64,000 nt of DNA from NCBI RefSeq assembly GCF_036321535.1, contig NC_087436.1, positions 74,588,001 to 74,652,000 of the forward strand, written 5' to 3'. The stretch comes from Camelus dromedarius (taxonomy: Eukaryota). Below, in pieces: positions 1 to 64,000 of the stretch. Below the pieces are notes generated by a model. The model was not told the DNA's origin, searched no databases, and was given only the letters and a program-made list of their open reading frames with translations. Made by a program: the position numbers and the translations under genes. The stretch's first letter is position 1. Every line of letters starts with the position of its first letter.

Positions 1-668
1 AGGATTAAACAAAACAAACAAACAAAACCCTGTAGCCTATTACAAAGTATTTTTAGGTCTTGAATTACCACCAGTATATGCTCTGTTGAGGAATTAATAC
101 TGTGGAGATACCTGATGGATCATAGGAAGAGGTAGATTTAGGGAGAATGAACTGTAATTCATGACTTGTTTATTTTCTTAAAAACTTTATCGCTCCTCAA
201 AAGGTTTTTACAGGTTTGGCTTTAATTTGAAGTTAAGAATGAAAAAAAAAAAGTGTTAAGTGTTAATTTTTTTATCTATGTGACAAGGATGGTCCAACTT
301 CTTAAATTTTAAAACTGAACTGCACCAACTATCAAAAGGATAGTTTTAGATTGAGTTTGACTGCTAATCTTTGCACATTTATAACCTCTCTCTTTCACAG
401 CATTTGAAGGAAGGGACTGATAAGCCTGACAACGTTTGATGATTTACTTGATGATTAATTTGAGTTTCCATTTTGAAATAAATGGAAGACGACACATTCT
501 GAAATAAAGAAGAAGCAAATGACAGTAGAACAACCACGAAATTAAGCTATGGTGTTTCCTCCTAGACTCTTACCTCCTTTCGAGTTCAGTAAAAAGGCTT
601 ATCACTTTAGAAGGCTCTTTTTGGTGTTATTTTCTGTCCAAACAACACTGTTTAAAAGATGCTTTCTT

Positions 669-760
669 GGCGGGGAAGGTAATAGCTCAGCGGTAGAGCA
701 CATACTTAGCATGCACAAGGTCCTGGGTTCTAATCCCCAGCACCTCCATTAAAAAAATAG
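669..760 (+). mobile_element. tRNA-Ala-derived SINE (camelid Vic-1 type)
   Basis: A box TAGCTCAGCGG, TTAGCAT anticodon-like loop, B-box-like GGTTCTAATCC, A-rich tail; TSD-like agatgctttct / agatggtttct. Confidence 0.85.
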
Positions 761-1465
761 AGATGGTTTCTGCCTTTGCTGTCAAACACCATGTTCTCTC
801 CTGGTCTTTGGAACCAACGCTCTGAAAGTGAGACTTGTCTTTGGCATCAGGTCGCATCCTGGCATAATGTGATAGAAGCTGATTTTCAAGAGAATTGGTG
901 TGATTTTTAAAAATGTAAAAGTAGGTGAAACCATTTTTGTTTTGGTGAATACTTGGGTTCTCTGCTCCTAGCAGTTTCCAGCTCATCAGAAGAAAGAAAG
1001 GATGCTATCCTGCATAGAGCTGACTGTTCCAGTCTTCTAACGAATGAAAACTTTGGTATTACTCTTAGGAGCATACAAAAATCAAGCTCCTAGAGTGGCT
1101 GGGAGGGGTCCGAAAGGAGTGGTTGGTTATTCAAAGAATAAGCTTCTTTGTTATTGCTATGTGTCACAGAGTAACACTTCCTTTTATGCTGTAAAGAGAA
1201 CGAGGTAGCACAGAAGAGGAAATGACGAGGGTGCTTTCTTCCAGTGCCAGATGGGAGGAAGTAAAGGGGTTCAGAGACGGAACTAAAAATTATCCCGTAT
1301 CTTCTTAATTTTGCATCTAGGTAGAAAGTCTGATGTTTAATATCATCTCTGTTTTCTAAATGAAGTTTTACAATTTTCATTTATTTGTTTTTTCTCTTTT
1401 ATTTATTTGTCTAATTACTTCTCTTATGTTGGAGTTGTATAAAAACGGATGTGTTTGGTTTATAG

Positions 1466-1627
1466 GTGAACATCATCCCAATAATTGCAAAAGCTGACAC
1501 CATTGCCAAGAACGAATTGCACAAATTCAAGAGTAAGATCATGAGTGAACTAGTCAGCAATGGAGTCCAGATATATCAGTTCCCCACAGACGAAGAAACA
1601 GTGGCAGAGATCAATGCGACGATGAGT
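1466..1627 (+). CDS. SEPT11: Septin-11 coding exon (human exon 5 equivalent), [12 protein letters not shown]...EINATMS
   Basis: tttatag acceptor, gtaagt donor, 162 nt, phase 0/0; contains the septin G4 AKAD motif. Confidence 0.97.
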
Positions 1628-2522
1628 GTAAGTCCCCAAGTAAGGAAAGACAGCTAGTGATGTTCCTGAATGCTTGTCTTAGTGGCAACTTTGTGCAGTG
1701 GCTGCAGCACTGGACCAGGAATTGGATGTCCTCAGTCTGGTCCAACTCTGCCTGTCCTTCATGTCATTTAATCACCTGCTTCTCAGTTTCTCCGTCTATC
1801 AGATGGGAGAGGTAGACAAGATCTCAAGTTTCCTGCCTGTTCTAAGTTATGATTTCTACAGCAAATCTCGTGGGAAGGGACTGCCAGCCCAGCGCTGTTT
1901 CTCACAAAGCTGCTTAGAGGAAATAGCTTGCTCTGCTTGCTTCCACTGATGTTGGCAGAAACACATCCACCTGCTCGCTTTCGCTTCTGTGATTTGTTTT
2001 TGTCTTTTCTTCCTTTCTGTGTTTCCCACCCTTTCCTGAATCATTCAGTAAACTGGCAGGGGAGGGTACCATTTCCATATCACAGGGAGGAATGAGTGGT
2101 CAGGAGACAGATGATGAGAGCTTCGGCAGTCTAAGTGTGCCTGTGGGAGCATCTCCCTCGGCGAGCCTCTCTCCTGCAGCTGAGACCCGTCCCTCCCACT
2201 GTCCTGGCTCATTTCTGAGCCACGTGATGGTCCAGATCTCCTTCCATTTGAGGATGCATAACTTCTGTAGAAGTAGCCTTCTTCACACATAGTTGATGGT
2301 TCTCAGAATTCTTGTAGGCTAGCCTCAGTGAAACGTAATTCGAAGCTGTTAAATGGCTTGGCCTTCCCTGAATATGTGCTCAACACTGATTTGGAAGTAT
2401 GCTGGTGGCAGCAGAAGTCAGTCCAGGTTTTCTAATTTGTGGTTCGTTGAGATATGTTCTGTTTTCCTTAGATCTGATCATGAAAAATATCTAATCGAGT
2501 CCTTATTAAAGGCACTAAAGTC

Positions 2523-2756
2523 ACTTTATTGAGGTCTAATTGATATACTGTACAACTCACCCATTTAAATGATACAATTCAGTAGCTTTTAGTATGATCA
2601 CAGAGTTGTGCGACCATTGCCACAGTCAATTTGAGAACATTTTCATCACCCCAGAAAGAAACTATGTGCCTTTTAGCAGTCAGCCCTCTAACCACCCCAG
2701 ACATCGGCAACCACTAATCTGTCTCCTTATCGCTGTAGATTTGCCTGTTCTGGACA
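2523..2756 (-). mobile_element. Old L1 (L1M-type) 3' end fragment
   Basis: ctttattgagg...acaattcagtagcttttagt...catcaccccagaaagaaac...atttgcctgttctggaca, typical antisense L1 3' UTR. Confidence 0.8.
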
Positions 2757-4618
2757 AAGAAAGTCATACTGAAGCTCTTCTGGAGAATTAAATGACTTGA
2801 TGAAAGCCATCCAGTTAATAGCAGCACCGAGATTTCAGCCCAGCCAGCCTGGTCTCCAGTCCTGTGTTGTCTACCATGATTATTAGGAGATGATGACAGA
2901 ACTGCTTCCTTTTTCAGTTCACACGTGGACTGTTCTATATGGGGCTCTTAATCATTTAAGGAGGAATTTCTCCCTTAAATCATTCCCAACATGACTAGGA
3001 CTTTGGGAAGGAATATAACATTTCCCTTCTCTGAGAAATCACCAAATTTACAATTTAGGGATCTCATTAATAATGCAGAGATGGCTCGGCTCTGCTCTGC
3101 CCCAGTCTGGTCACACTCTGAGTCATGTGAGCCCCTCTGGCTGTCATGCTCCTGTGGCCAGGAGAGTGAAGGATGTGGAATCCCTGGAAGAAACTGGAGA
3201 GCAGCTTCTTCCTGGGACATGGCCATGAGGACATGTGAGAGGAAGGCTGTCGCAGGGAGAGTGACTAGACTTAGTCAAAAGGAGGAACCAAAGCCGACAG
3301 GGGTTTTGGCCTATGTGAAGTGCATGTGTAGCTTTCACAAGTGGTTAGTGGACCACAGATTCTGTTTCAACTCACTTGGAAGAGATACTGTGGAGGGAAT
3401 TCCTACATGGGGTCCCAGCCCTAAAATTCTGTACATAAATGGGTATTGAGAGCTTCACAATAACAGTGCCTGACTTATTGACATTTATGGAGCATTTCTG
3501 ATACATCAGGCACTGTTTGAGGCTCCACATTTAATGCTTACAATAGTCCCATGGGGAGGTGGTTATTACTCCCACCTCACATGTCAGGAGATGGCAGCCC
3601 ACAGCTAAGAGTGAACAGCTGTCAGTGATGGAGCAGGATGTGAACCCAGGTGCTTTGGCTGAAGCCGACACTCTCACCCTTTATCCTAACGGCCATCCAA
3701 GCAGAGGACCATACTTGGTTAGAGCATCGTCCAGGGCTTAGGCTGTGATGGCGCTTGTTTATTCTGCTGTCAAACTGCAATCTGAGCTCATTGTGGGAAT
3801 CAGGAAGTAACATGAATGAATACCATCCAGTTTTCCTCTGTATATCCCTTCCCTTCCTTTTAAATCCTTTTGCATGGTCATAAAACTAAGTCTGTGTTAA
3901 ATTTCTTGGAAAGAAAATATCCATGAACCTTTGCTACTTTCTCTCTATCAGATTCATGGAACTGATATTCCCCAATTAACCTTGCTCTATCAAGAAGTTT
4001 TTTTGTAGGCAAACCGTTCCTGGTGACAAAATCCTGTATGGTATGTGGGAAACAGATTTCATTGGTGGTTACTCTTGTCACTCCATTCAAGTGGAGAAAG
4101 CAGGTTCCTTGGTCACTACATCAGAATGTTGGCTGGGAGGGTCCTGCTGCTCCTCAGCTTTTCAGTTCCCAACTTGGAGAGAGAGAATGTGCTTTCTTTC
4201 CTGCCTGCAGAGTGTGAGATGAACTAGAAAATATAAATATCTTGAGCATCAGACAAAATACCACTTGGGCAGCCTGGGCTGAGGGTTATGCCAAGCTCTT
4301 TGTGGGAGGGGATTTGGCTTTAATACATTCTTGTCTTTCTCAATTTGTCTGAAGTGGAGGAACACATCTCCAGGAACCCTAAATAATAATTCTCAGAGCA
4401 GCCATCTCAAATGTTATTCTTACATGCTAATAGAAAAAAAACCAAAATGACTTGAGAGAAAACAGAATGTAGCCATAGCTACAGAATAAACCAGTGTGGC
4501 ACAGTTAGGGTTCTTGAACACTGTCTCTGCTCAAGATCAGTCTGGGCAAGGCTGGAGCAATAATTTGGGCTAAAGTGTATTTCTTACTTGAATTTTGTGC
4601 CATGATCAACTGTCTAAA

Positions 4619-5190
4619 GCAATGCTGTTCAGTAGAAATATAATATGAACGACACAAGTGATTTAAAATTTTTTAGCAGCCACATTTAAAAAAGTAGAAA
4701 GAAACATGAGATTAATTTTAAGAACTTGTTTAACACAATATATCAAAAATATTATCATTCTAACATGGAATCAATATTAAAATTCTTGAGATGTTTTCAT
4801 AGTAGGGCTTTGACATTCAATGTATGTTTTACAGTTACAGCACATCCCGACTTGGACGCATACCCCACTTACTCCTAACAAACTTTAAAGTTTTTCAAGA
4901 TGAAATAAGTACCCAAAAGATCATTTTCCAGTATGTTTGCATACATATTGACAAAACTGGTTCTTTTTTTTTTTTCCGAAGATTTGAGTGTGATGCAAAA
5001 TGAAATACAGTCCTATCAAAACAATAGTTATATTCAATGGAAAAATATTTCACACTGCTTCCCTTTAAAATTTAAATGTAAATTAATTCAAAGGAAATAT
5101 AATTAGAAATTTCTGGATCTTACAGGCCTCATTTCAGGTGCTCAATAGCACATGAAGTAGTGGCTACTCTCAGACCATGGGCAGCACACA
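4619..5190. mobile_element. hAT-Charlie remnant (MER33/Charlie1-like)
   Basis: caatgctgttcagtagaaatataat start and catttcaggtgctcaatagcacatg..gtggctac end motifs. Confidence 0.7.
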
Positions 5191-5425
5191 CTTGGTGTAT
5201 AATCAGAGACTCTAGTTTCTCCTTGAGTCTGACTCCTGTCAAATATTCAGTATCTGGTTGCAGGGGGGTCGGATCCACGAAGCCCACCCACGCTGAGCTG
5301 TAGGGCCTCCTCACTCTCCTGCCCTCTCTCCACCTGCCCCCGTGTGGAGGCTGCAGGTGGGGGGGGGGAGCCCATCTTCGTCAGCACAGGGAGGGTGACC
5401 ACTCTCTCCTCGTGTTGCCCGGCAG

Positions 5426-5522
5426 GTCCACCTCCCCTTCGCCGTGGTTGGCAGCACTGAAGAGGTGAAGATCGGCAACAAGATGGCAAAGGCCAGGCAG
5501 TACCCCTGGGGCGTGGTGCAGG
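5426..5522 (+). CDS. SEPT11: Septin-11 coding exon 6, [32 protein letters not shown]
   Basis: ggcag acceptor, gtatgt donor, 97 nt; PFAVVGS and RQYPWG septin motifs. Confidence 0.97.
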
Positions 5523-5640
5523 GTATGTATGCATTGCGGGGAGGGTTTCCCCATGTGGGACCCTCCCCACTGGGTCTGGGGAGAGTGGGAGGGAGCAGCA
5601 GGGTTTCACACCTGGTGGTCGTGGAGACAAGAAAGAGATG

Positions 5641-5720
5641 GTGGGAGAGGGTATAGCTCAAGTGGTAGACCTAATTACCTCCCCCTCCCCCCACCAAAAG
5701 AAAGAAGGAAAGAAATGGTG
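5641..5720 (+). mobile_element. Internally deleted Vic-1-type SINE
   Basis: Head gggagagggtatagctcaagtggtaga joined directly to tail cctaattacctccc; TSD-like aaagagatggt / aaagaaatggt. Confidence 0.7.
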
Positions 5721-6754
5721 ACCAGGCTGGTCAATGGTAGGAAGAATGGCTGCCAAGCCCTAGTGCCAATGAGGTGGTCCCTCAAGGCCCCGGGTTGTGT
5801 GGGAAATTTAATAGAAATTCCTGGTAGAAAAGAGTTCCTCCCTGGGAATTCCATCTGGTTTCATCAGCAAAGTCTAAGAAAGCTGCAGAAAATTTCTCCA
5901 TTATTTCTGGAAAAATTGTCTTCCAGTTCAGTGTTATCTCAGTAAAAATCCGAGAATTATGAGAAGTGATCTACATTTGGCATTGTGGGACAGGACCACG
6001 GTCTCTAACCTGAAGACACTTCCCATGTGTCACTTTGATGGGCAAGGACTTCGTTACTTGTCCCTGTGTGTTTGAAGGAGGATGTCCAATGCTCTGGATT
6101 AAGTAGGGTGGCTGCAGAAAGTTCCTTCATTGGTTTAAGATATGTCAGTCCTTTTTTTGTTCTGAATAAAGACAGTATATCTGTGAGAAATGAGAAAACA
6201 CAGTACCTTGGAGACGTGTAGGAAAATTGTAATTTTTATGAATCTTCCCAATTTCTCTCCAATAAGAAATCTTTTTTCAGTGTGTTGTTGATAAAATGAA
6301 AGGAGGTGGTACATAAAAACTGCCTCGTAGAGGGCCAGACGGCATGGCGTGGTAGAAATTGGCCTGGCCTTGGAGCCAGGTGTGATGGTGTGTGAGTACA
6401 GACCATGCTGCCGCCCTCTGGCAGGTCAGCTTGCTCCTCCAAGCCGGGCTTCGCATGCGCGAAGCAGGAGTCACAGTGCCTGCTTGGCAAATTGTGACAA
6501 AGGGTCAAGGCAGTGCTTGTAAAGCCCCTCCCGTAGTGCCCGCACGGAGTAGGCACTCAGCAGTCGCCATCGTCATTGCACTCATGGTCACTGTGGTCAG
6601 AAATCTTGTGTCCTTTTGGATGTGAGGAGGATCCAGTAAAGGACCTTCAAGGAGCCTTGAGACCTCGGAGATGTCAGGAGTGATGGTAATGCCATAGAAA
6701 CATCCCTTCCGATTTTAGTGACAGCCCCGCTGCTTTCTCCTCCATCTCTTGCAG

Positions 6755-6923
6755 TCGAGAATGAAAACCATTGTGATTTTGTGAAGCTTCGGGAGATGCT
6801 GATCCGCGTGAACATGGAAGATTTGCGAGAACAGACTCACACCCGCCATTATGAATTGTATCGGCGCTGTAAACTCGAAGAGATGGGGTTCAAGGACACT
6901 GACCCTGACAGCAAGCCCTTCAG
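6755..6923 (+). CDS. SEPT11: Septin-11 coding exon 7, (V)[15 protein letters not shown]...DSKPF(S)
   Basis: ttgcag acceptor, gtacaa donor, 169 nt; septin unique element; phase fits neighbouring exons. Confidence 0.97.
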
Positions 6924-8295
6924 GTACAAAGGCACCTAGCAGTCGGGGCCCCCAGACAGCAGTGGAGCGGGGGTGTGTGCTGGTGCGTTACAGAAATGCC
7001 AGTTGGATTCAGATATCAGGGGTGGGGGGCTTTGGGGGTAGATTGATAGCACGTATTGCCAGGCATTGCGATAACCACTTCATTTGCATCATCTCAGGTA
7101 GCTGACGTAGCTGGTGTCACTGTCACATCCTCATTTTAAACAGTCTAGGAAATGATGGCACTGAAAAGTGTAAACAGGCTGCCCAAGTAGGAAGTGACAG
7201 GCGTGTTCTTAACCGTTATACTCACAGAGGCCCCAGGACCCGGTCCAGGCATTTACAAAGATGTGGACGCTCATTACAGTTTGCCCAGTTCATCTTTGCC
7301 AAACAGGTTTAACTTGCCAAAGCTCCTACTTTTTGAAGCACTCGTATCAGCCTTAGGTGAATCGGTACGATTCTAACAATACGAGTGAGTAGGAGAAGGA
7401 ATAATTTCCAGAACATTTGTTACGTGTTTCCCCACACCATGGATGGATGCAGATGAAGAGGCAAAATGTGAAGGGGAGAATATCGAAATTAATGTAGAAT
7501 TAGTGGCCCAGCAAAGGCCAGGCCGTGGCAGAGCCCAGTGACGGGGAGGGGTCAGCAGGGGCGGAGTGCCGGGCCGCACAGTCTGGGTGAGTCGTCAGAG
7601 GAGGGCGAGGCTGCTGGGCCGGGTTTGCCGCCTCCTGGTACAGAAGTGGATTGCTTTGTCTCCGCTGAGCTGTGTAATTTCTTAATGGGGATTTGCATTG
7701 AGGTGATGTGAGGTGTGTCTGTGCTTGGTGCCTAAACTGATCGGGGACCACACTTCCTTGGAAAAGATGGTTTTCCTCCTCTTTTGTGGCTGGCCCTGTA
7801 ACTCATGCTCAGATGTGTAGGAGGCTGTGTGCAGTGCCGGTGGACTCCATCCCCTGGATCTCAGCTGTCATCAGGGTTGGAGGGGGTTACTTTCTTAGAA
7901 TCACTTTAGAGATAGTTTGGTGAACTCCAGGCTGGTCTCCTGGGACAGTGCCTGTGGAGCGCTGTGAGCATGCATGTATTTGGTGAGAACAATTGGAGAC
8001 CCCAGACAAAAGGCTTCTAACCAAGAAGTTAACTTGTAGCCAAGTTTGCATCATTTAGTCCTGCCCCAAGGGCTGGTAAAACTGACCCTCCTCAACCACA
8101 TGAAGTGTGCTTTCCGAGGCAGGGTGGAGGATGCCTTTTGTGCACACAAGTCCAGCTCACTGAACCTTGAAATGCAATGACTGAAAAATAGTCCCTGCAA
8201 CATCAGGCCTACTCTGGTTATTAAACCTGATGAAAATGGGTTTTGTGTGGCAGACGCCGTCTTTGTTCACCACATAGCTTACATGGGCTAGATCA

Positions 8296-8510
8296 GGGCA
8301 CAGTCAGACCTAGTGCCACGTGGGAGATGTTTTAGGCTCTGTGGACCATGTGATCTCTGTCCCAACTATTCAGTCCACTCTCACGTGAGAGCTGCTGGAG
8401 ATCTTAACCTAAGTGAATGGACGGGGCTGTGTTCCAATAAAACTGTATTTTCAAAAACAGGCAAAGAGGGGCCAGATTTCACGCTTAGGCTGTAATTTGC
8501 CAACCCAGGA
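8296..8510. mobile_element. MER58A-like hAT MITE
   Basis: gtgttccaataaaactgtattttcaaaaacagg and tttgccaaccc motifs. Confidence 0.7.
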
Positions 8511-10284
8511 CTAGGTCATAACTTGGAGCCCATACACTGCCTGCAGAAGTTCGAATGCATGGGACTGTTTCTTAAGTCCGTTAGAGGTAATTTACCTCCA
8601 GAATGTCAAGAGCCAGTCAGCACAGCTCTGTCCCCTGCATTCCCTTCCACCCTCTCGACCGATAGGCTGCTTGGGTCCCTGGAAACCAGGATGTGAGGAT
8701 TTCCTGCTGCTGCAGTGGGGCAGCCTCCTCTGCTGCCTCTGTCTCTGCCTTTGAATTGCAACATCTCCTCTGAGGCCACGGTCACTGCCCACCCGGAGGA
8801 GCGTTGCTAGGTACATCCAGCAGGTTCTGCAAGGCCTAGCAGAGCGGGGTCCAGCCCACTGCTCTGGTCTCCCTGTCTCCAGGGCCTTCAGGATGGGCAG
8901 GAGGTGCCGCTGAGGTCTGACTTGTGGAGAACGGTACTTCATTCCCTGAAAAGGGAGGAGCCTCCCCCCCCTCATTTGCATTTGGTTCTGCTGGCCTGGG
9001 GGTTTCTTTTTGATGATGAAAAGGAGGGAATTTATGTATCTATATGTGTGTATATATATAAAACATATACATAAATGCAGAACCAAGGCCTTTACACTTT
9101 TCCCTGCATAAAAAAATAAGTAGAGAAAAGTGGACTTTCTAAAAATAAATACCTTCCATCATCTCAATTGCTGGAACCCTGCAGGTAGTTTCTCTGCTTA
9201 GAAATCCACTCGCTCCGCCACAGGCAGCCCTCTTGGTGCAGGCAGGGTGATTTGGAACATAAACATTGGCTTTGAGTCCCAGGTCTTGGCAGAGAGCAAA
9301 GTGAAATGAACTTGGTGTTCCTTTCCTTGGAAACCACTGCTTCACAAAGGGTCTGGCCTTTCCCTTGGAGGAGTTTCCGGCCTCCCCAGCCCTTCCTGTG
9401 AGCCTGGCGGAGGGTGCAGGAGGGGACCTGCATGAAGGATCACTCAATTAAGGAAAAGCGAAAGCCACAGTTGGTTTGAGGGATTTCCCAGAATTTTCAC
9501 CTCTCCTGGATGCTCATACACGACTTGCTTTTCCTGTAAACTTAGGGTGAGCTTGGAGGAGTCTCAATGCAGGACTTAAGGGTTTTTATATTCTCAGAGT
9601 AGAGGTGTCCTTCATGAGGGTACAGGGAAGTCCATCCTCCCCTCTGGGCACCCAGCATTCACCGTTTTCCACTGGGGCCTCACTTGTGTTTATAAAGCAG
9701 AGGGTGGCCTCTAAAGCCAAGGCTTAGTAAGTGGCAGCTCCCCTGAATAAGTGACACTGAGTGACACAAAACCAGGAGCTGGGCGAGCACAGTGACTGGC
9801 CGCATTCAAGCCTTGGGAGTGCGTCCTCGGCACCAGAGCCCAGCCGCCCCCGGTGGTGTCCTTCCCCTTGTCTGGGTGCAGGGTTGTGTCTCTCTTGTCT
9901 TGAGGCAGGACCCCTGCAGCCTTGGAGCTCACGGTTCAGCCCAGCCAGAGCACCCAGGCCTTCCCTGGACCCCGGTCCCCCAGACCTGGCATTTGGGGTA
10001 GAAGGAGGGATGTAGCCCATGGACGAGGACTGGTCTTGTCCCTGCTGCTTGTCTCCTGGGACGCCACTGCCTTCTTCCCAGCCTTGCCTATCCTCACACC
10101 CCTTCCTCGTCTCAAATGCCATCTTCAGCTTGACTCTACCTGTCAGATCACAAAATGTGCTCCTTCCGCACCACTCTCTCAGGAGATCACAGCATTCTCA
10201 GGCCAATGAGACCTGTTCATTTCTAGGAGGCTGTAGGCCTCGCTTCCCCAGCGGTGCGGGAGACGGAGCCCCTGTCTGAGCTAG

Positions 10285-10450
10285 GTGGTCCGGGCGCAGA
10301 TCCTGGCTCTGTTGCTTCATTGTGTGACCTGGACAGGTTACTAAATGCCTCTGTGTCCATGTTTCTCCATCTGTAAAATGGGAGGTGATCATAAGGTCTA
10401 CCTGATTGGGTTGTTGTAAGGACAGTGCTTTCGCGTGTGTAAGTTCCTCC
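10285..10450 (+). mobile_element. MIR SINE (similar MIR fragments near 3460-3680, 7060-7200, 13860-14010, 57270-57450, 57850-58050, 62590-62790)
   Basis: Core tgtgtgacctggacaggtta...tttctccatctgtaaaatggga. Confidence 0.7.
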
Positions 10451-11509
10451 ATGGACACCAGTGACGTGTGATGCTCCGGCCTGTCCTCCATGGTCTGGTT
10501 CCGGGAGACGTGACAGGGAGAGAGTTGTGCTGTGTGAATTCGCTCCCCCTTCCATGGACCTCCAGGAGTAAAACCTGCCTGTATGAAGGCTAAGAGGAAA
10601 TGAGAAGATAAAAGCCTATTTTAAACCATCCTAAAACCTCATGAGAAAATTGTTCACTTCTCACTTGGAAAAGGTTGTTAATAACTACAATTAAAAGTTA
10701 AGTTAGAAGGGCTCAAAATTGCAAAAGGTATCATCACTTCAGGTCTCTGAGAGGATGATACAGGACCAGTTCCTTCTGGGCTGGTTTTTACTGGCTGGAA
10801 GCATTGGGGAGGGTGTCTGGTGTCTCTCGTTGATGCAAGGATTTCTGCGGCACCTGGGGAGTAGGACCTGGGAAGGCCGTGGCTGCTCCAAGTCACTTCT
10901 CGGAAACGCACTGCAGTGGACTCCTTGGAGGGAGGTGTTATGATTTCTTTCTCATAGGGGGCTTATTTCTAATGCATAGTTCCCGAGCTGATTCACATGC
11001 CTGGGTGCCGTCTAATAAGCTGCGTTTGCTGAGACCATCTTGTTCCTTAATCTTTCTCGAGGACACGTGCTTTCCAACTTTGGGCCGCAACCTTCACTAC
11101 GAAACATGTTGTGTGTCCTGATCCAATGTATGCATTCCATGAAGTAATACCTGCTCTTATTGTTTGCATTGCATTCGGGTTTCTTCTATCCTGTTCTCTA
11201 AACTTTTTCTTTTTACATTTAGGCTAAGACTCTCAACTGGGTTGTGACCCATAGTTTGAAAAACGTGTCTCCAGAAACTGGAGCCCGAACTAGGTAGTGG
11301 CTGGGACTGGAGTAGGCAGAGTTATCCCACGAGTTCTTAGAATCCCCCGGTAGCTTTCCCCAAAGGACATTCTCTCTGTAGGTGACTTAGCAAAAGTTTC
11401 CATGATTAAACAAATTTGGGGAGGTCCAAGTGAGTCAACTAAAACAGGTTTGTTTGTTTTTTGTTTTTATAAAATTGAAGGACTTCTCTGAGCATTTAAG
11501 ACAAACAAT

Positions 11510-11690
11510 GGTTGGCAGGCTAGTTACATCAAGTCACCTGGAAGCACTTGAAAAATACAGATTACTTTGCCTTCGCCTGACATCCTGAATCAGCATCTCC
11601 AGGAGTGGAGTTAGGAAACTGCATTTAGAGAAGTCCAGTTAAACGTGCCCAGGTGGTCCTGACCTGCTGCTGGACGTGGGAGCCACCACG
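11510..11690. mobile_element. MER5-like hAT MITE
   Basis: catcaagtcacctgga...aaaaatacagatt...ctgaatcagcatct motifs. Confidence 0.6.
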
Positions 11691-13610
11691 CACTGTGACT
11701 CACTGAAAGGGGGTCACGCGTGGCTTTTCCCTTTTATTTTTTTGACTTGGGAATCCCTCCTGTGAAGATTTCTTGAAACAAGCAATCTCTGGAACACATT
11801 TTGGGTCATGTTTCTTGGTAGTGTTTCTAGAATCGGTGTTCCATTGCTTGTTGGAAAGAAGAGGGGGGTGTATTTATTATCTTAAAATCGACAAAAACGG
11901 GCTTTCCCCCCAAATTTCATAGCAGGGACAAGTCATCCTCTGCCTTTGGCAGTTCTGACCCAAATAATAGTGATGAAGAGCTTATTAGAAGCTGATGAGC
12001 AAAATCAAACTCATGAACTGGTTCTGTGTCATCCTCTCAGATACCTAAAGTGATGACACCTTCCAATTTTTAGCCCTTACAACTCAATTTTTATTGTAGT
12101 TATTAACACCCTTTTCCGAGTGAGGCGCGAACAATTTTCTATATTTTTATTATCAATACATTTCTATATCTCTGTGGCTACGTAGCTTAAATTTCAAGTC
12201 CAATTATTACTATTTATATTGGCCAACAGTAACGCTGGCCAAATGTGCTTTTGTCTCATAAGATAATGAAAGAGCTAAAGACACCTCCAGAAACTCTAAA
12301 CTCGTGTTTGTCCATGAACAGGTAATGTTGACATTCCTGAGGGCAGGAGAACTTATTTCTTCATCCACCAGTAAAAGTGTTGATGAAAGAAGTCTAAACA
12401 ATCCTAATTAATACAGTTTGTAAGTGTTTAGCTCTTTGTGAATGTATATCTACATGCACATGCTTCCCTACAGCTGAATGTCCTTTTTCTCCTTCTGAAT
12501 GGACAAGTGTGAATGCTGGGCTGGCTCTGCATGGAGCCTGGGGTCATCCACAGGTGCTGTCCGCTTTGGAGTGAGCACTTGGGATGAACTTGGTGCCCAG
12601 GGAAAGGTGGCTAATCCTGCAGGCTTGTATTACTGTTAACAACTCTTGTTCTAGGGAAGTGCAAGGGAGAGAGAGAAGTGGCACTTAGCCGCAGATGTTT
12701 CTCTGTTTGTGCGAGTGCAGGTTTGGGTGTCTGTTTCTCTAAGTTGTGTTACCGAAGGGGATTTTTTTTTTGTAAATATATTTGTTCTGACTTGGAGATA
12801 AAACTGAGTCATGGCATTTGCTTTAAAATATTGGGCCCTGGGTTCTGTAGACAGTCAGGAGGAGGATGAGGTTTAAAATAAAAATAAAATTCCTCCCTGC
12901 TCTGTTTACCATTGGTACTCTGGCTGGGAGAGTAGCAATTTTCTGTAGTATCTTTAGATACACTATTGTCTCTTTAGATGGATCCCTGAGGCTGTGTTCT
13001 AAATTGAGTTCTGGAAGGAGATGAATGGGGGAGGTGACATTTATTCAGCCCTTAGGCTGTGTCGCATGCTTTACTCACTCTGCCCACATTTTACTCCTAT
13101 AATCATCTCCCCAGAAGGCATTGTATCCACATCTCCTACAAAGAACCCTGAGGCTGAGAGGCCACACCCTTCCCCAGATCAGTAAGTTGCTGTGGCCAGA
13201 ATCCAAGCTGGGATCTGCCTGGTTCCCTGGCTGATGCATTCCTCTCCCTGTGCCCCCTCCATCTTCTGAAATTCTGAATCCCATCTTCAGTGTCTACCTG
13301 GTACTGATCCGGGAGTCGCTGGCCAGCCTGGGCTTCCCCTTTGTGACAATATGTGGGCTACAGCTTGGCCGGGAGGAGACACCCCATTAGTGCTGCGCTG
13401 TGCTCATTGCCTCCTCTCTGGTTCCTGATGCGCTTGTCTTTCTGTTTGTCACGTAACTGAAAAGAAGATGGTGCCATTTTGTGTGTCCTTAAACCCGGTG
13501 AGTGGCAGTTTTATCTGTTCCAGGGAAGTGATTGGGTAGAAATGGTATAAACCAAAATGTCTTGTTCTGCAACTTCATGACACTGTCCTTGGTTTGTGGC
13601 TTTTAAATAG

Positions 13611-13743
13611 TCTTCAGGAGACATATGAAGCCAAAAGGAATGAATTTCTGGGAGAACTTCAGAAGAAAGAAGAAGAAATGAGACAGATGTTTGTTATGAG
13701 AGTGAAGGAGAAAGAAGCTGAACTGAAAGAGGCGGAGAAAGAG
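13611..13743 (+). CDS. SEPT11: Septin-11 coding exon 8, [44 protein letters not shown] (coiled coil)
   Basis: aaatag acceptor, gtgagc donor, 133 nt, in frame. Confidence 0.97.
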
Positions 13744-14871
13744 GTGAGCCATCCGTCCTCTGTCCAGGGAGAGAGACAGCCAGGACTCCATGCCATTCTA
13801 AATGCTTTCTGCGTGTATTTCGTCCCGGGCGTGGCCTACTAACCTGTAAGAGGAGTAGGTCAGCTAGTCTTGTCCCCATTTTACAGCTGCTAAAACCGAG
13901 AGTCATAAAGGTTACGCGATGTATGCAGTCACATACCGAGTTAGCAGCGCAGCCAAGACTGACACTAGACCCTGCATCTCCAGACCTGACCCCGCCTCCT
14001 TGTAGCTCTGTGTTCCCTCCATTTACAGGTGCTGAAATGCAAGCTCTGGGATTCTAGGACTATTATTATTGTCTCAGCCTATCAGCCAACTTGGTGAACT
14101 AAGCGGCGAGGGCCCTGGGCCACTGTCTGACGGGGCTGGGCTCCGGCTGCCACGTTTGTGCCCACGCGTCCCTTTGGGGCGCACACTCCCTGCTCTGGTG
14201 TCCCGCTGACTCCCAGGCCAGGGTAACTGCTTCCTAGAGGCTCAAGCGGAAGTCTGCTGTAGCGCTCACGCCACTGAGAGGGCGAGAAGTGTGTTTGCCT
14301 TTGATGGTGGATGCTGAGCATCTCAAGTGCTTGACCTGCTGCTTGGTGCACTTCCAAGTGGAATTGTCTCAGTCATTTCATCATCATCCCCTTTTGATTT
14401 ATCTTTATAAAGACTCCTGAAACTCAGACGTTATTTAAATAGCTAAGCACTCAACATAGTTTTGCTGCGGAGAGAGGAAAGTTGAGCCTTATTTGCTGTT
14501 GGCTTTAAGTACCAAGCAGATGCTGGGTAAAAATCTAGAATTATCTAGTGAGAATGACCTCCCTCCTTCCCTCCCTCCCTCCCTCCCGTCCTTCTTTCCT
14601 TCCAGTTTTTGTTTCTGCATTGTGATAATTTTCTAAATTCAATTTGTCTAGGGCCAGAAACTTCACATATTATTCTTAATTTGAATAGTATGTATGTATG
14701 TCGCACATACATGTAAATCTGTAGTCACTGTGTTAAGTCTCTCAGTAAATGTATATTATATATTTCAAAAAAGGATCAGAAGGAAAGAACTTTTACCACT
14801 AGGGTGAGTTTCTTACTAGAAGCAAGGAGAATTTTTATTTTCTTCTTTATGTTTTTTATGATGAATATGTT

Positions 14872-15030
14872 TCTTCTTCTTCTCCTCCTTTCTTCCTCCT
14901 CTTCTTTTTTTTTTTTTTTAATGGGAGGGGGTAATTAGGTTTATTTACTTTTAGAGGAGGGAGTGGGGATTGAACCCAGGACCTTCTGTATGCTAAGCAT
15001 GTGCTCTACCACTTGAGCTATACTCTCCCC
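14872..15030 (-). mobile_element. Vic-1-type SINE with purine-rich tail
   Basis: Reverse complement of the tRNA-Ala-like head plus cctaattac tail and poly(A); TSD-like tgaatatgt / tgaacatgt. Confidence 0.88.
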
Positions 15031-15275
15031 TGAACATGTATTATCAGAAAAAGTGCACCAGAATTCCCCTAAGTCCTAAGGCATCCAAGTCCCAAAGGAG
15101 CACAGGGCTCCGAGGGCTGCTGGTCACCATCTCAGCCTGGCTCAGCGCGGACGGCACCTCACTCGTGTAATTAAACGTGGCGCCGCCCGTGTTCTGGCTC
15201 AGAAGAGACCCAGACAGCCTTATACCAGTGAGCGTCCCGTTCCCGCCACCAAGCGTGTCCTCCTCTTCTCCCCAG

Positions 15276-15463
15276 CTCCACGAGAAGTTCGACCTCCTAA
15301 AACGGACACACCAAGAAGAGAAGAAGAAAGTGGAAGACAAGAAGAAGGAGCTGGAGGAGGAGGTGAACAATTTCCAGAAGAAGAAGGCGGCAGCTCAGCT
15401 GCTTCAGTCCCAGGCCCAGCAGGCTGGGGCCCAGCAAACCAAGAAAGACAAGGATAAGAAAAA
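15276..15463 (+). CDS. SEPT11: Septin-11 coding exon 9, [13 protein letters not shown]...[10 protein letters not shown], ends in phase 2 (AA)
   Basis: ctccccag acceptor, gtaagc donor, 188 nt. Confidence 0.97.
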
Positions 15464-17024
15464 GTAAGCAGGTGTCGCCCCCAGGCAGCGGGGCCTTCTA
15501 ACAGTTGATTCCTCTTGCATGTCTCTACTTTTCCCATTTACAGACTGGAAACTGGTCTGTTACTAGAAAGATCAAAGCAAGTATTTTCTCTACAGTGCAG
15601 GGAAGACGATAAAGGTTTTTAAAATATTTCTAAAGGGTACACAGATGTTAATTGGTAAAACTTGACCACACGACCAAGCAATCAGGACTGCAGGAACCTG
15701 TCGTCTCCAGTAGCATCTTCTGCACCAACACTAGGACTCTTGAGAAGACAGCGCATTTCTCTCCACTACTCTCTGGAGACAATCCTCATGGCTCTTGATA
15801 AAGAGCACCCTAAATTATGATTGATAGGATTATTTTTCTAGTCTCTGTCATAAGGCTTGATAAGCCAGTCGTTGGAAGTCTTGTTCTCAGAATGAACAAT
15901 TCAGACGAAATGCTAGTGGCCAAGTTTTCCTCTAGATTCAAGATTATGAATTATTTTATTGTGAAAATGAGCTCAAAATGCCCATCTAATTAAGTCACCT
16001 CCATGAACTCCCAAGATACGCTTACACCCACCCAAAAAACCATTTTAAAATATGGCCTTGATTGAATGTGAAAGGGTCAGATTCTGCTCTTGAGTTGCCA
16101 CTCCCTATGATACTTCATCAGCAGCAGTCTGAATCCAGTGGGAGACTTGCACCTTCCTGGAAATCCTGTGATTTGAAACTTTACATCAAATCACGTTAAA
16201 GGCCAGAAAGGGCCAATAATTTGATGGCAATTATTCTATTGATTTGACAGTAGGCTCAATGGTCAATAAGACACCTTTGAGGAAAACCTTGGTGGTAGCC
16301 AGGTGGGGAACCCACAGAGGCCGCCCTCTTGTGTTTAACGTGCAGTCCTCTGAGGGCAGCGAGAAGGCAGCTCAGAGCGTGTTTTAGGATTCTCGCTCTT
16401 CATCCTTAGATGCTAAGGTTCTAGGGGAAAGACTGACAACTGAGTAAAACTGTTGGTACTTGAGTAGGCAAAGAATTACATTCTTAAACATATATAGCAG
16501 ACAGGATTGAGCCTGCACAGTAGTTGAGTCCACTCACGGGGGAGCGAGCATGATGGTGGTGTTCACGTGGTCTCGGTGAACACGCAGGCTCTCGCCCCTG
16601 AGCCAAAATGCACTGCCACAGTGACACACGGAGCTTGAAATTCTGCTTTACAAACTTTGACTTTCCAAGCCCTGAGACAGCAGAAGCTGGCTGAAGGGTG
16701 CAGGGGAGCCAGCAGCTTTCCTAAGCAATAGAAAGTAGGTGGTGGAGGTGAGCTGTGATTTGAATAGGGTTGATCTAGACCCAAGTGATCAAAGGACTCC
16801 AGAGGCTGAAAATTTAGTTATACTGGATTAATTCTGAGAGTAGCAGTTGCCTAGATAATCCGGTTCAAGAAAGCACTTTGTAGCTACTCATGTTGAGAGA
16901 GCGTCGGTCACTCATGGTGATGTTCCCCATGCAGGTTCAGAGATTAGTGACTCTTCCAGTGAAGACAGAATGAAAGCCATTTGGCGTCCTACCCTTGTTG
17001 ATCCAGACTAACCCAAGATAAAAA

Positions 17025-17027
<3 letters not shown>

Positions 17028-17073
<46 letters not shown>
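17028..17073. repeat. (GT)23 microsatellite
   Basis: Read directly. Confidence 0.98.
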
Positions 17074-17075
<2 letters not shown>

Positions 17076-18910
17076 CTATAGGCATGAATGAAACAGAAAA
17101 AGCTGCTGACTCGGTTTAGGAAACCCAAGGTCAAGTTTTTCTTACCCTGAAGCACTAAAGTGCGTAAAGGTACATGTTTTAGAACTAAAAATGTTTATCA
17201 AAGACCAGCAATGTTCCAAGGATATTTCATGTATACTGGATGTGCCTTTAAGCAATAAAAATTCCAAGAGCTGAGCAGTATTGTGCCTCCACTACAAAAA
17301 AAGTCTTATCTAGTAGCAGACTTCCCCGTGTAGGGAGGTTTTTCTTGTCCTTTTGAACGTTTTTGGTTATTTTCTTGCCAACCTCTGGCCTTAGCAATGT
17401 ACAGTGCTTTTCAAGTTTAAGTGAAGTATGTGTGAATTGTATTTTAGCCTTATTTATACATTCTCAATTTCAATGAATGGAATTAGACTTAATTTGGTGC
17501 ACAGTAATCACCAGATTTTGGGCCTGATGACAGCAAGTATTTTTTGGCAACTTCTCCGAGGTTCTTAACCTTCAGACTTTCCCATTTGAACAGTGAAAGC
17601 AACTGCAACTCTCCTCTTCCTACCAGGGGGGAGTTTTGGTCAGAGAGTACCACAGAAAGACAGTTACCAGGGTACCCAGAGCAGTATTTTGAAAATAAAT
17701 GGGAGGCCCTTTCCTCCGCCCGCAGCTGGAGGAGATGCTGGGGTGGCCACACCTGCCACTTAGGAGCTGGCTCTGTTTGAGGGAGAAAATTTTTTAAAAG
17801 ATGTTTATTCCTTCACCTGCTTGTATCCACCTCAGAGCTGAACTGAGTTTTTCTAATAGTTTTAAATTCTGTTTTTTCTATTCTACTGACATGCTCCCTC
17901 TGTAACGTAGGTAAGGCTTTGTACTTCTCCTTGACCTCTAGTGGCATGAGAGCATATAACATTTCCTAAGATTACAGACAAGCTAGGGCTAACCCTGGCA
18001 CTGCCATTAGCTGGACCCCACCTCCTGCCATCTCTGGCCACCAAGTCACTTTCCTTGTTTGCGGCTACACCTCAGTGGTGGGACTGCCCGAGGGTAAGTT
18101 GTTCAGTAGACAGTGTTCATCTTTGCTGAAAACGCTGCACAGTGGCCAGCAGGCAAGTTGCATCCATTCCAAAAGAGAGTTTTAAAATCTGTCATTTTAA
18201 AACTGTACCTGGCATCTGATAACTATACTTTACACAACCATCCACTCATCTTTTCTTTTTTAAAAAAATATTTTGATTCTTGCTAAGGAATGAAGTTGCA
18301 TGTTTTGGACTTGCCTAATCTTAGACATGTGGATGTTGGATTTTGCGTTGCTTTATACCTAAGAGGGGGCGTCTCCTGTCATTGCTCTTGCTGTAACCAC
18401 ATAACGATCGTCCTTTTTCCCGCCACCCCAAGTAGATGAGTAGCATGCCCTCCATCCACTCTATTCCAGTCCCCAAGTTAATTGTTCAAAGACATTTATT
18501 GTGTATTTATTCTCTGACTCCAGCAGCTCAGACATAGAAGATGCAGCTCCTATTCAGTACCAATGTGGTGCCCAAATCTAACCAATAATGGTTTTGTGTT
18601 ACTTGAGAAGATGAAAATCAAACCACAAATCCTTCCACTAGAATACATAGTGGTTTCAAGAAGTCACCCATGAATTTGCAGTTACATGCAGATGGAAACT
18701 AACCATGTGTTCTTTAATTTGGTATTAAAATTTTGCTTTTGCTCGTCATGTAGAATAGCTTACTCGAGTGTTTGGTTTTAATTTCTGTCAATCCCATAAT
18801 CATTGCATGAGCAGTCACCATCACCAAATGCTGGTGCTGGCGCTCCTAATTTTCCTTCTTTTTAATTTATTATTATTTCTAACTTTTTTGTTTTGTTTTT
18901 TAACTTGCAG

Positions 18911-18926
18911 TGCAAGCTTCACATAA
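18911..18926 (+). CDS. SEPT11: SEPT11 last coding exon, C-terminus NASFT*
   Basis: Long T-rich tract plus ttgcag acceptor; T GCA AGC TTC ACA TAA completes the AA codon from exon 9; matches the canonical SEPT11 C-terminus as I recall it. Confidence 0.92.
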
Positions 18927-21900
18927 AGCCTGGCAAGCCAAGGATGGTCCGCATTCACCTGCTTTTGCAGTAATATTGTATCTCTGCCATCTGTGTCCTT
19001 TTGTTTTGTTTTTTTTTTTTATTTTTTTTTACCCTTCCCCAGACACCATATAACTATTAACTCATTGTGCTGAATGTTGTTGGGTTGTGGGAAATGATAG
19101 AACAAGGGAACGGCAGCAAAAGCTATGTGCCGCTGACTGGGTTTCTGGAAAGCCGATGGTTTGCCTTGTCTGCCTGTTCAGAGTGGCGGCAGGAAGCACG
19201 CCTGTCCTGTTACTCGTGTGTGGCTTTGGACTGAGGGGAGGAGGCTAAATTGCTCCATGTACCTCTGGCAGGAAAAACCTCTCACCACCTCAGCAGCTGA
19301 ACTATAAACCTGGATAGCCATGACAACCTCTTGCTTTTCTTGATCACTCATCTCCATGATGGCCAAGGCCCTGAACGCCCTCTGTCTCTCCTCCATACCT
19401 GCCCCAAAGCAAGGTAGCTCTGTCTGCAGGCAGAACGGTGGGTAAGCCTTACCTGACCTTGACCCTTGCGTGGATTTTTTATTACCATGGTAACATTATT
19501 TGGCCTGGGTTGTGGGTCTGTTCAGACTGACTGTCTCCTCTTAATGGCTTTAGAAATGTGTCTGAACCCCCATCTCTCAAATCCTGGCCAAGCTGGTTGT
19601 AATAAGGAAACCAGGATGACGTACAGCTTTATTGGGGTGCCCTTGACCCTCTCACAGAGAGCCATCTCCAGGGTCAGATCAGACAACGTGGCTTAGCCAG
19701 AGAATCTTCCACCAAGGATGATGGGCTTTCCACGACCTACTTATTACTTTACAAAATCCGGTCTTTCATAAACACACCTCAATTTGCTCTCAGTAGGCTG
19801 AGGGGGAGGGTCTCATGACTGATTCCAGGGTGACAGTGCTTCTAAGAACATTTTTCAATAATTATGAGGAGAAATTTTCCAGAAATACTTAAAATAGCAA
19901 ATCTGTGATGAACGGCATCACCTGCAGCACAATTTGAGGGGACCGTGAGGTACAAGTGGAAAGAAACACGTACCCAAACCCATGAGTCGAGACGGCAGAC
20001 ATCCGACTTCACGTCCAGCCTCCTTGCCTAGTCTCCTTCTGATGTTTGGCAACAAAGAGAGGGAGGAACAGAACCACTGGTCTTTCCAACCCAGTTGTCT
20101 CAAAGGAATGGCCTCCCCTTTTCCCTCTCCAGGACCCCCTGCTGTTCATGTCTAAGTCTTGTCGCCCCATCACCGAGGATAGGGACTTAGCCATGTGCCA
20201 GGGCACAGACTGCACGCCAAGTTTGTACGGAAAAGGGCATATCTGATCTCTTTTCTGTACTTTTCATTTGTGAGGTTTAACCTGTCATCTTGATTTTTTT
20301 CCCCTGTAATAATGGGATACTCTCCGTTTTCTCTCTGACTCCGTCGTCTCCTGTTGCGTTCTTGAAAGCAGAACGCTTCTCATGAACCTGGTATTTCACC
20401 TCTGCGTTTTCCTTTTGGCCTTCATGAGTCATACGTTAAGCAAGTAGGACAGAATACGCTGTACCTCTGCACACATATGTACACCTTTTTTTTTTTTTAA
20501 TTACTAAGTCTCTAGTTGATTCCAGTAAAGATCCCCCTCCTCCACTTCTCTTTATCCTCAACCACACTCTTAGGGAAAGAAGGACTGGTCTTCCATGAAC
20601 TGATTTAGGCTTAATTAGGCAAAGTCAGAAATCAATTTCATTGAAGCGAAAATAAGCTGTTGCAGAAACCGCAAACCAGAAGCAGCAATAGTGGTGTAAA
20701 GACAGACTTAGGAGCTACTGGGGCAATGTTTTTGTTTTTGCTTTTGTTTCTTACTGGTTCCAGTCTGAAGCTAGCTGTGGTGCGGCCAAAGCTGAGATGG
20801 CATGCTGGGTCTAACCAGGGGCTGAATTTGCTCAGATGCTGTGCACCAGACCGAAGCTTGAATCCGTGTGCTGTACGCTTGTTCCAACCACTGCTTGCGT
20901 GAGCATTTTTGTGTCTTGTCACAGAAAATACACTTCTAAATTCTAAACATGCATCACTTGAAAAATGATCATTTTACACGCATCACTACAGCCTTTTCAC
21001 AGTGAGCCTTGCCATGAAAGGCATCCAGCTGACTTTTTGATTCCAAGATTGTTGATTGGATTGATTCCTTTTTTTCCCATTAAATTTTTCACAGCAAAAT
21101 ATATCATATGGAGAGTCAGGGAATAAAAGGTCAAAGGAGACAGATAGCAGCTTTTTTTAAAAATTCATTGCTTCTGAACTTTTTCTCCCCCCGCTCCCTG
21201 GCCCTGTTTGGTTTGTTATTGCTGCCCTCTCTTTTTCTGTATCTGTGCCTTTTTTCACAGTAGTCCTTGGCTCTGCACGGAATAAATGATACCCTCAAAT
21301 CTAACTGGATGTGCTTTCGCCTTTGCATGTAAGTACGGTAGTAAGAAACCTTTGAGATCTTTCTGACCTTTTTAAATTAGAGAAACAAATGGGATAGGTG
21401 GATTTTTTCCCCCAGAGTGGGGAAAGGGAGGTATTGGTTTGAGTAGCCTTTGTTTAAAAAAAAAAAAACTAAATATATTCAAAACAGCCTACATTTATAT
21501 CTTTTTCACAAGAAACACGTAGATTCAACTTTTCCTTGATATCAGTATGGAAGTCAGAAATCATTAGTCCCAGTCTGTGTTCTACACAGCATTGTGGGTT
21601 CATTGGATACTACAGAGGGTCCTTGGTCTCACTGTGTAAATAAAGCTAGAATGAGAAAGCTTCCGCTGGGGAAAATCAAGAGGAAAAATTATTTTATGCT
21701 GGGTTGCCTTGATGACTGCTTCATTTTTTGGTGATCTTGTTTAATGGTCTTTCCCTGGAGCTAACTACCAGCAATGATCACCTCTTTTTTTTTTTTTTTT
21801 TTTGGCCAGACAACACTAGCTGGCCTCTCCCATCTTTTGTTCAACCATAATGACCATCTTTTTGCTTCTTCTGGACTTCAGATGCCCTTAACTGTTGTAA

Positions 21901-22818
21901 GTGCAGTAGGAGGTGATGGAAAAGCATTTATGAGAATTTACTGGCAGTTGAGAGACTATGTTTTCCTAGCTTAGGCTCTTTTTTAATTAACCAAGGTTTT
22001 GTCCTGAAAGGGCACCTCAACCAGGGGAACATTTAACGTAAGGCTGGGCACAGGTTACTTCTTTTCCTTCTCTGCTTTGTGATCTCACCAGCACTAACTC
22101 TTACTCTTTCTATCTTGTGCACCTCAAATAGACTTGGTTTCCTCACTTTCTTGACATATCCATGAGTGTCTCATATACTAACTGTTGAATCAAGTTTTTC
22201 AGCTGTTTCCAGCCCATGTCATACTGTCTCTGTGTGGTCCTACCAAAACTGTCCATTCAGATCCCTTTGCTTTGCCATTTGCAAGTGTCTCAAGCTGTCA
22301 GGTCTCAGCTTCCAGAAGTCTTGGTTCCATCGATAGGATACATGTGTGATGACTCTTTAGGGGAAATGATGACCTACAAAGTCTAGATTGTATGTAGGTA
22401 TGAAGGGAATTTTTTAAATAAATTGAAAATTAAGCTGTGAACAGCATTAGAACGTTTGTCTATTTCTTAATTTTAAAATATCCTGATTTGCCTTAAATTG
22501 TAGCTGTAGATCATTGTCATTTTGCTGTTTGAAAATAACCAATGTGTTTTTAAAACTGTTGTGTAATCTACTTTCAGTGTTAATGCAGAATTGTCATATA
22601 TGTAAACCGCATGTTAGACACTTGTCTTTTTTAAAAAACTAAAATAATTGTACTGTTGTGAAGTATATCATTTTTTTTTCAAGTATGAAAGTAATCACTT
22701 AGCAAACGTGCTCAGTAACTTGGTGTCTGTTAAGGTAGGAGAGTGGACAGGTAATCTATGCATATATCACTAGTGCCAAGACATAAAGTAGGGGAAAATA
22801 TATTTTTACCCAAACATT
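18927..22818 (+). other. SEPT11: Long 3' UTR of the NASFT isoform (end approximate)
   Basis: Repeat-poor, U-rich sequence; variant poly(A) signal CATAAA at 22782-22787 followed by GT/T-rich sequence; end position inferred. Confidence 0.55.
21261..21285 (+). CDS. SEPT11: SEPT11 alternative exon, C-terminus N(S)PWLCTE*; exon extends to donor at 21328
   Basis: Roughly 80-nt polypyrimidine tract, CAG-TAG tandem acceptor, T AGT CCT TGG CTC TGC ACG GAA TAA, gtaagt donor at 21329; PWLCTE tail is known in SEPT6-group septins. Confidence 0.88.
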
Positions 22819-23308
22819 GTGTGCCCTTTTGTGAGTTCTTTTTAGTCACTGTTTGATATGCAAATGTACACGTGCTTATTATAATGGATAAAAGAAATAG
22901 GGATGAGAGTCTCGTGCTTTCCTGCCTTGTCTGGACTTCAAACGCTACCATCTGGGCAGCAGCAACTCCTCCAAGATGCTTGCCATGTGGTGTCTTGTAC
23001 TTCGCACAGAGTCTCTGCCACCTTCTCTACCCCCTTCCCCCCCTCATTCCCATCCCCTTCCGCTCTGATCAGTGTCCCCTGGCGCCCCACTGCCCCCAGG
23101 CCCAGCTGAGGCATCCTCTTCTTCCCCAGCCTCTGCTGCCAGCGTTGCTGCTGCTGCTCTCCCCTCAGCCGCACTCGAGGAAGTCATCCCTTTAATTGAC
23201 ACACTGCTGTTCTTCCACAGTTCGTTGTAGAGAAGCTCCTTTTTTTTTTTTTTTAAGTCTTTTAAGAAACAAATTTGAATCTGAACCTCTCTTTTTTCTC
23301 TTCTGTAG

Positions 23309-23324
23309 CTTCTTCTTTATGTAA
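23309..23324 (+). CDS. SEPT11: SEPT11 alternative exon, C-terminus NFFFM*
   Basis: ctctcttttttctcttctgtag acceptor then C TTC TTC TTT ATG TAA in the correct phase. Confidence 0.65.
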
Positions 23325-23968
23325 CCATCCTGTTGACAAGCCCTACTCTCTCCTAATGGACATAGAGCATTAGAAGAGCAGGAGCTGTCTGTTCACACGT
23401 GTTGGGGAAGAGTTACCTCATTTCCACCATCGCCTCCTATTCTTTTAAAGTCTGGGTCAAATATTGCACTGCTGTTTGTATTTGTCAATGTCTGTTTACA
23501 AACCACTGCCCATAGTGGTTACTAAAGTGACTTTTCACCACCAAAACCAGTAATACCTAATAATACTACTTAAAAGGAAATTGAGTGAAACAGAGAACTT
23601 GGGCTAAAACCCGAGGTAGCCATGTGCTGGGATCCTCTTGCTTAGCTGTCATGTTCTTGAAGCTGCTGACCCAAGAACTCACGGACTGAAGACAGCACGT
23701 ACCCCAATCTGAGGGTCCACAAACTTGATCTCATGTTAACTCCAGACCTCTCTGTCCCATGAGCGACATTCTCAACAGCCCCATCAGGACCCTCAACCAT
23801 CAATCAGGTCATGAGATCTGGGCAACAGTTCTCCTTCCTTTTGTTAGTTTTATGGGTTGTTTTGAGGTTTGGGATTTTTTCTTTTAAACATTTGATATTG
23901 CATGAACAAAGATGGCTGCAATTTTTAAATTTGGAGTGTTCTATTGATACAATGTTTTTATTTTTCAG

Positions 23969-23972
23969 CTGA
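23969..23972 (+). CDS. SEPT11: SEPT11 distal last exon, C-terminus N*; UTR probably runs to about 25100
   Basis: tttttatttttcag acceptor then C TGA; AATAAA at 25073-25078. Confidence 0.7.
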
Positions 23973-25072
23973 CCGTCTGCCTCTTGAGAGAGAGAAGTGG
24001 GCATCCTTCCTTTAAATTCAGGAACCACTGTTGTTTTATTTGACTCTTTTTCTGTTATCTGCACCCCTTATATAAGTTTTTTTTGGTTTGGGATTCTGTT
24101 TTGGAAAAAAAATTTTTTTTCTACGTAGCCAGTTCTGGTTTATGTATTGGTTATTCAAACTTAGTTTTGGTATCAAAATTATGCCAGTTTTAAGCTCAAG
24201 GGGAAATTTAAGTGACGTTTAAGTCAGAATTCTGTTCAAGATTCTGTCTCCTCCTCTCTGACACAAAAAAATCCCTGTGTTGTCACTGGGGTTTGACCTA
24301 CAAGTCTTAATCATGTTTTTAAAATGTGCCAGTGTTGGGTAGATGACTTTTCTGCCTCTGGGACTCAATTTATATTTAAAGGTACCTTAAAACAACTTTC
24401 TGGCCCATCCCTGCCTTTTTATTTATTGTGAAGCTCTTCTTTACCTTGTGTCCAGAGTTTTTGTGTCCTGGACCATGGGACACAAATCCCGAGCAAGTAC
24501 ATATCCTGTCCCAGACAACAGCAGCATTGACAGTGGTTCTGACCCACATTTACCAGTTACTCAGGTGGCTTTCTCCAGTGTCTGCAAAAAAAATCTGCTG
24601 GAAATCACTTACAACACCCACATGCAAACACACACTTCTTTCTGCCAGATGAGTCTGTGATTTCTAATGCTGACCTGTTTGTGATAGGCGAGGTTCAGGT
24701 CTAGATGACTTTATTAGCAGTCACCTCTTTGGGGCAGTTTTCATAGTCAAGGGACAATTTTCAGATCTATTTCTATTTTATTAGAGCATGGACATGCAAT
24801 TAAGTTATCTTTTAATTTCCTAACTTGTCAATAGTCTTTGCTTCTTTCTACCCTTTTTCAGCCCCACAGTAGGTGGATATTGATGGCATGCGTTGCATTT
24901 GGAATGTTCCCCTCTATTTAAGAATGGGAACAAGCTTCTGTTGAAAGGTGGAATAATGAAGCAGCAGTCCCTGCCTCTTGAATTATTTGATTCTTGGGAA
25001 GAGGTTATATACAGCAATTGGATGAGCATGCTGGCAGGAGGCTTTCTTTACTTAGACACTATAATTAAATAC

Positions 25073-25078
25073 AATAAA
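25073..25078 (+). terminator. SEPT11: Candidate distal SEPT11 polyadenylation signal
   Basis: AATAAA with ATTAAA motifs on both sides, about 1.1 kb after the distal acceptor. Confidence 0.55.
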
Positions 25079-27094
25079 GTTAGATTCATCTGAGCCATTA
25101 AATAATTAAAATATAGGAATCAAGAGCCATCCCCTCCATACTACACCACAATCTGTAAGGACAGAAATCTGCTAGTGACGTGACCAGTGATTTGGTGGGG
25201 TGGATGGCTGGGTACCAACTCCTTAGCTGATGCTACAGCATGACACACTATCAGTTTTGTAAGTTAAACACAAACGTTCTATTGTGTGAAACCACTGCAA
25301 TTACTAAGTACAGTCATTGGATTTATTTTTAAACTTTTTTTTTTCTTTTAGTATTTTAGTATCAACTTTACCCTATCATTTTAAAAACATTCTGCAGATT
25401 ATAGACATTTTTTGAGCAGCATTTAAAAATCAAATTAGGCAGTTGTCTTTTTAAAGATACATGTAGTCTATTGCTGCTATTCCCTTTTTAGTCCTCAGGT
25501 TGGAGGAAGTGTAACAGTAATCATCTGAATGGGAGGGGGTGGGGGAACTGGCTATTATGTGTAGGTTGGCTTCTGTTCAGTTATCTAGGGAAAGCGGATC
25601 ACGGACATCACTGGTCAAGTGCACAGCTATCCTCTGGTGATTTGGCATTTGGCTTCAGGTGGTTCCTTTTCTCAAGTGTTGATAAAACTGGTAGATTCTC
25701 AAGTTCTCCTGGCTAACCAACTAAGTGATATGAAACCATCCCAGGGCTAATTGTCAATAGTAAAAATTATTCGTTTATCCCAAGCTAGATTGTTGAAAAG
25801 CAAGAATTGAGTCATCTGAACCTATTTCCATGGTAACAGGCTTTTTTTTTTCCTTCTTACAGTCTGAAAAAAAAAAATCTTACTTGACTTCAGATACAGA
25901 CTCTGCCTTATTGCTGAAAGTGTAGTCTAGATAGTCTATTTGAAATTGACACAGCACATGTATAAAGGAGAGATCTGATCTTCTGCATTAGTATGCGCTG
26001 AGCTGGGGCAGATAAAATTAGGTCACCTTCCCAATATGCTTGGCCACACTCTTCCCATTAGCTGTGCCTAAACTTTCTTCTTAGTTACTGGGGTTAACTT
26101 TCTGCCTACCATAGGCCCAACATTCAGGTAAATAGTTCTAGATATCTGAAAAATTAAGTACATAATTTGCTCTGAATTTATTTTAAATGACATTTCTATG
26201 CAAAACCTTTTGCTTTGCAGATGACTGTCATCCTTCCACCCTGGGGCCTGACAGTGTTGGCAGTGTGGCTCACTTTGAAGATCCTTGTACTTGAGTCCCT
26301 AGTCCTTGTGTCTGATACCATCTGGCTTTCAGATCAGTCCCTAGCAAGCAGCTGGCATCCTCAGAGCTGGTGTAGAGATGGCATGTGTTAATCTGAAAAG
26401 ACTAATTGTGAGCCTCAGTATGCACTCACCTCCTCTTCCAACCTTTTCTGACAAGTAGCTGTATATAAATGAGATCTTTTGGTTGTTAGCGGAACATCGT
26501 GGGAGGTACAAGTGGATTTCACATCTGCCTCAAAGGTTACTTGCAGTGCTATGAGTTGATTGGCATTTCAGTCTACCATGGAAACTTTCTTTCAAAATCA
26601 TGGCACACAGAACAGAGGCTAAGGTTGGTTCCTGTCAAAAAAACAAAAATGTGTCTAGGGGGGAGGGTGCACAATAACATTCTACAAAGTCTGCTACTAT
26701 GTCTTTCCTGCACAATGCTTTTAGAACTCTGAAGGGCTGAGTTCTAGCTCTCCTTGCCCCTTATCCCCATCCATCCTTCCATCTTCCCCACCACCCCCCT
26801 CCATACTTTTTTATTCTACATACTGCACCAGACCTAATTTAGGTGCTGGGGATGCAGCTGTGCACTGAGTTGCACTCATCTCTCTGTATGCCTCATACAG
26901 CAAATTTGGGGAGTGAAAGAAAAGGTAAGCCCTTTCCATGCTAAATTGTTGCAGATAGTCTGGAAAGCAAAACCCACCCCCACTAAGTTGCTTTTTAGTG
27001 GTTTCTTTAGGTTGTCCTTCCTTCTGGAGTGTCCTCTTGCCTAATAAATTAAGCTGCTTTTGAGAAATGAGAAACCACTGGGCCCATGCTGTTC

Positions 27095-27113
27095 TAGCGC
27101 CCTCCTGTTGTGT
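27095..27113 (-). promoter_or_regulatory. Weaker CTCF-like motif
   Basis: - strand reads ACACAACAGGAGGGCGCTA. Confidence 0.45.
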
Positions 27114-27369
27114 AACACAAAATAGGTCAACAATTTTGGAACTTGATTTGCTATGAAGGTTGTACTTTAAGAGTCAAGAGAAAGGGAGAGCTTCAGCCTT
27201 AACTTGAAAGCTCCTGGAAACTAAAATACTAAGAGTTGTGTGCTCGTCTCAAATTTCTCCAATAAGATACTCTTGGTTACCTCTTATGACACCTTTTCAA
27301 TAACCAAGAGATGGCACAGGGAGAGTTACGTCTGTATAACACACAGGTCTTACATCATAAAAACCACTG

Positions 27370-27815
27370 CAGATAGTCCCTGACTTAAGATGGTTTGACT
27401 TAACGATTTTTAAACTTTATGATGGTGTTAAAACGATACATATTCAATAGAAACGGCCCTTCTGAATTTGGATCTTTTCCTGGGCTAATGTGCTATGAAT
27501 ATTCCCATTTCGGTGGGCAGTGGTAGCTCCCAGTCAGCCATGCAACCATGAAAGTAAACAACGGATACTTAGAACCATTGTTTTCACCTCAGTATTCAAT
27601 AAATTCCGTAAGATAGTCAACACTTTGTTATAGGCTTTAAGATGACTTTGCCCAGCACTGGGTTAACTCAAGTGTTCTGAGCATGTTTAAGGTCTATTAG
27701 GCTAAGCTATGATGTTTGGAAGATTTAGGTCCATTAAACGCATTTTCGACTTAAGGTATTTTCAACTTAATGAGTTTATCAGGATGCAAACTGGTCATAA
27801 GTAGAGGAAGGTCTG
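27370..27815. mobile_element. MER47/Tigger-like Tc1-mariner MITE
   Basis: Imperfect TIRs cagatagtccctgacttaagatgg and cataagtagaggaaggtctg followed by TA; internal gcattttcgactta motif. Confidence 0.75.
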
Positions 27816-28277
27816 TAAACTCATCAATATGGTGAGAGAAAGCTTTCATTTTAACTCCTTGATGCAAGCCGTGCTTCCTAAGCCTGTGCTTCATCTTTTC
27901 TGCCCTAATGACTGGTCACATCTAACTCAAAATGAAAGCAGCAAGCTTTTGGGACTTGGCCATTTTCAAGTACTCTAATTGTATTTCTAGGTTATTTTAC
28001 AGGACCAAACAACTTGCAAATATTAGGATTTTTAATTTGTACAAACATTTTTTTGATGTAAGACATATCTAGCCTCTCTGTCCCAAACTACGGCAGATTT
28101 TGCTAATTTTCCCAGTCCTGCACGCACAGGCCTCCGCTGCCTTGAGTGATGTGAACTTGTAACTCTAAATGTTGCTGATGTATATTTCTTAGCAACAAGA
28201 AGTAACTGCTCAACTGCTCATTCCCAGATAGTAAGCCCAATTTCTCCCAGAAACTTAAAAAGATGCTGTTTTTCTAA

Positions 28278-28296
28278 AAGCGCCACCTACTGGCCA
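28278..28296 (-). promoter_or_regulatory. Strong CTCF motif
   Basis: - strand reads TGGCCAGTAGGTGGCGCTT, close to the CTCF core consensus. Confidence 0.75.
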
Positions 28297-30456
28297 AAGC
28301 GCAGAACAACAATGGGCATAGGAGACATTCTGTTACTGCTATATAAGGGCTAATTTCAACCATTTTGAAGGCTTTAGAAGTAATACTTACATGTTACACA
28401 GAACTTCATGATATCTCAAAGCTTTATCCTTGTATTTGATAAGTTAAAAGTTGAGCCTTGTTAAAAATTCTTAGCTATGTGGCATCGGACAATTCTCTAA
28501 TCTGCAACCTGTGAATGTACACCAGGGAAGCCATCTCCCAGGATGATTGTGGGGATGTTTGTCACAGACTCTTCCCTTTCTAGTTGAAAATGTACAAATT
28601 ACCTAAGGATAAAGATAGCATGCCTCACCATTACGTTAGCTGAGCATCAGTGGCTTAATCACATTTTAAGTGAAAGGATATTGTGCTACTTTCGGCAGTA
28701 ATGCTCAAAAACAACTTACTTTGTTTCAGGAACTCCAGAATGAGTGAATTAAAAATCTTCAAAATCCAGGTATGTAAAGAGAGTAGAGAGGACACACATA
28801 TGCATTGTTAGAACCAACACAGGAGAAAAGAAATAATGCTTTTTGGCGTACAGACACCCATGTCTTAACACTCTCTCAACAGCAGGAATGTAGGCTCAGG
28901 TTCTCATCAGCTTGGCTGAGGGAGGAGCTACACTACAGCTTTCTTCAGAGCCAAAGGCGTAGTGTCAGAAACATTTCTGACAAATCAGTTACATGTCTTT
29001 TTAACTGGCATTTGAGAGCATTCTCCTTTCCCAGCCCTCCTCTCCACCTTAATATAAGACATTGTCTGTAGAAGAAAACATTCAGTTCTTAACAAATAAC
29101 CAATTTCATACCAATCCTGCAAAGAGAATGGAAGTAAATATTTGGCTGCTACTACTGTGATCTTCAAAAACTGTACCATGCCCTTGAACCTATTCCTATT
29201 GAATGGAGGATTAGAGAATAGCTAATTTATGCCCATCGAGTTTATTCTTTGCCTTTGCACAGCTTTCAGGGGATGACAGATTTTCTAAACACCAAGGGGC
29301 ATTAGGCAATTGTGATCTATGAACCTCAAGTTTCCAAATCTTGAAAGAGAATAGTTTGTGATCTGATGCCAAGATTTAAGACAAATTATCTTGGGACAGG
29401 CTAAATTTTAACAGTAAGAACATTCTTAATGAAAAGTTCCACACTGTTTAAGAATAATTTGCTTTTTTCTGCCTCAAACCATGGGTTCAGGCCTCACGGA
29501 GTCCAAGGTAGCTCAGATCTCTGGGCCAGTGGCAGGGAGATATAACTGAGAGGGTGCTCAGGAGGGTCTGCCTCCAAAGTACTATTATTTAACTGAACTA
29601 TAGGTTAAACATGCTTTGAAGCATTAGACCTAGCTGCCCAACCATCCCAATTCAGTTTCCCATGAAAACAATGCTATTTTCCAAACTGATCTACCATCAA
29701 TTTTTCGTAAGATTAGAAAACCTCAAGAAATTAAAATTATTTCTAACCTCTGTACAATCTGTAGCAACTGGACTACAAATGAAATAGTCTGACTTTAGAC
29801 TCAATTTTATCCCTAGCTTTCTACGTAACAATTAAGTGCCATTCATTTTAATGATGAACATTTGTAGTTGTAGACTTGGAGCTTCCACAATTCAGGAGAA
29901 TTAAGAAACAGAACCACATGAAGATTAGGATAACTGGAATTTTTTTTTATGTTTTAAAAAAAGCTAGCCTCATGCTATCCTCACCGGAAACCAGTTCATT
30001 CTTTTATATTCCTTCACACTTCCTGTACTCGGACGTAAGTAAAAGTTTCATCTTTGACTGGATTGTAAGGTCACAAGTAGTAGGTAACCAATCCCACAAT
30101 AAGAATTTTTCAAATGCTGACCTGAGAATACTCTTGCTTTGCTAAATCAGAACAAAATCAGTGAGCTAAAAATGATAGGTTACCTAGATATGGGACTATG
30201 CCTACCACCACAGTTCCTTAAGATGAGAATTTCCTGTTTGGAAGGTCACAGACCACCAGTTAGAAAATAATAAAGGAAAAATTCTTATGTCAAAACCTAA
30301 ATACAGTCACATTTAAACCCCCCTTTCTTCATGTTTTATTTCTGCAAATATATTAGGATTTTTATCATCTTCCATAGTTGAAATACCAATGTAACCAATC
30401 AGGAACTTGTACCTCTTCACAAGCAGAAAAAAGAGATAAAAAGGTTAAGGACAACC

Positions 30457-30462
30457 TTTATT
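30457..30462 (-). terminator. CCNI: Probable CCNI polyadenylation signal (second AATAAA at 30335-30340)
   Basis: tttatt on + = AATAAA on -, followed on the - strand by a U-rich tract; about 1.1 kb after the stop. Confidence 0.65.
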
Positions 30463-31565
30463 GCTACCAGAGGCTTTTATCATCAGTACATGGTTCTCAC
30501 TGCAATACCTTCTTCAGACTGCACAGGGAGCTCAGGATCCGTAAGTCATTAAGAAATACAGGTAGGCTGGGGAGGCAGGGGGATTAACTTTTATCAAGAA
30601 AATCCTAATAGCTTAACATAAAACTAGGGCACTGAATTCAGTTATTACATGTTACAGACCCAAATCATAGAGCTGCCCCAACATCTAGACAGTCTCTCCT
30701 ACTGATTATAAATGAGTGAACTGATCAGTTAGCAAAAAAAAAAAGAAAAAAAAAATTTTAGTTGTTACAGAACATGTTTCTTTGGTGAGCACCTGGATAT
30801 ATTAACTTTATCAAATTCTTTTATACAAATGTCAAAGATGCTTTCAACAAATCTAAGTGTCCTAATCACATGCCAATTTTAAGCTTCAATTTAAAATAAA
30901 CAAAAATGAAAATTTTGTTTCCAAACTCTAGAAATTGAAAGGAGACAAACAAATCAACACGGTAATGGGAGTCCTTTTTCTATAACCACCTCTGATTCAT
31001 GAGGCAATTCTGAAGTACCTTTTCCAGATTAATTTAAATTTGAATCATGGATTAAACATGGCTGTTACACAAATAATTTGTTCACTAAATTGCTAAAAAA
31101 AATTTGAGGGTTTCCTTATCAGTGGAAGTCAGGCGAAGACTCAACATGCATAAAATTCATTAAGTATTCAAAGAAGCAAGCAAAAGCAAGACGAAAATTA
31201 AATCAGGATTCTGGGACAAGGTTTGCTAGCTAGGAATTTTGGAACTTTTTAAAAAAACACTGAATTTCTGACACAGGGTAATCTACGTTACATTTTAGCA
31301 GAGTAAAGGGTGGAACTGACACACTACAAAGAAATTTTTTAGTTAAAAAAATTTTTTTGATCTTGAATTTTACACTGTTTTTGGTCTTTTAAGTGCTTAA
31401 ATAATGTTGAATTATAATTAGCCATACAAATAAACGGGGCTTTTTTCTGGCTCATTTCAAATCAGCCTAATAAGGTATACACCTTTCTATAGCCTCTCCT
31501 GGTTTTCCACATTCCCATTCCCAGAGTAGTCTACCTTAGTTTGCACTCGAAGGTAACCCCTGAAG

Positions 31566-32009
31566 CTACATGACAGAAACAGGCTGCAAAGGTGGACAAG
31601 GGGAAGCATGTCCCTCTTGCCTTGATAAATCAGTGCCACACACAGAACCCACATTTTCTGAAGCATTATCTTCATTATAGAGCCGTTTGATCCCATCGTA
31701 GAAGTCGTCCACTTCCATTTCCTCTACTTTGCGTTTAGCAGAGGTATGCTTGCACCCATTGGCAGCTGGGAGATGATGGCAGAAGGCTGCTGTACCTCTG
31801 ACTGGCACTTCTGGTTTGCTGTTGTCCTTGGAGAAATCTGGGCCTGGGGCAGAGGAGGGATGTAATCTGAACACTCCTTTGTCACAGGTCACCAGGGTGT
31901 GCTTGAGGGGACGGTAGACATAAACGGAATTTAGAGGCAGGGAAGACTGCAGAGTAGAAAGGTGATGTGCCACAAGCTCCCGACAGTGGATCAACTGGGA
32001 GCTATCCAT
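31566..32009 (-). CDS. CCNI: Cyclin I last coding exon 7, MDSSQLIHCRELV...PPLQPVSVM*
   Basis: cccag acceptor on -, 444 nt including TAG; total spliced CDS 1134 nt = 377 aa. Confidence 0.97.
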   Translation of the reverse strand: MDSSQLIHCRELVAHHLSTLQSSLPLNSVYVYRPLKHTLVTCDKGVFRLHPSSAPGPDFSKDNSKPEVPVRGTAAFCHHLPAANGCKHTSAKRKVEEMEVDDFYDGIKRLYNEDNASENVGSVCGTDLSRQEGHASPCPPLQPVSVM

Positions 32010-33666
32010 CTGGGCCGGGGGGAAGAAACCACAAAGTTGATCATTAATGTAGGCCTCTATGTCATCCCTGCTGGCCACTTTTTCTCCCTGTGCCCTCTGT
32101 CCCCCAAACTTTTTCTCTCCGCACATCTTTCATTGCATACTCATCTATTCCTCCAGCCTACCCATCATCTTAGAAACTGTGTCCAAATCTGTATTTCAAA
32201 TATAAATCTCTTTGGAACTTGAATTCTGTATTTGTAATTGTATGCTGCACATCTTCATGAGAGCGGAAATTATTCTTTTGTTCACAGCTATATATCCAAC
32301 ATCTGTTTTTGTTCAGTCTAGAAGGCCTTCCACCCCACCCTCTTTGCCTCTTCCAGTCTCTTTAGTGAAGACCAAGGTACAGATAAACATAAAATCTGTT
32401 AAGAATTTAAAGAAGCCACCAGAGACAAGAAAAAGTTTAAATAAGGGATGGGGAAGGCTGTCTGGTTAAGAATTCAGAACAATTTAAGTATTTTGTTTTT
32501 AAAATAGTAAATGAGAACATTTGACAAGTTATATATTTGTAGAAAACAGCAGGCTTGGCAGCACAAGGAAAAATGTTTTTGTTTAATTTGGGAGTTTCAC
32601 TAATTCCTTCTTAACCTTCAGGGTAATTCAGGTATCAGTCCTTTCTGAAGCTACCCATGACTCCCCCCACCCCCAAACTCCCTAGAAACCTAAATTCTAG
32701 GGTCATCTATTTTTGTATCAACCTGTCATCATACTGACCACACTGTATTAGAATAATCTATTTAACCATTTATGCCTTTCCACTATAGTCTCCAAGACCC
32801 CAAGAGGTAGGCATTGTATCATAATCCTTTTTATTCCCTAAGTTCTAGCACCGACAACTGTACATGGAAGGCCTTCAAAATCTTACCTGTGGTAAAGAGC
32901 CTAATTAGTTTCTCTCTGCCTTACCTTCCCTGCAATTATAGCTCTCAAACTTCCTCTACCAACATGTATTTCTCCCTATTTAAATTTCTCTAGTGGCACC
33001 CAAAGTGCCTACCAGAAATAAGTAACCTATTTAGCTTGGTATTAAGAAGGCTCTCCACAATTTGACCCAACTTTCTTTTCCAGCCTGATTTCCTAGCATA
33101 TCCCAATTTGTGCTCTACATTCCTGCCAAACAGGCCTGCTCTCTACTCTGCACAAATCTTGCCTTTCTTACTTTACCCTTGCACATCCTGTTTCTACCTG
33201 TTGAAATTACCTGTTCCTTCCAGGTCTGGGTAACTGCCACCACCTCCAGGAAGCCTATCTTGACTATTTAACTATCAGGGATCACTTTCCAGTCTTATGT
33301 ATTCTATAGGTATTTTGGGACATTTCTTAACCAATTCTAATTTATACCTATAAAACCTAGCACACAGCATGACTGTCTGCAATACCACAGAGAAAACAAA
33401 GGAAAATAACATGCTCTGCAAGAACATACATGGTGAAAAAACTACTTTATCTCTAAATATACTCAGTACTTGTAACCCAGGAAAGTATCAGTGGAAAAAG
33501 ATGAAAGGCTAGTGTTAGTTATCATATAGTCCAAATATGAAAATGTCTGGAACTGGCAGAAACTATACATGAAAATGACCATTTCTAGTATCTTCTATCT
33601 TGTTCACTGATTTTTTCCCCTAGTTTGAAAGGCACTAGGTAACACTCTATGGGTAAGATACTATTA

Positions 33667-33668
<2 letters not shown>

Positions 33669-33714
<46 letters not shown>

Positions 33715-33716
33715 AT
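33669..33716. repeat. (AC)n microsatellite, slightly interrupted
   Basis: Read directly. Confidence 0.97.
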
Positions 33717-36700
33717 ATAATTCTTTTCTTCTCGTAAAGGAAAGAAGAATTACATAATACTTAAGATGGCCCCCAACTATTAAGCTTCCGACTGTAGGCT
33801 AGTGCTTCTCATGTCCCAGAGATGTGGAACAAGCTAAGTCATGCTAAACACAGTGGAACAGAGCACCCTGGAGAGAGATGGGTCCTCAAAGTTCTTTAAG
33901 GCAACTGGTACCCTAGTCAAGTATTGGGGCTTCTTCAAAAAGCCAACAAAAGAAGGGTAACAGAAATGAAAGACAGAAATTGAGAAGTGAAAAGAAGGCT
34001 ACAATGTAAAAACTATTTCTAAAAAGTAAGTAAGTACCTAATTTAATGAACTGTTCTTTAACAAATGAATGATACTCAGTGGCCTAGCAAAGTAAAAGTA
34101 CCACAAATACTCTAACGTCTTGGTCACTGGGCACAGTACTGTAGCAGAGTCCTGAAAAAAGACATGTATTGCAAGTGAAAGGAAGACTATTTATGTCAAT
34201 ATAATCTTTCTCTGTGAAGGTAATAAGTAAACAGGGAGTTATATTTTAGAGGTGAAAACCGGCAGAAAATGGGGCTAGAAAGACATCGGAGATTATTCAA
34301 ACCAATCATCTAATGAACTCTACTTCCACCCAAGTTAAGCTCTTTGTCCAAAACAATGCATCAAATAAATTCTTTCTAATCTACTACAACCTAAATTTGT
34401 TCTTAAAAAAACAAAAAATGGCCCTCGTTGAGATACAGTGGAGGAAACAAAATAAGCCAAGTATACTGGGATTACTACAACTTTAGACACCAGACAAATC
34501 CTCTAATGAAACAATTATAAAAAGATTTAAAATGAACTTGATCTAATTGCAGAGTGTTGAGAACATTTATTGTTATTTTTCATGACTATCTCCCCAAATT
34601 CAAATATAGTAACCATTTTAAAGTATCCCTTGCTAGAAAAACAAAAACAAGTATAATTTAGCTTACCAAGGAGTTAAGGTAAATAGTACGGAAAGTTTAC
34701 AAAGCAAACATCCAAATAGGTTACTGATGGGAAAGGGGATCAGAATAGCACGATGTAATTGGTTCAGATGGACCCATCAGGTTCAATGGACAGCATAAAG
34801 CATTGAAAATACCTAGTGCAGTAAGTAGACTGACTTTAGGCACCTTCAAGAACTAGAAGACCCCAAAGGGGAGGGCCTGCTTCTTTAACTCTGTACTCTG
34901 ATGTTAAACTACATCACAGCAGGAAATACCTACTTTGACTAGTGCCTGGCTAGGACTAGGAAGACCATCACACTAATCCAGGTAGAGTTAACATCCAGAG
35001 ATAATCGAGTGGGCCACATCACTCAGAAAAGAACATGAGTATAGCCATAGAAGAAAAAGAGGGTTAGCCATCCTAACATGGTGACCAATGGGCAGCACAA
35101 GAGATGCGGGTGTTGGGGAGGGAAGCAACGGGGGAGTGGGACTAGGAGGGACAGAGGAAGCTTGCCTTTCAAACCAGGGAACACTCACTGTACTCTGAAG
35201 TTCAGAGGGAACATAAAGCTGGTGGTAGCTGTCTATGATGGATCATTAGCAGTACCCTCAAACCAGGACCCTAGGAAACAGGTCAGGAGTGATTCTGGCA
35301 TGATCTCACCAATCTGATGCAAGAATTTCCTATGCTAGAAACAGAAATCCAGGAGAATTAGCTGGTATTACTATCGCTTTGTCACAGGTCTAATTACAAA
35401 GATATTAGACCTGGTGTTCCTACCTAAACTCAGGTGAACTTAGCAAAGACAACTGAGTTTTGAAGAATCAGGAGCCACACAGATTTGGGCTATAGGGTTT
35501 CAGAGAATTGCTACTACCAAGTCACAAACTGTCTAAAGTTTTGACCTTACTTGTTTTTAACTATCTTCCTCATTATAACCTGACTACTAACTTCATGGAG
35601 AGACTTTTTTTTTTTTAAAGAATCACTGTACCTCCAGTGCCTAGATAAAAGATTTCTCAATAAATGTTTGTGGAATAGAACTATATACCTATACAAGAGA
35701 ACAGAACAGTGGTTTTCAAACTATGTCCAAACAGCTTATGAAAGGGAAGGAGCCACGTTGAGTAGGACTGCATCTGATAGGCCTCTGTCCCAAACAAACT
35801 GATTGCAAAGTAATACTTTACTACTTAGTATTCTGGGATTGTGTACGTACAAGATTTTTGAGGGGACAAGGGAAGGGTTCCAGTTCTAAAGGAACCTCTG
35901 AAAACTACTGGGCTAGAATCTTTAAGGTTTGTGTCATATGGAAAAAGCACTGGGTTGTTGTTTTTTTTTTTTTTTAAAGTCTTCTTTACTATTAAGTTCT
36001 GTGTGTCTCTGAGAAAAGTCCCAAGTTTCCTGGACTGAAGCTATAATAAAGGAGATGAATAATGTGATTTTTAAGATTCCTTCAAATTCCAAGTTTATAA
36101 TACTCCTTCAGTAAAGGGAGAAACAAGTTTCAGTGAACATTTTCCTCTAGCACGAGAAGACTTATGAAGAATAAGCAGATTCTCCAGTGTCAAAGCTGCA
36201 GAATATAATGCTATTTATAAAATTCTTATTATTTATGCATCAAAGTCTGTCCTTTCTCTGTGATAGCAACCTTTCATATAGCAAATTTTCTCTGTAGTAG
36301 CTTGGAAATAGGCACAGACGCCAAGTCAGGGAGGCATTTAGAGATATGTCATTTTTTCCAATAAAAAATGAAAAATATAAGAGGCAGAGGTTGTATTAAT
36401 GCCCCTTCCCTCATTTCCGTAGTCTAATGTAAATGATTAATATTCATTCACTTCATCCTCCAACGTTCTAGGTAGGCAAAGAAAATTTTCTGTGCCACGC
36501 TTATGTGGTGCTTTATGTTAGCTTCTAAAAATTCTCACTAAGTAGAAACTCTCTCTCTCCTAGGACTTACTTTCATTATAGTATTTATTTCAATGGAAAG
36601 AAACACTTCTTAATTATTTTAATCTAAGATATGCTATTAAAAGAACGTATCTCCCTTGTAGAGGAGAATCAGCCTGTATTAACCAACATCATGTGTCCCA

Positions 36701-37932
36701 GGGATGCAGACAAGCTAAGCCATGTTAAGAACAGTGGAGCAAAACACATATGAGGGATGGGGCTCTAGTTGATATACTGTTCTGACCATCATCATTCTTT
36801 TATGAAAAGCCTCTCAGTCCCCCTCTGCTCACAAACCAGGGCCTGAAATTTTCAGAGCTGAGGTTGCACTGAAGTATACCTTTAATATCTGCTAACTTTT
36901 ATAGCTCACATCTATAAGATCATCAATTATAACTATCTTACAAAACACTAAATTCAAGTATTATTCTCCTGTTTTTCTTTTAAGTTTTACTAGCTCAACA
37001 ACACTAGCTCTTAGCCAAAATTAGTTCTTTTTATGTTACAAAATGTTTTTCAGCTCAGAATTTAAGTCTCTTAATAACATTCAATAAAAGAAACCGAGTA
37101 ACTGCCAAATGAGAATAAGTAGGGACCTATAAAGGGAAAAGTATGTTCATAAGTCTTTTATGGACTCAGTTGGCAGGGAAGGAATGGTTTGCAGCAGACC
37201 TAAACTTCTAAGTTCTATTTGGTGACATGAATAGAACCAATGAGGATTCTCTCAAAGTAGTGCTAACATACAGCACCATTACTAACTTCTCATTTGAATG
37301 AGAATTTTCTCCACTAAATGCTTAAATTTTATACAGATGGTTGATAAAAATTTAACTGACCTATAAGACTTTATATCAATTTGCAGGTATGTTATGAACC
37401 AATCTTATGCAAGAATGGAAACCACCAGGACTTCAGAAAGTCCTGAAACTTCAGAAAAACAGTTTCTATATGCTAAATACTTCCCTCTCTAGCCAACAAT
37501 AAAATATTTGTTTGTCTAAAAAGCAACTTCTTGCAATTTATGTTTTTGATGTATCTTTTACAAAATGAGTAAAGTATAGAAGTACTATAGTGAAATCTAA
37601 AAATACAGCTAGGAAGGTTCTTCATACAAAATGAATGGAGAATATATTATCCAGAGTCTTATTAATTTTTCAAGACTAAGATTTTTAAGTAATCTAGAAG
37701 AGGTGAAAAGAATAAAGAGTATTTTCTTAGTATTTTATCTAAGCTTTTAAAAGAAAAAAAGGCATTTATCCCATAAATTTAAAGTGTGTATTATACTCTT
37801 ATCTACTCTTACAAATGGGCTGCCATTAAAAGATTAAAATGTCTCTTACTTTTATAACCATCTGTTTATCCTATGTATCCCAGTAAGATAAAAAACTAGA
37901 AATGAACACTATTTAATTAGACTGACACCTAC

Positions 37933-38163
37933 CTGTGCTTTCTGAAGCAGTTCAATTGTAAGAGGAAGCCAATCAGGAATGAGTTTCTCCATTTCCAAAC
38001 TAATCATGGCCAGAGCAAGCATGGATCCTTTGAATTGCAGAAGTTGGTTGCAGGCCATACAGTGAAGTAGTTGCTTGGTAAGGACAGCCAAATGTTGAGA
38101 TGGGCTCAGTTTGGGCAGACTAAAAAGTAACTGAGGCCTAGTTGACACTGCAATGGCATGGAA
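37933..38163 (-). CDS. CCNI: Cyclin I exon 6, FHAIAVSTRPQLL...ELLQKAQ
   Basis: ttttag acceptor, gtaggt donor, 231 nt. Confidence 0.97.
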
Positions 38164-38467
38164 CTAAAAAAATTAAAAATTAAAAAATTTTAAAAATCAC
38201 AAGAGCATCATTCTAGTTTTACTTAAATGTCTAGGTAAGCTATGTACAGAAACTGATGTAACCTCCTAAAGTACTACTCAATTACTATTTGCAATTTTTG
38301 CTTCAGTGATTTGACATATATCATAGTTTCTAATTTTTCCTTGGCTAAGTACAATAATTTTCTTTTCCTTAAAAATCAGAATACATGAGTGGGCAATCTA
38401 CTTTTCAAGTTACTGAAATAGGACTACATATTCAAATAGGAAATTAAAAGACTTCAGGTATATTTAC

Positions 38468-38608
38468 AATGTGAAGAAAATCCAATGGTGTGGCTGTATG
38501 AAGATCCCAATTCAACTTATCCAGAATAATTCTCTCCATCCTCAGAATTTCGGATGAAGAACATCCACAGAAACTATCTCTTGCCAACACCTTCAGTCCT
38601 GGAATTCT
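38468..38608 (-). CDS. CCNI: Cyclin I exon 5, [47 protein letters not shown]
   Basis: atag acceptor, gtaaat donor, 141 nt; cyclin box helix 5 motif ([14 protein letters not shown]). Confidence 0.96.
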
Positions 38609-38761
38609 CTATCCAAAGAAAAGGGGAATAAGGCAGGGAGAATAGGACAGAAAAAAATAAACTCATTTTTTCAGTTTTTGTTTTGGTAAACAGAAAGCAA
38701 GTTAATAAATGGACAAAAATTTCAAAAGAGACACGACTAATCTTTAATGCAAAATATTTAC

Positions 38762-38836
38762 CTCGTCCTCCTCAACAGTCTTGGCAGCTAGGAAAAAACA
38801 GCTGATTGCAATACAACTCAAGTATTTTGGGTGGGC
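38762..38836 (-). CDS. CCNI: Cyclin I exon 4, AHPKYLSCIAISCFFLAAKTVEEDE
   Basis: ttttag acceptor, gtaaat donor, 75 nt; cyclin box LAAK motif. Confidence 0.96.
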
Positions 38837-40104
38837 CTAAAATGGGGAACAGGGAAAAAGCAACTTCAGTGATTCTGCAAAAAGATAAGACAGTTTATTT
38901 TTTTTAAACTAGATATGCAGATGAGAGAAGTATGCACACAATTGTATGGAATTCAATTAATCTGATTCCTACTCAATGCTTTCTAAGATCAAAGCCAACG
39001 TTTAACTTCACAACCCTAGCCATATTATACTCTATGCAAACTAAGACTATTTCATTGCTGGAAGTTCAACAGCAGAGGAGCTTGATTTTAGAAGAACTCT
39101 TTAATTTAATAAAATTCCCCAAATTAAAAATGTATTTATATGTGTATTTTTTAAGCTAGTTTTATTCTCTTTATCTGCCGTATCAGTACAATTAATAAAT
39201 GGCATTAGAGGAATTAAAAAGACAGAACTATAACAAGAGGGCTATTAATATATTCCAAATGCTTTTTAAAAAATTACAGGATGCTAGCAGATGAAATATT
39301 CTAATTAATTGTTTACCCAAAAAATTATATATTCAAGTTCCATGACAAGAATGAAAGGCTCCTAAATACACCTAGAATCAATTTATGGGTGAAAAAACCT
39401 CCTTCCTTGGGTTTGACATCCATGTGCGACTTTAATTTGCCTATTTTCCTTATCTATAATAAAGTAGGTCCACTTTCTACCTTATTGGTAGAATAAAGGT
39501 TTGGAACCTAGAATCAGATTACAGTTTTAAATAATTAAAACAATTTAGTCCAATTATATTGAATGATACAGAGGTAAAGCTGTTTCAACATTTATTTTAT
39601 ACTTAAATATTGTATTTCTGTGAAATTGGGGAAGGCTTCTGATGACCAGAGTACAGCCTTGATTAATTATTTAATAAACATGCCAACCAATAACGACTGC
39701 CTTAGTATAACTGGCATACTATCTAGGTATCTTTCAATTGCCTGCCTGTATGAGAAATAAAAGCTAGTTCAATCAATATTTTAAAATAATCATTAATATT
39801 AATCAGAATATTATGGTTTAGAAAGCACTCCCATAAGTACCACGTGTTATATCTTCTTTTATAGGTGAGAAAACAGAAGTGAAGTCAGATCCTGTTGTTA
39901 AGACAGTTTTCCAGGCTCCCTTATTTCCCTGTGTATACAACATATCAAAACCATATCCCTGAGGTAATCAGAGTCCATTACAAAGAAAGAAGTCCAACAG
40001 TTAACAACTTTGGGTAGGCAATACAGCCCCTAAATCAAGGACACCAATACTAAATTTAGTGCTAAAAAGACTCCCAACAGCAAATATGTCTGTGTTTTAA
40101 ACAA

Positions 40105-40295
40105 ACAGTAGTTCTCAATCCCATATGTACATCAGAATCATCTATGTAGTTTTTGTTTCTTTAAATACAGATATCCAGATCTCACCTGGATTCAGATCCA
40201 GGAGGTCTGGGATAGGGCTCAGGGTCTACACTTTTAAAGAATTTCATAGCACCTTCTTCCGCACAGCTGGGATTGAGGCTCCACTCACTGTGCAG
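40105..40295. mobile_element. MER5-like hAT MITE
   Basis: cagtagttctcaa...catcagaatcatct...ggtctgggataggg motifs. Confidence 0.6.
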
Positions 40296-41660
40296 CACTT
40301 CTATGGTCTGCTTTAAGCACCTTTAAACTATGAATACATTTTAGATGAATTGTTTCAATGTAGATTAACCATCTCTAAGTAAGAGTATCTGATGCTAGTA
40401 ACTAACAGAAGGCCCATTAAGTAAGAAATACGGAAAAAAATGAGATTTCACTTGGCAAAATTCTCTAATTGTTCCAGAAACTTCCACAAATCTGTTTAAA
40501 ATGCTTAATAATGCCAGTAAAAATCTTTTCTATGATAAAAGCTACAAGTCCATCAAAATTTTTAAAGAATATAAAACTCAAGAAAGGACACTAACTTTAA
40601 ATGCATCTTCTGTGAAAGGGAGTCTAGCTATAGTAGGGGGAATGGGGAGAAGGGAGGGAGGACTTGATGCAGAGATAAATATAGGCATCTCAGATAACCC
40701 AGACTTCAGGCAATTAGTATCATTATAAAATTAGTATCATTATAATTAAAGTTTCAAGTCCCTCAAGAGTAGAAGTTTGAAACAAAAAGGTAACTGAGTG
40801 GCCAGCCAAAGTCCTCCACTCCTATGGCTTCTATTTTTTTAGACCTAATAACAAAGAATACAGTACACTCAGCACTGAACTCATAGTTCCTGCAGCTTAC
40901 ATATTCCTAGGCATACAAATGACAACTGAATTGCTTTTCTACCTTTTCATGCCTTGCCATTAAATAAATTCTGACTTCCTGCTTTAAATCTGTTGAAGGC
41001 CTACTATGACAGATTTCGCATAATATAACCAATGATATATACCAACAGGGACAACATAAAATTTATTCGTAATGCTGCCATTTAACAAAAATATACCAGT
41101 TATTTATAACAGTTCAATTCATCCTGTGCTCCAAATGTATGCCTCTACAAGGAATTTATATATTAAGAAAGCTACACAAAAGGGATTCAAAAAATAAGTA
41201 GTGACAGAGAAAAATATGCAATAGGCTTATACTTTTCTAATCTGATTCACTATTCACAACTAGTATCCAATGTGTTAAAAAGATGACAACTCTTTCATTT
41301 AAAAAAAAAAAAAAAAAGACTGAACATTCTGCCAATGCTACAGGGTTTGTATTAAAATCAAGAGATCAAAAATTTCATAGGTTAAGTTATGAATACTTGT
41401 AGCCAAAAGAAAATTACAGAATATAATTAGATACATTTCAAAAACTTAAAGCAGAAGCAGAAGACATGTCTTCTTATAAGTATATACATATATATTTAAG
41501 TATAGATATATTATAAGTATATATACACTTGTAAGTATATCATCTCCAGGAAGGTTTTCCACTCCCTTCCACTTTGTAGAATGTTTTACTAATAGCCTCT
41601 GGTGTAACATATAAGTCCTCAAACAAGAAGTTGTATGTAATTGTATTCTACAATATTTAC

Positions 41661-41789
41661 CTTTACAGTAGCTAAGAACCTGTCCAAAAGACTACTAGCC
41701 AGTGCAAATGTTTCTGGGTAAAGATTGAATTGGTACTTGAGTTTGGCCAGCCACTGAATCACTTCATCTCTCTGGGATGGAGAAACATT
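41661..41789 (-). CDS. CCNI: Cyclin I exon 3, NVSPSQRDEVIQWLAKLKYQFNLYPETFALASSLLDRFLATVK
   Basis: ttatag acceptor, gtaaat donor, 129 nt; cyclin box start with LDRFL. Confidence 0.97.
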
Positions 41790-42079
41790 CTATAAGGAAA
41801 CAAAAAACAAAAATAAAAGAGAACAAGTAAACAAGGATATGAGAGAACAAATATCATCAAGGATATGTTTCCAATTCTTGCTTATAAAAGGTTAGCAAAT
41901 GCTATGGAATATGTATTTATATGTTAAAAAAATGTTTTTAAGTTTACTCAAAATCTATCAAACTTGAGATAAATGAAGATAAAATTTTATGAACTAGTTA
42001 CAGCATTTAATATCAACATCCAATATGTCATCTCACCATGTATCTATACTTTATTTAAACTGGGGTTTTCAGGGAATAA

Positions 42080-42280
42080 TATTTATTTATTTATGTATGT
42101 ATGTATGTAGGTAGGTAGGTAGGTAGGTAGGTAGGTAGGTAGGTAGGTAGGTAGGTGGAGGTAGGGGGAGTAAATCAGGTTTATTTATTTATTAATTCTT
42201 AGAGGAGGTACTGGGGACTGGACCCAGGACCTCATGCATCCTAAGCATGTGCTCTACCACTTGAGCTATACCCTCCCCCT
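42080..42280 (-). mobile_element. Vic-1-type SINE with microsatellite tail (TTTA, TATG, TAGG on +)
   Basis: tRNA-Ala-like head ending near 42280; TAGG run at about 42107-42155. Confidence 0.88.
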
Positions 42281-43569
42281 TTAAAGTTTAGCTAACACTA
42301 TTATCAACTATAGTAATTTTGGAATTAAGTTTCCCCAATTCTTGAGAATAAGAAAATATAGTGAACTTTTTTCTAAGGCAGCAAACAGCCATTAAACTAT
42401 CTTTAGAAATACAAACAGGCTATGGTAACAAAATGCTAGCCTATTAAAAACAAAACTAAAGTCAACAGGAATGAATGAAAGATACCAGGGAAAATGGACA
42501 AATTACATATTTAAAAATGATGAAAGAATATTGAAGGGGAAATTAACCTGCACTAACTTACCACTGGAGAGATTACTACACAAACACTGAACATTATTGG
42601 TGTTTTAATCTTCCTATATATTATTTTTAACTACTGAGTATAGGCTTAATTTTCAAAAGATACACACTTCAAAGCAATAATGAATGATTTAGATACCTTT
42701 ACTCCTGAGTTTTGCAGGTACCATAAAAAAACAAAACAAAACAAACCTAGTAATATTTAATCTACCACTAATATACAAAACAGATCCATGGAAGTACTCT
42801 TCTGCCAGGTAAAGACAACAAGTACAGAAATGACTCTATGATTAGCGGAAAAGACTATTTTCAATATGAGGGTTCCAGACAAGTAAAGGCTTAATCTATG
42901 TACTGCAGACTTTATCATCATAACCATTTTTGATGGAAATCTCTTAAAAATATATTACTTATCTCATTTCTCAGAAAGTATAGAGATCACAGCTTAAACC
43001 TCTTCCCTGATCACTCAGGGTCAACTTTATGAAATTAATTTCTATATCACAGAGAGATGCAGTAAGAACTATTAAACCATGAAGGGTTGTACATCTTTGG
43101 CAATACATTGCCTTAAACAGGTATTTCAGTTGGAATTTCTTCTCTCCTTCGTCTTGGCTTCCTTTAGTGTTGTGAGAAATACATGACTTGGTGCTCATTA
43201 TTACCTCTGCCATTGCATTGACTAGTTTCCCTTATTTTATTCCAGCTTCTCTTTCTTTCAATTTTCAGCTTTGGCACAGGAAAGTAAAGTGTTTCTCTGT
43301 GTTGGTCAAATCAACTAATCACACATCTAATTTTTACATTTAACTCTAAACTCAGTTATAACTGGTATTTTAGAAGGTTAAGTGCCATATATTCACCTGC
43401 TGGTGAATTCCTTTCTTAAAAAAAAAAAAAAGATTGACCCTAGAATACCGCATAAGAAATACTGACAAGAAAATTAGATAAAGATGGTTTATAACCTCTT
43501 ATATTTACATATTACCACCAAGCTGGTGTTAAGACTATGAACAGTAATGTGAAAAATCTGACAATCAAG

Positions 43570-43870
43570 ACATTTAATTCAATTCATATTAATAAATATT
43601 AAGTGTTGAACATATGATAGGTCATGGGAATGCAATGATGAATGAAACACTCCCTGTTTAAACTTCAAAACTTAAAAGTCTCATGGTGAGGCAAATAATA
43701 AGAAAATGTCAATAAAATATGGTAAGCATTAAAATAGAGTTATGCACAGGGCACTAGGGGAGCACACAGGAAGGGTACCTGGCCCAGTGCGGGAGGAGAG
43801 TAAAACGTTCTTAGAGGAGACAGCAACTAACTTGTATCTTAAGAGTTAAAAAGTGAGGGAAGGGGGTGAT
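43570..43870 (-). mobile_element. L2 fragment (others probable near 32850-33300, 45570-45920, 50660-50750, 60450-61080)
   Basis: attcaattca...aaatattaagtg, aatgcaatgatgaatgaaac, cactaggggagcaca motifs. Confidence 0.5.
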
Positions 43871-46429
43871 CATTTGTAAGACAAGGAAAAGAAACAAGTA
43901 TTTAAAGCCTGTGAACTTTACTCTGAAGGATAAGAATGATGTCAACCTGGAGGCAGGAACTTGTTAAGCTCCTCAGACTTGCAAATAAAAATCGAAGTGG
44001 ATGGAAAAGACTGCTAGAAACAGATGCTCTGGAGAATCAGTGATACAATTCAATGAATCAAAAAGAAACAAAATAGTTCATGGGACTGAAGCTAAGGGCT
44101 CGACAGGTTTTGAGTGTATAGATTAGGAGCAGAATGTATGTCTTGCAGAGACTATTAACCAACTTGACAGAGGAAACTAGTGTTAAGCTATTAAAGCCAG
44201 GAGTTAAGATTCTCTCTTTTACAAAAGCAGTCTGCAAAAGCGGGCAAAATACTACCTGAAGTTATGGCTTCTCCAGAGGTGAGAGGAAGCAGAAACAGCC
44301 CTATAGCTAGACCCTGGGTCAAAAAGCTCTTAACATGGTCACTGGTTCTACAGTATTCTATTTTCCACAGAGCCCTGAGGTGCTCTTTAAGAGCTGGACT
44401 AGGGGCCACTAAAGGTCCCTGGGGACCAAAAGTGAAGGCAGTCACAAAACTTTTAGATGGAAGTTAAGCATTCAAGAGAAACTAAATTTCTACCAAGATG
44501 AGCTTCTATCTAAAAATGCCAAAACAAATTTAAAAAGTAATGTTAAGGCAGCCATCCAAACAATTCAATGACAAGGAAATAAAATTCACAGAGAGAGAGG
44601 CAGACAGTGATACCACCTGAGGAAACTGGGGAGGCTTTTAGGGAGGTGGAAGAACAATGATCTAGAACAGCAATGAGGAATAAGAACACTGTTTATTCTC
44701 CGTTCAGGTCAGAGATAGAGGAGAAAAAAATACCCTTAGATGATAGATTACATAAAGTGACTATTTGGTGTTTGACATTAAACAAATAGCCAACATGTAA
44801 CTGTAAGAAGTCCCACAAAAGATGGACATAATGTGCTATAAGTATAGGTATAACACAAGGGAACAGTTATACAGAGACTTCCATATCATAGTTATAACTA
44901 AATGACACAACTTATGTAAAGCACACAGAATGTGAAAGCACTTAAATATTAGTTTTGTCCTTTCTCACCTTTAAATATACTTGATGCTTTAAGATGCCAG
45001 AAAAAACAAATTTACAAAATATTACATATATAAATAATTCTTTTAAACCGATTATAATACAATTAGATATGAAAGAGATCATGACAGTATCTTTGACTTT
45101 AACATATCTTATATTAAAAAATTTCAGAACAGGGCCAAGAAAACATTCTTGCATGGCTAGTACTATCATCACTAGCCAAAACTAACAATAACCAAAAAAC
45201 CCCACAAAAAATTACAGTTTGACTCACTCTTAAGTGATACTGATTCTAAGATCTCTTTTTTCAAGTCAGTTAAAACATGTACTCAACAGTGATATCATCA
45301 GAATAGCTTTAAAAAATAAAGCTCCATGCCTAAGTAATCCCATTTGAGGGAGGAAAGCAGGCAGGCAGTACCCCAGATAGTATTTCCTGATCAAGGGATC
45401 TGTTTTCTCTTATGTGGATTGCTCAAACAGCATTAAAAGAGTTCAGTAAATTGGTTGAATGACTAATCCCAAAGAGAATTTATAATGGTTTGATTCAACA
45501 TGGCAAAACACAGGGCTTTATATTCCACATGCTGCTATTCTAATCATTAAACCCAAATCCTCCCCAGCTTTAAACTCTGTAAGGTTTACCATTACCTAAA
45601 TATTAAGCATAATCCCTCAGGCATGGCATACAAATCCCTCTATGACCTGCCTCTCCAGCCTCACTCACCTTCCATCACTTCCTGCTTAAAATTCATACTA
45701 TAAGAGGGAGTACTTGTATTTATGGCTTTTCCTTGTTCCTGCCATGCTATTTCACATCACTGCTCCTTTGCTAATACTGTTCCCTCTGGTTGGAACATAC
45801 TCCTCTCTCTTTTACCTCTTATTTACCCTTTAAGAGCTATTTCAATGGTAACTCCCCACTAGACACTTTTCCTGGTAATTCAAGTTGGGCTAAGTACCTT
45901 CCTGTGCTCCCACAGCATCTCTTGTCACTCTTTAAAAAATTACCTTTCTGCTTTTGGCTATGACTGAGTAGGTAGCAGCAAACCTACACTCTAGCTGAGA
46001 ACAACTAGAAAAGCTATTAACAACAGAAAGGTATCAGAACTTCTAAGACAACTGGGCCTTGAGGAGCCAAGATTCCAGAGAGCAGGTAGTAATAGTAAGA
46101 GATGAGTCAACATTCTGCATTAACTATCCTTTTCGGGCATTTGCCCATCCTGTGAGTATGGCAAGAGGCAGAAAGTATGAGCAAAGAAACCAACAGAGCT
46201 TTTGGGAGTCTTACAAGGCAAGAGACAAAATTTGGAAACTTGAGGAACCAAGAACCTAGTAGAAGAGGGTCCGAGATGTGAATGTGACAGCTGATTTTCC
46301 CCTTATTTTCTAAATCAGATTCTGAAGTTAGGAAGGACAAAGCTCTAAGAGGCTAAGCAGAAAGCCTCTGAAAAGCAAGAGTAAGTTCAGGGGAGAGTTT
46401 AGCACTCTTCAGGAAAAAGGGGGACTGCT

Positions 46430-48227
46430 AAACAGTCACCCATGAACATAGACACAAAAATCCTAACCAAAATGTTAACAAAATCCAATTACGTATAAAA
46501 ATTCAACACCTGTTCATGAAAAATCTCTTAGCAAACTAAGGCAGAAGAAATGAGTTTCTTAGTCTGGTTATGACTAAGACATAAATAGCAAACATCACAG
46601 TCAATGGTGAAAGAATGAAAGATTTCTCCTCACAGAGATTCCAGCAGGGTTCTGGAGACCCTAGCTAATTCTGCAAAACAAGAAAAATGAAAGTGTAAGA
46701 ACTAGAAAGAACGAAATGAAACCATTATTATTCACATTTGACATGACTGTATATAATATACAGAAAATCTTCCAAAAGACTAAACTATTAGTAAGTTAAT
46801 TTAGTATGGTCTATATAAAAATCTACTTTACTTCTATAGACCAACATACAGAAGGCAAGTATATAAAAAAATTAAATTAAAATGTTACCATTTGTAATAG
46901 CCTCAATAAGACTCAAATACCACCCAGAAATAAACCTAAATTACCAAATACTATTAAAAGAAACTGAAGACCACCTTTAAAGAAAAATGGAGAAATAGTC
47001 ATGTTCATGGATTGGAAGACTCATAAATACGTCGATTCTCTCCCCAAATCAATCTATACATTCAATAAGCCAAAACCCCCATAATTTTTTTTGAGCATTG
47101 ACAAGTATATCTAAAAATACATATGCAAGAGCAAAGAGCTAAGAATAGCCAAGACAATCTTAAAAAAAAAAAAAAAGAACAAAGTTTATGACACCAAAGA
47201 GTTACTACAACGCTATAATAACTGAGGCAGTGAGGTATACAGAGAGGCAAACAGACCAATGATGAGAAAAGAGGCAAGAAACTGACCCACAAATGTATCT
47301 ACTCATATACAGCACTCACTTAATTTAAAACAAAAGTACATCACAGGGCAGTAGCAGAAAATGTCTTTTTTTTTTAATAAATGGTACTGGTTTCCTATAT
47401 AGAGAAAAATTATTCTTGACTCCTACAATTCATACCATACCAAAATGGAAAAAAAATCCTATCTTCATTACCCTGGTTTAGGCAAACATTTCTTTAAAGG
47501 ATTAAGCAAAAAGGAAAAGAATTTTGATAATTAGATCATTAAAAATTAAGAACTTCTATTCATCAAAAGTCAACAAGCAAACAGAGCTGAAAATATGTAA
47601 CACAGAGCCTGAAAAAGAAAGAACTCCTAAGGAAACAACTTAGCAACTCAACAGAAACCCAGGTGAAAGATTTTAACAGATATGTCACCAAAAGAGAATA
47701 TCTAATAGCCAATAAGCACATGACAAACTGTTGAATTTCATTAGTTATCAAGGAAATGCAAATTAAAACCCAATGTGTTGTGATACTGTAACACACTCAC
47801 CAGAATAACTAAAATGAAAAAGACAGACAATACCAAGCGCTGACAAGGATGTACAGCAACTTGAGACTTTCATACTCTGATGTAAGGGGTTAAAAAAAAA
47901 TGCGCTATAAAAGAGGAATAACTTTGGTAAGTAATACAATTGGTGTTATTTGCTAAACCTGAGTATAAACATAGTCTAGTTCTAGCAATTCCACCCCTAG
48001 GAACATACCCAACAGAAATGTACACATATGTCACCAAAGACATACACAAGAAAATGACTCTAATGACCATCAATAGCAGAATGGATAAATAAAATCCTTT
48101 GATGGAATAATACGTGGCAGTGAGAATAAATTAATTATGACTACATGACATAATATGGATGAATCTTACACTAAAAAAAAAAAAAAGAAAAAAAAAAGGC
48201 TGAGCAAAAGAGGCCAGTACATACTTT

Positions 48228-48274
<47 letters not shown>

Positions 48275-48460
48275 TCAAAACCAGGAAAAACTTATCTGTG
48301 ATATTAGGATAATGGTTTCTTTGTGGGGAGGAGATAGATGGTAGTAACTCTAAGAGGACACAAGAAAGGCTTCTGAAGGTGTTGGTAATGTGGTGGTTAC
48401 ACAAGTGTTATTTTGTGAAAATTTACGGTTGTACACTTATGAACAGTATACACTTTAAGA
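46430..48460 (+). mobile_element. Decayed L1M (ORF2 3' part plus 3' UTR), antisense to CCNI
   Basis: catgttcatggattggaagact, caaggaaatgcaaattaaaacc, aatggataaataaa L1 hallmarks; many stops and deletions. Confidence 0.85.
48231..48270. repeat. (CA)20 microsatellite inside L1
   Basis: Read directly. Confidence 0.98.
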
Positions 48461-48599
48461 AACTGTTTACTTATGGAAAAGAAAAAAACAAACAAACAGG
48501 GGGGAGGAATAGATTTATTTATTTATTTATCAAATCCACAGATGGTATAAAAATGACAGGAAGTCAATATATTAGATAACAATCATGATATTAAAGCTA

Positions 48600-49285
48600 G
48601 AAAAATGGGCCAGTGTCAACAATTCTAAACTTAGTAAGGATAAATATGAAACAGTGCACCTAATTTAAAAATTTTGTAAGTACATCTAGGATAAGGGAAA
48701 CTCCTGCTTAAAAGTAGAGAGACAAAACAACAAGGTTTTAAAAGCAAGTTTAGATTAAGCCAACAACATGACATTGCTGCCAAAACAAAAATTTTTTTAA
48801 ATGTAGGGCTATATTAATGAAATTATCAAGCCAAGATAAAGTGAGGTGATAGTCCTATTTTATTAGCTCATTAATTACCACAACTCAAATATCACAATTT
48901 AAGAAACAGTTTTAAAAAAAGAGTGTATATAGAGAAAGAAAAACTGGGATGGTAAAAGGGGAAATCCTGTCAAATGAAAAATGGTTGAAGAATAAGAGAT
49001 ACTCAATCAGGAGAAGAGATGACTTTGTGGGCTTAACACCTGTCTTTAGGTAAAGGACTGTCATTTAAAATATGAAATGAATTTATTCTGTATTGCTCCA
49101 GTGGACAGAACTAGAAACACTAAGTGGCCACTAGAAAGAAGCAGTTTTCAGGTTCAATTTAGGAGAAATTTCTCAATAATTCACCAAGCCTTTCCACAGT
49201 GGAACAGACAAAGTATCCAAAGCAGAGGGTCACTTATCAGAGATGTTAGGAGAACTTTTTTTTTTTTAACTGTGTGGTTAGACTA
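48600..49285 (+). mobile_element. Possible CR1/L3 fragment
   Basis: gaggtgatagtcct, gtttaggtaaaggactgtca and ggagaaatttct-like degenerate motifs. Confidence 0.4.
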
Positions 49286-51729
49286 AATCATTGCTTCCCA
49301 AACCAAACACTTATTAATAAAACTACAAAGCTTTTTAAAATACGAATTTCCAAATTTGCCACAAGCCCAGTAGGTCTGGGTGGGGCCTGGAATCTATAAG
49401 ACACCTCCTGAGTGATTCTGATACACTTAGTAGCCCAGAGGTTCAAGATCCTGTATTTGCATATCACATAATCAAATGGCCTTTAACGTTCCTTAGTTTC
49501 AAAATTCTAATGAAAATCATCTCTATATAAACAGTTTTATCTTTGTATATCAAAATAAATTGAGAATACCTGAAAGTACATGTCACTTTAACCATTCTTC
49601 AATTTTTCCCCCAAATTCATAACAAAATCACCATGTACTCGGAAGTACTACTATTACATAAAAGAACTTCTCTAACCTGGACGAATTACAAAGAAATAAT
49701 AATCATCGCTCATTTAACAAGTGTTTACTGTGAGCCTATTATTACATGCCAGGAAACAAAAGTGACAGAACTCTACCCCAACAGAACTCAGTCAAACCAT
49801 CAAGAAATTATAATATTGTGTGCTATCATATGGGAAGTACAGAGTGCTGTGAGAGCATAAAGAAAGGGAGTGATAAGTGTATAATATTCTTGACCTAAAC
49901 TGCAAGATAGGAGATGCAATTTACAAGAGAACTGAGAAAGACCTTGAGGTAGGATTTAGGTGAAGAGAGAAACAGGAAAGAAGAAAAAACTGGAGGGAAA
50001 AAAGGTTAAAAATATTTTATTTTTCCATTTTACCAGCACAGAAAAAAAAAAATTAGAGAAGTTGGAAAAGATAGATATATACTTTAGAGATAAGACTATT
50101 TTTCTCTTCTGCAAAAAGGAGTCAAGGAGGGAAATCATAGTTAGAAGCAACAGCAGAAAGGGAAGTAGAAAAGCCAGTCCATAAGAGCTGCAGAAGAAAA
50201 CAGAAGAATTAGAACTCGGACAACTGTGTCCTTGAAGGTTATTCTGTGTCAAGTGGCTCAAGCCCCTATAGCTCTTTACTGCCATCTCTATCTTACCTTC
50301 TATCACCAGACCAAGCCCACACACATTTTATAAGAAATAAGTATGCTTTTACTTGGCATTACCAAAGGCAAAACCTTAAATAGATTGCTCTTAGAAGTTC
50401 TGATACTCATGTGTAATACCAGAGAACAGAACATTAATATCTATTAAAACACCCATTAAAATGAGCCAGATTCAGTGATAATAGAGCAATATGATATAAT
50501 CTGGGTAGAGTATCACCTGCGAAGACCATGTTGTAAAAATCTATCATTGTTGGTTTCATGCTGACAGGAGGAGATAGCAGAAGAAAAAAGAAATAGTTCT
50601 AAAGGCAACTCTAAGAAAGCTTTGGGGCTTACTAGAATGTCAGAACATGGGGCAAAAACTTCTGTTTTTCTCACTGTTATATCCCCAATGCCTAGAATAG
50701 TTCTCAGAATACAACAGATATTTAATGTTAACATTTACTGAATGACTGAATCCCCAAGTTATCTAAAAATCACACAAGTATACAAAAATAAAAAATGATA
50801 AAACAAAGTAAAATGGGAAGAGAATGGCCCCAGGTTCAAAATTATAACACTACTACTTATTAGCTGAAGTCTGGAGCAAACTGGGACTACTGCCTACGTC
50901 AAAAGATTAAATGATATATTAAATATGATGGCATGCAAATGCTCCTAGTAAAAAAAGGCAATCATTTAGGTTACCTAATCTTCTACTCACTAAAAGACAA
51001 ATAATAGTAAATACAAAACATAATGCTTCAGCTTGTGGGAAGAATGACAGAAGTAGGCTGGAATTAGAAAAAGCATATAGATTTCAATAACCTATGAACA
51101 AAGGTTAACCAAAACTAACACAGGAGGAACTTAGATACTTTCATTTGCAGTGTCAGGCACTAAAGATAAAGAGATAAGTAAGATATCTTATACAGTAAGC
51201 TATTGAAGTGAATAAGTTATTTGTGAAAAACAGCTCTGATGTAATTATATGAAATTTCTAAAAAACGGCATATAGTCAACAGTAATTGAGAGGTCAGCTG
51301 GTTATCTCCCTGGCAGCTTTCAACACTGGCAATACCTTAGTAGTTAATTTGAATTCCTTATAAACATTCATGAAAGACAGAGCAATTTTTCGCTCACTAA
51401 AGACAAGGATTTGACTAAGTCCAGGCTCTATGGTTAACTATATATAGAAATAAAGAAGGCTTACTACTGTCAGTATCGGACTATGAGGAAAAAGAAGAGT
51501 CATACTTCTCTTCCTAAAGCTGTAACTTAGATAACACATACACAAACAAGAACAGTTCATTTTTGTTTTGTTTCAGAATGAAACAAAGATGTTTCTCAAA
51601 TAAAAAATAGAGCATATCCTTTAATGGTACACATTTCTCCAATGCAGTCTCAAGGTACTATTACATATCAAGTAGTACACTTATTCCTAATAAAAGTCAT
51701 CTATTTAGAGTAAAGAGAGAAATCATTAC

Positions 51730-51843
51730 CTTATTTGTAGGCATTTTCGGCACATTCACCTTCCACATCTGGGCTTCCCTAGAGATTGCCTTTCCCAACA
51801 GGAAAGACAATTTCTGGTTTTCCAAAGGCCCTGGAAACTTCAT
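51730..51843 (-). CDS. CCNI: Cyclin I first coding part (exon 2 = 51886-51730), MKFPGPLENQKLSFLLGKAISREAQMWKVNVPKMPTNK
   Basis: ATG at 51843 in ATCATGA context; ttttatag acceptor 43 nt upstream; gtaatg donor. Confidence 0.97.
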
Positions 51844-52369
51844 GATATCCTTTGGATCTGCCTGCCACCCAGCTTGATGTAGCTACCTATAAAATCAAAT
51901 ATAAAACAATGCTCTACATTTAATTATAGATTAAGAATAGTATTGTACAAATATGTTGGTACATATGAAGCATTCATAAAACAAAATAAAAACGTTAGGA
52001 GGCAATACTGGATTTTATCGCTCTTTAAAATAGCATATATTAAAATGTTACAATAATCATCAGTTATCTAAAACATTCTCACTTTACATTTGAAATTCAG
52101 TTATAAAGAGAATAAAAATATGATCAAATAATTAATAGAACCTTTGGACTTGATCAAAACATATTATTACTGTGTCAAAAAATTGTTAAGTCCCAGGCTT
52201 TTTAAGACTACAAATTCTTAGAAGTAGTTGTCCCAAATATTCCTCTTAAAAATCTAACCAAATAAGGGCTAACCTCTCTCTTCATTTAAAAAGTTACATC
52301 AATTACATCAAATCCCACCCATTCCCATTTAACAAGTATGAAACCATCTCCTTAAGTATGAAACTATCT

Positions 52370-52570
52370 TGAATTGTGCTTACAATACAGTGTCCACTAG
52401 CTATACATACAGCTATTAAGTTAGAATTTAATAAAGTTGAAATATAATTCCTCAGTCACACTAGTCCCATTTCAAGTGCTTAACTGCCACGTGTGGCTAG
52501 TGGATACTGCACTGGACAGTGCAGAAAAGGAACACTTCTATTAATGCAGTAAGTTCCACTGGACAATGCT
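52370..52570. mobile_element. MER3-like hAT MITE
   Basis: cctcagtcacactagtcccatttcaagtgct...gtggctagtgg...ggacaatgctg. Confidence 0.75.
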
Positions 52571-54789
52571 GATCTATAAAACTCAAAAAGAAGGTAACCC
52601 ATACTCTAAAATGAGCAGCAAGTCCAAAGAGCAACAGTCTAGATCAATGCAGGGCAACTGAGAGTCCAAGAGATGTTTCTAGGTTTAAAAAAAAAAAAAG
52701 GAAACTATAGAGGTTTGACTGTGTATAGAAAATTGGATTGAGAAGCTGCTTTAGAATGTGAAAAGACTTAAATAGATTTGATGAAAGCTAAGGAACTATG
52801 GTTAAATTCATAAAAAGAGATTTTGCAAGAAGGTAAATATAATAACATACCATAATATTTACATAGCAATATAATGGAAATACTGAATAGAAATTTCAAC
52901 ACAAACATTGTGACAAAACTACACTTGGGAGGATAGGGGGTATTGGGAGAAAGCAGAACAAGAGCCTCATATTTGCATTTCATAGAGAAAAACCATAAAT
53001 AATATCTAAAATGGAAATACCAAAAATAGCAGTAGGTCAAATTATTTAAAAATATGATCTTAAATAACAAGAGAAACAGGTAAGAGCTAAGAGTTGTTAA
53101 CCTCTGGGGAGTGAGAAAATGGGGGGAAAGCTCTGCAGCAGGAGAATACTGTTTTTCATTGCAGACCTCATATAACTATTTCCTTTTTTCAACTGTGTGC
53201 CTGCATTATCATGTGCTTCAGATTCCTGGGAATCTTTTTTTTTTAAATTTAATGTCTAGAATTAGCATAAAAAGTTTCTAATTTCGGACAAAAATTTAAA
53301 ATTTGAAAAAAAAAAAAACAACCACAAACCTTTTTTTTTCAATTTCTACATTTCCACATCCCTGCCACTATCCTCTTTCCTATTAATCACCCCACATACT
53401 TCACTTGCTACTCAACCTATTGCAGACTGCCTCTGGTTAACTGGATTGTGATTTCTTCTTTTTGTTTCTTTAAATTTCCGAGTTTTTGAAAATTTTCTAT
53501 AACAAACATGAAGTACTTTTCATACTAAGAAAAAAAGGTAAATAATTTAGATAGAGAAAATAGTAACTATTCTGAAAGGTCCATCTCAAAAGTAATTTCT
53601 TCCAAGAACTTTTGATTCTCTCATCTGGCATGATTTCTCTCCCTTCTGAAAGCAGTTTCTCACCATCTTCCCTAATAAATTATAAATTCCTTTGCAGTCG
53701 TATCTACCAATCATGTTGTTATTACTCACAGTGCCCACAGCACAGTATCCAGATGAAACAAGGACTCAACCAAAGACTCATTTCAGGCCTTGGAGCTAAA
53801 AGCAAAAAACCATAACCAAAACAAACAAGCCCAAGTGTAATCTCTTTCACAGGCCAATCCTTCAAATGTCTGAAGGCTGCCATCATGCTCATCAGTTCAT
53901 TTTTTGCATAGCTGAAAAACTGTTCAAGAGTTCCTCACATGACATGATTTTTGCTCTTCTAAATTAGCACCAGTTTAATTGTTAACACTAAGATCATTAG
54001 CTATTTTTTTTTGAAGGCTACACCATATTATCAATTCAGATAGAACTTATGCTCAATTAAAACTTGTAAGACTTTCTAAGATACACTCACAGGCAAACTT
54101 CCCTAACCTACCCCCACCCCATTGTGTGTGGGGTTTTGGTGCCTTTTTGGGGGGGAGGTTGTTGGGGGGTGGGTACATCGTTGTTCAGAACCTTAAATAT
54201 ATATCCTTTCCAAAAAGTCATTAAATCCCATCTACTGTTATATTCTGCTGAGATGTTCTGAGATGCCAATTTTGTTGACTTGGTACTTTTCTCAGATTCT
54301 CCACAATTAGAAAAACAGACACACTATAATTTCATCTAAAGCAGACATAAATATCAACCTCAGAAATAGAGCATAAAGTAGATGATCACCTGTCAAGAGG
54401 TATTTAGAAGAAACACCTGTACTGGTTGAAAATTGTACTTAATATGTTCAAAGATCTCTTCTAAATCTAATTTTAGTTATAATTAATTCTTTTCAAAACT
54501 TTAAACTTACTTTATTATTTTATTCCCTTAGCTACACTCAACAGGGTGGCTCACCAGGATCTGCAAGCCTTCTCAACATACCCCAATGGTTGGCTGCCCC
54601 TAATAATTATTTTTCTTTTACAATGCTCCCTTTGAAGATTATTTTTAGGGGAGGATGGATGTGGGGGACAGAGAGGGACATGTAGGATAGAATCATGCAA
54701 AGAAGTATAAGATCAAGTTCAAGGGATTCCTGTTCTTCAATCTCCTGTAATTCAGGCCCTTAATAAGACTTTCAAATATTTAAATGCAA

Positions 54790-56250
54790 TAACAACTTTT
54801 TGAAAACAAAGGAATGCAGGTCAAAGAGGAAATCATAAAGGAAGTTAAAAAATACTCTGAGATAAATTTTAAAAGATCTAACATATACCAAAACTTACAG
54901 GAAACAATGAAATACCTTTAAATATCTACATTAAAAAAGATATCAAGTCAATACCCTAACCTTCCACCTTAAGACACTGGAAAAAGTAAATGAAGCTATA
55001 CCTAAAGCAAGTCAGAAGAAAGAAAATTAATATCAGAGTAGAAATTAGTGAAATAGAGAACAGAAAACTAGAGAAAAATCAATGAAACCAAAAGTTGGTT
55101 CTTTGAAAAGACCAAAACTGGCAAACCTTTAGCTGCACTGACCAAGAAAAAAACAAGGATAAAGTACTAAAATCAGGAATAAAGAGGGGACATTACTAAC
55201 TATGTTACAGAAAAAAAAAAAAAGGATTATAAAGAAATTTTATTAACCATTCTACACAAATAAATTGGACAATTTGGATGAAACAGACAAGCACTTAGAA
55301 ACAAACTATCAAGACTGACTTAAGAATTTTTAAAAAGCTTAAATAGCCATAAAGAGATTGAATCAGTAAACAAAGGTCGTCAAAGAAAAGCCCATGCCCA
55401 AATGGCTTCACTGGAGAATTCTACCAAACATTTACAGAAAAATAAGTACAAATTCTACACACTCTTCCAAAAAATATGAAGGAGGAGCACTTTTCATTAT
55501 ATAAAGCCAGTTATTATCCTGCTACCAAAACCAAAGACAAAAGCACTAGAAAACTATAGACCAATATCTCTTTTAAATAAGGATGCAGAATTCCTCAACA
55601 AAATACTAGCAAGCTGAATCTGGCAACATAAAAAAGGGATTATACACCATAGCCAAGTGGGATTTAGCCCAGGAATGCAAAGTTGGCTTAACACTGATAA
55701 ATCAATTTCATACACAGTATCAACCAAAGAAACATAGGAATCATTCTTTGCATACAATAGAGAAATGTAACAAAGGGGGGGAAAGTTCAAACTTCCTTAA
55801 ACTTTAAAAAATGGAGTATAAATAATACAAGTGAGAGACAAAAAGGATGGAGGACACGTGGGGATGTTCTAGATTTTCCAGGCTACAGAAAAATGAAAAT
55901 GCAATATCTGACCCTAGACTGGATCCTGTACTGGAGAGAGAAAAATGTTATAAAGGTCATTTTCAGGTCAATTGACATAATGAGAATTTAGATGAACTTC
56001 ATCAAAGTAAATGTATCAATGTTAAACCTACTAAAATTAGTAAGTTTACTATGACTCTGTAAAACAATATCCCTAATTCTCAGAAAATACACACTGAAAA
56101 GTTCAGGTGTACAGGGTCATAATGAATGCTGCAGAGAGGGGGTGGACGATGGGGGAGGAAAGACATGATAAAACAAATGGAGTAAAAGGTTAACAACAGG
56201 TGAATTCTGGTAGTTTCTTTTTAAAATTATTTACAAGTAAATTTAAGAAC
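54790..56250 (+). mobile_element. Decayed L1 ORF2 fragment followed by L1M 3' sequence
   Basis: aaaatcaatgaaaccaaaagttggttctttgaaaag, ggcttcactggagaattctaccaaacattta, ccaagtgggattta.cccaggaatgcaa. Confidence 0.85.
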
Positions 56251-58669
56251 ACAGAAGAAGAAAAACAAAACCCATAATTTATGAGAAAGTGCTTATATTA
56301 CCAGGTTTTTCTCTTTTTTACATTCCTTTTTGTAAGACAGATAATATGATACAGTGGAGAAAGCACTGGCTAGAGTTTGACTTCTTTTACTGATAGTCCA
56401 CAAACATGTTTTCTAATGTGTAGAACAGATTTGAGTTAGATGAATAATGAATCCTGGTAAGGAATACAACACAAACACTAAAAACATTACTGTTCTAAAT
56501 AGCAAAACTTTATAGTTGTATCTTGTTACTTTATGCCCATTATTGGTCACATCTAGAATTTTGAGTGCTGGGGAAAGTCTCTAGGAACTAAAAAACCAAG
56601 ACAACTGTATTTTGGTTGGCATGTTCCACACATTTCTAACTTGATGCATTTCACACTTCACCCATTCTTTCAGTTGCTACTTGCTTCTTTCTCTGCTTAT
56701 CAAATAGCTTCATGTCTGAATGAACAGTTTATAAAGTGCTTATCGTACAGTATAAAATTTATTACAAATCTACATATAGGGCCTCCTGCTCTTCCAAGGA
56801 AAAGTGCTGCACAGTGCTGGGTATATAACAAACAACTTTATTAATGTGAAAGTATTATTTTTATTATAATTGTAATGCCAACTCCATTAATAATTCTGTA
56901 CTGGTGTTGATTTCAGGATATTAGTTCCTCTTCTAAAAAAAAAAAGGGGGATTTATTAATGTGACCATACAAAAACCTCATGTTCTACTATTACCTCCTT
57001 AATAAGAGACTACAGTCACTTGTATTCCAAAACAGCCTGCTTTCCCAATCTCCATGCCTTTCCACACACTGTTCTTTCAACTTGAATCGTCTTTCTCTAG
57101 CTTACTCCCTCCTTACAGAGTTGCCATTTGCATATGTACTTGGTCATTATTACACTTTTGCATTTAATTGCTCCGTGATAACTGATTATTTGTAAGCCAG
57201 TCTCTCCTACTAATCATAAGTTTCTTGATGGTGAGCACTCTCCAGAGTTAGCACTGTGGCAAATAAATAATAATAGTTTACACTTCTTAAGCGTTTAACA
57301 ATAAAAAATCTGAGTGTTCACTACTTGGCCAGGTATTGTTCAAAGTACTATGCCATATTAACTCATTTAATCCTCAAAAACAAAAACCAGTATTATCATG
57401 AAGGTATTATTAAGCCCCTTTTAAAGATGAAGAAATATGCACAGAAAAGCAAATACTTTTCATTTTAAAAGTATTATACAATCAGAATAAAACATGTACA
57501 CACACTCTCAGCTTCCAATCTTGATCAAAAACATTTCGAGTTCATTCTAAACTACTAGGATGTCACATTGCCACATAAGCTTACTTATTTCGGTTTAACT
57601 GCATATCATCCCTATTGCATCTTTCCAACACACACTGACTCTTCTAGTCTGCTCTACATCAGTATTAAGAAACTTCTTCTAGTCCAGAAGCTCAAAATTG
57701 CTGATGCGCCTGAGTCCTGACTAGCAAGTCTAAATCCTGTCCGTCCTCTCTTAACCTATTTGTTCATTCCCTATTTCGTCTGCCACAAACGATCTGGAGG
57801 GGCTAGAAACAGATAACGCTACTTTAATCTCTTCGGGGACAGAAACTATATAGCATAGTCAGATGGCTCGGGTTTGAATTCTGGCACCAGGTTCTGTCAT
57901 CTAATGGGAAAATTAACTTATGGAGCCTCAGTTTCCGTCATGTGTAACATGCTCCTGAACTACCTGCCCTTGTGAAGATTCAATGAGTTGGAAACCACTT
58001 AGAATGATGCCTGCTCGACAATAAGCCTCAACAAGTGTTATTAGCATCATAACGTCACATAGCTGCTGCTCAAACGTTGAGTGGCTTCCACTAACAGACT
58101 AAAAGCTGAAGATTAGCTTGGCATTCAAAAGATCTTCAGTCTGATACCATTCTACCTCCCGAGAGATAACTTCCACTATTTTGCTACCCAATTCTCAACT
58201 CCTGCCAAAATAATCTGCAGTGGAACCCCCAGCTCAGCAGAGGGCCTTCTGCTTTCTTCTCAAATTTTCGGCATTTAACAGAATAATCCGTTTGTGTCTT
58301 TTTTTTTTTTTTAAAGATATCATATGGTATTTTCCTTTTTCTTTCTGGCAGATTTTCAGTATTCTCATCTGTCCCTTCAGATTGCAACTCAAGGCTCGTC
58401 TCCCCTCCCAGATTTCCCCACCTACTCACCCACACCCAAGATAACGTTCCCCTCCCCAGAGTTCCCGCTGCGCTGGCGATTCACCCATTCATCCATCTGG
58501 CCTTCCCTCGGCTTTGCAATGTAAGTGATCTTCCCCCAGCTCCCACTGGAGCGCCGAGGTCTAGGGGCGGGGGTGTGTCCCCTTCTTTGTGTATCACACA
58601 GGCTCGCGGAGCCTAGAACACGCACTAGTAGGCAATTTGCTACTGCTACAAAAAAAGTTACTCGCTGAC

Positions 58670-58701
<32 letters not shown>

Positions 58702-58883
58702 CCGAACAGGGAACCCAGTGGAGCCATTTCCAAACTGGGCAGGTGCCGAGAAGTCGGTGCCTGGAAAGGCTAGCGGGTCGGCGGGGGGCGGGGCTCGGCC
58801 GAGGAGCGTGCGGCGGCCGCGCGGAGTGGAGGGGGGTGCGCGCGCGGATCGCGGGGACGCGTCGAGCCCCCCCGCCCCCTCAC

Positions 58884-59465
58884 CTTCTCCTCCTCTTCCT
58901 CCTCTTCCTCCTCCTCCTCCTCCCCGGCAGAGCTGTAGGCCTCACAGGGGTGACGCGGGGTCATCCAGGGGCCCGTTACCACCTCATTATCCTCAGCGCG
59001 CAGCGGCGGGGCGTGCGGGACAAGGATGGGGCCGACTGAGGAGGGAGAAGAGGGGGAACCGGGCCGGAGGGCGCGGGCGCGGGCGCGGGCGCTCGCGCTG
59101 GAGCGGGATGCACGGCTGCGGCCGGTGGGTCGGTCAGCGTATTAGTTCCATGACGCCCCCGGACCTGAGGCCGCCGCCGGTCCCGCTCCTCCAACCGCCG
59201 CCGCTTGAGCCCAGGTGGGGAGGGGGTTCCCTCTCGCCATAGGGCGGCGGGGGCCGGGGAGAGGCGGGGGGTGAGACCGGCTCTGCCCCTGCCCGGGGGA
59301 AGCGCCTCCGAGGGGAAATGGTGAAAGGGAGGGGAAAGGAGAAAAAGGAAAAAAAAAAAAAAAAAAAAAAAGGAAGGGGAAAGGGGGGGAAAAAATAAGA
59401 AAAAGCGAGACAGAGGCGCTGCCGCGTCCGCTCGCGGGGAAGGCTGGGGAGGGAGGGGAGGGAAG
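58884..59465 (-). other. CCNI: CCNI non-coding exon 1 (5' UTR); transcription start approximate
   Basis: AAG|gtgagg donor at 58884/58883; lies in a CpG island; resembles the human CCNI leader as I recall it. Confidence 0.85.
58887..58922 (-). repeat. (GAG/GAA)12 triplet repeat at the 3' end of CCNI exon 1
   Basis: cctcctcttcctcctctt... on +. Confidence 0.95.
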
Positions 59466-61264
59466 AAAGAAGTGCAGGCTTCCTCGGCTCCGCCCTCGCG
59501 GACCGATTTCTAGACGGTCTCACTTCTTGTAAACAACACCGAAATGGTCTCACCCTCCCTCTTTTCCCTCTCCGCCGCCTTCTGCGTCCAACGAACGCAC
59601 AGAGAAGTCTGGCAAAAAGCTGGGCTATTGGAAACGGGTTAGGGAAGTCACTGGTATTGGGGCGAGAGGAGGGAATATTTTTTGAGGGGGTGGGGGAGCT
59701 AAGAAAAGCTAAAGGTACGTGGACTCGTTTTCCGCGGAGGAGCGGAAGGGTTCCTTTTCGGTTCCACCGTGACGTCAGCACCTCCTGGGCTGGCTGGAAG
59801 AGGCGTGCGGTGGCCGGAGAGTGCGCTGCGCATGCGCCCCGGGGAAGAAAGGAGCGGCTGAGTTCTCCTCTTGGGGGTGGGGTTCTGTGGGGGTGCGCCG
59901 AACCTAGTGCTACCTGATTTTATGCAGCCTGTGTTTGTCTCTGGGGCATGCAAAAGCGTCTTTTGGGAAAGGGCCGGCCATCTGTTGTGTAAAGATCTTG
60001 CATTCTTTGTTGATCTCGCAGAAAGTTCTGTGTTCTCTTCTTACCATTGACGTGTAAATAGAATTGCGGATTTTTCGCTGCCAGGTCGTGGGTGGAGGGA
60101 GATTCTAAAGCGCGTTAGAAGTCGGAAGATTTCGGGGAGCACATTCTTGAGCACCTTCTCTTTTTAAACCGTGAATTGTACTTCTGGTGGACGGGAATCA
60201 GCTTGGTAATGCGCCAAGGGAATTCTATCCACTTAAGCAACACATCTGAGTATTTCAGAGTTACCAGGTCTTTAAGGAGTGTGTGGTGACATATAAATGT
60301 GTTGTATTTGGGTTTCCTTTACTGAACCATGGTAAATTTTTGCTCATATAATTGTTTTAGTTGTAAAAAGAATATGTAGAATTACGGAAAAGTTTTGAAA
60401 GAGAAAAAAAAAATCCCCAAACTCAACCGTTTACAGAAATAGTCACATTTGTGTTTTCCATTTGTCTTTTTATGCCTATTTTAACAATCACTTAAATTTG
60501 TGTTGAGCTTATTCAACGAGCTAGACTAGCTGCTGAGCTCTAGCAAACTGTAAGTAACTGAGACAAATAGCTTCCACCTTCATGGAGTTTACAATCCAAA
60601 CACAGAAGCTAACTGTTGCGCTAATTAGCACTACCTTAAAATCACCCAGGACTGTTGATTTGTTACTTGTACACTGCATTCTCTCTCTAGAATATACGGT
60701 CTAGAGTGATAGGGATCTTGCATGTTTTTTATTTCACCCTGTATCCCTGCAAGTAAAGGGCTGTCAATATTTGATTACTGACTGAATAAACAGTTACCAG
60801 TATCATAAGTATTAAGGTGGAAAATTGCAGGCTGCCATGGAAACACTTAATCCTAGCCTAGTTAGGGATATCAGAGAAGATTTCTGTGAGGAAGAAACAT
60901 TTAAGATGAGACTTGAAACCACTGGGCAAAGAAGTGGAGACAAAGTGATACAGGCAGAGGAAACAATGTTCAAAGGCTCTGGAGCTGAGACATTCATTCT
61001 AAAACTCTCTGAAATGTAGTAAGGCTGGTCCTCAGAGAATTGAGAGGGAGAGAGCTGAGGTCAGGGGCAGGGGACAGAATAGGGAACGGAAGCCCAGGAA
61101 GGATTTTAAGTGGGTTGTATTTTGCTTTTTTCACTTCATGTAGCCTTTTTCCTGAGTAGTCTACACTGCTACGTGGTCTTCCTTCTACATAGGCAACTTT
61201 TTTTTTTTTTGCATAATTCCATTGTTGGACCATGAAATTGCTTCTGATCTTCAGTACTGTAAGA

Positions 61265-61810
61265 CTAATACCAATTCCATTCCCAGATATGTAGTCAAGA
61301 GAAATGTAAACATATCCACACAAAAACTTGGACATGAATGTTCACAACAGCATTATTCTTAATGGCCACAGGTGAAACAACACGGATGTCCACCAACCGA
61401 TGAATGCGTAAGTCACATATGGTTTATGTATGCAGTGGAATGTTACTTGGCCATAATAAGGAGGTACTGATATATGGTATAATATGGTTGACCCTTGAAA
61501 ACAATGTGCAGTCTTTTGTGGCTGGCTTCTGTCACATAACATAATGATTCCATTTATATGAAATGTCCAGAATAGGGAAATCTATAGGCAGAAAGTAGAT
61601 TCATGGTTGCTTAAGACTGAAAATGGAGATGGGATTGAGGGACCATAGAGAAAAGTTTGGGGGTTTCTTTTTGATGAGAATATTTTACCGTTGATTATGG
61701 TGATAGTTGCAACTGAATATACTAAAACTATTGAATTGTACACATTAAATACGTGAATTGTCTAGATGTAAATTATATATCAATAAAGCTGTTACCAAAA
61801 AAAAAAAAAA
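61265..61810 (+). mobile_element. L1M(B)-type 3' end with poly(A)
   Basis: atgttcacaacagcattattc, attccatttatatgaaatgtccagaatagg, caataaagctgtt plus A tail. Confidence 0.85.
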
Positions 61811-62327
61811 AGAGAGAGAGAGAAGGAACAAACCAAAAAGAATATAATTAGCATATTCATGTATAACCTTTTCTGGGTTATTCTGACAGTGTTTACATTT
61901 TCATGGCTTTTAATGGAAACCAATTTGGCAAATTGCTTGGAAGAAGAATTGAACCAATTAAAATGTAACCAGGAGTATTTAAGAGCTCTCACGTCATTAT
62001 ATACTTACCCTTTTTGAAGCTTAGTTTTATTAAAACTGTCTTACTGTCTGTGACAATTTAATCTAGAATTCTATAAATATAATAACAAGTAATTAGTAGG
62101 TGACAAGTAATTTGTTAGGATAACTGAAAATTTTGTCCTAACAAAAAATATGGATATTCTTTTTCTTCACTATTCATTCACAAGACCTTACTTTTATCAT
62201 CTCTCTTTTCTTGATAATTGTAAAATTGTTTTTTAAAATGAATTGTAGTTGTAACAAATGGAAAGTCTTTGAACTTCCCTGAGAAAATAAATAAGGCATA
62301 TAAAGAAGACATTAATATCCTTGAATT

Positions 62328-62462
62328 GCAATATCTTATAGTAACCTATAATGAAAAAGCATATGAAAACGAATATATATGTATATGTATGACTGAAACA
62401 TTGTTGTACACCAGAAATTGATACATTGTAATTGACTATACTTCAATAAAAATAAAATAAAA
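62328..62462 (+). mobile_element. Younger L1 3' terminus, 5'-truncated
   Basis: gtaacctataatgaaaaa...gtacaccagaaattga...tatacttcaataaaaataaaataaa. Confidence 0.75.
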
Positions 62463-63569
62463 CCCTAAAAGAAATTCTTGTATTAGTAAGGAATTCTGCT
62501 TTTTCATTTTTTAAAATATTTTTTAGGAAGAATTTGTTCAAAACAGTAAAAATAAACTACCTTTCTACATGGTATTTGACAGCAATAGTAACTAAAATAT
62601 GTTGATTAATCACTGTGTACCAGGCATTGCACTAAACACTTGTATTACATTCCCTTGTGTGTATTCCTACAGCACTCCTCTACCGTAGGTATTTTGTCAT
62701 CCCCATTTTTCAGAAGATAAAGAAGTAAAATAAATCTCTTCAAGACTGTTCACACAACTTGTCTGACTCCAGCGCCTACCCTTTACTACCTTACCCTGTG
62801 GGTATTTCTGGCTTGCATTGACGTCTTCAAACAAAAAATACTCACCCTATGGTTATTTTTGGCCTGCCTTTAATCTTAGAACAAATATTCAAAAAGAATT
62901 TTTAGAGAGCAGTTTATATTTATGTTTCTAGAGAGTTAATTTTTGCTTGAAAAGGGGTGATTCAAATTTTCTTACACTTGTTTTATTTCATGACTGGAAT
63001 ACTGAATCTTAAAATAGAAACATGCCTTGCTTCAAATGCAGAGTGGTAGAGTAAGGAAGAAGAAACAGTGTGCTCTCATAATAAAAGCTCTGTTCTGAAA
63101 TGCAATATAATGTCAGGTGAAACCTCTTCAGAAGTCTAGGACAGCTGAGCAGAATCAAGTTGACAAACAAGAGGCTTTGCTGTAATCTTTTAAGAAAAAT
63201 AATTAGACCCTGACTGCTTACATTTTTATGAGTATAGAAGACAAGGCTACTTAATCTTTAGTGACAGAAATTTCTAGTCTCCTTTGTCTTAAATGAAATT
63301 TTCAGGGTAATGTTCCCAGCAGACAATTTATGAAGGTACTATCTTGAAGAAATACTAAGACCTACAGGGACAAAGGAAGTGATTTACTGTCATTATAATC
63401 ACTTATCTTTAGCATTTATCTGCATTTAAGAATCTTTTTTACAGCTTCCAAAATACTGATTTTCTTTAATCTCTACAGAGACAGGATGTAAGGGGAGTAA
63501 ACCCATCAAATAGACAGGAAGAGAAAAGGAGTCCACATTCACCAAATAACATAAAGATCTCCTGCTTAC

Positions 63570-63735
63570 TATTTTTTTAGAGTATAATTGATTTACAATG
63601 TTGTGTTAGTTTCAGGTGTACAACAGTGTTTCAGTTTATATATATATATTCTTTTCCATTGTAGGTCATTACAAGATATTGAATATAGTTCTCTGTGCTA
63701 TACAGTGGGTCCTTGTTGTTTATCTGTTTTATACC
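63570..63735 (-). mobile_element. L1 3' terminus fragment
   Basis: gagtataattgatttacaatgttgtgttagtttcaggtgtaca...ctgtgctatacagt. Confidence 0.75.
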
Positions 63736-63914
63736 CCCTACTTACTATTAAGTAGGAAGAAAGTGCTCAGATAAAACAAGTCAAAAATTCTAAAATAGAA
63801 GGCCACAAGTTTTCCAGGCTTTGACTAACTCCAAATGTAAACTGGCTTTAGGTTTCTCATACTTTGGTACTTATTTAGAAGGACTTCACTGGGTGGGATC
63901 ATTGGCTGCATGCT

Positions 63915-64000
63915 TTTTTTTGTTTGTTTGTTTCTTGCAGTGGGGAAGTAATTTATTCATTTGGTGGAGGTACTAGGGATTGAACCCAGGACTTCACACA
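63915..64000 (-). mobile_element. Vic-1-type SINE, cut off by window end
   Basis: ggaggtactagggattgaacccaggac with T-rich tail. Confidence 0.75.

Follow-up and report, generated by a model that had tools for sequence, protein, structure and literature searches.

A spliced upstream reading frame of likely tetrapod age overlaps the cyclin I start codon in the dromedary

Main

In the leader of CCNI, the cyclin I gene of the dromedary (Camelus dromedarius), an ATG in exon 1 opens a reading frame that needs splicing, carries a run of glutamate codons and extends across the main start codon. This raises the question of whether such a frame restrains cyclin I synthesis, yields a working peptide, marks the start of another cyclin I isoform or is a by-product of leader sequence kept for other reasons. 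We addressed it in a 64,000-nt stretch of dromedary DNA (the window), to which all coordinates refer. The overlapping upstream open reading frame (uORF) is real, of a common kind and already known from a human catalogue; added here are its likely tetrapod age, a shift of the frame in muroids, the sharing of its ATG with other splice forms, and a leader layout that reverses that of ATF4. A literature search returned no study on the function or deep conservation of this ORF (supplements of later catalogues were outside its scope) and no full-text match to the catalogue identifier, c4riboseqorf52.

Anatomy of the overlapping uORF

Exons 2–7 of the gene, with AG/GT borders, encode 377 aa, and the exon-3 piece matches Cyclin_N; together with a close match to alpaca cyclin I described below, this identifies the gene as CCNI. 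The anatomy proposed in an earlier, sequence-only reading of this DNA was borne out: the uORF starts at the ATG at 58964 (minus strand, as are all leader and CCNI features below), runs for 81 nt, or 27 codons (58884–58964), to the exon-1 donor AAG/GTGAGG, the last exonic base being 58884, and resumes beyond an intron of about 7.0 kb (51887–58883, GT...AG). In exon 2 (51730–51886; 157 nt between AG and GT, comprising 43 nt of UTR and 38 codons) it passes through the 43-nt UTR part, crosses the CCNI start codon (51841–51843; context −3 A, +4 A) and ends at a TAG (51779–51781) that is made by main codons Ser21-Arg22, 62 nt past the main ATG. The product is 62 aa, in the +1 frame relative to the main ORF. 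Also as claimed, the start codon is crossed out of frame and the peptide contains a run of 12 Glu, encoded by 10 GAG and 2 GAA codons in a (GAR)12 tract (58887–58922) that adjoins the donor. On the spliced mRNA, the AUG thus lies upstream of the main AUG, in another frame, with its stop downstream of it, as in any overlapping uORF. The leader has three more ATGs, which open uORFs of 32 aa (uORF1, 59142–59240), 5 aa (uORF2, 59134–59151; context −3 G, +4 G) and 3 aa (uORF3, Met-Arg-Trp, 58976–58987; context −3 A).

The camel junction between exons 1 and 2 is predicted, from splice signals, from a two-exon human record and from spliced-form proteins of other mammals. At least half of the words of exon 1 were present in 20 of the 24 sequencing runs listed; one run is on record as RNA. 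When leaders with three assumed starts were each dinucleotide-shuffled 3,000 times, an overlapping uORF of at least 62 aa arose in 11–19% of shuffled leaders, and any out-of-frame overlapping ORF in 31–51%. The bare presence of the frame is near chance; its conservation is not.

The human counterpart, c4riboseqorf52, is a Ribo-seq-derived overlapping uORF of CCNI, catalogued as 59 aa in exons of 72 and 108 nt (PMC10032668, supplement). The two frames agree in gene, two-exon structure, 108-nt exon-2 part, start, frame and stop; they differ in the exon-1 part (81 nt in camel versus 72 nt), in length (62 versus 59 aa), in Glu number (12 versus 9) and by a few substitutions. A stored protein, P0024, is letter-identical to the human entry. 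Ribo-seq, which the sequence-only reading had named as a check, thus spoke for the frame through its human orthologue, catalogued as translated, and by the same token the ORF had already been catalogued (PMC10032668). For this entry the supplement lists one mass spectrometry study, PhyloCSF scores of −33.4 (primates) and −354.9 (mammals) and the labels 'primatomorpha - young' and 'de_novo_ORF' (PMC10032668). The row after it, c4riboseqorf53 (24 aa), is the orthologue of camel uORF1 (PMC10032668).

Conservation and age

Protein searches and cluster look-ups yielded 275 stored proteins, 105 of them with the exon-1 motif. Among these 105, the +1 form with the same stop accounts for 38 (23 distinct, 56–64 aa) and the exon-2-skipped form for another 38; 7 are shifted, 5 are +1 forms with another end, 2 use an acceptor displaced by 4 nt (+4 acceptor) and 15 are other forms, mostly unspliced. 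Because homologues were picked by similarity to the ORF, species that lost it go uncounted and the figures are not a census. The uORF is intact in Vulpes lagopus (Arctic fox) and Prionailurus iriomotensis (Iriomote cat). The earlier proposal that triplet changes in the repeat keep the frame agrees with the homologues, in which the tract varies by whole codons only (peptides of 56–64 aa). Models from dugong, humpback whale and a bat retain the ATG and the +1 frame as far as the main start, where the frame jumps; in these low-quality models (P0063, P0087 and P0255, from dugong, whale and bat) the uORF is fused to the main ORF in a false protein of 415–416 aa.

The seven shifted forms have one extra base, which makes the stop overlap the main AUG, so that the AUG is still covered. 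We call them muroid-type because their upstream sequence and Lys runs recur in named voles and mice, and because a Myodes model (P0114) displays the extra base directly; mouse and rat likely carry the shifted version. The ATG, frame and stop, whose conservation the sequence-only reading had named as a check, are widely kept, but the long overlap is lost in the seven muroid-type records. In one further protein, P0055, exons 1 and 2 are joined with about 7 extra bases, which also places the uORF end on the main AUG, through another acceptor or an assembly error.

A profile search also retrieved P0050, P0056, P0057 and P0060, which together with P0118 and P0119 form the non-mammalian evidence: six predicted proteins whose taxa are inferred, P0050 and P0119 being without exon 1. 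In P0057/P0118 and P0060 a Met stands 15 residues ahead of the end of the exon, the mammalian position once the Glu tract is removed; poly-Glu is absent, the UTR part amounts to 14 codons and the stop is the same. When the +1 ends were compared with 109 decoded cyclin I N-termini, P0057 had 0 of 21 codon mismatches solely to Xenopus, Hymenochirus and two other proteins, and P0060 had 0 of 21 to bird and reptile cyclin I, and is thus sauropsid-type. P0119 agrees with named birds at 28 of 28 codons, and P0056, whose Met lies 17 residues from the exon end, is nearest to the frog type (1 mismatch). Ten residues (M1, Y10, S11, A13, G14, V, A, W, G and G) are invariant in all 10 aligned forms.

Intact ORFs thus occur outside Primatomorpha, in camel, fox, cat and the frog- and sauropsid-type records. 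By this comparison of sequences the overlapping uORF likely predates the split between frogs and mammals, contrary to the 'primatomorpha - young' label of the catalogue, and the poly-Glu tract would likely be a later, placental-type addition. Should the frog- and sauropsid-type records hold up, a human ORF catalogued as young and de novo would be hundreds of millions of years old, which, if true, is a warning on the dating of spliced, repeat-containing ORFs. Metagenome contigs gave 342 pattern matches to mammalian CCNI loci, of which none was confirmed. P0062, a Camelus dromedarius model, is probably a retrocopy: the leader and uORF are present in diverged form, seemingly uninterrupted by introns, and a frameshift lies close to the end.

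Alternative readings of the frame

Besides repression, the sequence-only reading had offered an acidic microprotein as the outcome of the frame, an option that fared poorly. Over the 28 peptide columns outside the overlap we counted 60 distinct substitutions, with a mean BLOSUM score of −0.82 against −0.67 for neutral change; the test is weak, in that the cyclin I control was also no better than neutral in substitution quality (P = 0.35), its rate being 0.69 per column against 2.1 for the peptide. AlphaFold2 returned a pLDDT of 56 and a pTM of 0.12 with either alignment, models too poor for a fold search, and the ESM Atlas gave no usable match to the human-type peptide. From these substitutions and models the peptide looks unconstrained and without fold. 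Its C-terminal third is lost in muroid-type forms. The negative PhyloCSF scores point the same way (PMC10032668). The one mass spectrometry study listed for the human ORF speaks for a peptide, although an exon-1 peptide may derive from exon-skipped cyclin I instead. The ten invariant residues do count in favour of a working peptide, as does a likeness to the transcription factor TFIIE-alpha: in a scan of homologues of the camel peptide, 16 placental +1 forms and 5 older ones, the Pfam family TFIIE-A_C (PF11521) was matched by 15 of the placental forms, 6 of them at or above the 22-bit cut-off, and the best PDB match of the uORF peptide was TFIIE-alpha (E 0.039). The shared features are those of the TFIIE-alpha acidic domain (PDB 2rnq, 2jtx), namely an acidic run followed by VA, VAGR, Y-x-EVS and PE-x-V. 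None of the 5 older, non-placental-type forms matched, and the match requires YHEVS, which the main start codons dictate; forms that end before it show no match. In TFIIE-alpha, a Phe in the acidic run is important, and an aromatic residue there together with a folded domain characterizes TFIIE-A_C. The uORF peptide shows neither: Glu stands opposite the Phe, the C-terminal helix and a predicted fold are missing, and in carnivore and bat forms the matched Val is Glu. The likeness is therefore probably due to chance, as judged from the alignments. Descent from TFIIE-alpha was rejected: there is no sign of common descent, and the matching residues are ancient cyclin I codons read in the +1 frame. 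We rate as quite unlikely a functional acidic microprotein, one that might mimic the acidic tail of TFIIE-alpha and bind TFIIH p62. Far less probable still is the fullest version, in which a tetrapod-old uORF sits on a splice switch, its ATG leads either to a repressing microprotein or to an acidic-tailed cyclin I, and the placental acidic string mimics TFIIE-alpha and binds the PH domain of TFIIH p62; such a mimic, if true, would link the leader of a cyclin gene to transcription and repair.

Splicing can give the same ATG other fates. The end of exon 1 and the start of exon 3 (41661–41789) are both in phase 0, so that skipping of exon 2 would turn the ATG into the start of an in-frame, 366-aa cyclin I with an acidic N-terminus; 364 of its 366 residues agree with Vicugna pacos cyclin-I X2, the difference being two extra Glu, which marks the window as camelid-like, and the form corresponds to the annotated isoform X2/X3 of placentals, muroids included. 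RefSeq cyclin-I X2/X3 (363–367 aa) has the ATG and the exon-1 codons in common with the uORF and differs from it in passing in frame into exon 3, in keeping the cyclin box and in being a separate transcript. A second AG lies 4 nt inside exon 2 (first base 51882), and use of this +4 acceptor would bring the uATG in frame into an N-extended cyclin I of 417 aa, a form seen in a Galemys model (P0067). In P0012, which is muroid-type, the +4 acceptor restores the +1 overlap and the stop is lost there. P0016, known from one contig, reads from the end of cyclin I exon 3 directly back into the beginning of exon 2, the order that a circular RNA back-spliced from exons 2–3 would give.

Could the ATG then be kept as the start of a functional exon-2-skipped (or +4 acceptor) cyclin I, with the +1 uORF as a side effect? 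The matching phases speak for it; the exon 1–3 join occurs in 38 stored proteins, survives the muroid shift and is named in primates, carnivores, whales, pig, alpaca, rabbit, squirrel, bats, elephant and muroids, and the cyclin box is kept (Pfam profile 22–126 versus 18–126). The supporting proteins are, however, automatic gene models, their N-terminus did not turn up among the stored cyclin I proteins of non-mammals (in a search that favoured exon-2-containing forms), the exon-1 residues vary radically, and our literature search found no paper on the isoform, which leaves us doubtful of this reading. The frame might also be a by-product, with the leader and exon edges kept as RNA or splicing elements and the weak ATG without meaningful effect. 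A purine-rich GAR tract next to a donor is a typical splicing enhancer; an overlap as long arises in the 11–19% of shuffles given above, the tract accepts Lys, Gly, Gln, Asp, Val and Ala in homologues, the substitutions look neutral, and the stop arises from Ser/Thr-Arg codons of the main frame. Against this, frog-type, sauropsid-type and placental forms have one and the same start position, exon-2 UTR length and stop while their residues vary freely, and reading past the stop is confined to a single case, P0012, which belongs to the muroid type, whose usual splice has ceased to use that stop. The human ORF is, moreover, translated (PMC10032668). We consider a by-product unlikely, if a shade less so than the microprotein or the isoform start.

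Translational control of cyclin I

The reading that we favour, and hold to be probable, is that the overlapping uORF is an old cis-acting brake on cyclin I that ribosomes would bypass by leaky scanning and reinitiation, its peptide being a by-product. That out-of-frame overlapping uORFs block initiation at the main ORF is established logic. Ribosomes starting at 58964 would run past the main ATG and stop beyond it, and therefore could not make cyclin I. One inferred route to cyclin I would be leaky scanning past the uATG, aided by eIF4G2: many ribosomes likely scan past it because its context (−3 T, +4 A) is weak compared with −3 A at the main ATG and because no hairpin helps. No stable hairpin was found around the uATG (z +1.2, −0.3 and +1.6), and structure-aided initiation there was rejected for lack of one.

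A second route may lie in uORF3, whose stop is 11 nt upstream of the overlapping ATG and 135 spliced nt upstream of the main ATG. By the rules of reinitiation, ribosomes leaving this 3-codon uORF would miss the uATG, and would resume initiation at the main ATG only with ample ternary complex; 11 nt are likely too short for restarting at the uATG, and 135 nt would serve the main ATG. At the protein level only, upstream residues allow an ATG at the position of the 3-codon uORF in all 25 homologues that have the region. ATF4 and ATF5 are controlled by a two-uORF system, and CCNI resembles them in that a 3-codon uORF precedes an out-of-frame one of about 60 codons that spans the main start. It differs in the 11-nt gap, in the weak context and in the reported response of its mRNA to eIF2 stress, which is extra sensitivity and not induction. 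With the spacing reversed, the layout would predict extra loss, and no induction, under eIF2 stress, in agreement with the CCNI reports. A stress-induced leader of the ATF4 type was rejected, as CCNI is described as extra sensitive, neither resistant nor induced (PMC8789081, PMC4383229).

These proposals can be set beside published reporters. The human CCNI leader is one of the validated eIF4G2-dependent leaders: its reporter requires eIF4G2, responds also to loss of eIF3d and eIF4G1, and shows heightened sensitivity to eIF2 inhibition (PMC8789081). The requirement for eIF4G2 fits the earlier claim that a weak start context makes leaky scanning likely, as does the context itself. CCNI stands in the same validated set as the eIF4G2/DAP5-dependent leaders of Maf1, Stard7 and APAF1, with the difference that the responsible uAUG is unmapped for CCNI, whose five human uAUGs were left unmutated in the reporter study (PMC8789081). 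The need for eIF4G2 could stem from any of the five, and our literature search found no uAUG-mutant result for the CCNI leader. CCNI is also among seven mRNAs described as arsenite-sensitive (PMC4383229), and Ccni footprints are reported to drop on depolarisation at constant RNA (PMC5269599). For a TOP-mRNA explanation of the stress sensitivity, the literature search gave nothing specific. The leader offers a specific and cheap test of which uAUG is responsible, the overlapping ATG or the 3-codon uORF 11 nt before it.

Other features of the locus

No Rfam family was found in 52000–64000. Two poly-T runs stand on the CCNI strand, of 23 nt at 59349–59371 and of 29 nt at 58670–58698, in a pyrimidine-rich leader and early intron 1. 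Coding stretches at about 6800–15450 on the plus strand match septin motifs, consistent with a putative SEPT11 neighbour. Camel cyclin I has Lys11 and Gly17; among 109 N-termini compared by eye, residue 17 is Glu throughout and residue 11 is Arg with two exceptions. In the uORF frame, each of the two changes lies at a third codon position (51730–51843, minus strand).
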